Shown here one piece after another: positions 1 to 64,000 of a stretch of 64,000 bases of DNA. Origin of the DNA: an uncultured Acidobacteriota bacterium (lineage in GTDB: Bacteria > Acidobacteriota > Terriglobia > Terriglobales > Acidobacteriaceae); NCBI GenBank assembly GCA_963711965.1, contig CAVQGF010000059.1, forward strand, positions 1,646 to 65,645, read 5' to 3'. A program made the position numbers and the translations under genes. Numbering within the stretch: position 1 is the stretch's first letter; each line of letters begins with the position of its first letter. The notes under the pieces are model-generated. The model had not been told where the DNA came from. It did not search any database and saw only the letters and a list, made by a program, of their open reading frames with translations.

Positions 1-6
1 GAGGTT

Positions 7-34
7 GTCATCCCGAGCGAAGCGAGGGACCTGC
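7..34 (+). repeat. Short copy of dispersed element family A (GTCATCCCGAGCGA-AGC-GAGGGACCTGC)
   Basis: It shares both termini (GTCATCCCGAGCGA and GAGGGACCTGC) with the longer copies at 65-125, 48650-48703, 49008-49058, 51651-51700 and 60767-60813. It lacks the central variable segment. Confidence 0.6.
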
Positions 35-64
35 TTTTCCCTAGAGCGGAAATCTTCTACGGAG

Positions 65-125
65 GTCATCCCGAGCGAGGACGAGTCCGCCGCGCGGGCG
101 AGGCCGAGTCGAGGGATCTGCATTT
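65..125 (+). repeat. Long copy of dispersed element family A
   Basis: Sequence GTCATCCCGAGCGAGGACGAGTCCGCCGCGCGGGCGAGGCCGAGTCGAGGGATCTGCATTT. It is in tandem (direct) with the short copy 30 nt upstream. The termini are near-identical to the other copies. Confidence 0.7.
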
Positions 126-214
126 GGAGCTGGGAAAATCTGTGGGTGCGAACCGTGAACCCATCCGCCACTCTCCTTCATCTCATTTCCAACCGAACAA
201 CTGAGGAGGTGGTT

Positions 215-603
215 ATGAGGTTTGCGCTACGAGTATTCGCCACTGCGGGCGTGTGGGGACTCCTGGTGCTCTTGCCGCTTTACTTCCTTATTCGACGAGA
301 TCGGCCGCAGGAATCCGCCCGCCATCACCCATCCTGAATTCTTTTACGGATTCGTGGCCGTCGCTCTCGCCTGGCAAGTGGCTTTCTTGTGATCGCCTAC
401 AGACCCCGTCCGCTACCGCCTGCTGATGCTCCCGCAATGGTAGAAAAATTTGGCTATGTCGCCACGGTATTCGTCCTCTATGCGAAAAGGCCGCCTGCCC
501 CCTAGCTCGCTGGCCTTCGCTGTGAACCGATTTTCTGTTAGGAATCTTATTCGTAGCGGCGTTTTTCAGAGCGAAGCAGGGTTCCGCGGCAGTGGGTCGG
601 TAG
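215..603 (+). CDS. Small polytopic membrane protein of about 130 aa and unknown function; reading frame interrupted by several indels in this assembly
   Basis: Start is ATG 215. Hydrophobic segments VFATAGVWGLLVLLPLYFL, FYGFVAVALAWQVAFLVIA, MVEKFGYVATVFVLYA and DFLLGILFVAAFF are spread over three frames. Stop is TAG 601-603. The first ~70 codons of ORF 5-337 are only translated repeats. Confidence 0.4.
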
Positions 604-650
604 GCAAACGAGAAGAACTAGTGAAACTGGGAGAAGGACGACGCCCGCGG

Positions 651-1593
651 CTAAGCCCAGAAGGAACACGCATACGGTGTAGACGACCATCTTCGCGCGT
701 GAGTTTTCGGTTGCGCCACTTGAACGGGTGGCACAACGACCGGTGCGGCAGCGTTTCGGGGCGCTCGCGGGGGCCGCCTTCTCCGCCGCAAGCTTTTCCG
801 CAAGAAGCTGCTTACCGACCGCCGCCGGATCACAACAGTCCCAGATTCTTTGCCGTGCTCGGCCAGCCACTGTTCCACCAGTTCCTTGCGCGGAGTTCCC
901 GCCGGCGGTGGCGCCTGCTGATTCAGCCAGGCGTTGAGCTTCGCTGAGTTCGCCGTCGAGAGCGGCTCAAAGCGGAAACCCGCCTGAAAGTCGCCATTGA
1001 TGTAGACCATCGTCGCTGAGATTTCCATCGGAGTTGTTCCACCGGGCAGTTGGAACGCTGAGCCGCACAACGTCGCGATTGCCGAGTTCAGGTCTCTCCT
1101 GCAGGAACAGTCCGATCCCGCCTTCGCCAATGGAATAGCTCCTAACCTTCATCTGCAACTTCTTGGCTTCCGATTGCAGCAACACGTCGGCCTCAAGAGG
1201 GTGGCGGACATACTGCCGGTGTCGCTTCCGTATTACTTCAATGGCCTCGTGCAGGAACTGTTGCGCCTTCGCGGGCGCCAGCGGCTTCGGCAGAATGACA
1301 TTCGCGCCCGCTGCCATGATCGGTGAAGGGTCACCTTGCGGCGCGGCGACGAGCAGCACCGCCTCGCGGTTCGCTCCCTGCTGGCGCAGCGTCGTGACCA
1401 CGTGCTTCGCCGCGGGTAGCCCTTCGCAATCGAGCACCACGAGGTCGAACGGTTCCTGCGAGATCAGGTCAATGAAGCGCAGCACATCGTCCAAGTCAAC
1501 CAGGTCGATCCCGTTAGGCGAGAGCGCGTCGCGGATCACGGCGGTGAATTGCGTGTCGCGGGAGAGCACCGCCGCATTCAGAGTTTGGGCCAT
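651..1593 (-). CDS. Receiver-like domain fused to a PilZ (c-di-GMP binding) domain; one frameshift; 3' end uncertain
   Basis: The N-terminus is CheY-like (FDLVVLDCEG, VILPKPL). PilZ signatures follow: RKRHRQYVR, then SIGEGGIGLF. The PilZ barrel continues in ORF 651-1130 (FQLPGGTTPMEISATMVYINGDFQAGFRFEPL), so an indel lies near 1060-1100. Confidence 0.6.
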
Positions 1594-1747
1594 GACGTTG
1601 CCGGAAGTATGACCCCAAAATGGGACGACTTTGTTGACTTCTCAGGTGCCCCGTAGTTGCGTTTAATCCAATGTGAGTTCTTTGCGAGCCTCCGCTTAGG
1701 CGTGAGATTGAGTTATAAGTTAAAGACCCTTTCCACAAGCAGGAGCT

Positions 1748-2904
1748 TTGCGAATGCGTCTTCAAAGATTTCTGTTAGGCGTGTCGCTTTCATTTGCCAC
1801 TTCTACGGCGCTTGCGCAGCCCGGTGGTCCTCCCAAGACACTAGCGGAGGCGCTAAATGCCGAATTCAAGTGCCCCGAAGGATCCCATGACTCTAGCAAC
1901 GGCCCGATGCCCGGAACCATCGTTCGCTGGTGTGATGTACAGAAAGACGGTCGCCCGGTGTACCACGGCCCAGTGTGGCGCTGGTATTGCAAGCGGCAAA
2001 TTGGAAGGCAAAGAGTATTACCTCAACGGAGACGCCGCTGGCGTTTGGCCGTCGTACTACGAAAACGGCAATATGTCTTCACTCGGGGATTGGGAGAACG
2101 GGGCCAAACGAGGGCTGTGGAAGTATTGGAACAACGGCGGAAAGCTCCTAACAGAAGTGGCATATTCGGTGGACGGTAATTTTCAGACCGATTACTACGT
2201 TTCTGGGCAGAAGAAGGCAACCGGAACATTTACCCCAACGGGCAAAACCGGTAAATGGATTTACTGGTCGCGGGACGGTAAAGAAATAGCCCGGTGCGAC
2301 TTCGGACGCGGCCAGTTTAGCCTCTCAACTCCAGGTTGCCGAACCATCGCAACGGAACTCGAGCCAAAAGGGTTCAGCCCACCAATTCCCGCAGGCAGCA
2401 AGAACCCTGATGGCACTCTGCAACTTTCGGTAGGCACGAAGCTGTTCAAGTTCAGCGCTCCCCAGGGTTGGATTGCCGATATGAAAGCGGGGCATGAAGA
2501 AGATTTGCCAATTGTTTTCTACCCCGAAAACAAAGAATGGAAGGCTGCCGGGGCAAATATGTACATCCGAGCATTCTTCAAAAAGGGTCGCTCGTTCACT
2601 AGGACAATCGAGGAAGATCAGCAGGCATTTGAGGAAAATGTTGCGGAAGTTCACAAGCAACCGGATGCGAGTGGCCAGCTTTCTGGGGGCTTTAACTATG
2701 TCTCGAAGTCGATTCACATACAAACCGATGATCGAAACAGATTCGCCTTTCTCGATCGAGGCGTCAAACCAGATATACGAGCAGAGTGCGTATATCGATG
2801 CATCGGAAAGGACCGTTCTACTACTCGTCTTAACTGCAGACAGCGAGCAACAATTGCAACAATCCATGACCGCCTTTCAAACGCTATTGAAGTCGGTTCA
2901 TTGA
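1748..2904 (+). CDS. Secreted MORN/YwqK-type repeat protein; two frameshifts
   Basis: Signal peptide is MRLQRFLLGVSLSFATSTALA. Repeated G-x-W-x-Y-Y/W-x-N-G units are present (GVWPSYYENGNMSSLGDWENGAKRGLWKYWNNGGKL, TGKWIYWSRDGKE). The frame changes near 1985 and 2720. The C-terminus is in ORF 2494-2904 (ends LLKSVH). Confidence 0.6.
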
Positions 2905-2937
2905 TCCGGTATGCGTTCATAAAAAACCCCCCACGTT

Positions 2938-2966
2938 TTGACACCCTCACCCCACGTTGCTAGACT
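2938..2966 (+). promoter_or_regulatory. Sigma-70-like promoter upstream of rpsA (TTGACA-N17-TAGACT)
   Basis: TTGACA at 2938-2943, an exactly 17-nt spacer, then TAGACT at 2961-2966. It sits after the MORN gene stop (2904) and 150-350 nt upstream of the possible rpsA starts. Confidence 0.5.
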
Positions 2967-3118
2967 CGAAAGAGTCACGGGAGCAGCAAGGCGACCTGTG
3001 ATCCGACCGCTGGAATCCTCGTAATTCACTCCGCAAGAAGCGAAGCAACGTGCCAGCAGTCCTCCTCTTTTCCTCCTTTCACGGGAAGCGAAAAGACTAT
3101 TGAGACCGAGAGTTTTCA

Positions 3119-4995
<1,877 letters not shown>

Positions 4996-4996
<1 letters not shown>

Positions 4997-5020
4997 TTAG
5001 TTCCGGTTCTCAGTTCCCAG
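4996..5020. repeat. Degenerate heptamer micro-array (family B, GTTCC-type)
   Basis: GTTAGTTCCGGTTCTCAGTTCCCAG. It is related to the GGTTCCC/GGAAACT arrays inside tgt (38864-38959) and mnmG (59541-59633, 60914-60946). Confidence 0.4.
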
Positions 5021-5028
5021 CAAAAACG

Positions 5029-5061
5029 AATGCCGCCGAAAGGGCGGCATTTTTTTGTTTT
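5029..5061. terminator. Bidirectional rho-independent terminator between rpsA (+) and the 5151-6156 operon (-)
   Basis: Hairpin AATGCCGCC-GAAAG-GGCGGCATT followed by TTTTTTGTTTT on the + strand. The A-run CAAAAACG on the 5' side supplies a U-tract for the - strand. Confidence 0.75.
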
Positions 5062-5150
5062 GAGCGCGAAGAGTTCGCCTCGTACATTCTTCGGGCGCGA
5101 AAAATCCGCGCGCACGGTTGACGTGCGGCGCCGACGGATGCATCGCAAAC

Positions 5151-5533
5151 CTAGCTATCGATGTGCAGATTGATCGTCACATCCTTGCGCGAATCGAACG
5201 AGCTCAACGTCGGTGTCGCTCTCTTCCCTTTCGAATCGGCGAAGATCTCGTAATCACCTTTGGGCAGCAGCGCGTTGAACTGGTATTTTCCCTGGTCGTC
5301 GGCGATGTAGGTTTTCAGCGTCATCGTCTTCACGTTCTTGATGTAGACGATGGCGTCCTTCAGCGGAGCGTCGCCGCCGGTGACGCGTCCGTTGACGGTG
5401 CGGAACAGGGGGCCCTTTTGCTTCTCCGGCGGGGGCGGACCGGTGCTCCGCTCTTCGGCCCGGGCGTGTACTGCGCCGCGGCCAGGGTGGCCAGCAGCAG
5501 GATTCCCATCGCGATGGCGATAAAGCGCTTCAT
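5151..5533 (-). CDS. Small secreted CarboxypepD_reg-like (transthyretin-like beta-sandwich) protein; one frameshift after the signal peptide
   Basis: ATG 5533 encodes the signal peptide MKRFIAIAMGILLLATLAAAQ in one frame. The mature part is in ORF 5151-5543 (RTVNGRVTGGDAPLKDAIVYIKNVKTMTLKTYIADDQGKYQFNALLPKGDYEIF), the typical CarboxypepD_reg pattern. Confidence 0.6.
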
Positions 5534-5645
5534 GACCCCTCAATCATATCCGGTATTCAGGTTAGATGCAGGAAAGCTGCTGCTGGCGGATGTTACTGCG
5601 TATGCAGGGAGATATCCTGGCGCTCGTCGTTCTCGATGTGGACTT

Positions 5646-5948
5646 TTACTTCCGGGCAGGGTGTTTTTCGTCGGTGGTGACGATGTAATCGGCGGTGCCG
5701 GCGGGCAGGCGCTGCGCGAATTCGCCGGAGTGGTCGCTCATGAGCTCCCATTTAGCTTTTTTCTGGTCGGCGCGGCGAATCTTCACCTTGACCCCATAGA
5801 CAGGCCGATCGTCGCGTCCGTAGACAGTGCCGAAGATCAGGGCACAAGATTTTTTGGCATCAGAGCCGGAAGGCAGAGCGTACGCGGAGAGCAGGCAGAG
5901 GAGGAAGGCGAGCAGGACGGCGGAGGAGCTATTCTTCCTCGTCGTCAT
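5646..5948 (-). CDS. Small secreted CarboxypepD_reg-like protein
   Basis: ATG 5948 gives MTTRKNSSSAVLLAFLLCLLSAYA (signal peptide), then IFGTVYGRDDRPVYGVKVKIRRAD...SDHSGEFAQRLPAGTADYIVT. The start overlaps the upstream gene's stop by 20 nt. Confidence 0.6.
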   Translation of the reverse strand: MTTRKNSSSAVLLAFLLCLLSAYALPSGSDAKKSCALIFGTVYGRDDRPVYGVKVKIRRADQKKAKWELMSDHSGEFAQRLPAGTADYIVTTDEKHPARK

Positions 5949-6156
5949 CATCGTCCTCATCATCATCATCGTCGTCGTCGCTGACCTTGCTGAGCTCGAG
6001 CGGCGAGGTGCTGACGACCTCGAACTCCGCTCCGCACTCGGTGCAGGAGACGGTCTCGCCCTCATCGACTTCGTCTTCTTCGAAGTCCATGTCGGTTTCG
6101 CAATCGGGACAAAGTACCATCGATTTCGCCTCTTTCTCGGTATCGGGTCGTTTCAT
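5929..6156 (-). CDS. LysW-like zinc-ribbon protein with a poly-Asp/Glu C-terminal tail
   Basis: The core CPDCETDMDFEEDEVDEGETVSCTECGAEFEVVSTSPLELSKV matches, by eye, the LysW amino-group carrier pattern CPxCgaeL...GE.V.C..CGAE.EVV...PL.L. The tail is SDDDDDDDEDDDDDEEE-stop. Alternative start is ATG 6120. Confidence 0.6.
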   Translation of the reverse strand: MKRPDTEKEAKSMVLCPDCETDMDFEEDEVDEGETVSCTECGAEFEVVSTSPLELSKVSDDDDDDDEDDDDDEEE

Positions 6157-6216
6157 GGTGTCGTTTATATTTAGAATCTCTTGGTGCTGCCGTCAAGTGT
6201 TTCGCGGAGAATTTAT

Positions 6217-7714
6217 ATGATGGTTCGAAAGTTGGCCGTCTGTGGGCTTCTGATGTCCGCCACGTTTACGATGGTTGCTTTTGGGCAGTCCCGGTCATCT
6301 TCCGTCAAGGCGCGCAATCCACGCAAGGTGGATACCTACCGCGTGACCGGCTCGGCCGCCTATGGCGATTCGCTCAAGCCGGACGCGGTGATCGCAAAGG
6401 CGCTCCGCAATGTCTCTGCCGAGCACATCCGCGGATACGACCTGAAGCTGGTGAGCTTCGGGACCAGGCACACCATGTCAGCCGCGGACGAGGGCTCCAT
6501 CAAAGCCGGACACGGCATTGGAGCGGCGCGCGAGTGGATCCGCTCCGAATTCGAGCGCATCTCCAAAGATTGTGGCGATTGCCTGGAAGTGCAGACCGAT
6601 GAGTTCACGCAGCCGGTATCGGACCGCATCTCCAGTCCCACGCAGATCGTGAATGTCTACGCCATACAGCGCGGCACCGATCCTGAGCAGGCGAAACGCA
6701 TCTTCCTGGTGACCGGCCACTACGACTCGCGCAACAGCGACGGCATGGACACGACCAAGCTCGCTCCCGGCGCCAACGACGACGCCAGCGGGACGTGCCG
6801 TATCGCTCGAATCTGCGCGCGTGCTCAGCAAGCTGAAGTTTCCGGCAACCATCATTTACGTGACGGTTGCAGGCGAAGAGCAGGGGCTTTACGGCAGCGA
6901 GCATTTCGCCAAGATGGCGCGCAGAAAAAGGCTGGCAGATCGAGGGTGCGCTCAACAACGACATCGTCGGCGGCAACACGCACCCCCGGCGACAAGGAGC
7001 AGGACGCGACCATCGTGCGCGTCTTCTCGGAGGGTATTCCGTCAACCGCCACAGAGAAAGAGAGCCACCGGCTCATCTCGTTTGGTTACGACCAGGATGG
7101 CGTTTCCCGCCAACTTGCTCGCTACGCGCGCATCGTCGCGAGGGCTTATCTGCCGCAGGCCGGCGCGGGACGGTTTACGCCGAAGCTGGTCTTCCGTTAC
7201 GACCGATTTCTTCGCGGCGGTGACCACATCTCATTCAACAAGGCCGGGTTCCCTGCCATCCGCTTCACGGAGTACCGCGAGGATTTCAATCATCAGCACC
7301 AGACGTTGCGCACCGAAAACGGCGTCAGAGTACGGCGACCTTCCCAAGTTTGTGGATTTCGAATACGTGGCCAACGTTGCGCGGCTGAACGCGGCCACGC
7401 TGGCCTCGCTCGCCTCCGCGCCGGCAGCTCCGTCTAACGTTCGTATGTCGGTGAAGGAGTTGGAGAACGTGACCCAGCTCGCTTGGGACGCAGTTCCCGG
7501 GGCGTCTGGATATGAAGTTTTGTGGCGTCCGACGACCTCGCCAGAGTGGGAGAATGTTGAGAGCTTCGGCGAGGTGACGCGCGCTACGTTGCCGCATTCT
7601 AAGGACAACGTGATCTTCGGCGTACGCTCTGTCGACCGCCGCGGCCACAAATCGCTCATTGTTGTACCGCAACCGGTGCAGTCGCTCGATAGCGCGGCAT
7701 CGTCGTCTAAATGA
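6217..7714 (+). CDS. Secreted M28-family aminopeptidase with a C-terminal fibronectin-III-like domain; at least four frameshifts
   Basis: Signal peptide is MMVRKLAVCGLLMSATFTMVAFG. M28 metal-ligand blocks are present (VTGHYDSRN, GANDDASGT, VTVAGEEQGLYGSEHFA, GGDHISFNKAGFPAIRF). The FN3-like tail reads TQLAWDAVPGASGYEVLWRPTTSPEW. Fragments lie in ORFs 6181-7437, 6821-7714 and 6867-7223. Confidence 0.8.
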
Positions 7715-7742
7715 TTGCATCCAATTAGCCAGCAGAAAGACC

Positions 7743-8666
7743 ATGCCAAGGAACCGTTACAGCAGCACCGACAACATGGGAATCAGCCTTCCGCCGTTCC
7801 GCGGCGCGGTGAAATGGCTGATGCTGATCAATCTGGGCATCTTTATCGCGTGGGAACTGCTCGGGCTCACATCCCCCGGCTTGGGTTCAACCGCCTCGGC
7901 TATTTTAGGTCTGGTCCCCGCGGCCGTGGTCCACGGCTGGGTCTGGCAGCCGTTCACCTACGGGTTCATTCATCTCGGGGTGATGCATCTGGCCTCAAAC
8001 CTGATCGGCATATGGTTCGTCGGCTCGCTGGTGGAAGGAATGTTCGGCACTCGCCGCTTCGTCCGCTATTACGCACTTTGTCTGCTGGGCGCAGCCGCGG
8101 GATGCATTCTGCTCGCCTACTCCGGCGCTGCACCCGGGAGCCAGTTGCAGCTCATCGCCGGCGCCAGCGGCGCCAATTATGGCTTGCTGATCGCTGTCGG
8201 CATGTTGATGGGCGACACCGAATTCATGATGTTCCCGCTGCCTATCCAGATCAAAGCCAAGTATCTGGTCGGCATCGTCATCGCTATCGCTGTGCTGGTT
8301 TCGTTGAGCGGCCCGGGAGCCATTATCAACGCTGGCCTACTCGGCGGTCTCTTCGCCGGATTCATTTACATCAAATTCTGGGGACGCGGTGCCGCATCCC
8401 GCTCCTTCGCCAGCTCCGGGGTCGGTCGTGGCCTCTCAGACCGCGGCTTCGGAATCGCTCCCGCCCCACGCGAGCCGTTCATGGTGCGCATGAAGAACGG
8501 CTACCACCGCTGGAAGCGGCGGCGGCTCGCGAAGAAATTCGAGGTCTATATGCGCAAGCACGACCGCTCCGTCTACTTCGACGAGCACGGAAACTATCGC
8601 GGCCACGAGGTTCCCGACGAAGAGAAGAAGCCCGAGGGGGACGGCAAGGGCGGCTGGGTCAACTAG
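7743..8666 (+). CDS. Rhomboid-family intramembrane protease homologue with a basic cytoplasmic tail
   Basis: The TM2 motif FIHLGVMHLASNL (H-x4-H-x3-N) and the catalytic-Ser motif GASGANYG are present. The region where the TM6 His is expected reads IINAGLLGGLFAG (see findings). Confidence 0.8.
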   Translation: MPRNRYSSTDNMGISLPPFRGAVKWLMLINLGIFIAWELLGLTSPGLGSTASAILGLVPAAVVHGWVWQPFTYGFIHLGVMHLASNLIGIWFVGSLVEGMFGTRRFVRYYALCLLGAAAGCILLAYSGAAPGSQLQLIAGASGANYGLLIAVGMLMGDTEFMMFPLPIQIKAKYLVGIVIAIAVLVSLSGPGAIINAGLLGGLFAGFIYIKFWGRGAASRSFASSGVGRGLSDRGFGIAPAPREPFMVRMKNGYHRWKRRRLAKKFEVYMRKHDRSVYFDEHGNYRGHEVPDEEKKPEGDGKGGWVN

Positions 8667-9182
8667 CAGCAACGACTCGATAGAAGGACAGCGTGCCCCA
8701 CGCACTGTTCCGGCCTGGATTCAAGCCGTCGTAAAGTACCGGCACCAACATTCCCGGCGCATAGTTTCGGCCGTCCCAGTTCTGCGCGTACCAAATACCT
8801 GTGTACCCCAATCCATCGGCCGCAAGAAAAACGTAGTGAATCGCATAGCCCCCTCCGCTTTTCCCTCGGCGCGGACGTTTCACCACTCGGGTAACCTTTG
8901 CGGCGATTGCGCGTGGAGTTTTCACGAGAGCTTGGTCGCTCTGAAAGATACGAGTGCGGCCGCGATACTCGTAGCGGATGCAAAAGCAATAAATATCCAC
9001 TGGCGTAACTCTCTATAGCTTGCGCCAAGAGCCACGAATGCGAGTGGGGCGAAAAAAGCAACGAACACCATCGTCCGAGAGAGTTCGAAGCGTGCCTTTT
9101 CTAACTCTTCAACTCTTTTCAACGCTGCTGCATTGATTGCTTCTCCAGATTGTTTTGGGAAAACTTTTTCAAGGAGTGCCAC
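8659..9182 (-). CDS. Membrane protein, possibly DUF3592-like; one frameshift
   Basis: The N-terminal part with two TM helices is in ORF 8922-9182 (TMVFVAFFAPLAFVALGA, WIFIAFASATSIAAALV). The soluble part is in ORF 8659-9000 (AKVTRVVKRPRRGKSGGGYAIHYVFLAADGLGYTGIWY...LVPVLYDGLNP). Confidence 0.45.
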
Positions 9183-9268
9183 TTCGCACCAGCACCTCCA
9201 CGCGCAATCGCGAAAGATGCAGAGTGTACAGGCTATCGGCCGAAGCGCAACAATTATTTTGCAGCGGA

Positions 9269-9292
9269 GCGCACGGGGACGTGCGCGGCTAC
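9269..9292 (-). repeat. REP-like element (hairpin plus GTAG tetranucleotide on the - strand)
   Basis: GCGCACG-GGGA-CGTGCGC followed by GG-CTAC. It lies immediately downstream of the pyk stop (9294). It is near-identical to the hairpins at 14547-14572 and 51607-51632. Confidence 0.55.
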
Positions 9293-9293
9293 A

Positions 9294-10880
9294 TTAGCGT
9301 TTGCGGCGCTCGGGCAATGGCTTGTGGCGCGGACTCTTGCGGCGCTCTTTGCGCTTGGCGAGTTGGGCGTGGGTTATGCCGGCGCCATCGTCGGCACCGA
9401 CGACGTGCAAACGCAGGAAGTTAGTAGAGCCGGTCGCCTTTTGCGTTCCGGCGACGATGCCGACCACGTCGCCGTAGTCCGCGGCGTTCATCTTGAGCAA
9501 AAGTTTTTCGGCATCGTGAACCATGTCATCACCGCTGCGCGATTCCTTGCAGGAGATGGGGTGGACGCCCCAATAAAGATTGGCGCGATTGCAAACCGCT
9601 TCGCGGTGCGAAAACGCAAAGATGCGGCACTGCGGACGGTATTTCGAGATCAGCCGCGCCGTCGTTCCTGTTTCTGTAAAGACGGCAATGGCACGCATTT
9701 CGAGGTCCTGGGCGGCGTGCGCCACTGATTCGCAGATGGTTTCGGAGATAGAAAGCGCGCGATGGTCGCGGCGGCGATGTGCGACCGAAGTATCGCGCAT
9801 GTGGCGCTCGGTCTCGGTGACGATGCGACCCATGATGGCGACGGCCTCACGCGGATATTTTCCGCTGGCGGTTTCGGCGGAGAGCATGACGGCGTCCGTT
9901 CCATCGAAGATGGCATTGGCCACGTCGCTGGCCTCGGCGCGTGTGGGGCGCGGATTCTCGATCATCGACTCCAGCATCTGCGTGGCGGTGATGACCGGCT
10001 TGCGCCACTCTGCTGCGCGCCGGATGATGTGCTTCTGGATGATGGGCACCTGCTCGGGCGGCATCTCAACGCCAAGATCGCCGCGCGCCACCATGACTCC
10101 GTCAGAGACTTCGAAGATCTCTTCCAGGTGCTCGATGGCCTGCGGCTTTTCGAGTTTCGCGATCAGCGGAACGTCGGACTTGTGTTCGGCGATAAAGCGC
10201 TTGATAGCGCGGACGTCTTCGGCGGTGCGAATGAACGAAGCCGCCACCATGTCGACACCGTGCTTGATCCCGAAGACGAGGTCTTCTTCGTCCTTTGGTG
10301 TCATGGAAGGAACACTGACACGATGCCGGGAAGGTTGATGCCTTTGTGCTCGCCGAGCATGCCGCCGTTGAGGACTTCACATTCCACCTCGTTGCCGTGA
10401 ATGGCATGCACGCGCAGTTCGATCAATCCATCGGAGAGCAGGAGCGCGATCGCCGATCTTCACTTCCTGGGCCAGGGTTTGGAAGGTTGTAGAAATCGTC
10501 GTCGCGGTGCCGGGGATATCGCGGGGCGTAATCGTCACGCGCGAGCCTGCCTTGACCGGGACCGGAGTGCGATATTTCAGGCGTCCGGTGCGGATCTTCG
10601 GGCCCTGCAGATCTTGCAGGACGCAGATGGTACGGTCTTCCTTCTCGGCGGCACGGCGCAGCATCTCGATACGTTTCTGGTGCTCGGGATAAGTGCCGTG
10701 GGAAAAATTGAGGCGGGCAACGTCCATGCCGGCGCGCATCAGGTCGCGCATGATGGATTCGTTGTTAGTGGCCGGCCCCATGGTGCAGACGATCTTGGCG
10801 CGGCGGTGCTGGGTGATGTGTTCGTGGTCAGGATTCAGCTCGGGCGCTACTTCCGGACCTTGCATAACTATCTTGTTCAC
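9294..10880 (-). CDS. pyk: Pyruvate kinase; two frameshifts near 10310-10440
   Basis: N-terminus reads [37 protein letters not shown]. The core reads [44 protein letters not shown] and [17 protein letters not shown]. There is a basic C-terminal extension. Confidence 0.92.
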
Positions 10881-11779
10881 GCAGACTCCAGTGGCTTAAC
10901 CCTTGATTGTAAATCCTCAGCGCGGCGCCCCGGTGTGGCGTCGGGCAGGACGCTCACGGTGCGCGGATACATGGTGGCGTTGAATTCTGCGCCTAGCAGC
11001 ACGATCAGCGAGAGGATGTACATCCAGACCAGCAGCGCGATGGCCGCGCCAAGTGGCCCATAGATCAGGTTATAGGTCGCGAAATTCACCATGTACCAGC
11101 CAAACAATTCCGTGGCAGCAAACCAGAGGAGCGTAGCCACCGTGGCGCCGGGCGTCACCCGGTACCAGGCCTGCCAACGCGGAATGCCAAAGTGATAAAT
11201 CAGCGTGAGCACCGCGATGGTGGTGAGCAGGGCGATGATCCAACGTAAGAGAGTCCACACGATGATGATGAACGGGCCCAGCGGCTTGATGGTGTGCACG
11301 ATGACCCAAAGCTCGATCTCGTATCCGAATGCGACTGAGATGGTAGCGATGGTCATGGGCACCAAGGTCGCGAGCACTAAAAGGATGGCGATCGCACGCT
11401 GTTTCACGAAGTTCCAGGTGTAGGGCAGGCGGTAGGCCTTGCAGAAGCCTTCCATCCAACTGACGATGATGCCGGATGCGGAAATCACCGTGATCACGCT
11501 TGCCGAGATCAGGATGTGAAGCGGGATGTGGGCTTGTCCCTGGAAGTACGGATCGGCGCCGCGGGCGGTTCCGGGCGGCATGACCTGGTGCATGGTCTTG
11601 GCGATCTCGATCAGGTAGATGCGGGTGCGTTCGAACGCGGCCAGCACAGTGGCGACGATCATGAGCGCGGGAAACAGGGTGAGGATGGAGTAATAGGCAG
11701 CGGCGCGCGCGATGGTGAAGATGTCGTGCTGAAAGCTGCCCCAAACGGCCAGCCTGAACAGCCGCAATACCTTGCTCAT
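10877..11779 (-). CDS. YihY/BrkB-family inner-membrane protein
   Basis: Intact 300-aa ORF with the typical YihY N-terminus (IFTIARAAAYYSILTLFPALMIV) and six hydrophobic helices. Its stop overlaps the pyk start by 4 nt, so they form an operon. Confidence 0.85.
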   Translation of the reverse strand: MSKVLRLFRLAVWGSFQHDIFTIARAAAYYSILTLFPALMIVATVLAAFERTRIYLIEIAKTMHQVMPPGTARGADPYFQGQAHIPLHILISASVITVISASGIIVSWMEGFCKAYRLPYTWNFVKQRAIAILLVLATLVPMTIATISVAFGYEIELWVIVHTIKPLGPFIIIVWTLLRWIIALLTTIAVLTLIYHFGIPRWQAWYRVTPGATVATLLWFAATELFGWYMVNFATYNLIYGPLGAAIALLVWMYILSLIVLLGAEFNATMYPRTVSVLPDATPGRRAEDLQSRVKPLESA

Positions 11780-11838
11780 AAGCGCCCTAGGATACTAGGG
11801 CACTCGGCGATTAGGCCAGCAGTTTGGGATTGAGTGCG

Positions 11839-11864
11839 GTACGGGCGAGGGCGCCCGTACCTAC
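11839..11864 (-). repeat. REP-like element (hairpin plus GTAG)
   Basis: GTACGGGCG-AGGG-CGCCCGTAC followed directly by CTAC (GTAG on the - strand). It lies 9 nt downstream of the stop of the 11873-12220 gene. Confidence 0.55.
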
Positions 11865-11872
11865 CCGAAGCG

Positions 11873-12220
11873 TTATCCGCGGCGGCGGGTTTGGCGCAAG
11901 GCAGTCGCGAAGCTCTTGCCGGCGAAGCTGATGGTGTCAACCACCGTGCCGGTCACGGTAACCTGGGCACCCTTGCTGGGAACGCCATAATTCTCGCTGA
12001 GGATCCAGATCTTGCCGGTGCCATCGTCCAACTGATAGACGCCCGTACCAAGAGCGCCGTAGGACTCGGTGACCGTGCCGCGCAGCCCGACTTCCTTGTT
12101 GTAGAAGTGATGAGGATCTTGCTGGATCTTGTCGACCGTTGTTTGGGTGGGACATCCCGCGATCATCACCATGGCCGCGGTGATGGCGGCGACCACAAGC
12201 AGCTTCTTCGAAGTCTTCAT
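11873..12220 (-). CDS. Small lipoprotein, unknown function
   Basis: Lipobox MVMIAGC after a basic N-terminus (MKTSKKLLVVAAITAA). The ORF is intact at 115 aa. Confidence 0.65.
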   Translation of the reverse strand: MKTSKKLLVVAAITAAMVMIAGCPTQTTVDKIQQDPHHFYNKEVGLRGTVTESYGALGTGVYQLDDGTGKIWILSENYGVPSKGAQVTVTGTVVDTISFAGKSFATALRQTRRRG

Positions 12221-12360
12221 TTCTTGCCCTCCAGGGAGATTCCAAAACTTGGATGCAGAGTTGTAGCCGTGCGTCTACATCGGCCAGAGTATAAACACAC
12301 AGCCTGGGCGAATGTTCTTCATGGGCGCTGTGGTAGGTTAATCTCCCTCAGGAGAAACCC

Positions 12361-13614
12361 ATGAAGCGACTTGTGCGCCTGTTCCTCGTTTTACTGGTAG
12401 CAGCCAGTTGTCTCGCCCAATCGACAAAGCCGAAGGTCCGGGCCGTCACCGCCTTCGTACGGCTTGACCGCGCGACTTATCAGCAGCAGATCGCTGACAC
12501 ATTGGTGGTGCTGCGCGAAGCCAAGAAGCAATTCGAAGCCGCGGGGTACGAGGTGGAAACGGTGCGCATCACCACACAGCCGCTAGCCCAGCTGGTGAAT
12601 GGAATCGGCGATCCTGAGGCGCTGGCATTCCTGAAGTCGCTGGATGACCTGTCGGTAAAAGAAAATTTTCTTCCCAACGTCGGCCCGGCAATGATGAGCG
12701 ATAGTGACGATCCTAAGACGGTCCGTCTGCTCGAGCAGGCGCTCTCCGATCTGCCCAACATCGAAGGCAGCACCATCATCGGTGCGAGCGACGGTATCCA
12801 TTGGAAGACCATCCATGAGACAGCGGCGCTGGTGAAGTACGTGGCCGACCACAGCGCACGCAGCCAGGGCAACTTTCAACTTCACGGCGACAGCGATGCT
12901 GCAGCCATACGGGCCGTTCTTCCCCGGCTCGTACCACAACGGCGCGGGCAAACAATTCTCTATCGGATTCGAGGGTGCGGGCGTGGTGCAGGAAGTCTTT
13001 CAGCGACGCACGGCAACATTGATGCTGCCGTGGCTGAGTTGACCAAAGCGCTGAATGTTCACGCTGACGTGGCCGATCGCATCGGGAAAGCAGTCGCTGC
13101 CAAAACCAAGTGGACGTACATGGGCGTCGATCCCACGCCGGCGCCGCTGGCCGACGTATCTATCGGAACTGCGATTGAAGCCTACAGCGGCACCAAGTTC
13201 GGCGGCAGCGGAACCATGACGGCTGCGCGGATCATCACAACTGCGGTGAAAGCGGTTGCGGCGAAGCAGATGGGCTACTGCGGGATTGATGGTCCCCGTG
13301 ATGGAAGACAAGAATCTCGCGCAGCGTTGGGCGGAAGGAACCTACAACATCGATTCCGTGCTGGCTACTCGGCGGTGTGCGGCACCGGTCTCGATACCAT
13401 TCCGCTCGCCGGCGACATTTCCCAGGAGCAACTGGAGCGGATCTATGGCGACGTGGCCGTGCTCGCGACGAAGTGGAACAAGCCGCTTTCCGCGCGCCTG
13501 CAACCGGTGAAAGGTAAGAAGGCGGGCGACACGACCGATTATCAGGACCCGTATTTATTCAACACCACGATTCATCCCGCGCCTGAAACGAAAGTACGAA
13601 GTACGATTGTGTGA
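12361..13614 (+). CDS. DUF711 (UPF0210)-like protein with an apparent signal peptide; internal compensating frameshifts
   Basis: An AGGAG Shine-Dalgarno lies 6 nt upstream of the ATG. The N-terminus is MKRLVRLFLVLLVAASCLAQS, then KVRAVTAFVRL. Out-of-frame stretches (about 12890-13010 and 13270-13370) read as good protein in other frames (MVPVMEDKNLAQRWAEGTYNIDSVLA in ORF 13256-13510). The family assignment is by eye. Confidence 0.6.
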   Translation: MKRLVRLFLVLLVAASCLAQSTKPKVRAVTAFVRLDRATYQQQIADTLVVLREAKKQFEAAGYEVETVRITTQPLAQLVNGIGDPEALAFLKSLDDLSVKENFLPNVGPAMMSDSDDPKTVRLLEQALSDLPNIEGSTIIGASDGIHWKTIHETAALVKYVADHSARSQGNFQLHGDSDAAAIRAVLPRLVPQRRGQTILYRIRGCGRGAGSLSATHGNIDAAVAELTKALNVHADVADRIGKAVAAKTKWTYMGVDPTPAPLADVSIGTAIEAYSGTKFGGSGTMTAARIITTAVKAVAAKQMGYCGIDGPRDGRQESRAALGGRNLQHRFRAGYSAVCGTGLDTIPLAGDISQEQLERIYGDVAVLATKWNKPLSARLQPVKGKKAGDTTDYQDPYLFNTTIHPAPETKVRSTIV

Positions 13615-13616
13615 AG
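13591..13616. repeat. Heptamer-type repeat (AAGTACG AAGTACG ATTGTGT GAAGG), family C
   Basis: The same TACGATTGTGTGAAG motif forms the arms of the composite palindrome at 53985-54150. Here it overlaps the end of the DUF711 gene. Confidence 0.5.
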
Positions 13617-13626
13617 GACGAAATGC

Positions 13627-14440
13627 ATGAGAGTCGCTGCGGTACAGATGATGTTGCATCGGCTAAGACCGAGCAGAACCTCAAGGCGATTCTCGCGCGG
13701 ATGAAGGAAGCTGCGCAGAATAAGGCAGAGCTGGTCATTTTCCCCGAGTGTTCGTTGCAAGGCTATTGCTATCGTGATCGCGAGGAAGCTTGGCGGTGGG
13801 CGAAGAGATCTCGGGGCCTATCTGTGCGCAGCTGGCGCAAGCGGCAAAAGAGCTGGGATTCACCGCGGTCATCGGCTTCCTTGAACGTGACGGCAACAAT
13901 CTGTTCAACTCGGCACTCATCGTCGGCGCCCGCGGGGTGCTCGGGGTCTTCCGCAAAGATGCACTTGCTCCATCTCGGCGTGGACCGTTTCAACACTCTC
14001 GGCGACATTCCTTTCCCACTCTTTCAGGCGGCGGATTGCAAGTTCGGTGTGAATATCTGCTACGACTGCAGCTTTCCTGAGTCGGGACGCGCGGTGAAGC
14101 TGAAAGGCGCGCAGCTGCTGGCGATCCCCACCAACTGGCCGAACACGTCAGACTCGTGGGAGCACACGCCGAAGGTGCGCGCCACGGAAAACCACATTTT
14201 TGTTGTGGCGGCGGATCGAGTCGGCGAAGAGCGTGGATTCACCTTCGCCGGGTCATTCGCAGATCATCGATTGTGAAGGTCACACTCTGGCTGAAGCGGA
14301 TGCGACGGAAGAGACGATCCTGTACGCCGACATCGATCCGGCGCTGGCGGACAAGAACCGGGTCGTCAAAGTTCGCTGGGGAATACGAATTCGATCGCAT
14401 CGCCGCACGGCGGCCGGAGATGTACGACCCGGTGAGGTGA
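13627..14440 (+). CDS. Carbon-nitrogen hydrolase (nitrilase superfamily) protein; several frameshifts
   Basis: A Glu-Lys-Cys triad context is present: ELVIFPEC, FRKMHLL and GVNICYDCSFPE. The start is ATG AGA GTC GCT GCG GTA CAG ATG (MRVAAVQM). CAGATGATGTTGCA at 13645-13658 lacks one G relative to the expected M-D-V-A. Fragments lie in ORFs 13611-14276, 13790-14080, 14200-14526 and 14156-14440. Confidence 0.75.
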
Positions 14441-14460
14441 GATGTTCTTCCGGGAGTTCT

Positions 14461-14607
14461 GCACAGGCGAGGCGCCTGTGCCACCTGAATCAAAATCCTT
14501 CTCCAGAGCATGGGCAGGTTGTATGACTGTGTGTCCTCGAGATTCCGCGCGCACGAGGACGTGCGCGCTTACATCACAGGCGAGGCCGCTGTGCCACCTG
14601 AATCAAG
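14461..14607 (-). repeat. Cluster of three REP-like hairpins between convergent genes
   Basis: Hairpin 14461-14484: GCACAGGCG-AGG-CGCCTGTGC-CAC. Hairpin 14547-14572: GCGCGCACG-AGGA-CGTGCGCGC-TTAC. Hairpin 14576-14607 is a 30/32 duplicate of 14462-14493 (CACAGGCGAGGCGCCTGTGCCACCTGAATCAA). Confidence 0.65.
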
Positions 14608-15184
14608 AGCCAAACTTTGCGGCGGCGGACGAATTGCCGCTGCCCTTTTCCCAGGCTTCGCGCAGCTGTTTGAAGACGTCGTACGCCCCGTCGACAGCGC
14701 GGATGGTGGCGAAGATGGTCGCGCCCCTGCTGGTGGTTTTGCCGGTCGCGAACTTGACGCTGCCCGCTCCCACCATGGACTCGAACGGTCCCGAACTCAC
14801 CGTGAGCTGATCGATCTCTTTGAAATCGTAGCTCTTGAAGGTGGGCGCGAAGGCTCCGCTGCGCAGGATGATGCGCTGATTCGTTATCGCATAAACGACG
14901 TTGCGAAAAGAGATCAGCAGCCAGACCATGTACAAGACCGATCCCCAGAGCGGAAAAAGGTGCAGCGCGAAGAATGGTACGGCGAAGCCCAGCTGCGACG
15001 CCGGCATGTGGCGGATGAACTGCAAGTCGAAAGCCCCCCACAGACAACCGAAGATAAGGAACGGCAGAGCGGAGATCAGGTAAGGAACAAAGTGCGGACG
15101 TCCCGTCCATTGCACGGTCTCGCCGGAAGCAAGCACCGGATCGAATGCGTTCGGTTCGAATTGCATTGCGCCAGAGTGTCGCAA
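14603..15184 (-). CDS. Membrane protein with a bacterial PH (bPH_2/DUF304-like) domain
   Basis: Two TM helices (YLISALPFLIFGCLWGAF, FFALHLFPLWGSVLYMVWLLISF) are followed by VVYAITNQRIILRSG, typical of bPH_2. The likely start is ATG 15166 (MQFEPNAF). Confidence 0.65.
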   Translation of the reverse strand: MRHSGAMQFEPNAFDPVLASGETVQWTGRPHFVPYLISALPFLIFGCLWGAFDLQFIRHMPASQLGFAVPFFALHLFPLWGSVLYMVWLLISFRNVVYAITNQRIILRSGAFAPTFKSYDFKEIDQLTVSSGPFESMVGAGSVKFATGKTTSRGATIFATIRAVDGAYDVFKQLREAWEKGSGNSSAAAKFGS

Positions 15185-15276
15185 GCGGAAAGCAGAGTCA
15201 AGAGGGAGGTGCTGGGTCGCGTAAGCGGACGTATGCGTTGAAGTTGCTACACTGGCTTGCTGTCTAAGGAGTGCTT

Positions 15277-16650
15277 ATGCGTGTGCGAGGTTATTTGACG
15301 GCGACCTTTCTGCTTTTGTCGGGTGTCGGGTACGCTCAAACTCAAGTCCAGCCGGTCACGCAGCCACAATCGCCGGCCAAGACCATCCGCGTGACGCTTT
15401 TGGGTACAGCTGCGGGCCCGCCGGTCCGGCTGAATCGCTACCAGATGAGCACGCTGGTGGAGGCGGGCGGTGAGCGCCTGCTATTCGATTGCGGACGTGG
15501 CACCACGCTGCGATTGACTCAGGCCGGGATCCCGATCGGTGAGGTGGACAAGCTTTTCCTCACTCACCTGCATTCTGACCACATCGTGGACATCCCTGAT
15601 CTGTATCTCAGCGCCTGGGCGGCGCGATCACAACGCAAATTTCCGCTTGAGATCTGGGGACCGGCCGGTACGCACGCCATGATGGAGAACTTACAGAAGG
15701 CGTTCGCGTTTGACATTCATATACGGCGCGATGTGGACGAGCACTTCTCCGCCGAGGGCATCAAGGCGATCAGCCATGACATCTCGGAAGGCGTCGTCTA
15801 CGAAAAGAATGGCGTGAAGGTGACAGCTTTCCTGGTGGACCACGGTCCAGTGAAGCCGGCGTTCGGTTATCGCGTGGATTACTCCGGGCACTCCGTCGTG
15901 ATCTCCGGCGATACGCGGCCGAATGAGAACCTGGTGCGCCATAGCCAGGGAGTCGACGTGCTGATCCACGAGGCGATCGATCCGGAGGGTTTCCGAAAAC
16001 ACCCAGGAACCCTCAGCATTGCGCAATCACAAGCGATCATGGCGCACCATTCCACTCCGGCGCAGGCGGGCGAGATATTCACCCGGGTGAAACCGCGACT
16101 TGCCGTCTATTCTCACTATCCAGATGATGCCGACCTGATAAACGCAACTCGCAAAACTTACTCCGGGCCACTGCAAGTTGGCGAAGACTTAATGACCATT
16201 GACATTGGGCACACAGTAGAGGTTGGCCATGTTGCCCTGCGAGAAAAAAGCGCAGGCACACCGTCGGCGCAAACGTCGAGTGCCACCTCACCAGGTGGGC
16301 TGGTCGAGCTTTCGCCCGAGCAGAGAACGCGGATCACGGCGATCATTTCTGAAGCCAGAGAAAATGGTGAGATCACCGCGCGCCGGCTCAAGGCGAACGC
16401 CGACAAGTTCGATGAGGCCTTATTTGCCGAGACCCCCAAGGATGACTTGGAATACAAATCGGTAGCCGGGATCGAAGGCGCAATCCATGATGCCGCGGAA
16501 TTCCGGCTACAGGCTGCCCGCCAGGTCGTCCATTTACTCACGCCCGAGCAGAGGCGCTACCTGAAGGGCGAAATGGCGAAGCCAGATTCGCAAGGCGGGA
16601 TCCTGGAGATTGCCGAGAAGAGCTTCCACATCAAAGCTGAAAAAGAATAA
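15277..16650 (+). CDS. Secreted metallo-beta-lactamase-fold hydrolase (RNase Z/Atu-like) fused to a C-terminal helical LTPEQ-type (Spy/CpxP-like) segment
   Basis: AAGGAG lies 6 nt upstream of ATG 15277. There is a signal peptide. MBL motifs are LTHLHSDHIVD, ISGDT and VLIHEA. The C-terminal ~120 aa contains LSPEQRTRITAII and LLTPEQRRYLKGEMAK. The ORF is intact. Confidence 0.8.
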   Translation: MRVRGYLTATFLLLSGVGYAQTQVQPVTQPQSPAKTIRVTLLGTAAGPPVRLNRYQMSTLVEAGGERLLFDCGRGTTLRLTQAGIPIGEVDKLFLTHLHSDHIVDIPDLYLSAWAARSQRKFPLEIWGPAGTHAMMENLQKAFAFDIHIRRDVDEHFSAEGIKAISHDISEGVVYEKNGVKVTAFLVDHGPVKPAFGYRVDYSGHSVVISGDTRPNENLVRHSQGVDVLIHEAIDPEGFRKHPGTLSIAQSQAIMAHHSTPAQAGEIFTRVKPRLAVYSHYPDDADLINATRKTYSGPLQVGEDLMTIDIGHTVEVGHVALREKSAGTPSAQTSSATSPGGLVELSPEQRTRITAIISEARENGEITARRLKANADKFDEALFAETPKDDLEYKSVAGIEGAIHDAAEFRLQAARQVVHLLTPEQRRYLKGEMAKPDSQGGILEIAEKSFHIKAEKE

Positions 16651-16675
16651 AAAAACGCAGGGCCGGAGTGGCCTG
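16649..16675 (-). terminator. Possible rho-independent terminator for the carboxyltransferase gene
   Basis: On the - strand, CAGGCC-ACTCC-GGCCCTG (one bulge) is followed by CGTTTTTTT. Confidence 0.4.
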
Positions 16676-16747
16676 GGGCTGGGTGTAATCGCGCTTTCGA
16701 TGGAGGAAGTGACGAGCTGTTCTGCCCGATGCCGGCTCAGAAGTTTT

Positions 16748-16792
16748 GATTAACCACGAAGCACAGAGGCACGGAGAAGTGAACCATTAATC
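16748..16792. repeat. CACAGAGG-type repeat flanked by the short inverted repeat GATTAA...TTAATC (family D)
   Basis: GATTAACCACGAAGCACAGAGGCACGGAGAAGTGAACCATTAATC. It is related to the octamer array at 18436-18470. Confidence 0.5.
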
Positions 16793-16822
16793 CGCGTAGT
16801 CCGTTCAATCAGCGGTAAGAGG

Positions 16823-18411
16823 TTAAAGCGGGATGTTGCCGTGCTTCTTGGGCGGGTTCTTGTCGCGCTTGGTGTCGAGCATCTCCAGCGCATCGATAAG
16901 CTTCTTGCGGGTCTCGCGGGGACGGATAACCGCGTCCACGTATCCTCTTTCGGCGGCGATGTAGGGGTTGGCAAAGCGGTCGCGGAACTCGTCGGTCTTT
17001 TCTGCGCAGGGCGGCGATGATCTTCTCTTTTTCGCGTCTGATTTGGCGGATTTCGCAGCTTTATCCAATTCGCGCTTGTAGACGATGTTGACCGCGCCTT
17101 CCGGTCCCATGACGGCGATCTCAGCCGTCGGCCAAGCGTAATTCACGTCGGTGCGGATGTGCTTGGACGACATGACGCAGTACGCGCCGCCGTAAGCTTT
17201 GCGCGTGATGACCGTGATCTTCGGCACGGTGGCTTCGGCGAAGGCGATAGAGCAGCTTCGCGCCGTGGCGGATGATGCCGCCGTACTCCTGCTGCGTGCC
17301 GGGCAGAAATCCTGGGACATCTTCGAAGGTGATGAGCGGGATATTGAAGGCGTCGCAGAAGCGCACGAAGCGCGCGCCCTTCACGCTGGCGTTGATGTCG
17401 AGCACGCCCGCGAGAAACGCCGGCTGGTTGGCGACGATGCCTACCGAGCGTCCATTCAGCCGCGCGAAGCCGACGACGATGTTCTTCGCGTAGTGCTCGT
17501 GCACCTCGAAGAAATAGCCGTCGTCGACGACTTTGCGTGATGACGTCCTTGATGTCGTAAGGCTGGTTCGATTCGCGCGGGAACGATGGTATCGAGCGCT
17601 GCGTCTTCGCGATCGATCGGGATCGGTGCACTCGCGCCGCGGCGGGTCGTCGAGATTGTTTGACGGCATAAAGCTCAGCAGCTCGCGGATCAGCGACAGG
17701 CACTCGGCATCGTCGTGCGCCAGGAAGTGCGCGACGCCGGAGGTCTCGTTGTGCGTCATGCGCGCCGCCAAGCTCTTCTTTGGTGACCTCTTCGTGCGTC
17801 ACGGTCTTGATCACGTCCGGCCCGGTGACGAACATGTAGCTGAGGTCTTCTCGACCATCAGCGATGAAGTCGGTGATCGCCGGCGAATAGACCGCGCCGC
17901 CCGCGCACGGGCCCATGATGGCGGAGATCTGCGGGATCACTCCGCTGGCCAGCGTGTTGCGCAGAAAAATGTCGGCGTATCCGGCGAGCGACATGACGCC
18001 TTCCTGAATGCGCGCGCCGCCGGAATCGTTCAGCCCGATGACGGGCGCGCCGACCTTCATGGCCATGTCCATGATCTTGACGATCTTGCCGGCGTTGGCT
18101 TCGGAGAGCGAGCCGCCGAAGACGGTGAAGTCCTGCGCGAAGACGAAGACGAGGCGGCCTTCGATGCGTCCGTAGCCGGTGACGAAGCCGTCGCCGAAGA
18201 TCTTCTGCTCCTCCATGCCGAAGTCGGTGCAGCGATGCGTGACCAACTTGTCGGTCTCTTCGAAGGTGCCTTCGTCGAGCAGGAACTCGACGCGCTCGCG
18301 GGCGGACATTTTGCCGTCTTTGTGCTGGCGCTCGCGGCGTTCCTTGCCGCCGCCTTCTTCGGCAGCGGAATCGCGACGTTTCAGTTCGGCGAGTTTTTGC
18401 TCAAGATTCAT
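16823..18411 (-). CDS. Acyl-CoA carboxylase carboxyltransferase subunit (propionyl-CoA carboxylase beta / methylmalonyl-CoA carboxyltransferase family); at least six frameshifts
   Basis: Recognisable blocks include [127 protein letters not shown] and [13 protein letters not shown]. They are spread over ORFs 17143-18411, 17121-17771 and 16823-17320. Confidence 0.88.
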
Positions 18412-18435
18412 TGGGGAGGATTATACGAAAACCTA

Positions 18436-18470
18436 CCACAGAGGCGCAGAGGCACAGAGGTTCACAGAGG
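18436..18470. repeat. Octamer micro-array CACAGAGG/CGCAGAGG/CACAGAGG/(TT)CACAGAGG (family D)
   Basis: CCACAGAGGCGCAGAGGCACAGAGGTTCACAGAGG lies in the 67-nt gap between the gltX stop and the carboxyltransferase start. Confidence 0.6.
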
Positions 18471-18478
18471 AATTCAGC

Positions 18479-20011
18479 TTACGCGAATTTTGTGGATTGC
18501 TGTTGCTGATCCTGGAAGGCCTTCACACGTTCGGAGACGCTGAGCACGTGCTTCGGAAGCTGCAAGCGGCTTCCCTCTTCGAGGATGGGAATGAGCTTGT
18601 CGAACTCTGGGCCGGAGTGCGAACCGGTGACCACGATGCGGATGGGGTGAAAGAGCTCTTTGCCCTTGGCCCCGCTCTCGGTCTTCACTTCGTTGACGAT
18701 TGCTTTGAACTGCTCGGCGGTCAGCGGCGAATCTTTCGGGACGCGCTTGGCGAAGGCTCCGATAACGGCCGGCGTCTTCGCCGAGGAAAGTACTTCGGCG
18801 TTGTCGGGAGCGGCGAGTGCGGCCTTTGGGTCATAGTTGAAGATGAAGGCGGCTCGCTCGGGCAGTTGCTCGAGGCGGTCAACAGACGGAAGCAGCAGAT
18901 CCAGCAGTTTCGCTATCCAGTCGCGCACAGGCGAGGCGGCCCGTGCCACCAAATTCTCGAGGTATCCAGCGCGTTGGAATACCGGGATGGAGAGTTGCAG
19001 AATCTTGTCGCGCGAAGTTTCTTTTATGTAGTGCCGGTTCAGCCAGTACAGCTTCTCGAAGTCGAAGACGGCGGGCGAAGGCGTCACGCGCTCCAAACGA
19101 AATTCCTTTACCAGCTCCTGCGGCGTAAAGATCTCGCGGTCGCCGCCGCTGGGCGCCCAGCCGAGCAGCGCCATGTAGTTCACCAGCGCCTCGGGCAGCA
19201 CGCCCATCTCGCGAAAGTTCGCGACCGAGGTTGCACCGTGGCGCTTACTCAGCCGCTCACGGTCGGGGCCGAGGATGGTGGAGAGATGCGCGAACTCAGG
19301 CACCGGCCATCCCAGCGCTTCGTAGACGGCGACCTGCTTGGGAGTATTCGATAGGTGATCGTCGCCGCGGATGACGTGCGTGATCTTCATCAGCGCATCG
19401 TCAATGACCACGACGTAGTTGTACACCGGCATGCCCGAGGAGCGAATGATGATGGGGTCGCTGACAACTTCGCTTTGGAACTCGACGGCGCCGTGCACGA
19501 TGTCGTGAAATCGAATGGGGCGCTCGGGAATATGCAGGCGGATGGCGGCCTGTTCGCCCGCAGCGCGCCGCTTCAGCGATTCCGCCGTGTCGAGCTTGCG
19601 GCATTTTCCGGAATAGATCTGCGGACGATGCTCGGCGATTGCCTTCTGCCTCTCAGCCTCGAGCTCTTCGGCGGTGCAGAAGCAAAGGTATGCTTTGCCG
19701 TCGCTGAGCAGCCGCTCGCCATGCTCCTGATAGATCTTGGTGCGATCGGATTGGCGATAGGGAGCAAATGCGCCGCCGACATCGGGCCCTTCGTCCCAAT
19801 CGATGCCCAGCCACTTCAGATCATGCAATAGCTGCGCTTCGTACTTCGCCTCGCTGCGCTCGACGTCGGTGTCTTCAATGCGCAGGATCATCGTGCCGCC
19901 CTGCTGCCGAGCGAAAAGCCAGTTGAAGAGCGCGGTGCGCGCGTTGCCAACGTGCAGATGCCCGGTCGGGGAAGGCGCAAAACGCACGCGGACTGGGCTT
20001 TCTTCGGTCAC
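18479..20011 (-). CDS. gltX: Glutamate--tRNA ligase
   Basis: Intact 510-aa ORF. The class-I HIGH-type motif is [19 protein letters not shown] and the KMSKS-type motif is RLSKRHG. Confidence 0.95.
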
Positions 20012-20112
20012 CTAGTGATGGTAACAAAAGCCTAGTGAGCAGCCGCTCACAACTCACCGCCCGCACGCGACATCGTACTCAAGGCGGCAGAAATCGGCCG
20101 CAAAACTCAACC

Positions 20113-21414
20113 ATGTCAGAGATCCAGTTAAGCTCCCTCATCTTTATTCTGCTTTTGATCGTTGGCCTGGCGCAATTGCTGGGCTACTTATTCGTGCGGA
20201 TCCGTCAACCCAAGGTAGTCGGCGAGATTTTGGCCGGAGTGCTGCTTGGCTCGGCGGTGATCGGTCGCACGCCCATCGGCCCGGAGTTCGCCGAGCTAGT
20301 GAAGCAGAACATGACGGTGCTGAACTTCATCTACTGGCTTGGATTGCTGCTGCTCATGTTCCTCTCCGGAGCGGAGACGCAGCAGTTGTTCACGCGCTCG
20401 GAGCGGAAGCAGGTCGGCTGGCTGGTCGGGGTGGGAACCGGACTCCCCTTCGTGCTTGCGCTGGCACTCGGCACCTGGTTGGTATCGCCCGCTATCGCAG
20501 GGCCGAACGGGAGTCGCGCCTCGTTGATCATCATCATGGCCATCGCGGTGGCAGTGACATCGATCCCGGTGATCTCGAAAATCTTCGCGGACCTCAACAT
20601 CCTGAACACCCGTTTCGCGCGGCTGGTGCTGGGAGTGGCGGTGCTGGAAGACATCGTTCTGTGGGCTGCGCTGGCCATCGCGACGGCCATGGCCGGCAAG
20701 GCTGTGCTGCATCCTCGCGAGATGGCATGGCACCTGGGCGCGACGATCGCGTTCTTCGTCCTCGGACTCACGCTGATCCCGCGCGCGGTGAAGCGCTTCA
20801 ACAAGGCGGACATCAACATCCTGGCGCGTACTTCGCCTGTGGCGTACGTGATGGCGGTGCTGCTCGGCTACTGTGCGGTCGCGGGAGCGCTGCAGGTGAG
20901 CATGGTCTTCGCCGCGTTCCTGGCGGGCTTCGCGGTGGTCCACAAGAAGCGGCACCTATTCGACGATTCGCTCGACGCGATCCGCAAAGTCTCGTTCGCC
21001 GTCTTCATCCCCATCTATTTCGCGATCGTAGGTTTGAAGCTCGATCTTGTAAAAGGCTTCTCGCTCACGATGTTGTTGGTGTTCCTGGCGGCAACGTGCT
21101 TCATCAAGATTCTTTCCGTCACCTTCGGAGCGCGGCTGGCCGGATTCCGCGGCTTGGATGTCGTGAACCTGGCGCTGGCGACGAATGCGCGCGGCGGTCC
21201 GGGCATCGTGCTGGCCAGCGTCGCCTACGACGCGGGCATCATTAACGCGACGTTCTACACCACTCTGGTCATTGTGGCAGTGCTGACATCACAGATCGCG
21301 GGCGCATGGCTGGAGTACGTGATGAGGAAGGGGTGGCCGCTGTTGTCGGGATCACCTGTGCCGGTTGTGCCGAAAGAAGAAGTTGCCAGTAGCCGGTTGC
21401 CGGTGGCCAGTTAA
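20113..21414 (+). CDS. Cation:proton antiporter (CPA2/Kef-type Na+/H+ exchanger family)
   Basis: The N-terminus LLLIVGLAQLLGYLFVRIRQPKVVGEILAGVLLGSAVIG is typical of the family, and there are about 12 hydrophobic helices. The C-terminal 10 codons are a GTTGCC-type repeat (21382-21412). Confidence 0.85.
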   Translation: MSEIQLSSLIFILLLIVGLAQLLGYLFVRIRQPKVVGEILAGVLLGSAVIGRTPIGPEFAELVKQNMTVLNFIYWLGLLLLMFLSGAETQQLFTRSERKQVGWLVGVGTGLPFVLALALGTWLVSPAIAGPNGSRASLIIIMAIAVAVTSIPVISKIFADLNILNTRFARLVLGVAVLEDIVLWAALAIATAMAGKAVLHPREMAWHLGATIAFFVLGLTLIPRAVKRFNKADINILARTSPVAYVMAVLLGYCAVAGALQVSMVFAAFLAGFAVVHKKRHLFDDSLDAIRKVSFAVFIPIYFAIVGLKLDLVKGFSLTMLLVFLAATCFIKILSVTFGARLAGFRGLDVVNLALATNARGGPGIVLASVAYDAGIINATFYTTLVIVAVLTSQIAGAWLEYVMRKGWPLLSGSPVPVVPKEEVASSRLPVAS

Positions 21415-21423
21415 GAAGCATGG

Positions 21424-21450
21424 GCCGACGAATCGTTTCGTCGGCTCTTC
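21424..21450 (+). terminator. Stem-loop terminator candidate after the antiporter gene
   Basis: GCCGACGAA-TCGT-TTCGTCGGC (9-bp stem) followed by TCTTCAGTTC. The U-tract is weak. Confidence 0.5.
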
Positions 21451-21498
21451 AGTTCAGCTACTTGTTCAAGAAGCGGTGCGATAGTACCCTCTCAACCC

Positions 21499-23100
21499 AT
21501 GTGGCTGAACCGCCTCGCCGCCTCCCTACTGCTGCTATCTGGTTGCTTGTACTCGCAGCAACCGACGCAAACGACTCCGCAATCGCAAACCTCGATCTCT
21601 GGTTCAACCCTAAGCAGCACCGGACAGCCTCTGAAAGACGTTATTGTCACGGCTTTCAACTCCGATAATCCCAGCCAGCGATTTGCGACTACTTCGGACG
21701 AGACTGGTCAATGGCAGATCAAAGATATTCTGCCGGGCCGCTATTTTATCCATGCTGGCAAGAACGGGTTTTCCACACAAGCCTATGGTGGTCCGCCCGG
21801 ATCGACCTTCGGGTCGTCGATCACGCTGTCACTCGGACAAAAAGTCACCGATATTCAACTTAAGCTGGTTCCCGGAGCGGCCATCGTGGGCCGCGTAACG
21901 GACACGGACGGTGAACCTGTCCTGGGAGTGAAGATACTCATTGCGAGAGGGATCGATCGCGAGGGGGTTCGACATATGTCCTTTGCCCCTTTCACATCCA
22001 CGACGAATGACCTGGGAGAATTTCGCTTTGGAAACCTGCTGCCCGGCGTGTACTTCATTGCTTCGCACGAGAAAAACACTGCTATGCCCGCCGGCATGGC
22101 TGTCCAAAATCCGCGGCACGAGATCTTCGCTCCTACGTTCTACGCAGGTGCTGCCGATCCGCAGTCAGCCGCTCCTATCACGGTACAGGCGGGCGACGAG
22201 GTACGCGCTAACCTGACGATCCAAAAAATCCCAACCTTCCATGTGACAGGCTCCATATTGAGCAAGGAGCAAGCGTGGCGGAGCGCTGTGCTGCGGCCGA
22301 GAAGCCGTGACTTGATCAAGATATTTGAGGAGCGTGCTGCAAGCGTTGGCGAGAAATCTCATTTCGACTTCGAGGGTGTCCCTCCGGGCGAGTACATGAT
22401 CGAGGCGTCCGGATATCAGGGTGATCATCGGCTCGGCGCGTGGGTCCCCATCTCAGTCGTGGGCGCAGATGTTAGCGGTGTGTCCGTCGCACTTGCTGCT
22501 TATCCCGCGATTCGCGGCACGTATCGCTGCGAAGGGAGTTGCGACAAGTCTTCCGTCTCAGATCATTTCCTGCGGTTGGTGCCCGACAACGAAGAAAGCT
22601 TTGGCGCCGCAACAGGAGCAGAAGTTTCCAGTGGCAAGTTCGAGTTCAGCGGGGTCGAACCCGGAGCATATCGCGTTTTCCCATTCGACAAATCGAGTGA
22701 CCATCGTTATACGAATTTCTACCTAAAATCCATCACCGCGAACGGCCAGGACCTGCTGAAGCGCGGGGTCCAGGTGGCGCCCGGAACGAACCTTGTGCTC
22801 GAGGTGGTAGAGAGCAGCGAAGGAGCCCGCTTAAGTGGAACGATCACAGACAAAGAGGGCAAACCTGTTGGCGGCGCGCTGATCGATATCGTTCCCGAGG
22901 CCCGGGACGAGATCCATCGCTACGTCGGCGGCCTCACGGATCGCGAAGGCAAGTTCCTTGTGCAGGGCATTCCGCCCGGTGATTACTTGATCTTCCCCTG
23001 GTCTCCAGAGTCGATCCGCCCGGTTCGAACTATCTTCCAACCATACAGAAGCGCTGTTTTTCCCAAGCGAACGACAGCAAGGCAGAACACGTCCACTTAG
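21499..23100 (+). CDS. Secreted multi-domain CarboxypepD_reg-like protein
   Basis: A signal peptide is followed by repeated beta-sandwich units (ISGSTLSSTGQPLKDVIVTAF...ETGQWQIKDILPGRYFIHA; IVGRVTDTDGEPVLGVKILI...GEFRFGNLLPGVYFIA; LSGTITDKEGKPVGGALIDIV...GKFLVQGIPPGDYLIF). The last ~25 codons look frameshifted, so the true stop may be near 23150. Confidence 0.75.
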   Translation: MWLNRLAASLLLLSGCLYSQQPTQTTPQSQTSISGSTLSSTGQPLKDVIVTAFNSDNPSQRFATTSDETGQWQIKDILPGRYFIHAGKNGFSTQAYGGPPGSTFGSSITLSLGQKVTDIQLKLVPGAAIVGRVTDTDGEPVLGVKILIARGIDREGVRHMSFAPFTSTTNDLGEFRFGNLLPGVYFIASHEKNTAMPAGMAVQNPRHEIFAPTFYAGAADPQSAAPITVQAGDEVRANLTIQKIPTFHVTGSILSKEQAWRSAVLRPRSRDLIKIFEERAASVGEKSHFDFEGVPPGEYMIEASGYQGDHRLGAWVPISVVGADVSGVSVALAAYPAIRGTYRCEGSCDKSSVSDHFLRLVPDNEESFGAATGAEVSSGKFEFSGVEPGAYRVFPFDKSSDHRYTNFYLKSITANGQDLLKRGVQVAPGTNLVLEVVESSEGARLSGTITDKEGKPVGGALIDIVPEARDEIHRYVGGLTDREGKFLVQGIPPGDYLIFPWSPESIRPVRTIFQPYRSAVFPKRTTARQNTST

Positions 23101-23155
23101 ACGCAGGAATCACCAAGAATCTTAATCTTGTCGAAAAGACCGCCGAGTAGCCGGC

Positions 23156-24363
23156 TCAGCTCGGCTCTATCCTCACCAAACAACTGCGGGTGATGCGGTC
23201 GTGCCAGCCCAGGCGGTCTTCGTCGATGAACGACCAGAGGAATCCCAGCCCCAGCGACGCGCAGGAGAGCGCCAAGCCGAGGACGCGCATGCGGCGTTCG
23301 CTCGGCCAAGCTGGTTCGCCGTCGAATGTCTTGATCTCGAGCTGAGCGAATTGCATTCCCAAGGTCTGACCGCGGTGGACCAGGAAGATGTACTGATAGA
23401 GCGTCCAGCAGAGGCAGCTGAGGATTGAAGAGAAGGCGAAGAGCTGCAACCCATTAAGCTCCGGCTTTGCCGCGGCGAAGAATACGCCCAGGAAGAGCGC
23501 GCTGGCGGCGCTGCACACGCATGAGTCGATCACACCCGCTACCGCACGATCAAAGAGGGGCGCGATGGAGAAGGCAACGTCGTCTTCGACGAGATCGAAA
23601 GTCTGGCTGGCAGCGGCTTGGGCAGGAGTCGATCCAGAGCGATATCCGCCAACGGACTCACCTGCGGCAGCGCGAGTTCGGGATCAGCTTCGAGGACTTG
23701 AGTGAGTGTGGCATCCTCGACCGGGTCGGCCAGCGGCTCAGGCAACTGTTCCCAGTATTGCGTGTGGATCTCAGGCGTAGGCTCCCACTCGACCGCGATC
23801 TCAGCTTCAGACATCGCGGCTTCTTCAACCGGCACATCCAGATGGGTCACTGCGGCTTCTAGCGGCGCCTCGACGTGCGCTTCCGCCTCGACGATGCGCG
23901 GCTCTGCCGGAATTACCTCCGCCGCCGCAGCGGCGACCGGCTCAGGGATGGCCCTTGGGAACGCGATGATCTTGGCGACTTCCGGCTCTAAGCGCGGGAG
24001 TGCGCGCAATTCTGCTGAAGCCATGGGCACGGATGAAGCTTCGCGGGAGTCGAAATCAAAACGCATGGAGGCGTGCGCACTTGTCCCGGGACGTCGACGG
24101 CGCGAGCGGAAGTTATTGACGCGCGAGCTGACCTCGGCGCGCCATACCGGCTCGGCATCCTGCGGACGGTAAAACGTTTCCGCAGGCGCAACGGCTGGTG
24201 CAACGGCAGTCGCGGCCTCAGCGGCTGGGGCGGAAAGGGTCGCGGAGAAAATCTCTTCGCTGGAATCGTAATGATCAGGATCGATCAAAACAGATATGTG
24301 CGCACCCGACGAGGTATCACGGGGCAGACAATGGCAATCAGTACCGCAACGCGGACAGGCCAT
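23156..24363 (-). CDS. RDD-family membrane protein with an N-terminal Cys-rich segment and a long Ala/Pro/Glu-rich linker; one frameshift near 23560-23600
   Basis: The N-terminus is MACPRCGTDCHC. The RDD domain spans two frames (FDRAVAGVIDSCVCSAASALFLGVFF ... GQTLGMQFAQLEIKTFDG ... GWHDRITRSCLV). Confidence 0.7.
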
Positions 24364-24453
24364 AGATAGGTTGTGAGAGCAGCCAGAGCATGCGGCGATG
24401 TCGCTAGAACTTTGCTTGCAAAGCTACCGGCGTGCTACCTTCGCCAGTTCGCG

Positions 24454-26844
24454 ATGAATCTCCGCATTCGAATCGTAACCGCGGTCGCAGTCGGTTGTCA
24501 TCTATTTCTGGCGCTGCTGCCCGTTACCAGTCAGACGCCTGCCGCCGAAGGCACCTCGCAGGCGAGCGCGGCTGCGATCCCCGGCGAAGGCGAACCAGTC
24601 ACTATCAAGGCGCGCGAGCAGGAAAAAAAGGGCGACCTCTTCCTGCTGCACGGCGAAGGCGAGATCGACTTCCGCGATTACATCTTCCGCGGCGATGAAA
24701 TCACTTACGACAGCAAGACGAGCGAGGTCACGGCCACGGGACACGTCACGCTCGACGGCGGCCCGCACGACGACCACGTGGAAGCAACTCAAGGTCATTA
24801 CAACCTGCACACCGAGACGGGCACCTTCGAACAAGTCTCGGGGACGATCGGGGTGCGCTACCGGAACGGGCAGACCTCATTCAGCTCGTCGAACCCGGTG
24901 GCATTTAAGGGCCGCACGGTCTCTCGTGATGGACCCGATCGCTACATCATCACGCACGGCAGCATCACCACCTGCAAGCTCCCCAAGCCGAAGTGGAGTT
25001 TCTTCGCGGGCAGAGCTGTGCTCAACGTAGGGGACAAAGCCAAGATCTACAACAGCATCTTCCGCGTGCGCGGCGTTCCTATTTTTTATTTCCCCTATGC
25101 AGAACATCCGGTGGAACGGCTGCCGCGGCAGTCCGGCATTCTGATACCGAGTTACGGCAGCTCGTCGCGCAAGGGCACCGTGCTCAGCGATTCGGTCTAT
25201 TGGGCCATCAACCGCAGCATGGATGCGCAGCTGGGCGGGCAGTACTACTCGAAGCGCGGATGGGGGATCAATTCATCGTTTCGAGCGCGCCCGACGAAAG
25301 ACTCGATCTTCGGCGTCGGTATCTACCAAGTGCTCGACGAAGGTGAACCCGGCACGAATTTCGATCAGGGCGGCCGCGAGATCCGGCTGGGGTCGGAAGC
25401 GCACTTCGACAAGAACACCCGCTTCCTCCTCGCCGGAGATTATTTGAGCTCGTTCGTCTTCCGGCTGGCTTTCGTCGAAAATTTTACCGAAGTGGTGAAC
25501 TCGGAGGTGCGCTCTACCGGATTTGTTTCGCGTAACCAGAACGGGTACTCGCTCAATCTTTACGCGCAACGCTACCAGAACTTTCAAAGCACGCTGCCCA
25601 ACGACAACATCCAGATCCTGCATATCCCCAGCCTTGAAGGCGGAACCGTGGACCGGCGTATCGGGGCGACGCCTTTGTATTGGAACTTCGATGTCGACGC
25701 GGGAGGGCTGGCGCGCCGCGAGCCCCTGTTCGCGACCGCTGATTACGTGGGCCGAGTAGATCTTCGCCCGGAAGTCTCGCTGCCGATCGCATGGCGGGGA
25801 TGGACTTTCCGTCCCGCGTTCGGGGCGAGAGAGACCTACTATTCACAACGGCTCGAACCGGCGGGCGGCATCGTCGGTGCGGCCATCGACCAACCCGTCA
25901 ATCGCCACGATTTCGACACTGAGATCGAGGTGCGTCCGCCGGCATTGAGCCGCATCTTTAATAAAAAAATCCACGGCCGCACGATCAAACACACGGTCGA
26001 AGGACGAGCCGTCTATCGTTATGTGCACGGAGTCGACAACTTCCAGAATGTCATCCGCTTCGATTCGCGCGACATCCTCTCTGACACCAGCGAACTCGAA
26101 TACGGCGTAATCAACCGCATCTACGCCAAGGGCTATCACTGCGAGGCCGTACCGAAGACGGTCAACCTGGGACAAGACAGCCGTAAGATCCGCGATGGTT
26201 TTGAGTGCGGCGAATCTGCGCGCGAGATCGTAAGCTGGGAGCTGGCTCACAAATATTTCATCAATGAAGATTTCGGAGGGGCATTGGTCACCGGCCGGCG
26301 CAACGTGTTCACCACGACGGCCGACCTGACGGGCATCGCTTTTCTCACCGGTCCACGCAGCTTGTCACCCGTGATCTCGCGCCTGCGCGTGAATGTGGGC
26401 CCAACCACCAGCATGAGCTGGAGCCTGGATTACGATCCCGTGACCAGCCGCCTGAATGCCAGCTCGCTGGATTTCAATCACCGCATCGGTGAACTGTTCT
26501 TCAATGGCGGACACGCCTTCCTGCGTGCGCCCGGAGAGATCGCACTCACGGGAACGACGGCTGCCCCCAACCGCTTCAGCCAATATCACGGACTGCTCGG
26601 CTATGGTCATCCCGACAAAAAGGGACTGAGCGCCGCGGTCACCGCGTCTGTGGATGGAGCGCGCGGAGTCATTCAATCCAGCGGCGTGCAAAGCAATTAC
26701 AACTGGGACTGTTGCGGGGTCAGCGTGGAATATCGCCGCTCCGGCCTGGGACCGCTAAAGACGGAGGACCAGGTCCGATTTAATTTCACACTGATCAACA
26801 TCGGGACGTTCGGGTCGTTGTCGCGCAATGACCGCATCTTCTAG
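24454..26844 (+). CDS. lptD: LPS-assembly outer-membrane protein LptD (OstA family)
   Basis: Intact ORF. The OstA-like N-terminal domain reads VTIKAREQEKKGDLFLLHGEGEIDFRDYIFRGDEITYDSKTSEVTATGHVTLDG, followed by a large beta-barrel region. A vicinal Cys pair lies near the C-terminus (NYNWDCCGVSVEY), as in enterobacterial LptD. Confidence 0.85.
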   Translation: MNLRIRIVTAVAVGCHLFLALLPVTSQTPAAEGTSQASAAAIPGEGEPVTIKAREQEKKGDLFLLHGEGEIDFRDYIFRGDEITYDSKTSEVTATGHVTLDGGPHDDHVEATQGHYNLHTETGTFEQVSGTIGVRYRNGQTSFSSSNPVAFKGRTVSRDGPDRYIITHGSITTCKLPKPKWSFFAGRAVLNVGDKAKIYNSIFRVRGVPIFYFPYAEHPVERLPRQSGILIPSYGSSSRKGTVLSDSVYWAINRSMDAQLGGQYYSKRGWGINSSFRARPTKDSIFGVGIYQVLDEGEPGTNFDQGGREIRLGSEAHFDKNTRFLLAGDYLSSFVFRLAFVENFTEVVNSEVRSTGFVSRNQNGYSLNLYAQRYQNFQSTLPNDNIQILHIPSLEGGTVDRRIGATPLYWNFDVDAGGLARREPLFATADYVGRVDLRPEVSLPIAWRGWTFRPAFGARETYYSQRLEPAGGIVGAAIDQPVNRHDFDTEIEVRPPALSRIFNKKIHGRTIKHTVEGRAVYRYVHGVDNFQNVIRFDSRDILSDTSELEYGVINRIYAKGYHCEAVPKTVNLGQDSRKIRDGFECGESAREIVSWELAHKYFINEDFGGALVTGRRNVFTTTADLTGIAFLTGPRSLSPVISRLRVNVGPTTSMSWSLDYDPVTSRLNASSLDFNHRIGELFFNGGHAFLRAPGEIALTGTTAAPNRFSQYHGLLGYGHPDKKGLSAAVTASVDGARGVIQSSGVQSNYNWDCCGVSVEYRRSGLGPLKTEDQVRFNFTLINIGTFGSLSRNDRIF

Positions 26845-26976
26845 ATTGCGGCTCTAAGCTCAGCGGCTAGCGGCGCACTACAAGATCGAGCAGCCGCGGC
26901 TGAAGACGCCCTTCCGAAGAGAAGTCCGTGAGATAATCTGAGCAGCGCGATTCCCGCATAAATACTGAGGTTTTTA

Positions 26977-28029
26977 GTGTCTTTTAGATCGCTGTACGTC
27001 ACTGCTATCCTGCTTTTGAGCGCGAGCTTTTTCTTCGCACAATCGACCGCTGCGCCTGCGACTCCACGTGCAGCAGCGCCCGCCGCGGTTGCTCCTGCCG
27101 CCACCGCGCCTAAGGGAGTCCCGATCTCGCCCGAGCTTACGCGACGAATCGCGAACACCATCCGAAGCTATTATTCCGACAACCTGCCTCCCACGGTCGA
27201 CCTTACCATCGGCGACCGCTACCCGAGCGAGGTGGCCGGTTTCGACATGCTGCATGTGGAATTCAGCCAGGGAGAGCGTCGTCGCACCAACGATTTTCTT
27301 TTGTCGAAAGACGGCAACGCGCTGGTGCGCTGGTTGAAGATCGACGTCTCACCGGACCCGATGTCGCAGATCGACCTGAAAGGGCGGCCGATTCGCGGGA
27401 ACAAGGACGCCAAAGTAACGATCGTGAGCTTTGATGACTTCGAGTGCCCCTACTGCTCGAAGATGCACCAAACTCTTTTTCCCGATCTGGCGAAGACTTA
27501 TGGCGACCGCATCCGCATCATCTACAAGGATTACCCGCTGAATGAGATCCATCCATGGGCGATCCACGCGGCGGTGAACGCGAATTGCCTGGCAGCGCAG
27601 AATGGCAACGCCTATTGGGAGTTCGCAGACCTGGTCCACGCCGACCAGAAGAAGATCGATGGCGACCGCAGCAGCAAAACGAAATCGACGGACGCGCTCG
27701 ACAGGTCCGCAAGCGAGATCGGCAACAAATACTTTGTGAATGCGACCCAACTGCAGCAGTGCATCCAGAAGCAGGATGACACGGCCGTGAAGGCCTCAAT
27801 GGCCGAGGGTGACAAGCTGGGGGTGAACTCGACGCCTACTTTGTTCATCAACGGCGAACGCCTTGAAGGCGCGGCGCCGGAGGATGCTTTGCGCACCGTG
27901 ATCGACCATGCATTAACCGCGGCCGGGGTCGAGCCGCCGCCCCAACCGGTGAAGTCGGCTGCAGAGACGCCGCCTGAGAAGAAGGCGCCCGCCGGAACCA
28001 CAAATGTCGCCGCCCCGGCTAAAAAGTAG
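26977..28029 (+). CDS. Secreted DsbA-like thiol:disulfide oxidoreductase (thioredoxin fold, CPYC)
   Basis: The GTG start is preceded by GAGG. A signal peptide is present. The active site is FDDFECPYCSKMH, and the cis-Pro loop region is GVNSTPTLFINGERL. Confidence 0.8.
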   Translation: MSFRSLYVTAILLLSASFFFAQSTAAPATPRAAAPAAVAPAATAPKGVPISPELTRRIANTIRSYYSDNLPPTVDLTIGDRYPSEVAGFDMLHVEFSQGERRRTNDFLLSKDGNALVRWLKIDVSPDPMSQIDLKGRPIRGNKDAKVTIVSFDDFECPYCSKMHQTLFPDLAKTYGDRIRIIYKDYPLNEIHPWAIHAAVNANCLAAQNGNAYWEFADLVHADQKKIDGDRSSKTKSTDALDRSASEIGNKYFVNATQLQQCIQKQDDTAVKASMAEGDKLGVNSTPTLFINGERLEGAAPEDALRTVIDHALTAAGVEPPPQPVKSAAETPPEKKAPAGTTNVAAPAKK

Positions 28030-28115
28030 CCTCTTAACCAAGCTGGGACGGGCTGGGTCTATCAATCGCAAGTAGCTGATATAATTAGCCTTTCCACCTG
28101 CCGGAGGATTTTGTC

Positions 28116-29188
28116 TTGAGATTCCGTTCCCTGTTCACACGCTCGTCTGCCTCGGCCATAACCGTATTGCTCGTGCTGTGCGTGCTTGCCGGCGTTTGGG
28201 GCTGCCGCAAGAGCGGCGAAGGCGACCAGGCACTCGCCACCGTCAACGGCAAAAAGATCCTGCGCTCTGACGTGGAGAAATACTTCAAGAACCAGACCGC
28301 CAATGCTCCTGTAGCGCCGGAGACCGAGCAGGCCGATAGCCTGCGGTTGCAGATCGTGCGCCAGCTGATCGACGACGAGATCATGATGCAGCGCGCCGCC
28401 AAGCTGAACCTGAACGCCAGCGGACGAAGAGATCGAGTCCAAGCTGAACGACTTGAAAGCGCCTTACACGAAGGAAGAATTCGATAAGCGGCTGAAGGAC
28501 AAGAACCTTACCGTCGAGGACCTGAAAAATGAATTGCGCCGCAACGAGACGGTGCAGAAGGTGTTCAACAAAGAGATCAACTCGAAGATCAACATCTCCG
28601 ACAAAGACATCTCCGATTATTACAACGCGCACAAGGCGGAGTTCAACCTGATCGAGCCGCAATATCACCTGGCGCGCATCCTGGTGACGAACCAGCCGAA
28701 CCCGAACGTCCGCAATCTGAAGAACAGCAAGGCGCAAAGCGAAGCCGGAAGCAAAGAAGAAGATCGATCAGCTGCACTCGAACCTGGAGAGCAACGAAGA
28801 CTTCGGCACGGTGGCGATGAATTATTCGGAAGATCCGGATACCGCTTCTAACGGCGGCGACATGGGCTTTTGGCCTGAGTCGGCACTAAAGCAGCCGGGC
28901 AGTCCCGGGCAGTCAATCATGAACCTGCAACCCGGCCAAATGAGCAACGTGCTGCCGGTGCTCGGTCCGGGCAAAGTGGCCACCGGATACCAGATCATCA
29001 AGTTGCTGGCCAAGGAGCAGGCCGGGCAGCGCGAGATCACCGATCCCCGCGTGCAGCAGAACATCCGTGAGCAATTGCGCCAACGCCGCGAGCAGCTGCT
29101 GAAAGCCGCATATTACGAGGCTTTGCACGATGACGCGCGCATCGAGAACTATCTTGCTGAGGACATTCTGAAGAACACCAGCAAATAA
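28116..29188 (+). CDS. SurA-like periplasmic chaperone / parvulin-type PPIase lipoprotein; two frameshifts
   Basis: GGAGG lies 8 nt upstream of TTG 28116. The lipobox is LAGVWGC. The SurA_N-like helical region reads ATVNGKKILRSDVEKYF. The parvulin core reads HLARILV...FGTVAMNYSEDPDTASNGGDMGFW...GYQIIKLL. Fragments lie in ORFs 28116-28487, 28453-28851 and 28811-29188. Confidence 0.8.
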
Positions 29189-29204
29189 GTGATTCGGAAT
29201 CGAA

Positions 29205-29235
29205 AAGGCCCGGAGCGATCCGGGCCTTATTTCTT
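29205..29235. terminator. Bidirectional rho-independent terminator between the SurA-like gene (+) and the BCCP gene (-)
   Basis: AAGGCCCGG-AGCGAT-CCGGGCCTT with ATTTCTT on the + side and an AAAA run (TTTTCGATT on the - strand) on the other side. Confidence 0.75.
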
Positions 29236-29240
29236 GGTGA

Positions 29241-29738
29241 TCACTCTACGATCGCAAGGCCGTCGCCGGCATTCACTGCGCTGCCCTCCGTCGCAAGGAT
29301 CTTCTGCACCTTTCCTTTTTTCGGCGACTTCATCTCGTTCTGCATCTTCATGGCTTCGATCACGATTACACCCTGCCCGGCTTCGACTTCCGTCCCCTCG
29401 GGCGCGAGCACGCGAACAATTTGCCCGGCATGGGCGAGGTGATCTTCTGCGGACCTTCCCCCGAGCCAGCCCGCGCTTGCGCGCGCGGAACGAACGCGGG
29501 TCGCGGACCTCGACGTCGAAGACCGCATCGCCGATCAGCAGATCGTCGCCGGCAGGAGTGGTCTGGCGTTTGATCTCGTACGACTTGTCCTCCGAGCACG
29601 ACGGAAAGCACTTCCGGCTCGGGCGCGCGACGTCCGGGAGCGAGCTCCTTCCGTCGAGCTGTGACAAGCGGTCTTGTCCTCGCTGCTTGAGATCTCGACG
29701 CGGTGGGTAGTGCCGTCGAGAATGACCTCGTAGATCAT
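29241..29738 (-). CDS. Biotin carboxyl carrier (biotinyl/lipoyl-domain) subunit; several frameshifts
   Basis: The C-terminal biotinyl domain with EAMKMQNE is in ORF 29241-29528. The N-terminus is [16 protein letters not shown] from ATG 29738, which overlaps the upstream stop (ATGA). Confidence 0.75.
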
Positions 29739-31250
29739 TCCGAGCCTCGGAGCGCTTCTTCTCGGGCCAGCTTTTTCCAGTTGGAGACGCCGGCGGGTAC
29801 CGCGGTGCCGTTCTTCGGCTGGTCCCGTTGCCATTGCTCTGGAAGAGAGCGGCGGCGATGGCGGCGACGTTGCGAAGTTCGTCGTTCTTTTTCGCCGCTG
29901 GGGTGCCTTTTCCGAAAGCATGCGATCCAGAAAGCCGGTATCAGATCGCCCTTGGATAAATTCTCGTCGGTCAGGATTCGGCGGAAAAGTCCGAGGTTCG
30001 TCCTGATCCCGCCGACAAAATATTCATTCAGCGCACGCAGCAGCCGGCGGTCGGCCTGTTCGCGCGTGGGCGCCGTAGCCGATGAGCTTCGCGAGCATCG
30101 GATCGTAGTCGATGGGGACGGTCCAGCCTTCGTACATGCCGCTGTCGCGCGGATGCCCGGTCCGGAAGGCGCGAGCAATCGCGTGATCTTGCCGGGCGAC
30201 GGGAAGAAATTGTTGTCCGGATCTTCGGCGTAGATGCGGCACTCGATGGCATGCCCGCGGGGCTTGACATCTTCCTGCGTGAACGGAAGCTTCTCGCCGG
30301 CCGCAATGCGAATCTGCAGGTGCACCAGGTCGAGTCCCGTGACCAACTCGGTCACGGGATGCTCCACTTGCAAGCGCGTGTTCATCTCGAGGAAATAGAA
30401 ATTGCGCTGCTGGTCGACGAGGAACTCGACAGTGCCGGCGTTCGTAGTATCCGGCGGCTTTGCCGACGCGCACCGCGACTTCGCCCATGCGGCGCGCGCA
30501 TGTCGGGATCGACGAGCGGCGACGGAGCTTCTTCGACCACCTTCTGATGGCGGCGCTGCACCGAGCACTCGCGCTCGCCCAGATAGACGCAGTTGCCGTG
30601 CTCGTCGCCGAAGATCTGCATCTCGATGTGGCGCGGGATTCTCGATGAACTTTTCGATATAGACTTCGCCATCGCCGAACGACCGCAGCGCCTCGCTGCT
30701 GCGCGCCTTCGAAGGCGGACTGCAGTTCCGCGGCGCATGCGCACCAGCCGCATGCCTTTGCCACCGCCGCCGGCCGCCGCCTTGAGCATCACGGGATAGC
30801 CGATCGAGGCAGCGACCTGCTTCGGCCTCGTCTACGGTCGATTCCAGCCTGCGAGAGCCGGGCACGAAGGACGCCGGCCTTCTCCATGGCCTGGCGCGCG
30901 CGGGTCTTCGAGCCCATCAAGTCCATGGATTCGGCGTCGGGCCGATGAACACGATCCTGCTTTCCGGCAGGCGCGCGCAAAGGCGGCGTTTTCGGAAAGA
31001 AATCCGTAGCCGGGATGGATGGCGTCGGCCCGCAGCGCTTGGCGACATCGAGATCTTGGCGATGTTCAGATAGGACTCGGACGCCGCCGCCGGGCCGATG
31101 GGATAAGCCTCGTCGGCCTTGCGCACGTGCAAGCGCCGCGCGGTCCACGTCGGAATAGACGGCGACCGAGGCGATACCCATCTCGCGGCAGGCGCGCATC
31201 ACGCGCACGGCGATCTCTCCGCGGTTGGCGATCAGGATCTTCTTGAACAT
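29735..31250 (-). CDS. accC: Biotin carboxylase subunit of acetyl/acyl-CoA carboxylase; at least eight frameshifts
   Basis: Recognisable blocks include [110 protein letters not shown] and [12 protein letters not shown]. They are scattered over ORFs 30789-31268, 30382-30792, 30024-30764 and 29735-30865. Confidence 0.88.
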
Positions 31251-31332
31251 TCGCTGCTGGAACAACATTCGATTCTAAATGAATGAAGTACCTAGTACTT
31301 GGTCGCTTGGTACCTGGAAACAGCGCGCAAGC

Positions 31333-31366
31333 GCAAAAAAGCAAAACCCGGCTACTTGCCGGGTTT
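31333..31366 (-). terminator. Rho-independent terminator downstream of the TPR lipoprotein gene
   Basis: On the - strand, AAACCCGG-CAAGTAG-CCGGGTTT is followed by TGCTTTTTT. Confidence 0.75.
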
Positions 31367-31397
31367 GCTGACTGCTGATTGCTGAACGCTGAGTGCT
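31366..31397. repeat. Heptamer tandem array TGCTGAC TGCTGAT TGCTGAA CGCTGAG TGCT (family E)
   Basis: There are 4.5 units with period 7. A related copy, AGCTGAC GACTGAT TGCTTTG, lies at 38242-38262. Confidence 0.65.
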
Positions 31398-32226
31398 ACT
31401 TCTTGTTCTCGTCGAGCACGATACCGCCGCCGCCCTTGTTGGCTTCTTTCTCGGCTTTCAGCTTCTTGAACTCGAGTCGTCTTCTGCACCCATTCGTCTG
31501 CTTGGGCGATGTCCGCCTGCGCGAGCAGCTGGGGTCGTCGCACTCGATGTCGGCTTTTTCGCGATAGAGCAGGTTCAAGTACGCCATGGCGTCGTCGTAA
31601 TTCTCGCGCAGCTGCATGGCCTTGTCAGCATCTGGATGCCTTCGCTCACCATGGGCTCGTTCTGCTCCTTGAGTTGCCGCACAGACCTTCTTGTCTTTCA
31701 TCGGCTTCGTCCGGCTTCTGGATACCGAGCTTGGCGCGTGCTTCCATGGCGCGGCTGATAGGCCTGCGTCCAGTCGATCACGCCGATGGAGTAATAGGTT
31801 TCGGGATCTTCGGATCGAGCTTCAGGCCTTCGTTGTGGTACTCCTTGGCTTCGTCGAATTTCTTCGAGTTGAAGTAGAGGAAGCGATGCCTTTGTTGCAG
31901 TTACGCGGTTCTCTTCGTTGGTATTCGGCTGGCGCAGGACCTCTTTGTACTCCTCGATGGCCTGCTCGCCCATCTTGTTGTTCTCCGGGCTGTCCGCGCC
32001 GGGAACGTATTGCTGCGCGTAAGCGGTAGCCAGATAAAGCTTGGCGACGGCAGATCGGGTCGAAGCTGACCGCGTTCTTGAAAAACTCGATGGCCTGTTC
32101 GTAGCGCGCTGTTCTTGTAGGCCTGCACGCCTTTGTTGAGCTGGTCGCGGGCCCGCAGCTTGTTGCAGCCGGTGCTCATCAGCAGGGCCGCGGAAAGCGC
32201 CAGCAAGGCCATTAACGTTTCGTCAT
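31396..32226 (-). CDS. TPR-repeat lipoprotein, last gene of the tonB-exbBD cluster; at least six frameshifts
   Basis: AAGGTG lies 6 nt upstream of ATG 32226 (MTKR), and one indel leads into LMALLALSAALLMSTGC (lipobox). TPR-like helices are scattered over three frames (LNKGVQAYKN, MGEQAIEEYKEVLRQPNTNEENRVTA, ETYYSIGVIDWTQAYQPR, YDDAMAYLNLLYREKADIE). Confidence 0.6.
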
Positions 32227-32366
32227 TCGTCTCACCTTAATTATAAAATCGTCCCGCGAGAATGATGGACAGAATCTCAGTCGTAGAACGCGGCACCAGC
32301 AGCCCGAGGGCTGCTGGGTAGCTTGCCGTCTGTACAGCCCGCAACTCGGAACTGGCGCTGCTGCCA

Positions 32367-32807
32367 TTACTCGCCTTTTTCGATCTTCGCAGTGATCAGT
32401 CCGACCTTGTCGACACCGGCGGCAGTGCGCAATGTCGATGACCTGGGCCACATCCTCGAAGTTGCAGGTCGTCATCACCCTTCACGAACATGACTTTTTC
32501 GGCGCGGGTCTTGAAGATGTCGTTCAGACTGCCCTGCAGATTGTCCCACGTGGCATCGTCCTGATTGATCTTCAGCGTCGGCTCGTCGCCGGCGCCGCTA
32601 TGAGCACCTGCACCACGACGGTGCGGTCGTCTGTCGGCTGCTGGCCTTGTCTTTCGGCGGCTGCGGAACCAGCGCGTCCAGACCCTTTCGGGGTCAGCGG
32701 CGTGATCACCATGAAGATGATCAGCAGCACCAGCAACACGTCGATCAGCGGTGTTACGTTGATGTCTGCATGTAGGGCCCGCCTTGACCTCCCATTGCCA
32801 TTGCCAT
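32367..32807 (-). CDS. exbD: ExbD/TolR-family biopolymer transport protein (second copy); frameshifts
   Basis: GAGGAG lies 6 nt upstream of ATG 32807 (MAMAMGGQGG). The conserved [21 protein letters not shown] is one frame away. The C-terminus is VGLITAKIEKGE, stop 32367-32369. Confidence 0.8.
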
Positions 32808-32837
32808 AAAGTTCTCCTCTGAGCACTGCGTCCGCCG

Positions 32838-33296
<459 letters not shown>

Positions 33297-33354
33297 ACGG
33301 TTCCTTCGATCCGGTGCGGTGGCGCCCGCCGCAGCGAGCACACGCCACGCTGAT

Positions 33355-34119
33355 CTACTTACGGCCGCTGCGGCGCTTGAGGAAGTAGTCCACCAGCTCG
33401 CTGGAGGAGTTATCCATCTCGACGTCGAAAGCTTCCACTTTGCTGGTGAAGTAGTTGAACATCATGACGGCCGGGATGGCGACGAACAGACCCACAGCGG
33501 TGGTCACCAGCGCTTCCGAGATACCGCCGGCGACGGCGCCCAGTCCGGTGGCCTTCTGCTTGGATTTCCTGAAGGCGTTCAAGATGCCGACCACGGTGCC
33601 GAACAGTCCGACGAACGGAGCGGTCGAGCCGATGGTGGCCAAGCCGCCGAGGCCGCGCTTCAGTTCGGCGTGGACGATGGCTTCGGCCCGCTCCAGAGCG
33701 CGCTTGGAGGCTTCGACTGCTTCGCCGGGGATCTCGTTGGAATCGCTGTGCGCACGGAATTCCTGCAAGCCGGCGGTCACGACCTTGGCCAAGTGGCTCT
33801 TCTTGTTGCGCTCGGCGACGCGGATGGCTTCTTCGATCTTGCCTTCGCGCAGTGCGCCGGCAACGGCCGGAGCAAACGCACGCGACTGCTTGCGGGCCGC
33901 GTTGAAGGCGATGTAGCGGTCGATCATGACGCCGATGGACCAGGCCGACATGACGAACAGGATGACGACCACGGCTTTCGCCAAAAAGCCCATGTGCTGC
34001 CAAAGCGAGTAGGGGTTAGTCCAATCCACGCCGGCGCTGTTGGCGTCTCCGCCCTGAAAAAGGATAGCGGCGGAATAAAGATGGGTGATTGCGATCGTTG
34101 CCACATTTGCTACAAACAT
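33355..34119 (-). CDS. exbB: MotA/TolQ/ExbB proton-channel protein
   Basis: Intact 254-aa ORF. The conserved C-terminal half reads GLGGLATIGSTAPFVGLFGTVVGILNAF...LGAVAGGISEALVTTAVGLFVAIPAVMMFNYF. Confidence 0.9.
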   Translation of the reverse strand: MFVANVATIAITHLYSAAILFQGGDANSAGVDWTNPYSLWQHMGFLAKAVVVILFVMSAWSIGVMIDRYIAFNAARKQSRAFAPAVAGALREGKIEEAIRVAERNKKSHLAKVVTAGLQEFRAHSDSNEIPGEAVEASKRALERAEAIVHAELKRGLGGLATIGSTAPFVGLFGTVVGILNAFRKSKQKATGLGAVAGGISEALVTTAVGLFVAIPAVMMFNYFTSKVEAFDVEMDNSSSELVDYFLKRRSGRK

Positions 34120-34306
34120 TGAGTTGATCCTTTCTTCCTATTAAGAAGAGACTTCTATTTCATCGCAGAACTTGATTTTGCTGGGGCCGTCCCGAAGGCT
34201 GAACTTACGGAATCCTTGCAGAGGGCGGAGCTGCTCACCACTCAGATGTCATCCAGCGGGTACTACGTTGGCTGCCCGGATACGTGTCTTCGGGCAGCCC
34301 TGAATC

Positions 34307-35022
34307 TTATCCACCCAGGTTGAAATTCACCTGGATCGTGGTTTCCACCTCGACCGGCTCTCCATTCAGGATGATACGGCTTGTACTTCCATTGCCGCAC
34401 GGCTTCCAATGCCGACTGCGTCAGCATGGGGTGACCACTGACTACCTGCAGATTCTCGATGTTGCCGCCCTTGCTGATCAGGGCGTGAAGCACCACGGTG
34501 CCCGCGATGCGGTTGGTGCGCGCGATAGCGCGGATATTGCGGCTGAACTTTGTTGATCAGGTTACCGCTGGCGACGCCCGACGAGACGCGAACACGGTCA
34601 GGAGCGGCGATCGGCATGCTTCTGGCGCTTCCGATAATGCCACCGATCACGCCGCCCATGCTGCCACCCGGAACGCCTCCCGGAACGCCGCCCGTGACTC
34701 CGGCGGATGCTTGCGGGGGCTCTTCATCTTTAATGACGGCAACTTTTTGCGGGATCTTGGTGGGCTGGCGCAGCACTGTATCGTTCACCTCAACCACTTT
34801 GTGGACTGCCTGAACCGCAGCCGGAGGTGGCGGTGGTGGAGGTGGAGGTGGCGCCACGAGAAAGGTCGTCAATTGACCCTTGGGCAAAGCTTCGGTGTAG
34901 ATCAGTGGGATCAAGATCATGATCCCCAGCGCAACAATCTGCAGGACGAACGACAGGGTGGTCGTTACCCCGCGCCTAGTCTTCAATCTGCCGCCGGATT
35001 CTACTAAGCTGTCTTCAAACAT
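34307..35022 (-). CDS. tonB: TonB-family energy transducer; frameshifts in the C-terminal domain
   Basis: The N-terminus is MFEDSLVESGG with a TM helix, followed by a poly-Pro tract (APPPPPPPPPPAA). The TonB_C blocks are GNLINKVQPQYP, VVLHALISKGGNIENLQVVSGHPMLTQSALEAVRQWKYKPY and GEPVEVETTIQVNFNLGG-stop (34307-34309). Confidence 0.8.
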
Positions 35023-35191
35023 ACGCGCACTCCCGGTGTAGGTTCCCCACTCACTTAGACACCGGAGCCCCTTGCGAGGTTCCGTACTCCCCTAAGACCC
35101 TTACCAAGTACTAAGGGCGGATAATGCTATCAGACCCACCCCTTTAAGTGCAGCAACTCTGGGATGAATTGCACTGAATACCGTGCAAGTC

Positions 35192-36190
35192 CTAGGCCCG
35201 CTGCTTTTCGCGCCTTCCGCTCTCGATAGAGACCGGCACACCCCGCGACTTGTCTCCACGGGATTCCTGATAGGCGACTAACATCGGCGCTGCCACGGCG
35301 ATGGACGAATACGTACCGATTAGGATGCCGACTACCAGGGCAAAGGAAAACCCATGTAGGACCTCTCCCCCAAAAAGATATAAGGAGAGTACCGTCAGGA
35401 AAGTGAGGCCGGAGGTGAGGATGGTCCGGCTTAGGGTCTGATTGATGCTCAGATTGACCAGTTGCGACAAGGGCATTCGGCGCTGCGTCTTCAGGTTCTC
35501 GCGAATGCGGTCGAAGATGACGATTGTGTCGTTCATCGAGTAACCGATCAGGGTCAGGATGGCGGCGATCACGGTGAGCGAGATCTCGTAATTCAGGAGC
35601 GAGAAGGCGCCCAGGGTAATGAGTGAGTCGTGGAATACTGCCACCACGGCTGCGACGCCATAGATCAACTCAAAGCGGAACCACAGGTAAACCAACATTC
35701 CCAGCAAGGAATAAAGAGTCGCCAACAATGCCTGGTGCCGGAGCTGAGCTCCCACCTGCGGGCCCACGATCTCAACGCTTCGGATCGCAAACGATTTCGG
35801 ATCGAACGACTTCGCCAACGCGTTCTGGATGGCCGCGCGGCCCTGGTCGAGCGCCGCTTCGCTGGTCTCTTTCTCTTCCAGCTTGATCAGCACTTCGTTA
35901 TTGGCAGGCGGGCCATAGCTCTGGATGCTGGGGTCCTTCAAGCCCGCGGCATCAAGCGCCCCGCGGATCTTGCCCAGATCGGGCCTCTCGCTGGGGAACT
36001 GCACATAGACCAGGGTGCCGCCTTTGAAGTCGATGCCCAGCGGGATTCCGTGCCAGAAGAAGATGGAGAGAAGCCCGGCGATGCTGAAAATCAGCGAAAA
36101 GCCAAGGAAGTACCACTTCTTGCCGAGGAAATCGATATTGGTATTCTTAAAAAATTCCACGTTTGCTGTTGCTCCGGGGCTAAAGCCCAA
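35192..36190 (-). CDS. secF: Protein translocase subunit SecF
   Basis: Intact 332-aa ORF reading IDFLGKKWYFLGFSLIFSIAGLLSIFFWHGIPLGIDFKGGT ... GYSMNDTIVIFDRIRENL. Confidence 0.93.
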   Translation of the reverse strand: MGFSPGATANVEFFKNTNIDFLGKKWYFLGFSLIFSIAGLLSIFFWHGIPLGIDFKGGTLVYVQFPSERPDLGKIRGALDAAGLKDPSIQSYGPPANNEVLIKLEEKETSEAALDQGRAAIQNALAKSFDPKSFAIRSVEIVGPQVGAQLRHQALLATLYSLLGMLVYLWFRFELIYGVAAVVAVFHDSLITLGAFSLLNYEISLTVIAAILTLIGYSMNDTIVIFDRIRENLKTQRRMPLSQLVNLSINQTLSRTILTSGLTFLTVLSLYLFGGEVLHGFSFALVVGILIGTYSSIAVAAPMLVAYQESRGDKSRGVPVSIESGRREKQRA

Positions 36191-36198
36191 TTTCGCTA

Positions 36199-37803
36199 CT
36201 AAATGCTTAGTGCCTGACCGCGTGCCGCACGCTTCAATTCAGCTTCGAAGATCACGCGTGAGACGAATACCGCCGTGAACAAGTTCGCCAGTAGACCGAA
36301 GGTCAGCGTGACCGCGAACCCTCGCACCGGGCCGGTCCCGAACATGAACAGGATGAACGCTGAAACGATGGTCGTGATGTGGGTGTCCACGATGGTGATC
36401 CACGCACGTCCGAAGCCTTGATCCACCGCAGCAGCGGACGATTTCCCCGCGCGCAGCTCTTCACGGATACGCTCGAAGATGAGCACGTTGGAGTCGACAC
36501 CCATACCGACGGTGAGGATCACGCCCGCAATCCCCGGCAGAGTCAGCGTTGCGCCGGTGAAGCCAAGAAACCCCAGCAAGATGACCAGGTTCAAGACGAG
36601 CGCCAGGTCAGCGTTGATACCGGCGAACTTGTAGTAGACCAACATAAAGACCATGACGACCACCATGCCGATGACGGCCGCCGTAACGCCGTGGCGGATC
36701 GAATCCGCTCCGAGCGACGGACCGACGGTGCGTTCTTCGAGATAACGGATGCCAGCCGGCAGCGCGCCTGAGCGCAAGATCATGGAAAGATCGTTGGCCT
36801 GCTGCTGGGTGAAACGTCCCTCGATGATGCCGCTGTCGGAGATCTCGCTGTTGATCTTGGGAGCGCTGCGCACCTTGTTGTCGAGCACGATGGCCAGAAA
36901 ATCGTTGATGTGAGCGCCGGTGAAGGCAGCGAATCGCTTACCACCTTCGTTGGTCAGGAAGAAATTGACCGCGGGACGTCCATTCGAATCGGTGGTAGGC
37001 TGCGCGCCGCGCAGATCACGGCCGGAGACGACTGAGGTGCGCGAGACCACGTAATAGATATCGCTGCTATCGCCACTGTCGCGCTCAGGCACGCCCTTGA
37101 TGAGCATGGTGTTCGGGGGAAGCACGCCGCCGTTGCTCTGCATTGCCTCGGCTTCGCTCTTAAACGGACCGCCGAAAGATTGCTTCAGCTCCAGCATGGC
37201 GGTGGACTTAATGATCTCTTTCACGCGCGCCGGATCATCCACGCCGGGCAGCTGAACCAGAATCTGGTTTTCGCCGAGTCCGTGCTCCTGGATCACCGGC
37301 TCGCTCACGCCCAGCTCGTCAATGCGATTGCGGATGGTCTCGATGGCCTGGGTGACGGCGGCAGTCTTCGTGCTCGTCTGGACGGAAGGCTTCATGGTGA
37401 CGGTAAAGGAATTGTCGGCGCCTGAGGTCGAATCGTATTCGGTCTCGTCGGCCAGCACGTCGCGCGCTGCACCCACGGAGTCAGGGGAGACGCCCTTGAT
37501 CACGATGGTCTCAGGATGCTGCGGATCGGGCTTCACGATCTCGGCGTAGGTGACTTTGCCGGCAAACTTCTGTTTTACGCGATCGACCATGCGGTCACTG
37601 TCGGCGTTGATGGCGTCATTCACCATCACTTGCAGGATGAGGTGGGTGCCGCCCTTCAGGTCGAGCCCGAGGTGCACGCGCTGCAACATGGCTTCTTTCA
37701 GTCCTTGCGGCGACAGGCTCTTGGGAATACCGAAGATGCCGTAGGCAAAGACCAGCAGCACTGCAACGATGAAGATCGTCTTTACGAGTAAGTTCTTTTG
37801 CAT
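36199..37803 (-). CDS. secD: Protein translocase subunit SecD
   Basis: Intact 534-aa ORF reading LGLDLKGGTHLILQV ... LPGIAGVILTVGMGVDSNVLIFERIREEL. Confidence 0.93.
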   Translation of the reverse strand: MQKNLLVKTIFIVAVLLVFAYGIFGIPKSLSPQGLKEAMLQRVHLGLDLKGGTHLILQVMVNDAINADSDRMVDRVKQKFAGKVTYAEIVKPDPQHPETIVIKGVSPDSVGAARDVLADETEYDSTSGADNSFTVTMKPSVQTSTKTAAVTQAIETIRNRIDELGVSEPVIQEHGLGENQILVQLPGVDDPARVKEIIKSTAMLELKQSFGGPFKSEAEAMQSNGGVLPPNTMLIKGVPERDSGDSSDIYYVVSRTSVVSGRDLRGAQPTTDSNGRPAVNFFLTNEGGKRFAAFTGAHINDFLAIVLDNKVRSAPKINSEISDSGIIEGRFTQQQANDLSMILRSGALPAGIRYLEERTVGPSLGADSIRHGVTAAVIGMVVVMVFMLVYYKFAGINADLALVLNLVILLGFLGFTGATLTLPGIAGVILTVGMGVDSNVLIFERIREELRAGKSSAAAVDQGFGRAWITIVDTHITTIVSAFILFMFGTGPVRGFAVTLTFGLLANLFTAVFVSRVIFEAELKRAARGQALSI

Positions 37804-37845
37804 TTCCTGATCAAACCCTTTGGATCAAAATTTCTATCTACTTCT

Positions 37846-38157
37846 CTATGCAGCTTCTTCCTGCTTGGCGACACTGGCGATGCTGCTGCGCGCAACTTCC
37901 AGCCGAAGATTGTCGGGCGGAACGCGCAACTGAACGGCATCGTCTTTGATGGAGATGATGGTGCCGCGCAGACCGCCGTTGGTGATGACTTTGTCGCCGG
38001 TCTTGAGCTCGTTCACCATGGCCTGCCATTTCTTCTGGCGGCGTTGCTGAGGAGCCAGCAGCAGGAAATAGAAAACAGCCACCATCAGGATGATGGGCAT
38101 GAGCCCAACAATGGCGCTACTGCCGCCTACCGACTGCAATAAGAGTGCTGCGATCAT
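37846..38157 (-). CDS. yajC: Preprotein translocase subunit YajC
   Basis: The sequence LMPIILMVAVFYFLLLAPQQRRQKKWQAMVNELKTGDKVITNGGLRGTI matches the YajC pattern. Confidence 0.9.
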   Translation of the reverse strand: MIAALLLQSVGGSSAIVGLMPIILMVAVFYFLLLAPQQRRQKKWQAMVNELKTGDKVITNGGLRGTIISIKDDAVQLRVPPDNLRLEVARSSIASVAKQEEAA

Positions 38158-38241
38158 GGACGTTCGACCGGCAAATCAGGGCCGAGCATGGAACACGCCA
38201 ATCGACACGCCTCGCAGCGTGCATCGATAACAACGGCTCAT

Positions 38242-38262
38242 AGCTGACGACTGATTGCTTTG
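38242..38262. repeat. Heptamer repeat related to family E
   Basis: AGCTGACGACTGATTGCTTTG lies in the tgt-yajC spacer. Compare TGCTGACTGCTGATTGCTGAA at 31366-31386. Confidence 0.45.
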
Positions 38263-38266
38263 TTCC

Positions 38267-39499
38267 TTAGGAAAAAGTGGCGGAATCTACCGAAGTTTTC
38301 GACTGAAGCCGCGCGCGGAACTCAGACACGAATGTCTGCAGATTTCCACACCTGATAGCATCTCGCACCCGCCGCATAGTGTCAAGGTAATGGGCCAGGT
38401 TGTGGACCGTATTGAGGACCTGACCCAGCATTTCACCGGTGGCATACAGGTGCCGCAGGTAGGCGCGGGTATAGCGGCGGCAGACAGCGCAGTCACAGGC
38501 CGGATCGATAGGTCCTTGGTCGGCTGCATACCGGGCGTTCTTGATGTTGAGGCGCCCTTCGCTGGTGAAAAGCAATCCGTGACGAGCGGCGCGAGTAGGC
38601 AGCACGCAATCCATCATATCGACGCCGAGAGCTGCGTATCCGACAATCTCTTCCGGATAGCCGACGCCCATGACATAGCGCGGCCGGTCGGCTGGAAGAT
38701 TCGGCAGCGTGGCCTCGATCATCTCGCGGGTGGCGGCTCGCGGCTCGCCAACGCTTAAGCCGCCGAGAGCGTAACCGTCAAAGCCGAACTCGACCGTGCG
38801 TTCGGCGGATTCCTTCCGCAGTTCGGGATGCATGCCGCCTTGGACGATGCCGAAGAGCGACTGCGTCGCTGAGTTCCCGGTTCCCGGTTCCCGGTTCCCA
38901 GTTGAATATGAGTTCCCGGTTCCCAGCTCTCGGTTCCCAGTGGAACCCCAAGGAACCGAATTCTTATGGGCTTCGAAATATTCTTTCGAGCGCTTCGCCC
39001 AGCGCAGCGTCATCTCCATAGAGTTGCGGGCGCGGGTGGTGTCTGCAGGGTATTCGGTGCACTCGTCGAAACTCATGACGATGTCGGCACCGAGCGCGAT
39101 CTGCGCCTCTATCGCTGTCTCGGGCGAAAGGAATAAAGAGGAACCGTCGAGGTGCGAGCGGAAGCTCACGCCTTCTTCGCTGACTTTGCGCAAGTCGTTG
39201 AGGCTGAAGACCTGGAAACCGCCCGAGTCGGTGAGTATCGCTCGATTCCACGACATGAAGCGGTGCAGTCCACCGAGTTTGCGAATCTGCTCCGTCCCGG
39301 GCCGCAGATAAAGATGGTAGGTGTTGGCGAGAATGATCTGCGCGTTCAGCTGCTCAAGTGTCTCGTTTGAGGTCCCTTTTACGGTCGCCAGCGTCCCCAC
39401 AGGCATGAAGACAGGCGTTTCCACTTCGCCGTGCGGCGTCAGGAGTTTGCCCGTGCGCGCGTTTCCGTCACGCGCGGCGATCTGAAAAGGGAGCGACAC
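38267..39499 (-). CDS. tgt: Queuine tRNA-ribosyltransferase carrying an in-frame repeat-derived insertion of about 30 aa
   Basis: The ORF is intact at 410 aa. Conserved blocks are ARTGKLLTPHGEVETPVFMPVGT, ILTDSGGFQVFSL, LFGIVQGG, GYALGGLSVGE and the zinc site CDCAVCRRYTRAYLRHL. Confidence 0.93.
   Translation of the reverse strand: MSLPFQIAARDGNARTGKLLTPHGEVETPVFMPVGTLATVKGTSNETLEQLNAQIILANTYHLYLRPGTEQIRKLGGLHRFMSWNRAILTDSGGFQVFSLNDLRKVSEEGVSFRSHLDGSSLFLSPETAIEAQIALGADIVMSFDECTEYPADTTRARNSMEMTLRWAKRSKEYFEAHKNSVPWGSTGNRELGTGNSYSTGNREPGTGNSATQSLFGIVQGGMHPELRKESAERTVEFGFDGYALGGLSVGEPRAATREMIEATLPNLPADRPRYVMGVGYPEEIVGYAALGVDMMDCVLPTRAARHGLLFTSEGRLNIKNARYAADQGPIDPACDCAVCRRYTRAYLRHLYATGEMLGQVLNTVHNLAHYLDTMRRVRDAIRCGNLQTFVSEFRARLQSKTSVDSATFS
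38864..38959. repeat. GGTTCCC/GGGAACC heptamer-derived insertion inside tgt (family B)
   Basis: The + strand reads GAGTTCCCGGTTCCCGGTTCCCGGTTCCCAGTTGAATATGAGTTCCCGGTTCCCAGCTCTCGGTTCCCAGTGGAACC. It is translated as SVPWGSTGNRELGTGNSYSTGNREPGTGNSAT between the conserved blocks RWAKRSKEYFEAHKN and QSLFGIVQGG. Confidence 0.75.
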
Positions 39500-39530
39500 T
39501 CACTGGATTCTAAATGAGCGTCGCGAAGGC

Positions 39531-39980
39531 TTAATGTTCGGGGACGATCTCACGCAGCGCCCACTCGATGCGCTGCACCGAGTCACCGACACTGGCGATG
39601 ATCTCCTGGTCATGGGTGGAGTAGGCGGAGAGTTGGATGCTCTGCAGAGCATTACGCACGTGGTGGTTGAGGTCGCCGATCATCTTCAGTCGCTCGTCGA
39701 TGTTCTTACGGCGCTCACGCTCGCGGTCAATGGATTTCATGGCGAACCATCCCGCGAGGAAGCCGGCGGTTGCATTCCAAGCCATGGTCATTTGCCGCGG
39801 ACGCTTCTGGCGAGGAACGAGCTTGTCGAGCAACATGGCCCCGCCGAAGACAGCGAGTCCAACTCCGCCGGCCATGGCACGCACCTTCTTCTGCGAAGCA
39901 CTCAAGACCCACGACTCACTCGCCGTGTTTAGCGGACGCGGAGCTGCCTTCTTTTCGATACGGAGGGGGGAGTTCGGCAT
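39531..39980 (-). CDS. Two-TM membrane protein with a histidine-kinase DHp-like (H-box) helix but no ATPase domain
   Basis: Starting at ATG 39980, the TM segments are AMAGGVGLAVFGGAMLL and WNATAGFLAGWFAM. They are followed by RLKMIGDLNHHVRNALQSIQLSAY. The track ORF extends to 40250, but that part contains an intrinsic terminator (40136-40163). ATG 40100 is an alternative start. Confidence 0.5.
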   Translation of the reverse strand: MPNSPLRIEKKAAPRPLNTASESWVLSASQKKVRAMAGGVGLAVFGGAMLLDKLVPRQKRPRQMTMAWNATAGFLAGWFAMKSIDRERERRKNIDERLKMIGDLNHHVRNALQSIQLSAYSTHDQEIIASVGDSVQRIEWALREIVPEH

Positions 39981-40135
39981 CAATGTCCTTTTGCCCAGAG
40001 TCAGTGTGCGCAGAACCAACACGCTCGGCAGAGTCTTAAGATTTTCGCCGTCCGCGGTTGGGTTATCAATAAGGCGTTCGGCCCATGACCACTCGGGCAT
40101 AGGGCTTAGGGAATCAGGCCAGTCAGAGAATGGGC

Positions 40136-40163
40136 AAAAAACGCCCCGGCTTGCGCCGGGGCG
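40136..40163 (-). terminator. Canonical rho-independent terminator on the - strand with no obvious upstream gene
   Basis: On the - strand, CGCCCCGGC-GCAA-GCCGGGGCG is followed by TTTTTT (A-run 40136-40141 on the + strand). Confidence 0.6.
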
Positions 40164-40271
40164 GAAAGTATTCGGGAGGAGTGATGCGATGGAGAGTTTT
40201 AATCTCGCGGAAGATGGGAGTTGCTGCGCACCGGCTTCGTTGCCCAACAAAATCCACCTATTCGGGGCTCA

Positions 40272-40293
40272 ATCCAGAGTCTCTGGATTTTTT
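40272..40293 (+). terminator. Terminator- or attenuator-like hairpin on the + strand, 80 nt upstream of the 40374 gene
   Basis: ATCCAGAG-T-CTCTGGAT followed by TTTTT. GGATTTTT can also pair with AAAAATCC at 40360-40367, just upstream of the start codon. Confidence 0.45.
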
Positions 40294-40373
40294 AAGGTCC
40301 GCGCCAGAGAGAGCCTCTCTCTGCTGCTCTGGGCGTGAAGATGCCCGGACCCGATGTGATAAAAATCCTTTGA

Positions 40374-40721
40374 ATGGCGATCGATTACGAAGGCCGCGTC
40401 TTCCGCTCGGTGGCGAACAGCAGCAATGGTGAAGTCACCGCCGCAACTCACTTCCATTACCACCAGCAGGAGCGGGTGGTGTGGGCGGCCTATGGCGGAG
40501 GAGAGATTGCCCTGGGGACTCTGATCGCGAAGGTGAACGAAGACGATTCGCTCGACATGCGCTACCAGCACTTGAATGTGCGCGGGGAGTTCATGGCCGG
40601 CGAATGTCGCTCGACTCCCGAAGTTCTAGCCGATGGGCGCATCCGGCTGCATGAGAAGTGGCAGTGGACCATGGGCGATCGCTCGCGTGGTGAGTCGGTG
40701 ATCGAAGAAGTGCAGAGCTAG
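40374..40721 (+). CDS. Small conserved cytosolic protein of unknown function
   Basis: Intact 115-aa ORF reading GRVFRSVANSSNGEVTAATHFHYHQQERVVWAAYGGGEI...GRIRLHEKWQWT. I recall similar sequences in Firmicutes, sometimes mis-annotated as N-acetylglutamate synthase, but I cannot verify this. Confidence 0.6.
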   Translation: MAIDYEGRVFRSVANSSNGEVTAATHFHYHQQERVVWAAYGGGEIALGTLIAKVNEDDSLDMRYQHLNVRGEFMAGECRSTPEVLADGRIRLHEKWQWTMGDRSRGESVIEEVQS

Positions 40722-41113
40722 CCGAGCTTCCCTTGCATCTTTGCCATAAACGTCGGCAGATGAATGACCGCCCGGCCCACGGTGCCACGGCCTATCTCTT
40801 GTGACCCGTCGTGAGCGGTGACACGCAGCGAGTAGAAGCGTCCGTCAAACGATTCCAGCTCAGCCGTGGCCAACACTTGCGCTCCAATTCCAGTAGCCGC
40901 GCGATGCTCAATGTTGATGTGCGTGCCCACATTCAGCTCGCCCTCGTCACAGAAAGGATGGATTGCGTGGAAGGCGGCCGTCTCCATCAGACGGATCATG
41001 TCTGGGGTGGAATACACCGGTGGCAGTTTTTCGTGGTGCGCAGAAAGCGTGTGCTTGAACTCGACCCGCTCGCGCGCTTCGCCCTTGGAGCCGATGGGAA
41101 CTGGTTTGGCCAT
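40718..41113 (-). CDS. Hotdog-fold thioesterase-family protein
   Basis: Intact 131-aa ORF. The sequence VYSTPDMIRLMETAAFHAI...GTHINIEHRAATGIGAQVLATAELESFDGRFYSLRVTAHDG resembles FlK/PaaI-like thioesterases. Confidence 0.7.
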   Translation of the reverse strand: MAKPVPIGSKGEARERVEFKHTLSAHHEKLPPVYSTPDMIRLMETAAFHAIHPFCDEGELNVGTHINIEHRAATGIGAQVLATAELESFDGRFYSLRVTAHDGSQEIGRGTVGRAVIHLPTFMAKMQGKLG

Positions 41114-41162
41114 GCAGAAAATTAAACCAGTGGGAGCGTGCGGCGCAAATCTTTAAACTCTT

Positions 41163-42011
41163 TTATCGAGTGGATGCGCGGGCGATAGCGCCGCTGGTTT
41201 GGAGCTGGTGGAGAAAGCCGCCGGGAGTCGAGCCTGCGACGCGCCTAAACGTCCGGTTCATGTGGCTCTGGTCGGCGAAGCCGGCCTGCGCGGCGATGTT
41301 GCAAAGAGTGTCAGACCGTTCGGCTATCATTCGGCAGGCGGCCTGCACGCGAAGATTCTGCAGGTACTCGCCGGGGGTGCGTCCGGAATAGCGGCGGAAG
41401 ATGCGCGCCGCGTGAACAGGGTGAACGCCAGCAGCGTCGGCGAGATCTTTCACGCGTAATGAGTCGCGGAAGCCATCGTGGAGCTTATCGCGCATGATCC
41501 GCCATCGCGAAGGTTCGCCGGAGGAGGGGAGTGAGCTGCTTCGTGCAGCTCCAGCGAACAACTCCAAAAGCAAGCTCTCTACTGTTAACGTGCAGCACTC
41601 TTGCTGGCGGCAATATTCGGAATAGAGCTGCAGAGTGAGCCACAACAATCTGCCACCATCGCGCTCGAAGACGGGAGCCACGAGGTGCTTGGCGATTTCA
41701 TTCTCATGCAAAACCTGGGGGCTGACCTCGACAGTAAAGAAGTCGCAACCACACGCTTCCACTTTTCCCCGGTGGCGGGTGCCCTCGGGCTGGTAAGCAA
41801 CGGTGAAGGGAGTGAAGTAGATCTCATCCCCGCGTCCGGGCTCGCGATAGTTGCCCTGCAGTAACAGCGCGAAGTATGCCGTGGGGTGCTCATGCTCAGG
41901 GACCGCCATGGCCTGCTGATGGACGTTGCGGAACATAGTGGCACCTGCCGTTTCAAGCCGGCCACCGACCGCGCCGTAAAATCCAATGCCGGATTGCGCC
42001 TTTTTTGCCAT
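41163..42011 (-). CDS. AraC-family transcriptional regulator with an N-terminal cupin-like domain
   Basis: The C-terminal double HTH reads LRVKDLADAAGVHPVHAARIFRRYSGRTPGEYLQNLRVQAACRMIAERSDTLCNIAAQAGFADQSHMNRTFRR. The start is ATG 42011 (MAKKAQSG). Confidence 0.85.
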   Translation of the reverse strand: MAKKAQSGIGFYGAVGGRLETAGATMFRNVHQQAMAVPEHEHPTAYFALLLQGNYREPGRGDEIYFTPFTVAYQPEGTRHRGKVEACGCDFFTVEVSPQVLHENEIAKHLVAPVFERDGGRLLWLTLQLYSEYCRQQECCTLTVESLLLELFAGAARSSSLPSSGEPSRWRIMRDKLHDGFRDSLRVKDLADAAGVHPVHAARIFRRYSGRTPGEYLQNLRVQAACRMIAERSDTLCNIAAQAGFADQSHMNRTFRRVAGSTPGGFLHQLQTSGAIARASTR

Positions 42012-42142
42012 GGGATGAGCTGTAGTGTAGACGGCGCTGTTTCGATATAGGTAGCGGAGATGTTGCATTTGTACAAGACGCGGTCTGGTAGTCACTGAAA
42101 CAATCCGGTTCAGCACGTTTCCGGTCTATGAGGGATGCACCC

Positions 42143-43114
42143 ATGAAGAAGCTACTGATATTCGCTGCCGCGTTGGTGATCGCGCTCGCGTTTGCAACAC
42201 AGAATTCGAAAGTCACCGCTGCCGAAAAGAACGGCACCCAGCCCACGTACACCACCGACGGCAAGTTGGTAATGCCGACGGATTACCGCGATTGGTTCTT
42301 CCTGACCTCAGGGCTGGGGATGAATTACTCCACCGGCGTAAGCGCGCACCCTATGTTCACCAACGTTTTCGTGCCCCGGGAGTCGTACGGCGAATTCAAG
42401 GCGACAGGCAAGTGGCCCGACAAGACGCAATTCATTATCGAGATGGTGCAGCCCGCAACCCACGGCTCCATCAACAAAGGCGGCCATTACCAGAACATGC
42501 TCATGGGTTGGGACGTTGAAGTGAAAGATTCGAGCCGCCCGCAACAGTGGACCTACTATGCCTTAGACGCCAAGGATAAGTCGGCTGACCCCGTCTCCAG
42601 CACCGCCTGCCTGAAGTGCCACTCCGCTAACGCCGCGGTGGAGAACACCTTCGTGCAGTTCTATCCCACGCTGCTCGACTTCTCGGTCGAAAAGGGACTG
42701 ATCAAGCCGGGCGTGCACATTCCGCTGAATCAATCGCGCCTCGAAAAGCTGATCGTGAACTCCGGTTGGGACAAAGCTGAGGCCGCTTATCACGAAGATC
42801 GCAAGCTGAATCCGCAATCGGACCTGATGGATATGGCAGCCCTGGAGAATACCGCCGGTTCGCTCGCGAAGGATAAGAAACTTGCCGAAGCCGTGCAGGT
42901 GGTCACGCTGATGACGAAGGAATATCCCACGTCGGCGCAGGCATATGACGATCTCGGCGACGTATACAAAATGAATTCGCAGCCGCAGCCCGCGATCGAA
43001 GCTTCGCAGAAGGCGATTGCGTTGGTGGATAGCGACAGCAATCTTTCAGCGGACGATAAGAAGCAGGTGAAGGCCAGCGCGGAAAAGCGCATCGCGGAGC
43101 TGAGCAAGAAATAA
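42143..43114 (+). CDS. Secreted cytochrome P460-family haem protein with a C-terminal TPR-like extension
   Basis: A signal peptide is followed by the P460 pattern LVMPTDYRDWFFL...FVPRESYGEFKATGKWPDKT...VEVKDSSRPQQWTYY...CLKCHSANAAVENTFVQFYPTLL, which includes the CxxCH haem site. It is divergent from the AraC gene. Confidence 0.8.
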   Translation: MKKLLIFAAALVIALAFATQNSKVTAAEKNGTQPTYTTDGKLVMPTDYRDWFFLTSGLGMNYSTGVSAHPMFTNVFVPRESYGEFKATGKWPDKTQFIIEMVQPATHGSINKGGHYQNMLMGWDVEVKDSSRPQQWTYYALDAKDKSADPVSSTACLKCHSANAAVENTFVQFYPTLLDFSVEKGLIKPGVHIPLNQSRLEKLIVNSGWDKAEAAYHEDRKLNPQSDLMDMAALENTAGSLAKDKKLAEAVQVVTLMTKEYPTSAQAYDDLGDVYKMNSQPQPAIEASQKAIALVDSDSNLSADDKKQVKASAEKRIAELSKK

Positions 43115-43115
43115 C

Positions 43116-43577
43116 TTAGGAAACCATCTTCACGCCGCCTGACGAGACCTGCTCGCGGGCGGCGCGATTGGCCAACTCGTCACAGCGATTGTTGTCGGCG
43201 TGCTGCGCATGGCCTTTGACCCACTCCCAGCGGATCTTGTGCTGGCCGACGACGGCATCGAGCTCCATCCAGAGTTCTTTGTTGAGAACGTCCTTCTTGG
43301 TGGAGGTGCGCCAGCCGTTGCGCTTCCATTTGTGGATCCACTCGCTGATTCCCAGCTGCACGTATTGCGAATCGATGGAGAGAGACACTTCTGAGGGTTC
43401 CTTCAGCGCTTCCAGCCCGCGGATGACGGCCAGAAGTTCCATGCGATTGTTGGTGGTCTTGGGGTCGCAGCCATAAAGCTCGCCGACGCGATCGCCAAAG
43501 CGCAGCACGCACGCCCATCCACCTGGGCCGGGGTTGCCGATGCAGGCCCCATCGGTACTCATGATCACTTTTTTCAT
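43116..43577 (-). CDS. rnhA: Ribonuclease HI
   Basis: Matching blocks are [54 protein letters not shown] and [17 protein letters not shown]. Confidence 0.92.
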
Positions 43578-43584
43578 TTCACAC

Positions 43585-43998
43585 TCAGAGGTTTTGATCT
43601 TTCGTGAGACGGAGATAAAACCACACGGCTGCACCAGAAAGCGTGGCGAGAACGAACAGTAAGAACCACCAGATGTGGGTCAGGACGTCATAGACGAAAG
43701 AAGGTAAAGCAAAGAAGAAAATTAACGCGGTAATCGCTAAGAAGAACCCTGCGGCGACCCAAAGAGGAAACCGAATGATGCTGACCCAATCCCGGTGACC
43801 GCTAACGTGGCTACGCCTTAGTACACGTATCGACCCGACGCTCGCAACAGTAGCTGCTGCAGCCCATACGACTAGCGCCCATCCGTTGCTTGGGCCGCAA
43901 GGGCCGAATCCAGTGAATTCCAACACTGGATACAGAAGAAGCAAAGGCACAAACAGGATTGCGATGGCGATAAGAGATGCTCTGACTCGAGGCTGCAT
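43585..43998 (-). CDS. Four-TM membrane protein, unknown function
   Basis: Intact 137-aa hydrophobic ORF, tightly packed between rnhA and the YqeY-like gene. Confidence 0.55.
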
Positions 43999-44451
43999 TT
44001 ACTTCCCCGCCAGCTCGCGTTTCACGGTTTCGCTGACCACTTTTCCGTCGACGCGTTCTCCGCCGAACTTGGCCATGGTCGCCTTCATCACGGCGCCCAT
44101 GTCTTTCATGGTGGGCGAGCCCATCTCCGCGATTACGGCTTTCACGGTCGCGGTGACATCTGCTTCGCTCACCGCCTTTGGCATGTAGCTTTCGATGAGC
44201 GCAATCTCTTTTTCTTCCTTCGCCGCCAGCTCCGGGCGGCCTCCCTTGGTGAACTGCTCGACCGAGTCCTTGCGCTGCTTGATGAGCGTGCTCAGCGTGG
44301 CGAGTGTCTCTTTCTCATCAAGAGGGGAGCGCTTGTCGATCTCTTTGCTCTTGAGCGCGGACTTCACCATGCGCAGGGTGGTGAGCTTGTGCTCGTCCCG
44401 GGCGCGCATGGCGTCTTTAATATGCTGTTCGATCTGCTCGGAGATGGTCAT
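43999..44451 (-). CDS. GatB/YqeY-domain protein
   Basis: Blocks are MTISEQIEQHIKDAMRARDEHKLTTLRMVKSALK, IKQRKDSVEQFTKGGRPELAAKEEKEIALIESYMP and MGAVMKATMAKFGGRVDG-like. Confidence 0.85.
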   Translation of the reverse strand: MTISEQIEQHIKDAMRARDEHKLTTLRMVKSALKSKEIDKRSPLDEKETLATLSTLIKQRKDSVEQFTKGGRPELAAKEEKEIALIESYMPKAVSEADVTATVKAVIAEMGSPTMKDMGAVMKATMAKFGGERVDGKVVSETVKRELAGK

Positions 44452-44568
44452 AGGTGGAGTTCCGCCCTCCAATATAAATGAAGCTGCTCTGGCTGAGACT
44501 CTGATTGAATCCCCCGCATGTTCACGATATGATTCGCCACGACCTCCGGAAAACAGGACCCTCGCCCT

Positions 44569-45792
44569 ATGCCCAGTCTTGACCCTATCTTCGTGATGTT
44601 GGCGGTGTTGGTGGTGGCCATTGGCGTGATCATCGTCATGATCCGCAAGAGCTCGACCTTCAGCGGCTACACCGACGTTGCCGCGGATGCGCAGCGCATA
44701 CAGCGCGCCATCAAAGGCGAAGCATTCCGCGACGGGAACGACCTCGTCATCTCCGGCAGCCAGGACAAGCTGCCGGTGCAGGTGCGCTTCTCCTACGACG
44801 AGAACACGCCGGGCCTGAGCATCCGCATGTCGGCACCGGCGAATTTCACGTTAACCATTACTCCCAAGGGCTCGCAGGCGGCTGGCGAAGGAAAAAACCT
44901 GGTCCGAACCGGCGACGACATGTTCGACGCCCGCTTCACCACCAAGACCGACCACATGGCACAGGCCAAGATGTTTGTGGGCGGCAAGCAAGTCTCGGCT
45001 CTGCTGCCGAAGCTTGCCTGCTCAAGCAAAACGTTCGTCGCGATCGGCAAGGGCTTCGTCGAACTGAGCGAGTTGGTGATACCGACTCCTTACACTTCAG
45101 CTCATATCGTGGACCACATACAGAACATGGGAAAACTTGCGCTGCAACTGCAGGCGATGCCCGGCGCTGAGACAGTCAAGATCGAGGCGTATGAACGCGA
45201 AGGCAGCAGCGTGCTCGGAAAAGTCGCGGTGCTGGTGGCGTTGCTGGGAGGCTTGGCATTCTTCGTCATCGAATCGCGCAAGCCCGATACTTCGCTCACC
45301 GAATTGAAAGCGCAGGCCGGCTCGAGTTCGCTACCTGATGGAGTGCTTCCGCTCGACGCGCAGAAGCTTGGTCCGCTGGACGGATGGCGGCTGGTCACGG
45401 CTGACGATTTTGACGCGGACACCCTGGCTTGGGCGCGCGGGCAAGGGATCAAGGTGCAGGGCCGGATCGAAGGCGACTTCTCCGGCAAAGGGAACCCGCG
45501 CGACGTCGCCTACATCCTTACCGACGGAGCGGAGACGACGCGCATCGCCGTGCTCGCAGACGATCAGCTCGTTTCAGATGTTCACTACCCCAAGCTCGCC
45601 GTGGCGGCGCGTTATTCCAAGTACAACTGGAACAGCACGCAGTGGGTAACGCCGCCGGCGACACCGTCCGGAGATGGGATCCTCATCGTCACGCGAAAAG
45701 AAGACCCCAAGTCGGGCATGGTGCTCTTCTTCAATGGCAAACGCATCGATAACGCCATCCCGCAGAACTATCAGCGAGTGAATCTGCAATAA
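44569..45792 (+). CDS. Two-TM protein of unknown function (407 aa)
   Basis: The ORF is intact. TM helices lie at residues ~5-25 and ~215-235 (VLGKVAVLVALLGGLAFFVI). I recognised no motif. Confidence 0.6.
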   Translation: MPSLDPIFVMLAVLVVAIGVIIVMIRKSSTFSGYTDVAADAQRIQRAIKGEAFRDGNDLVISGSQDKLPVQVRFSYDENTPGLSIRMSAPANFTLTITPKGSQAAGEGKNLVRTGDDMFDARFTTKTDHMAQAKMFVGGKQVSALLPKLACSSKTFVAIGKGFVELSELVIPTPYTSAHIVDHIQNMGKLALQLQAMPGAETVKIEAYEREGSSVLGKVAVLVALLGGLAFFVIESRKPDTSLTELKAQAGSSSLPDGVLPLDAQKLGPLDGWRLVTADDFDADTLAWARGQGIKVQGRIEGDFSGKGNPRDVAYILTDGAETTRIAVLADDQLVSDVHYPKLAVAARYSKYNWNSTQWVTPPATPSGDGILIVTRKEDPKSGMVLFFNGKRIDNAIPQNYQRVNLQ

Positions 45793-45848
45793 TGTTGTTT
45801 CGTCCGCGGACGGCGGACGGAATCCCTTCTCTTCTTAAGGAATCATTC

Positions 45849-47024
45849 ATGTTGCGCAAGACCCGGTTGTTCACTCCCGGTCCTACTCCCATTCTGCCCG
45901 CCGCACAAACAGCGATGGCGTCGTTCGGAATGCACCACCGCACCGCTGAATTCCGCGCGCTGTATTCGAAATTCCTGGCCGACTTGAAAATTTTTGTCGG
46001 CACTAAGAATGACGTAATGGTGCTGGCATCTTCCGGCACCGGCGCGATGGAAGCGGCGGTCTCGAACCTGACCTCGCCCGGCGACCAGGTGATCGTGATC
46101 ACTGCCGGAAAATTCGGTGAGCGCTGGACGGGGCTGGCCAAGGCGTACGGATGCAAGGTGGATGTGGTGGACGCGCCCTACGGAAAAACTGTAAAGGCGG
46201 AGAACGTTCGCGCGCGCATCACGGCTGAGACCCGCGTCGTCTACATGCAGGCGACGGAGAGCTCCACGGGCGCGCGTCACGACGTGCAAGGGATCGCGAA
46301 GGCGGTTCACGAGAAGAATCCGAATACGCTATTGGTTGTCGACGCGATCACAGGCCTCGGCACGACGACCTTCGAGGTGGATGGCTGGGGAATCGACATG
46401 CTGATCGGCGGCTCGCAAAAGGCCGTCATGATCCCGCCGGGATTGGCTTACGTTTCCGTCAGCGAACGCGCCTGGCAGGCGATGGAGTCGGCAAAGTCGC
46501 CGCGCTACTACTTCGACTTGCGCAAAGAACGGAAATCGGCAGCTAAAGGCGAGTCAGCGTTCACGCCGGCAACTTCGCTCATCGCTGCCTTCGCGGCCGC
46601 ACTGGACTACATCGCGTCACAAGCCGGCGGCGACCTCGCCGTGGGGCGCGTTGCGCTCATCGCTAACGCGGAAATGGCCGCCGCAATGACCCGCGCTGCC
46701 GCAACTGCGCTGGGACTCGAACTATTTTCCGCAGAATCGCCAGCCGCGGCACTGACCGCGATCGTTCCGCCGAAAGGAATCGACTCAGGCGTGTTAGTGA
46801 AGGCATTGCGCGAGCAATTCGGAGCAATTGTCGCGAATGGCCAGGGCGAGATGAAGGGGCAGATGATCCGCATCGCGCACCTCGGCTACTACGACTACCT
46901 TGACACCATCGCCATCATCGGCGCGCTCGAGCATGTGCTCGCCGGCATCGCCTTGCCGAAGCACAGCGAGCTGGGCGCCGGGTTGAAGGCCGCGCAGGTG
47001 GTTTATGCGCGAGGACGCGCATGA
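45849..47024 (+). CDS. Class-V aminotransferase (serine-pyruvate / phosphoserine aminotransferase type)
   Basis: Blocks are LFTPGPTPILPAAQTAMA, SSGTGAMEAAVSNL and the PLP-Lys context IGGSQKAVMIPPGLAYVSVS. The stop overlaps the serA start (ATGA). Confidence 0.85.
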   Translation: MLRKTRLFTPGPTPILPAAQTAMASFGMHHRTAEFRALYSKFLADLKIFVGTKNDVMVLASSGTGAMEAAVSNLTSPGDQVIVITAGKFGERWTGLAKAYGCKVDVVDAPYGKTVKAENVRARITAETRVVYMQATESSTGARHDVQGIAKAVHEKNPNTLLVVDAITGLGTTTFEVDGWGIDMLIGGSQKAVMIPPGLAYVSVSERAWQAMESAKSPRYYFDLRKERKSAAKGESAFTPATSLIAAFAAALDYIASQAGGDLAVGRVALIANAEMAAAMTRAAATALGLELFSAESPAAALTAIVPPKGIDSGVLVKALREQFGAIVANGQGEMKGQMIRIAHLGYYDYLDTIAIIGALEHVLAGIALPKHSELGAGLKAAQVVYARGRA

Positions 47025-48625
47025 AGATCGTTATCGCCGAGAAGACTTCGCCCGCCGCCATCGCCCTCTTTCGCGAAGAGCCGGGCTGGAATGTGATCAC
47101 CGCCGACGATATCAGGAACAATCTGGCAGAGCACCTTCGCGACGCTGATGCGCTCGTGGTCCGCTCGGCGGTTCAGGTGGACCCGGCGCTGCTCTCGCAT
47201 GCGCAGAAGTTGCGCGTGATCGGCCGCGCCGGCGTTGGCGTGGACAACATCGACATCGATGCGGCAACAAAACGCGGCATTGCGGTGATGAATACTCCCG
47301 GCGGGAATGCCGTCGCCGTAGCCGAACACACGCTCGGGCTCATGCTGACGATGGCGCGTTTTCTCTCGCGCGCCGACCAAACCACACGCGCCGGCAAGTG
47401 GGAGAAGAAATCTTTGCAAGGCACCGAGCTGCGCGGCAAGACGCTCGGCATCGTCGGGCTCGGACGCGTCGGCCTCGAAGTCGCGCGCCGCGCGAAAGCT
47501 TTTGAGATGGAGCTGGTGGCGCATGACCCCTTCGTGTCTTCATCGGTCGCACGCGATCTAGGCATCAAACTCGCATCGCTCGACGAACTCTACGCCGCCT
47601 CCGATTACATTTCGCTGCACGTTGCCCTTACGCCGCAAACTGCACGCATGATCAACGCCGATTCGCTCAAGAAAATGAAGAAGGGGGTGCGGCTGGTGAA
47701 TTGTGCGCGTGGAGAGCTGATCGAGGACGCCGCGCTCACACAGGCGCTGGCGGGAGGCGACGTCGCCTGCGCCGCTCTCGACGTTTTCAGTCAGGAACCT
47801 TTCGCTAAAGAGTGTCCACTCAGTGCGCTCACTGAAAGCGGCAAGCTCGTCCTAACGCCGCACATCGGTGGCTCGACCAACGAAGCTCAGGAAGCGGTGG
47901 GGATGCAGATCGCCTTTCAGGTGAAGGAATATCTGAAGCACGGCGTGATACAGAACGCGGTGAACGTACCCTCGGTCACGCATGATGAGTACACGGAAAT
48001 GCTTCCTTACATTTCCCTCGCCGAGCGGTTGGGTGCGTTTCTCGCACAAGCCATCGAGGGGAATCTGGAAGAGATCAGCTTGCGCTACAGCGGACGCATC
48101 GCCGAATGGAAGACAGACCTGATCCGCAATGCCGCTATCCAGGGGCTTTTCAATCAACTGCCGGCTGAGAAGGCGAACCTGGTGAACGCGGCCTCACTGG
48201 CGAAGGAGCGTGGCATCAAGGTACTGGAGGTAAAAAAGCCGGAGGCTTCGGGCGGCGGCGCCGGCAATGTGCTTTCTATTTTCGTAAAAACAAGTTCAGA
48301 AGAAAAAGTCGTGAAGGGAGCGGTGCTGCACGGCAGTAAGCCGCGCCTGCTCGCTGTCGATGACATCGACATCGAAGCGCCACTCGAAGGGCACTGCATT
48401 CTCCTGCGCAATCGCGACGTCCCCGGCGTGATCGGCCGGGTGGGCACCATCCTCGGCGAGCACCAGGTCAACATCGCCAGCTTCGCTCTGGGACGCCACG
48501 AAGATGCCGGGGCTGAGCGGCAGGCTTTGGCGGTGGTGCAGGTGGATGGAGATGTTCCGGATGCGGCCCTCGCCGCCTTGCGCAAGATCGAAGCCATCAC
48601 GCTGGCGAAACCGATGAAGCTCTAA
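47021..48625 (+). CDS. serA: D-3-phosphoglycerate dehydrogenase (long form with ASB and ACT domains)
   Basis: Intact 534-aa ORF. The NAD site is GKTLGIVGLGRVGLEVARRA. Further blocks are NCARGELIE and PHIGGSTNEAQ. The C-terminal ACT-like region reads ILLRNRDVPGVIGRVGTILGEHQVNIA. Confidence 0.93.
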   Translation: MKIVIAEKTSPAAIALFREEPGWNVITADDIRNNLAEHLRDADALVVRSAVQVDPALLSHAQKLRVIGRAGVGVDNIDIDAATKRGIAVMNTPGGNAVAVAEHTLGLMLTMARFLSRADQTTRAGKWEKKSLQGTELRGKTLGIVGLGRVGLEVARRAKAFEMELVAHDPFVSSSVARDLGIKLASLDELYAASDYISLHVALTPQTARMINADSLKKMKKGVRLVNCARGELIEDAALTQALAGGDVACAALDVFSQEPFAKECPLSALTESGKLVLTPHIGGSTNEAQEAVGMQIAFQVKEYLKHGVIQNAVNVPSVTHDEYTEMLPYISLAERLGAFLAQAIEGNLEEISLRYSGRIAEWKTDLIRNAAIQGLFNQLPAEKANLVNAASLAKERGIKVLEVKKPEASGGGAGNVLSIFVKTSSEEKVVKGAVLHGSKPRLLAVDDIDIEAPLEGHCILLRNRDVPGVIGRVGTILGEHQVNIASFALGRHEDAGAERQALAVVQVDGDVPDAALAALRKIEAITLAKPMKL

Positions 48626-48649
48626 CATCTTCAACAGCCAAGAACCTTC

Positions 48650-48703
48650 GTCATCCCGAGCGAGGACGAGCAGCGCGAGGCCGAGTCGAGGGACCTTGCG
48701 TTT
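48650..48703 (+). repeat. Family A element, left flank of the GIY-YIG gene
   Basis: GTCATCCCGAGCGAGGACGAGCAGCGCGAGGCCGAGTCGAGGGACCTTGCGTTT. Confidence 0.75.
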
Positions 48704-48711
48704 AGGAATCT

Positions 48712-49067
48712 ATGAGACGCGAGTACGGCGGCTTCGTTTACATGATGAGCAATGCTTCACGACGAAGCATCTACACCGGGACTGCTGCGGATTTGGAACA
48801 GCGCGTCTTCGAGCACAAGAACCATCAGCGAAAGGGATTCAGCGATAAATACAATTGCACTCGTCTCGTCTACTTTGAAACCTATTCCGACTTTCGCTCG
48901 GTTATCGATCGCGAGAAGCAGATCAAGCGTTGGAGACGGAAAAGAAGGTCGCTTTGATTGAATCTGTTAATCCAGGTGGAAGGATTCTAGCTGCCGATTG
49001 GGGCAAACCGCAAGGTCCCTCGACTCGCGCCAAAAAACCGGCGCTCGCTCGGGATGACGAGGATTAA
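48712..49067 (+). CDS. Small GIY-YIG nuclease-family protein; frameshift near 48940
   Basis: The protein reads GFVYMMSNASRRSIYTGTAADLEQRVFEHKN...YNCTRLVYFETYSDFRSVIDREKQIKRWRR. After the A-run at 48937-48941 the family-typical continuation KKVALIESVNPG...LAADWGKP is in the +1 frame and runs into the right-hand repeat (stop TAA 49065-49067). The ORF as assembled ends at 48957. Confidence 0.8.
49008..49058 (-). repeat. Family A element, right flank of the GIY-YIG gene (inverted)
   Basis: CCGCAAGGTCCCTCGACTCGCGCCAAAAAACCGGCGCTCGCTCGGGATGAC. Its reverse complement shares GTCATCCCGAGCGAG and GAGTCGAGGGACCTTGCG with the left copy. Confidence 0.75.
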
Positions 49068-49080
49068 AATTTAGCAGCAC

Positions 49081-50214
49081 CTAAAATTCTCCAGCCCGGT
49101 CGTCGCTGTCGCGCTTCATCTTCTTACTCTCGGCGAGGACGCCGATGGAGTGCATCAGGTTCTGCAGCGTGACGATTCCTACCAGCCGCTCGTCATCCAC
49201 CACCGGAAGAATTGTCATCCCGCGCTGGGTGAACTTGCTGAAGGCGGTCGCGAGCGATTCCTTCTTGTTGGTGGTCTCGTAGGCGCGGTCCATGATGGAC
49301 TGCACGTAAGCGTTGCCGTCTCCGCGCAGCGCGTCCATGATCTTCTGCTTGGTCACGACGCCCACCATGTCGGTGCCGCGGATAACGGGAAAATCATCCT
49401 GCAAAGTGTGGACGGCTTTCGAGAGCGCGTCTTCCAGCGTATCCGCCGGGGAGAGCGTGGCGAAATCCGTCAGCATGACCTCTTCCATGCGCATGCTCTC
49501 GAGTGTTGATTGGAATAAGACCGAGCGCTCCTCGAGTTGTGCTGCGATGAACAGCAACAGGCCTGCCAGCATCAGCCAGTTGTTCCAGACCATTCCTGCG
49601 AAGATGAAGAGGATGGCGAAGCCGTGCCCAACGGTGACCGCGCGGCGGGTCGCGGTGACGAAGTCCGTGGTGCGGGCGAACATCGAGCGCACGATACGGC
49701 CGCCATCGAGCGGATAAGCCGGCAGAAGGTTGAAGCCGGCAAGAAAGAAGTTCATCCAAACAAAAGTACGGGGAAGATTTGTGACGGAAACATACGGATG
49801 CTGCAGGACGTGCGCTTGGGGAAGTGTGTTGGCGATGACAATTGCCGAAATGCCAGCCACAATCAAGCTGGCGAGCGGACCGGCGAGTGCGATGCGAACG
49901 TCGCGGGCGAGATTAGCGTTCGCGCTGCGCTGCAGGAAGGCGGTTCCGGGGTCGGAGACGGTAAGCCCGCCAATAGGAAACAGAACGACGGCACGAACCT
50001 TCGTGCCGCTCCGGGCGGACATCCAAAGATGTCCAACCTCGTGCAGCACTACAGAAACAAACAGCAGTCCGACCATGGCGAGTCCGCGCGCGCCGCCGTT
50101 GGCGGTGGTCTGTGGATCGATGGTCCAGAGATAAAGCAGCAGGAGTATGAAGCTGAAGTGGATGCGCAGGTTGACGCCGAAGATCTGCCCCGCCGGAATG
50201 GACCAGGTGCCCAT
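49081..50214 (-). CDS. Site-2 protease-family (M50) zinc metalloprotease with tandem CBS domains
   Basis: Motifs are HEVGH and NLLPAYPLDGGR. The C-terminal CBS pair reads MLTDFATLSPADTLEDALSKAV...FPVIRGTDMVGVVT...ILPVVDDERLVGIVTLQNL. The start is ATG 50214 (MGTWSIP). Confidence 0.85.
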   Translation of the reverse strand: MGTWSIPAGQIFGVNLRIHFSFILLLLYLWTIDPQTTANGGARGLAMVGLLFVSVVLHEVGHLWMSARSGTKVRAVVLFPIGGLTVSDPGTAFLQRSANANLARDVRIALAGPLASLIVAGISAIVIANTLPQAHVLQHPYVSVTNLPRTFVWMNFFLAGFNLLPAYPLDGGRIVRSMFARTTDFVTATRRAVTVGHGFAILFIFAGMVWNNWLMLAGLLLFIAAQLEERSVLFQSTLESMRMEEVMLTDFATLSPADTLEDALSKAVHTLQDDFPVIRGTDMVGVVTKQKIMDALRGDGNAYVQSIMDRAYETTNKKESLATAFSKFTQRGMTILPVVDDERLVGIVTLQNLMHSIGVLAESKKMKRDSDDRAGEF

Positions 50215-50282
50215 ATGTTCTGAAGGATATTGTACTTCTGAAGCAGAGCCGCTAGCCTCTAGCTGCTGACTCCTAGTATTCG

Positions 50283-50843
50283 ATGCGGATAATCGCTGGA
50301 AAATATCGCAGCCACCAGATACAGACCGTTGAAGGGAATGACGTGCGTCCGACATCGGACAAGCTGCGGGAGACGCTCTTCAACGTGGTCGCGGCCGCGC
50401 GACCCATCGAAGACACGGTGTGGCTGGATGTTTATGCGGGCAGCGGAGCAGTCGGAATCGAAGCGCTCAGCCGCGGCGCGCGCCAAGTTTATTTCGTGGA
50501 GTCGTCGAAGAAAGCGGTCGCGGTGATCCGCAAAAACCTTTCTGCTCTCAAAATCGAATCCGGCTGGGAGATCGTGGAGCGCGACGCTGATGCTGGGTTG
50601 CGACGACTGGACTCGCAGGCGATCGCGTGCGACGTTTGTCTTCTCGATCCGCCCTACGCCGAAGAAGAGGAGTACGAGAACGCGCTCGGGTTTTTATCGC
50701 AGTCACAGATGATCGGCTCGCAAACTTTCGTGATTGCCGAGCACAGCAAGCGCTTCGATCCCGGCGACCAGGTTGGGGCGCTGGTGAGATTCAGGAAGTT
50801 GAAGCAGGGTGACGCGGTGCTGAGCTTCTATCGGAAGGCGTAA
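50283..50843 (+). CDS. rsmD: 16S rRNA (guanine966-N2)-methyltransferase RsmD
   Basis: Blocks are MRIIAGKYRS, VRPTSDKLRETLFN, DVYAGSGAVGIEALSRGA and LLDPPY. Confidence 0.88.
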   Translation: MRIIAGKYRSHQIQTVEGNDVRPTSDKLRETLFNVVAAARPIEDTVWLDVYAGSGAVGIEALSRGARQVYFVESSKKAVAVIRKNLSALKIESGWEIVERDADAGLRRLDSQAIACDVCLLDPPYAEEEEYENALGFLSQSQMIGSQTFVIAEHSKRFDPGDQVGALVRFRKLKQGDAVLSFYRKA

Positions 50844-50846
50844 CGT

Positions 50847-51416
50847 TCACATCACGATGTCGTCGCGCCGCTCCTTGTAGCGGCCGATGATAGGGTGCTG
50901 CATGTCCTGCAGGTCGCCGCGGACAAGATTCAGTCCGTGGACGCAGGCTTCGAAATTCTCCGCCAGGCGCCCGAATAGCGGCGCGACTTTCGCGTACTCG
51001 AAGAATTCGAATTTAGAGACGATGTAATAGCTCTCCTTGCCGGCTTTCATGAAATCGATGAAGTTTTCGATGCGGGCACGCCGCAGCCGCTGGTGGTTGA
51101 TGCTCTCCGGGAACATGCCGGTGAAGAATAGCGCCATGTCGCCGATGTGCTTGCGCACCTGGCGCTCGCGGTCGAACGAAGGTGCGTCGCCGTAAACGGG
51201 GTCGGACTCGAGCAGCATCTCGCCCACGTCATGCAGCGGACGCCCTTGCGCGTTGCGTATCTTGAAGAGTTGTTCGGCGTCGCAGAACTCGCACAGCATG
51301 CCGGCGACGTAGGAGTTGAGCTCGTTGTCGTTGCGTCCGAGCGCTTCTTCGTAGTTGCGGTTCACAAGTTCCGTGAACAGCTGTTGCAGCGGATGGCTCT
51401 CCGAAACATTACCCAT
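50847..51416 (-). CDS. Conserved-looking cytosolic protein of unknown function (189 aa)
   Basis: Intact ORF from ATG 51416 (MGNVSESHPLQQLF) with non-repetitive, balanced composition. I recognised no motif. Confidence 0.55.
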   Translation of the reverse strand: MGNVSESHPLQQLFTELVNRNYEEALGRNDNELNSYVAGMLCEFCDAEQLFKIRNAQGRPLHDVGEMLLESDPVYGDAPSFDRERQVRKHIGDMALFFTGMFPESINHQRLRRARIENFIDFMKAGKESYYIVSKFEFFEYAKVAPLFGRLAENFEACVHGLNLVRGDLQDMQHPIIGRYKERRDDIVM

Positions 51417-51606
51417 GCCCGTCACCTCGTTTGTTCTACCGGCCGCCGCCTCACCTCTGGGGTGGTGGCCCAAACTTTTCTCAAGCAGGGGTACTTCGTT
51501 TGACGCCGATTGTGGCTACTTTGGTTATCCAGCGCAAGTGCGAAGTGAGGTGCGGATGAAGATTGTTAGCACTCGTGGCGAGCGATTGCGAAGCCCGTTT
51601 TCGATG

Positions 51607-51632
51607 GTGTACGCGCACGTCCCCGTGCGCGC
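51607..51632 (+). repeat. REP-like element (GTGTA plus hairpin)
   Basis: GTGTA-CGCGCACG-TCCC-CGTGCGCG. It is the reverse-orientation twin of 14547-14572. Confidence 0.55.
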
Positions 51633-51650
51633 AGTGTTTCCTGCTTCCTT

Positions 51651-51700
51651 AAATGCAGATCCCTCGACTCGCCAAACAACGGGGCTCGCTCGGGATGACC
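51651..51700 (-). repeat. Family A element, solo copy
   Basis: AAATGCAGATCCCTCGACTCGCCAAACAACGGGGCTCGCTCGGGATGACC. Confidence 0.7.
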
Positions 51701-51734
51701 TCCGTTGAAGATATTTTTCGAAATCGGGAGCCGT

Positions 51735-51758
51735 GCGGACGAGGGCGTCCGCGCCCAC
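51735..51758 (-). repeat. REP-like element (hairpin plus GTGG)
   Basis: GCGGACG-AGGG-CGTCCGC followed by GC-CCAC. Confidence 0.55.
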
Positions 51759-51785
51759 ACGAGCACCTGTGCAACAATCTTCGGC

Positions 51786-52346
51786 ATGCGACAAAACATT
51801 TCCAGTGGTACTCCGTGGGAGCCAGTGGTCGGCTACTCCCGCGCGGTGAAGGTCGGCAACACCATCCACGTCTCCGGGACCACGGCAACGGGCGAAGGCG
51901 GCACCATCGTTGGTGAAGGCGACGCATACGCACAAGCCATGCAGACGTTGCGCAACATCGAATCCGCGCTCAAGAAGGCCGGGGCGACGATGAAAGACGT
52001 GGTCCGCACCCGCATGTACGTGGTCAACATCGCGCGCGATTGGGAGCAGGTCGGCCGTGCTCACGGTGAATTCTTTAAGGACATCCGGCCGGCCACCAGC
52101 ATGGTCGAGGTGCGCGCGCTTATCGACCCCAAGATGCTGGTGGAGGTTGAAGCGGAAGCCATCGTGGACGATAGCGGCTTGAGCTTGCTCGGCTCGGGGC
52201 GCATAATTGCCCCACCTTATGAGCATTCTCGCCATGTGCGAAGGCCAGCCCGCGACGGTGCATCTGCAGGCCTCGGCCGCCGATTCGATCCGCATGATGC
52301 TGAAGAAGGGCGTGGGCGCGGTCGCCGTAGTCGATGGCGAAGATAA
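51786..52346 (+). CDS. RidA/YjgF-family protein; the natural stop is probably lost to an indel near 52170
   Basis: The protein reads [21 protein letters not shown]...[36 protein letters not shown]...[26 protein letters not shown]. The family normally ends here (~130 aa). The remaining 55 codons are Arg/Gly-rich and overlap the next gene. Confidence 0.75.
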
Positions 52347-52635
52347 AGTCGTCGGCGTCTTCTCCGAGCGCGACGTGATGAAAAAACTTGCGCTCAGCGG
52401 ACGCGATCCCGAAACCGTTCCTGTCGCCGAGCTGATGACGTCACCCGTTCTCTCCGCCAACGAGAACACTCCTGAGCAGGAAGCACTGGAGACGATGCTC
52501 GGCCACCACATCCGCCACTTGCCAGTGCTCGACCGCGATGGATGCCTGTTGGGCATGCTCTCCATCCGCAACCTGCTCGAAGCCAGGATGAAAGAGCTTT
52601 ATATGCAGCTCGAGGCTCGCGGCGGAGCCGTCTGA
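52219..52635 (+). CDS. CBS-domain pair protein
   Basis: The protein reads [27 protein letters not shown] ... [52 protein letters not shown]. Confidence 0.8.
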
Positions 52636-52652
52636 ACGTCTATCACTCACTT

Positions 52653-53975
52653 ATGAAAAATGCTTTGTTAGTTTGCGCCCTCGTCTGCTCAACACTCGCG
52701 TTCGCCCAATCCAACCTGTCGCAGCCTCCGGGCTCGCGGGTGATCGACCTAACGCCCAAGGGATATTTCAATGAGCCGGCAATCGCGGTGAATCCTGCGA
52801 CCCCGCAGCAGCTCGTCGCTGCCTGGCAGGTGAACACCAGCGTCGCTTATTCCGAGGACGGCGGCGCGACGTGGACGACGGCGAAAGACACGGCCTCGAA
52901 GAATTTCAAAGTGTCGGGCGACGTGGCGATCGTTTATGACGCGAAGGGCGCGGCGGTGGTCGCGTATCTCGGCTTCGACAAGCTAGGAACAGAGAATTAC
53001 TGGGCGCACAACGCCACGCGCAACGGATTATTCACGCGCCGCTCTGCCGACGGTGGGAAGACCTGGGACCAGCAGGAACATGCGGTGAAAGAGAATCCCA
53101 CCGCGCCTGGGATTCCGTTTGAAGACAAACCCGGCATGGTCGCTGACACAACGCAGAGCCCGTATCGCGGCAACATCTACATCGGCTGGACGGAATTCAG
53201 CCTGACCAAGACGATCATTTTGTTTTCGCGCTCGTCGGATAGTGGGCAAACGTGGTCTGCCCCCATCGAGATCAGCACGCATGAAGGCCTTCCGCGCGAC
53301 GACAACGGTTCGGTCGAAGGCTTCACCGCAGCGGTCGCGACGGACGGGACTCTTTACGCCACCTGGGCTGATGCCAACAACATCGCCTTCACTACATCGC
53401 ACGACGGCGGGAAGACGTTCGCTCCTTCGCGGACGATCATGGAACATCCCGCGCCGTATTTTCCCATTCCCGGCAGCTCGCGCGGCAACGGCTTCCCGCA
53501 GCTCGCAATCGATCCGCGCAATGGCCTGCTATTCCTGACTTGGAGCGACTACCGCACTGGTGATATCGACGTCTTCGCGTCGACCTCGTCCGATCAGGGC
53601 GGCACATGGAGCGCACCGGTGCGCGTGAGCACCAATCCTATTCACGATGGCACCGATCAGTTCTTCCAGTGGCTCGCTGTCGACCCGGTGAGCGGCGCGG
53701 CGAATGTGATCTTTTATGACCGCCGCAATGATCCCAAGAACAAGAAGATGACAATGACGCTTGCGCGCTCGACCGACGGCGGCAAGACCTTCGCGAATTA
53801 TGCGTGGACGAACGATGGCTTCGAAGGTGGCGACCAGTTCATCGGCGACTACACCGGCATCGCCGCGTACGGTGACAAAGTTTTCGGCGCGTGGTCGGAG
53901 ACACGGGATCCTAAAAACCCCAAGAAGCACAGCACGCTGGTGCGGGTGGGGGTTGCAGACTTCTCAAAAAGGTAA
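52653..53975 (+). CDS. Secreted BNR/Asp-box repeat (sialidase-like beta-propeller) protein
   Basis: A signal peptide is followed by six Asp-boxes: SEDGGATWT, SADGGKTWD, SSDSGQTWS, SHDGGKTFA, SSDQGGTWS and STDGGKTFA. The ORF is intact. Confidence 0.85.
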   Translation: MKNALLVCALVCSTLAFAQSNLSQPPGSRVIDLTPKGYFNEPAIAVNPATPQQLVAAWQVNTSVAYSEDGGATWTTAKDTASKNFKVSGDVAIVYDAKGAAVVAYLGFDKLGTENYWAHNATRNGLFTRRSADGGKTWDQQEHAVKENPTAPGIPFEDKPGMVADTTQSPYRGNIYIGWTEFSLTKTIILFSRSSDSGQTWSAPIEISTHEGLPRDDNGSVEGFTAAVATDGTLYATWADANNIAFTTSHDGGKTFAPSRTIMEHPAPYFPIPGSSRGNGFPQLAIDPRNGLLFLTWSDYRTGDIDVFASTSSDQGGTWSAPVRVSTNPIHDGTDQFFQWLAVDPVSGAANVIFYDRRNDPKNKKMTMTLARSTDGGKTFANYAWTNDGFEGGDQFIGDYTGIAAYGDKVFGAWSETRDPKNPKKHSTLVRVGVADFSKR

Positions 53976-53984
53976 AAATTCTCA

Positions 53985-54150
53985 AGTACGATTGTGCGAA
54001 GGTCGATTGTGTGAAGTTTTTCTCTGCGTGCTCCGCAAAGGTTTCGCGTTCTCGGTGTTATAAAAGCTCTAAACCGCAGAGTACGCGAAGATGGTGGCCG
54101 AGGGCGCAAAGTCTTGTATCTTCGTCCTTCACACAATCACACAATCGAAC
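53985..54150. repeat. Composite palindromic element of about 165 bp filling a convergent intergenic gap (family C arms)
   Basis: The left arm is TACGATTGTGCGAAGGTCGATTGTGTGAAG and the right arm is CTTCACACAATCACACAATCGAAC. Internal inverted pairs are CTCTGCG/CGCAGAG and TTTCGCGTTCTCGG/CCGAGGGCGCAAAG. Confidence 0.65.
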
Positions 54151-55488
54151 TTTCCTTCGGGCTTCGCATTAACCCCATCATGCAAACTATTCCGAACAGC
54201 GGCCCGATCGCCATGCTCGCCACGGCCCAGCGCCATCCATAAGTACTTCCTATCCAGGCGATGGCGCGGATGGAAAACGCAGTCAGCAGGAATCCCAAAG
54301 CAGTCTGCATGGTCAACGCAGTGCCGACGTAATTCGGGTCGCTGACCTCGCTGACGATAGCGGAGAACTGCGCCGAATCGGCGACAATGGCTACACCCCA
54401 GATCATCGTGATGACCAGCAGCGCGTAAAAATGATTGAAGAAGATGGCGGCGAGCACGCAGCAGGCGCCGCTGACGGCCATGCTGATGATGGTGACGCGC
54501 GCGCGCTGCCGGACCGTCGCTCCGACGCGGTCGCTCACGCGCCCGGCCCAGACGCATCCGACTGCGCCGAGTGCGATCACGCAAAAAGCGATGAGCTCGG
54601 AGGTGCGCACCCAAGGCGGAGTGGAGCCCGCGGCCCCAAGGAAGTAGGCCGGCTTCCCTGCGCCGTACGAATGCACAACCAGGGGACCTGTGAAGATCAC
54701 CGCGATCCACGCCCACATGGCGTACAGCTCCCACATGTGCCCGAGGTATCCGAGGTTGGCGAGGCGCAGCTTGCGGTTGCGGAAGGAGTCGCCGATCTTG
54801 TGGTAGTCGAAGGGGGCTGTGGCGCGGCGTAGGGACCTTCGCGCACCGACACTGCCGCGATCAAGGCTGCGGCCACCGCCATCGCGCTGCTCGCCAACAC
54901 TACCGATTGCCAGCGCATTCCGCCGAAGGCGTTCACCGCGTGCGGCGACGCCGAGCCCACCGCCAGCGCGCCGACCATCACGCCGAGCGCCAGTCCGCGG
55001 CCTTCGCGAAACCATCCCGCGAGGATCTTCATTCCGGTGGGATACGTGCCCGCGAGGAACGCTCCCGTCAACATGCGAAGCGAGATAGCAAGCGGAATCG
55101 CGTGCCGCTCCGACGCTGGCACGAAAGCGGCATTCACTGCCGCTGCGGCTAGCGCGCAGACGACGAAGACGCGCGTGGGGCGAAAGATGTCGGAGAGATT
55201 AAGAATCGAGATTATCAGCGCGCCGGCGACGAAGCCGAGCTGCACCGCGATGGTCAGCCATGATGAGACCGCGATCCCGCTTGCCCAAAGGAGTGAAAGC
55301 TGCGGAAGCACCGCTGTCCCGGTGAACCATAGGGACATCGCCAGCAGTTCGGCTATCGAAAGAAGGATAAGGACGCGGCGCGCGGATGGATTCCACGCGC
55401 GGATTGTAAATGACTTGAGCCTCAGCGAGACGATCGGGCGGCAGCTCGTCGTGCAGTAGCCGGAGCATTCCCGAATGCTGCCTTCCAA
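54137..55488 (-). CDS. MFS transporter; one frameshift near 54830; start uncertain
   Basis: About 12 hydrophobic helices lie across ORFs 54697-55488 and 54137-55015 (LSIAELLAMSLWFTGTAVLPQL, MLTGAFLAGTYPTGMKILAGWF, LGYLGHMWELYAMWAWIAVIF). Confidence 0.7.
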
Positions 55489-56352
55489 ACGCGGCGCAGT
55501 TGCCGTGCTCCCGCGAAGCCGCAGCGCTCGGCGATGGCCTCAAGTGTGAGCTCGGGATTGTTCAACAAGCTGCGCACTTGCTCCAGCCGCAAGCGGGTGC
55601 GGTATTCGTGGATGGATATTCCGGTGGCTTGGCGAAACACTCGCGTCAAGTTGCGCGGACTCATGTGGGCGAGCCTTGCCAAGTCCGGCAATCGCGCCGG
55701 CTGCCTGGGATTGGCGATGAACCAATCCTGCACGGCGTGAATGCCGGGATGCAGGTGAGTGCGGTGGTCGAGATAAACACTCTCTTGGCGCTGGTGTCCA
55801 TCGCGGCGCAGATAAACGACCAGCTCGCGGGCCACTCGGGCCGCCATGCGAGGGCCGTGGTGCTGCTCGATTAGGTCCAGCGCCATGTCGATGCCGGAGG
55901 CGACTCCGGCGCTGGTGGTGATGCGCCCGTCCTGCACGAATAGACGATCGCTCATCACTTTCGCGCGCGGATACTTCTTCTGCATCTCTTCCACACGCTT
56001 CCAGTGGGTGGTGCAGCGGCGTCCGTCGAGCAGTCCGGCTTCGCCGAGGACAAAGGCGCCGGTGCACACCGAGCACACCTGCGCTCCAGCATCAAGCGCT
56101 CGCTTGAGCCATGGACCGAGCCCGCGGGGCGGGCCGAGCTTGCGCACCGGATAGCCGGGAACAATCACCACGTCGCCCGCTTGCACATCGGGCAGAGGCT
56201 CGAGGCCAGCAAGGTCACACCCTGCGCGCTCGCAACGGTCGGCGGAGTCGCGCAATGGCGAATGACATAATCGGCGCCGAGCTGCCGCGCCTCATCGAAG
56301 GCCTGAATGGGCCCAGCAATATCGAGCACTCCGGTCTGCGGGATGTAAACGA
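55422..56352 (-). CDS. GlxA-family regulator (DJ-1/PfpI domain plus AraC HTH); one frameshift near 56250
   Basis: The DJ-1-like core reads VVIVPGY...VCSVCTGAFVLGEAGLLDGRRCTTHW...ITTSAGVASGIDMAL. The AraC HTH reads LARLAHMSPRNLTRVFRQATGISIHEYRTRLRLEQVRSLL. The N-terminus (IFVYIPQTGVLDIAGPIQAF) is in another frame. Confidence 0.8.
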
Positions 56353-56355
56353 AGA

Positions 56356-56960
56356 TTACGCTGCGGCTCGTTTGGAACGCTCCTTCAATTCTGCTTCCAG
56401 CTGTGCCACAGTAGTGATGCGGGCAAAGCGCTTGCGCAGCGCGTATTCGGTGCGCTCGCGGATAGCGTCGACGCCGAGCTCTTCGCCGGGTTTGTCCCAG
56501 TTGGGGATGGGAAAGGTCATGGTGCCGTCGATAACGAAATCAACCGCGTAGCCGAGGTCGGCGGCGACGCGCGCCGTGGTGTCGCAACATTGCTCCATCT
56601 GGATGCCGGTGATAGCGATCTTGCGCACGCCTTTTTCCAGCAGCAGTGCGGAAAGTCCGGTGCTGGTGAATACGTTGCGCGTGTTTTTCTGGATGACAGG
56701 CTCGGTCGAGCGGGGCTGGATCTCGTCCATCAGCTTGAACATGGGGTGGTCGGTGCCAAAGCCGGGTCTTCATCGGTGTGGATGAAGAAGATCACGGGCA
56801 GCTTGGCTTCGCGGTAGGCGTCGATCAAACGGCCAACATTTTTTTCGAAGTCGCGATTGTTGCGGCGCTCCCACTTATTGGCGTCGACCTTAAAGGAATC
56901 CTGGGCGTCGACGACCAGCAGAGCGGACTGACCGATTGGGACATCTTTGGAGTTGAGCAT
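56356..56960 (-). CDS. Isochorismatase-family cysteine hydrolase; one frameshift near 56755
   Basis: Blocks are SALLVVDAQDSF, LPVIFFIHTDED and, after the frame change, KIAITGIQMEQCCDTTARVAADLGYAV. Confidence 0.8.
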
Positions 56961-57156
56961 GTTCTTGTTCCCTCCTCGGGAATGATGTCACTTTACGAGA
57001 AAAGCAGGGATGATTCTACACTGCGGCGAGCCGATGAGCGGACATTTTGAGCCAACTATTAAACGATGGTTTTCAGGAGCACCAGACGCGGGGTCCTTCG
57101 CGCTAAAAGCAGGCGCTCAGGATGACAGATGAGAGGGATTGGGAAACCGGGGATTC

Positions 57157-57918
57157 CTACTGCTTGGGAACCTTGAACTCGATGCCGCGCTGGTCGTTGG
57201 CGGCGATGGTTGCGGAACGTCGAGGTCGGCCAGGAGGATCTTCATGCGTCCCTGGCCTGGCTTTACGGCAAGATCGTAGATGCTGGTACCCATGAGCGCA
57301 TAATTTTTGATCTCGCGATGGCTGCCGTCGCGGAAGATCAGGATGGTGCTCACGACTTCTTCCCGGAGCGGCAACCGGCGCAGGCTCGTGTTCGTCTCTA
57401 TTCTCGGCGGTCTTACCGTTGGTCTCGGCGCGACTGCCGTCTTCGCGTGCATCGGTGTAGTCGTGCTGCTGGCGCTGATACTCGGGCGAATCGCCGATCA
57501 ACTGATAGTCACGGCGCCGCTCAAAGACGGTGAGGCCGGGACCGGAATCATCGACCGGCTGCTCGTAATTGGTGGCCGCGGGCTGCGACTCTTCCGTCTG
57601 CGAGTCGTAGTACCCGTAAGGGTTGTAGAGATAGCCGCCGCCGTAGCCGAACCCGCCCACGTTATTTCTAAAGTGATCGCGGTGGCCGTCGTGGCGGAAG
57701 GCATCGTGACGCATGCCATCGTGGCGGAAGTCGCGTGTTCCCTGATTTCCGGTGACGGAGACAAAAAGACGATGGCTGTTGGCCGGAACGCTGGGACCAC
57801 GCATTCCGATAGCACAGCAGCTTCCATTGGTATTGATGGCGCCCGGGATGCGTACTTGGGCTTGCAGCAAAGCACTTAGCCCCAGGGCAAGAACCGCGAT
57901 GCCGATGATGCGCCGCAT
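57157..57918 (-). CDS. Secreted His/Arg/Gly/Tyr-rich protein of unknown function; frameshifts in and out near 57240-57450
   Basis: The signal peptide is MRRIIGIAVLALGLSALLQAQ. Low-complexity stretches are RDFRHDGMRHDAFRHDGHRDHFRNN and GGFGYGGGYLYNPYGYYD. The C-terminal block ILIFRDGSHREIKNYALMGTSIYDL is in ORF 57117-57452, and the end is IAANDQRGIEFKVPKQ. Confidence 0.5.
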   Translation of the reverse strand: MRRIIGIAVLALGLSALLQAQVRIPGAINTNGSCCAIGMRGPSVPANSHRLFVSVTGNQGTRDFRHDGMRHDAFRHDGHRDHFRNNVGGFGYGGGYLYNPYGYYDSQTEESQPAATNYEQPVDDSGPGLTVFERRRDYQLIGDSPEYQRQQHDYTDAREDGSRAETNGKTAENRDEHEPAPVAAPGRSREHHPDLPRRQPSRDQKLCAHGYQHLRSCRKARPGTHEDPPGRPRRSATIAANDQRGIEFKVPKQ

Positions 57919-57976
57919 AGATGAGTAGATGATACTCCCCTTCTGTCTGTTTAGATGCCTTTCCATGTTGGTAGAT

Positions 57977-59034
57977 TCACCTGGGAACAACGAGAACTGC
58001 CGCTATCGCAAGCGCGGCATAACCGGCTAAAGCGGTGCCCAGCGACCACGCAACGACTTTCCGTCCGCTGGTCTCAAGTAGGTCGGCGAAAATTCCACCG
58101 ATGAAAGTGAAGACGAAAGGGAGCGCCCAGATCGCCGCCTGCGCGCCATCGTGCCCGACGAGGTGCAAAACAAAGCACGCGATCAGCGGCGCCGTGTTCC
58201 CAAAGTAGCGCGTCCGCTTCCAGGCGATGTAAGTGATCAGCGCGATGACGAACAGCAGCTGCATGAGCCACCACTGCAACCCTGGCACCACAGCGCCGGT
58301 GTGGCGAAGGCCGATGGCCCAAGCTTCGGGTGTGCCGAGCGCCTGCACGAGGGCGTGAATATCAAATCCATAAAAGACAAACAACCACAGCAGCGCGATC
58401 AGGCAAGCGGTTCCGAGTATCGCCAAACTCGCTTTTCGGCGGCCGGGCGCGAGGTAGAGCATGAAGGCGGCGGCAAGGATCAGTCCAACCATTGCGGCCG
58501 CGAAATATGCGCCGGCAGTCACACCGAGTGCGGTGCCGAGAAGCACGATGCGCGGACGCCACTTCCGCGGCGGCGCATACAACGTATGGGCAACGCCGAT
58601 GGCCGTGTAGATGAGTCCGTAAAGTCCCCAGGCGGCGATGACGTCGTTATTGGCGACCGCGCTGTAATAATGAAGGGGAGTGAGAAGCAGAACATGGCGA
58701 GCGCTACATAACCGCCCTCGTCGTTGTACAAGCGACGAGTGACCCACCAGAGGGCACCGGCGAGGGAGAGGCCGAAGGCGAGACCGATGAGGTACAGCTT
58801 CGCCTGCAAAGGTAGTCGCAACAGATTTAGGAGACTCCCGATCAGAAAAAGGATTTGTCCTTGGACGTTGAATCGCATCGGTCCGCCTTCGACGGAGATG
58901 CCGACGGCATGGAAGCGCACGTGGGTGAGTTCGAAAGAAGTTACCAGCGCGATGAAAGCCAGCAGTAGCAGCGCCGCGATCTGCTGAGGGCGTCCGAACT
59001 TGAACTCGCGGATGAAATCGATCATGCGGCGCAT
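57977..59034 (-). CDS. Polytopic membrane protein of unknown function (~350 aa); one frameshift near 58690
   Basis: There are at least 9 hydrophobic helices across ORFs 58519-59121 and 57977-59116. The start is ATG 59034 (MRRMIDFIREFKFGRPQQIAALLLLAF). Confidence 0.55.
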
Positions 59035-59158
59035 CTTTTGTAACACAGCGCCTAAGGCGGTGCCGCGCCTGGGTCCCTCGGCTTCGCTCGGCACGGCGGA
59101 CAGCTGAAATAGACACAGCATTTGCCTATGCTATAGCTAGGCCAATAGCGAGAGTGAA

Positions 59159-61248
59159 TTGAATTCTCCGGAACAATACGACGTGGTCGTCGTCGGCGCC
59201 GGCCATGCCGGGTGCGAGGCCGCGATGGCTTCCGCGCGCATGGGCCTGCGCACCGCGCTGTTCACGCTGAACGTGGACCTGATCGCGCAGATGTCGTGCA
59301 ATCCCGCCGTCGGCGGCATTGCCAAGGGACACCTGGTCCGCGAAGTCGACGCGCTGGGCGGCATCATGGGCGAAGTCACCGACGCGGTCGGCATACAGTT
59401 CCGCCTGCTCAATACCTCGCGCGGCCCGGCGGTGTGGTCGCCGCGGGCGCAATGCGACAAGCAGCAATACCGCCTGAAGATGCGCGAGGTGCTGGAGTCG
59501 CAGCCGAACCTGTTCATCAAGCAGGCGGAAGTGGCGGACTGATTGTCGGAGTTCGTCGGTTTCGGTTATCAGTTCTCGGCCTGTGACGAGCGCCGACGAC
59601 TGAGAACCGAGCAACCGACAATCGAGAACTGGCGCCAGACGCGCAGGCGCGCAGTCGGCATCAAGCTGCGCGACGGCCGCACTGTCGGCGCGCAGGCCGT
59701 CATCATCACCACCGGAACATTTCTCAACGGACTGATCCACTGCGGCGAGCAGACACTATCCTGCGGGGCGCTAGCGGCGAGCCGCCATCGCAGTTCTGCT
59801 GGGCGAATCGCTCAAAGCTGCTCGGGCTGCGCGGCATGCGCCTGAAGACCGGAACGCCGCCGCGTCTCGATGGACGCACCATCGACTGGTCGAAGTTCGA
59901 ATCGCAGCCCGGCGACGCCGATCCCACGCCGTTCAGCTTCCGCACGAAGAAAGTCGCGCATCACGACAAGCAGGTGCCGTGCTACATCGCTTACACCACG
60001 GCGGAGACGCACCGCATCATCGCGGAGAACGTGCATCGCTCGCCGATGTACTCGCGGGCAGATCCAATCCATCGGGCCGCGCTACTGCCCGTCAGCATCG
60101 AAGACAAGATCGTCAAGTTTCCCGACAAGCTGCAGCACCAGCTCTTCCTCGAGCCCGAGGGGCTGAACACGCACGAGATCTACGTCAACGGCATGTCGCA
60201 CCTCGATGCCCATCGACGTGCAGCTGGCGATGATCAAGTCGATTCCCGGGACTCGAGAACGCGGAGATGCTGCGCCCCGGTTACGCCATCGAGTACGACG
60301 CCATCGATCCGACTGAACTCGAGCGCACGCTCGAGGTGAAGAAGATCGCCGGGCTCTATCTCGCCGGACAGATCAACGGGACATCGGGATATGAAGAGGC
60401 CGCATGCCAGGGGCTGATGGCCGGCATCAACGCCGCACTGAAGGTGAAGGGCGAGCCGCCGCTCATCCTCGATCGCACCGAGGCGTATACCGCCATCCTG
60501 ATCGACGATCTGATCTCCAAGGGAACGAACGAGCCGTATCGCATGTTTACCTCACGCGCCGAGTTCCGTTTGCATCTGCGCATCGACAACGCCGACCGCA
60601 GGCTGACGCCGCACGGGCGACGAGTGGGATTGATCGACGATGCTGCGTGGTCGGACCATCTGGCGAAGCAGGAGCGGATGCGGGAGCTGAGGGACTATTT
60701 GGAGAAGACGCGCGCTTCGGCAGACATGGTGGAGAAGCTGTCGTCGACTTTGCAAGAGGAAAGTACAAATGCGAGATCCCTCGACTCGCAAAGAACGCTC
60801 GCTCGGGATGACCTTCAAGGAAGTGCTTCCATCCGCAGTTGGCAACACATTGGCTCAACTGCTCAAGCGTCCCGAAGTGACGATCGAGCATCTGTTCCCG
60901 ATCCTGCGCGAGTCTGGAAACTGGAAACTGGAAACCGGAAACTTCCTCGAGTACAAATCCGTCGAGACCGAGATCAAGTACGCGGGATACCTGCAGCAAC
61001 AGCAGCGCTCGATCGAGCGGCTGAAGAAGGCCGAGCAGCGCAACATTCCGGAGTGGTTCGACTACAAGAACGTGAGCGGGCTCTCGCGCGAGATGCACGA
61101 AAAGCTCACCCGCGTGCGTCCACGCACCATCGCGCAGGCCTCGCGCATTCCGGGAGTCACGCCGGCCGCGCTGTCATTGATAAACGTTTACATCGAGATC
61201 CAGGCGCGGCGGCACGCGCAAGCGCAAGCAGTCGTGGCTTCCGAGTAG
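59159..61248 (+). CDS. mnmG: tRNA uridine-5-carboxymethylaminomethyl synthesis enzyme MnmG (GidA); multiple frameshifts, one in-frame TGA and three repeat insertions
   Basis: The FAD site is [23 protein letters not shown]. Further blocks are [47 protein letters not shown]-like, [50 protein letters not shown] and the C-terminus [19 protein letters not shown]...[18 protein letters not shown]. Confidence 0.92.
59541..59633. repeat. Imperfect long hairpin built from inverted degenerate heptamer arrays, inserted in mnmG (family B)
   Basis: GATTGTCGG...TTCGTCGGTTTCGGTTATCAGTTCTCGG // CCGACGACTGAGAACCGAGCAACCGACAATC. The outer 9 nt, GATTGTCGG/CCGACAATC, are perfectly complementary. Confidence 0.6.
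60767..60813 (-). repeat. Family A element inside the mnmG coding region
   Basis: AAATGCGAGATCCCTCGACTCGCAAAGAACGCTCGCTCGGGATGACC. Confidence 0.7.
60914..60946. repeat. Heptamer array CTGGAAA x3 plus CCGGAAA inside mnmG (family B)
   Basis: CTGGAAACTGGAAACTGGAAACCGGAAACTTCC, translated in frame as [11 protein letters not shown]. Confidence 0.7.
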
Positions 61249-61270
61249 TGGCCTGTTGGCCACTTGTGCT
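61247..61270 (+). terminator. Weak stem-loop after mnmG
   Basis: AGTGGCC-TGTT-GGCCACT overlaps the stop codon and is followed by TGTGCT. There is no clear U-tract. Confidence 0.3.
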
Positions 61271-61317
61271 ACGCTTAGCCGCCTTCCCCACAATTGAAGA
61301 GTTTCCAGGAGCTTCCG

Positions 61318-62733
61318 ATGCGCCGGATCAGCCTCGCACTATTCGTCTGCATGTTCTGCACCTTCGCGTGGGGACAAGCGAAAACCAAAAAGCCCCTGCC
61401 CAATAAGCCACCTGCGGCGTCGCAGCCGGCGGTGAATAAGCAGGCGGTCGCAATCTTGCAGCAGGCCGCGTCGTTGATCGCCCAACTTCCCGCACCAGAA
61501 AAAGATCATGAATATAGCCGGATGCAGCTCCTGAACGATCTGGGCCAGGAGCAATGGCGCGCAGGCGATGTCGTAGGCGCACGCAAATCCTTTGACGAGG
61601 CACTGAGCCGGGCCAAACTACTGGAGCTGACCTACGCACCTGAAGCCAAGCAAGGCGGCTCGGAGGTTGTGCAGTCGGTGGCGATAGCGCGCGCTGAAGT
61701 GGGAGATGCGGCTGGCGTTCAAACCCTATTACCGCTCTTTAGCGATGTGACCATCGATGATGAAGACAAGCCGCGCCGGTCTGAAGTCTTAGAGAAGTTG
61801 GCGGAAGCCCAAGCGAGTGCAGGCGACGTGAAAGCAGCGACCGCGACCGCCGCCAAGATCGAGAATGAATGGAAGCGAAGCTATGCGCTAATGGAGATCA
61901 TGCAAGCCCACGTCAGGCGTGGCGATATGCCCAGCGCGCAGGCCATCTTCGACAAGCTCGCACCCGCCAACAAAGATTTCGGAACCTACCTCTTCGTCAA
62001 TGCACTGGTGGATGCGGGCAAGATCCCCGAGGCTGTGAACCTGGCATCCTCGTTACCGGTCCCCAAGAAAATGGAAGAAAGTGACTGGTTTGCGCCGTTC
62101 GACGCCAGGGGCGCCGCACAAGGAACTATTGCTACCGCGCAAGCGGATTCCGGCGACATTGCGGGTGCGCTGCTTACCATTGCGACCATGCCCGACGACG
62201 ACAGCAAGTTCCAGGCGCTGAGCGCCTTGCTGAAGGCGCAGAAGAAAGCCGGCGATACAGCCGGCGCCGAGCGCTCCTATCGCCAAGCCTTGGCTTCGCG
62301 TAGCAAATATGACAGTGAGAAACACGGGCTCGATACCTCACACTATGCGCAAGCTGGCAGCACCATGGCGTTGCTGCAGGGTCGTGCCGGAAAATGGGCA
62401 GAGGCGCGCAAGACTGCGCAGGACGGCGTAAGTGCGAAGGATTCTATCTTCGGGGCGTTTTCGTTGGATGGATTGATCCAAGCCTATGTGGAGGCCAAGG
62501 ATTACACTGGCGCGCTCCAAGCGGCCACTATGGCGCGAAAACAGGATCGAAGCAGAATGTTATATATGATCGCGCGTCCTCAAACCGCCGATCTGGGAGA
62601 AGCGGCTGCGCTGGCTTGGGTAAGCGATGAGGCCACACCGGAGCTGAAGGCGACTGCATTGATGGCAGTCGCGCAAGGGGTGATGCTCAAATCAAAGGCA
62701 AAACCCGCCGAAGGCAGTCCAAAAGCACATTAG
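61318..62733 (+). CDS. Secreted alpha-helical repeat protein of unknown function
   Basis: The signal peptide is [21 protein letters not shown]. About nine helical units carry a recurring a-G-D-x-x-g-A signature ([72 protein letters not shown]). The ORF is intact. Confidence 0.65.
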
Positions 62734-62754
62734 CCCCCGCTATACTCACGCAGC

Positions 62755-64000
62755 ATGTTGAAGAGCGCCGCTCCGCGATCGGCCGCCCCCACTCGCTCCA
62801 GCGTTCATCCACGCCAGATGCTTTTCCTGCTACTGGCTTGCGGCGGGCTGCTCTATGCGCGCTCGTTGTGGTCAAACTTCGTTTACGACGACATCATTCA
62901 GATCGTAAAGAACCCGCGCATCGCAGCGTGGAGTTACCTTCCTTCGTATTTCACCGAGCAGCTTTGGGCGGGGATACAGAGCGCGAGCTATTACCGTCCG
63001 CTGCTGCTAGTGTGGCTGCGGTTGAACCATTTTCTTTTCGGATTGAACCCGGTGGGCTGGCATGCGACTTCGGTCCTGCTGCACCTGGGTGCAACGGCGT
63101 TGGCTTATTTGCTCGTCCGCCAACTCCTTCGCGGCTCTGAGACGGGGCATGCCCCGTCTCTAGGTGGAGACTCTCAAGCCGCGCTGGTCGCTGCGGCGAT
63201 CTTCCTTCTGCATCCGTTGCAGGTGGAGTCGGTGGCATGGCCTTCGGCGGCGAACGAATCGCTGGCCGCCATCTTCATCTTCGCGTGTTATCTGTTTTTT
63301 CTCAGGAGCAACGACAGCAGATCCGCCAACCGTGACCTTCTGCTCAGCTGGCTGATGTTCGCTCTTGCCCTGCTGACCAAAGAGACCGCGATCATTGCGC
63401 CTTTGATGATCGTTGTCTTGGCGTGGGGCTATCTGCCTAGAGATGAGAGGGCGCCCCGCTGGATCGCGGCGCTCGCCGCGGAAGCACCGTACGCGATCAT
63501 CGCAGGAACCTATTTGGTCGTACGCAAATTGGTGCTCGCGCACGTCTCGCCGACCGAGCTTAGAACGGATATCCCGACGGCGCTTACAACGATGCCTTCC
63601 GTGGCGTGGCTGTATCTTCAGCACGTGTTCGCACCGTGGCCGCTGGCCGTGGTCTACGACACTCCTTACGTCGCCTCGCTCTCAAGCCCGCGCTTCTGGC
63701 TGCCGCTGCTGCTGTTGACCGCGCTGCTTGCTGCCGCAGTGTGGGTGTGGAGAAAGACGCGCGCTACCGCAGTGGCGATCGGGCTGCTTTGGATACCGGT
63801 GCATCTTGCGGTTCCGCTGCTCACGCTGCCGCTATTCCGCAATGTCGACCTCAGCCATGACCGTTATCTTTACGTCCCACTCTTCGGATTCGCGCTTTTG
63901 GCGGGATACGCATGGCGAAAGATTCCGAAGCCCGGACTTCGCAATGCACTGCTCGCGGCGCTGGTGATTTCTTACGCCGCGCTCACATTTCATCAACAAA
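62755..64000 (+). CDS. GT-C-like polytopic membrane protein (bacterial TMTC/PMT_2-like, usually followed by TPR repeats); truncated by the window end
   Basis: The open frame from ATG 62755 to the window end is not in the ORF track because it has no stop. The motif LWSNFVYDDIIQIVKNPRI is typical of this family, followed by at least 9 hydrophobic helices (LLLVWLRLNHFLFGL, WHATSVLLHLGATALAYLL, LLSWLMFALALLTKETA). Confidence 0.65.
   Translation, partial: MLKSAAPRSAAPTRSSVHPRQMLFLLLACGGLLYARSLWSNFVYDDIIQIVKNPRIAAWSYLPSYFTEQLWAGIQSASYYRPLLLVWLRLNHFLFGLNPVGWHATSVLLHLGATALAYLLVRQLLRGSETGHAPSLGGDSQAALVAAAIFLLHPLQVESVAWPSAANESLAAIFIFACYLFFLRSNDSRSANRDLLLSWLMFALALLTKETAIIAPLMIVVLAWGYLPRDERAPRWIAALAAEAPYAIIAGTYLVVRKLVLAHVSPTELRTDIPTALTTMPSVAWLYLQHVFAPWPLAVVYDTPYVASLSSPRFWLPLLLLTALLAAAVWVWRKTRATAVAIGLLWIPVHLAVPLLTLPLFRNVDLSHDRYLYVPLFGFALLAGYAWRKIPKPGLRNALLAALVISYAALTFHQQ
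63139..63160. repeat. Perfect 22-nt palindrome inside the GT-C-like coding sequence
   Basis: GAGACGGGGCA|TGCCCCGTCTC, translated as ETGHAPSL in a predicted loop between helices. Confidence 0.6.

Follow-up and report, generated by a model that had tools for sequence, protein, structure and literature searches.

A probable Ssn/SRM locus in an acidobacterial-type genome: a GIY-YIG nuclease gene between inverted copies of a dispersed, tagged hairpin

The Ssn family, described by Chenal et al. (Nat Commun 2025), consists of GIY-YIG nucleases with a single domain and a length of about 94 aa (CDD cd10448, GIY-YIG_unchar_3), whose genes typically lie between two copies of a short hairpin repeat in the arrangement SRM-ssn-SRM; the repeat is named NTS in Neisseria (CGTCATTCCCGCGMAVGCGGGAATCYRG) and SRM generally (PMC11893778). 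Among the Ssn homologues, 71% had at least one SRM nearby and 42% had SRMs on both sides (PMC11893778). Four purified homologues, from N. meningitidis, N. elongata, N. wadsworthii and Wolbachia, bound the hairpin only as ssDNA and only on the tagged strand, and cleaved a few nucleotides upstream of it, while the reverse strand was not cut and dsDNA was inactive (PMC11893778). RNA was not bound by N. meningitidis SsnA, and mutation of its residues Y6/Y17/E64 abolished cleavage. Cleavage depends on the three bases that precede the palindrome, and for binding no base matters more than the C that follows it (PMC11893778). In N. meningitidis, SsnA reduces transformation by NTS-bearing DNA. Chenal et al. 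compared NTS-ssnA-NTS with an insertion sequence, with REP/RAYT and with IS200/IS605, and anticipated many co-evolving enzyme-hairpin pairs (PMC11893778).

The repeats themselves had been catalogued earlier. In 2013, Di Nocera et al. reported 'CGTC-tagged REPs', for which a dedicated transposase was apparently lacking; their tag is often TGTC, stem positions 1-2 are A-T and the tail begins with C. The class includes the Neisseria repeat dRS3 and the Rickettsia repeats RPE-4 and RPE-6 (PMC3733652).

We analysed a 64-kb stretch of DNA, referred to here as the window, in which a small GIY-YIG gene lies between inverted copies of a dispersed element (family A). From the comparisons given below, the locus is very probably (probability about 0.9) an Ssn/SRM locus, with the family A element as its cognate oriented hairpin, that is, an SRM or CGTC/TGTC-tagged REP. 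A reading of the window made from the letters alone (the sequence-only reading) had proposed a REPtron-like unit whose cognate repeat has a GIY-YIG enzyme as its partner and not a RAYT, and had known of no earlier description of such a pairing. Since the Ssn/SRM system was published in 2025 (PMC11893778) and its repeat class was catalogued in 2013 (PMC3733652), this idea was correct but not new. The system itself is thus already published; what may go beyond that paper is the hairpin variant, the syntenic intact locus in two relatives, and a hairpin copy in mnmG for which an empty site exists.

The candidate ssn gene and its product

As assembled, the gene begins with an 81-aa ORF (48712-48957), which starts MRREYGGFVYMMSN and ends REKQIKRWRRKRRSL, and continues out of frame to 49067. 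Its product matched the Pfam GIY-YIG domain PF01541 (E=5.9e-14), which spans residues 7-78 of a 118-aa reconstruction and was the sole Pfam match there, with no accessory domain. A search of NCBIfam gave a single sub-threshold match: residues 7-42 scored 23.9 bits with TIGR01453, a group I intron endonuclease model whose cutoff is 56.05. In the reconstructed protein the conserved core extends to W97 (~49002), and the C-terminal end, ~17 codons from ~49012 onward, is translated from the right-hand hairpin. The gene is chromosomal, with serA upstream and an M50/CBS protease gene downstream on the opposite strand.

We compared the window protein with the 94-aa N. gonorrhoeae SsnA orthologue (L083 1489-1773). 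BLASTP aligned 88 of the 94 residues without gaps at 39% identity (E=1e-24), which lies within the homology criterion of Chenal et al., E<1e-10 over >75% of the SsnA length (PMC11893778). By tblastn, a single place in the N. gonorrhoeae chromosome record was found (E=3e-17). The gonococcal orthologue is a 94-aa ORF with Y6, Y17 and E64, and it sits amid 16 NTS repeats in 3.2 kb. Window residues Y10, Y21 and E68 align with these three positions and are invariant in an alignment of 28 sequences. The nearest PDB sequences were two UPF0213 proteins, 1zg2 and 1ywl (E=3.6e-8 and 1.4e-4). The Slx1-like/UPF0213 group (YhbQ) resembles the window protein as a minimal stand-alone GIY-YIG domain of ~100 aa, but the two are only distantly related, and Ssn has a family of its own (cd10448). 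To our knowledge, no cognate repeat of UPF0213 has been described.

The reading frame was examined against intact orthologues on two metagenomic contigs (L081 and L082). The window gene carries a 1-nt gap at ~48938-48939 that breaks the frame, together with a compensating deletion/insertion pair near 48973 and 48986 that leaves GGRIL in place of the orthologues' GWKDL. Other genes of the same window are also split across frames: mnmG (at least four frames), rpsA (S1) and the gene for a SurA-like PPIase. Because these genes are frameshifted too, we read the ssn frameshift as an assembly indel; it is probably an assembly error, not gene decay, and a pseudogene reading of the three ssn indels was withdrawn on the same ground. 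Taken as assembled, with the frameshift, the window ssn may be inactive in its genome.

The sequence-only reading had attributed the frameshift to an A-run at 48937-48941. The frameshift is indeed present in the assembly; the A-run, however, lies at 48940-48943, with the missing base at ~48938-48939. The same reading had expected a frame-corrected C-terminus to enter the right-hand repeat, and this was borne out: the corrected frame reaches 49067, and two intact 118-aa orthologues (P0001 and P0002) likewise read through the right-hand repeat (…QGPSTRA…ALARDDED).

Hairpins in the window and in homologous loci

The features of the locus and the dispersed copies of the element are listed in Table 1.

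Table 1. Coordinates of the putative Ssn/SRM locus and of the candidate SRM copies in the window
Feature	Coordinates	Strand	Description and basis
ssn gene (Ssn-family single-domain GIY-YIG nuclease)	48712..49067	+	Pfam, BLASTP, orthologue comparison
Left SRM hairpin repeat	48643..48703	+	Tag outward; repeat search, motif counts, orthologues L081/L082
Right SRM hairpin repeat, inverted	49006..49065	-	Tag outward; repeat search, motif counts, orthologues
Solo short SRM copy	7..34	+	Minimal hairpin GTCATCCCGAGCGAAGCGAGGGACC; 15-mer match; MFE ssDNA fold .......((((..((...))..)))).
Solo SRM copy	65..125	+	Long apical insert, subtype GGGATCTGCATTT; 15-mer and structure pattern
Solo SRM copy	51651..51699	-	Subtype GGGATCTGCATTT; 15-mer and structure pattern
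Solo SRM copy	57092..57126	-	CCT/AGG stem type (GTCATCCTGAGCGCCTGCTTTTAGCGCGAAGGACC); structure-aware pattern
SRM copy inside mnmG, GIDA/GIDA_C linker	60767..60813	-	Subtype GGGATCTCGCATTT; 15-mer, structure pattern, relatives

In the left copy, a GTC tag (48650-48652) precedes a palindrome (48653-48694) composed of the stem ATCCC/GGGAC, a GAG...CGA internal loop and a variable apex; a 3' C (48695) and the inner tail TTGCGTTT follow. The right copy has its tag at 49058-49056 and its hairpin core at 49014-49058, and it overlaps the 3' end of the reconstructed ssn ORF. The two copies share a perfectly inverted inner 18-mer, GAGTCGAGGGACCTTGCG, at 48683-48700 (+) and 49009-49026 (-) (0 mismatches; chance expectation 0.11), and the outer 15-mer GTCATCCCGAGCGAG stands at both ssn flanks, at 48650 (+) and 49044-49058 (-). 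Inverted-repeat arms were found at 48682-48703/49006-27 (22 nt, 95%) and at 48643-64/49044-65 (22 nt, 91%); the latter pair shows that the ssn-flanking inverted repeat exceeds the GTCAT ends by ~7 nt, to 48643 on the left. The first stem pair is A.C (GGGACC) in both flanking copies. In the orthologous loci L081 and L082 the conserved boxes of the flanking hairpins are invariant and the apical part differs.

The 15-mer GTCATCCCGAGCGAG also occurs at 7 (1 mismatch), 65, 51685-51699 (-) and 60798-60812 (-), so that the window holds 6 occurrences against 0.40 expected, a count reached by 0 of 100 shuffles. Altogether, 8 SRM copies were counted in the 64 kb against ~0 expected. All eight carry the GTC tag, preceded by C, G or T, and an unpaired C follows the palindrome in every copy. 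The copies fall into subtypes: the ssn-flanking ones read GGGACCTTGCG, solo copies GGGATCTGCATTT or GGGATCTCGCATTT, and the copy at 7 GGGACCTGC; the flanking copies have GGGACC where most solo copies have GGGATC. These results agree with the sequence-only reading as to a GIY-YIG ORF between inverted copies of a dispersed element and as to the difference between flanking and solo subtypes. That reading had missed the eighth copy (57092-57126), and the copy at 60767-60813 is inside mnmG, not intergenic.

The folding energies of the window copies as ssDNA were no better than those of shuffles (z from -1.06 to +0.91), so the case for a hairpin rests on covariation and not on stability. A scan of one genome per species gave 80 homologous loci, which come from Acidobacteriota, Chloroflexota, Cyanobacteria, Bacteroidota, Firmicutes, Planctomycetota, Verrucomicrobiota and other phyla and encode relatives sharing 43-61% identity. 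The repeats of these loci share a common design: (T/C)GTC, AT-NNN, GAG(CG), a variable middle, (C)GA, N'N'N'-AT and C. The stem triplet NNN/N'N'N' was perfectly complementary in 265 of 312 elements; shuffles averaged 58.6 and never exceeded 82. At least eight triplet types were represented, among them CCC (72), CCT (68), TCT (68), TCC (25) and GCT (15). A count over 61 distinct short copies found 93.7% of cells paired and 52 double-sided changes, compared with 11.7 in shuffles; 0 of 500 shuffles reached the observed value, and all slid registers gave at most 52%. The base 3' of the palindrome was C in 262/265 elements (the pattern permitted C or T), and the base preceding the GTC tag was T in 242/264.

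The stem of this clade contains a conserved tandem G.A/A.G internal loop (GAGCG...CGA), and its apical inserts reach ~60 nt. The published degenerate SRM search sequence, HGTCWYN(0-2)YYVSBRHN(0-5)WNVSBRGN(0-2)RNCYNB, matched 0/265 of the G.A-type hairpins (9/265 at one mismatch) and none in the window; as a positive control, it gave 9 NTS matches in the Neisseria locus. These hairpins escape the pattern through their G.A internal loop and long apical inserts, and recognition details may therefore differ in this clade. Hairpin type tracked the protein clade: hairpins were fully paired in Rhizobium and Neisseria and of the G.A type in Planktothrix, Spirosoma and Acidobacteriota. A homologue on a Rhizobium plasmid was flanked by fully paired SRMs that match the published pattern. 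As many co-evolving enzyme-hairpin pairs were anticipated (PMC11893778), we treat the G.A-type hairpin as variation within the Ssn family.

Rfam contained no matching family when the whole window was searched at gathering thresholds, and a search of 48600-49100 relaxed to E<=10 found none either. We also considered whether the CUGA...GA boxes could belong to a hammerhead-like ribozyme or a kink-turn, but the core is incompatible with these and Rfam lends no support, and the idea was dropped. When the literature was searched in full text with 12-mers of the repeat, only unrelated primers were returned.

The association between gene and hairpin was assessed in the homologous loci. For each gene, we took the best inverted repeat that can form between the 250 nt on its upstream side and the 250 nt on its downstream side, and called it significant when it lay above the 99th percentile of control positions from those loci; this was so for 65 of 78 testable genes. 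Up to 250 nt from the gene, hairpins numbered 4.2 per kb, ~30 times their density in the rest of the loci (0.14 per kb). Copies were present upstream of 58/83 homologous genes and downstream of 62/83, and the tag-outward SRM-ssn-SRM arrangement recurred across many phyla as well as in the orthologues L081 and L082. These findings uphold the proposed unit of a nuclease and its cognate repeat.

Compared with the published Ssn/NTS-SRM system, the locus is alike in three respects (PMC11893778). It encodes a single-domain GIY-YIG protein with a core of ~94-97 aa and the catalytic Tyr/Tyr/Glu; its oriented hairpin has a 5' GTC tag, an AT-closed stem and the 3' C that is essential in the published system; and inverted copies bracket the gene while others are dispersed or clustered. 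It differs in that the stem here has a tandem G.A/A.G internal loop, whereas there it is a fully paired GC stem, and in that apex inserts reach ~60 nt, which split-hairpin experiments indicate is tolerated in vitro in Neisseria (PMC11893778). Moreover, the host is of an acidobacterial soil type, in which natural transformation is not established, and in this lineage the ORF runs through the downstream hairpin.

With the CGTC-tagged REPs the window hairpins share the tag (CGTC, often TGTC), A-T at stem positions 1-2, a short unpaired tail that begins with C, and the occurrence of inverted dimers, clusters and occasional intragenic copies (PMC3733652). Those REPs, however, have uninterrupted 8-9 bp stems and 4-5 nt loops and are found mainly in Alphaproteobacteria, while the stem of the window hairpins is interrupted by G.A pairs and the length of their apex is variable.

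Inheritance, hairpin movement and alternative explanations

The orthologous loci L081 and L082 have the order serA-SRM-ssn-SRM-M50/CBS and ~85% DNA identity to the window. Between their ssn genes there were 47 synonymous and 11 nonsynonymous codon differences, and the changes by codon position were 4/8/52. This mostly synonymous change indicates that the Ssn protein is under purifying selection and, together with the same synteny in three genomes, that ssn has been inherited vertically.

We also compared the mnmG site, a variable linker between LEKTR and AQLLKRPE, among relatives. The linker is empty in L088 (90 nt, no hairpin) and filled in the window (178 nt, hairpin on the - strand), in L089 (207 nt, - strand, a different stem type, in frame) and in L090 (204 nt, + strand, in frame). 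The sequence-only reading had asked for filled and empty sites in related genomes, and here both were found; they are direct evidence of present or past hairpin movement in this lineage. A hairpin inside mnmG parallels the intragenic REPs and RPEs described earlier.

These observations bear on whether the SRM-ssn-SRM unit is a currently active, autonomous IS, with the GIY-YIG protein as its transposase and the solo hairpins as MITE-like derivatives. Such an element would account for the IS-like architecture, with terminal inverted repeats whose conserved ends point outward, for the filled and empty hairpin sites, and for genomes with several or tandem gene copies (L066 and L076 from one MAG; tandem pairs in L025, L067 and L073), and the resemblance was remarked on by the authors of PMC11893778. 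However, in three genomes whose DNA differs by ~15%, the unit is found at one conserved place, with serA on one side and the M50/CBS protease gene on the other, and the gene has changed mostly at synonymous sites; vertical descent of this kind, with synteny kept, speaks against an IS that is actively transposing here. Nor was a second ssn copy found within the 64-kb window, a target-site duplication evident at the ends of the unit, or an Ssn relative found in viral contigs. On each strand, furthermore, only one of the two inverted hairpins would be cleavable, given that the reverse strand is not cut (PMC11893778), which misfits single-strand excision. We consider an active IS unlikely.

The Ssn/SRM reading also has to be weighed against ordinary REPs that are mobilised by a RAYT (Y1 HUH) encoded elsewhere in the genome, with the GIY-YIG gene as a bystander. 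The tagged imperfect palindrome, the intergenic clusters and the inverted pairs would fit such REPs. The architecture also resembles a REPtron (REP/RAYT) in having a vertically inherited nuclease gene, present once in the window, between inverted copies of a dispersed hairpin, and recognition of a tagged hairpin in ssDNA is predicted here as well. The enzyme, however, is a GIY-YIG protein and not a Y1 HUH (IS200/IS605-like) transposase. We know of no strand-transfer chemistry for GIY-YIG enzymes. In addition, the tag is (C/T)GTC and not GTAG, and CGTC-tagged REPs have no associated tyrosine transposase (PMC3733652). A bystander gene is further at odds with the 30-fold enrichment of hairpins within 250 nt of ssn homologues in many phyla, with the agreement between hairpin type and protein clade, and with the binding and cleavage shown directly for four Ssn homologues (PMC11893778). 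RAYT-driven REPs are thus a very improbable explanation.

Least probable of all, and close to negligible, is that the gene encodes a homing endonuclease of the free-standing GIY-YIG kind or that the hairpins act mainly on RNA as terminators or mRNA stabilisers: the weak TIGR01453 match (below threshold, 23.9 bits against 56) and the position of the downstream hairpin at the transcript 3' end would suit these roles, but the C-terminal DNA-binding module of I-TevI-type enzymes and any intron, intein or phage context are absent, each flank is a whole hairpin and not half of a split target, Rfam gave no match and no T-tract follows the hairpin, RNA is not bound by N. meningitidis SsnA (PMC11893778), and copies of the hairpin lie at a distance from any ssn gene, one of them inside mnmG.

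Predicted mechanism and significance

If the window protein acts as the four published homologues do (three from Neisseria and one from Wolbachia), its binding to the hairpin would require the tagged strand to be single-stranded. By analogy with the published enzymes, cuts are predicted a few nucleotides 5' of the GTC tag, at ~48644-48649 (+) and ~49059-49064 (-). These would fall just outside the unit and on opposite strands, with corresponding cuts at each dispersed copy. The most likely role would be the processing or restriction of transient repeat-bearing ssDNA, such as incoming DNA or replication and repair intermediates. The nuclease may also have seeded the repeat population, or may maintain it, as a domesticated partnership of the REP/RAYT kind.

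One extension of the Ssn/SRM reading stands, in our judgement, at even odds. It holds that these hairpins form a second structural class of SRM, with a tandem G.A/A.G loop and a variable apical arm, which belongs to a distinct Ssn clade and goes undetected by the published pattern. In the manner of Rickettsia RPEs, they would also enter housekeeping genes in frame, and the mnmG linker would be a hot spot for such insertions. The Ssn clade in question covers Acidobacteriota, Chloroflexota, Cyanobacteria, Bacteroidota, Firmicutes, Planctomycetota and others.

The locus provides an acidobacterial-type example of a nuclease family known only since 2025, which is of practical interest for supplying site-specific cutters of ssDNA. 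Here ssn behaves as a domesticated, vertically inherited partner of the repeats, as RAYTs do. Our results leave the overall picture of Chenal et al. unchanged. The comparative data suggest that a large class of cognate hairpins, spread across phyla, escapes the motif as published; should a second class of SRM prove true, the association between Ssn and its hairpins would be nearer to universal than the reported 71% and 42%, and the family would offer new ssDNA cleavage specificities.

Hairpin copies in the window

The comparison of mnmG in the window with the mnmG regions of three relatives (L088, L089 and L090) revealed that the linker of L088, at 90 nt, had an empty site, and that the linkers of L089 (207 nt) and L090 (204 nt) carried in-frame hairpin insertions of another type and orientation than the copy in the window. 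The two sides of the insert may carry a direct duplication, diverged and about 15 nt long (EKLSSxL / xxLPSAxG). The CCT/AGG copy represents a third hairpin subtype of the window, which the sequence-only reading had not listed.

Hairpin copies and split housekeeping genes in the window
Feature	Position	Strand	Remark
Hairpin copy inside mnmG	60767-60813		Variable linker, with GIDA and GIDA_C domains on either side
Hairpin copy with CCT/AGG stem (GTCATCCTGAGCGCCTGCTTTTAGCGCGAAGGACC)	57092-57126	(-)	
mnmG	59141-61245		GIDA profile positions 1-119, 188-305 and 328-390 in different frames
rpsA/S1	3789-5118		
SurA-like PPIase gene	28089-29185		

The three housekeeping genes in the table were each broken over several reading frames, which suggests that the assembly of the window contains indel errors. 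Therefore, frameshifts in the window should not be taken for pseudogenes.

Surroundings of ssn homologues

Long hairpin arrays with roughly regular spacing adjoined the ssn homologues at four retrieved loci (L007, 5365-6556; L030, 4663-5629; L049, 5440-7043; L072, 4538-5396), and these arrays resemble both BIME clusters and Neisseria NTS clusters. Three loci (L025, 2494-3328; L067, 4429-5261; L073, 5004-5956) carried ssn homologues duplicated in tandem, and every copy had flanking repeats of its own. One MAG contained two different ssn/hairpin subtypes (L066 and L076). On plasmid p1 of Planktothrix agardhii (L084, NZ_LR882964.1 17859-20122), the ssn homologue had a type IIL MmeI restriction-modification gene on one side and DISARM drmA on the other, the context of a defence island, and arrays of truncated 23-nt 5' halves of the hairpin (TGTCATTCTGAGT...) surrounded the homologue. 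The pattern EKQ[IL]K[RG]W, applied to IMG/VR viral contigs in a search of limited sensitivity, yielded no relative of the Ssn protein; within that sensitivity, phages do not seem to be common carriers of the family.

C-terminal ends of the family proteins

Many database proteins of the family (P0001-P0030, P0056, P0111 and P0115) ended in ...QGPST..ARDD or ...RSG. Both endings were translations of the downstream hairpin (GCTCGGGATGAC), read in two different frames, indicating that the C-terminal extensions of the family reflect a conserved DNA repeat and not a conserved peptide.
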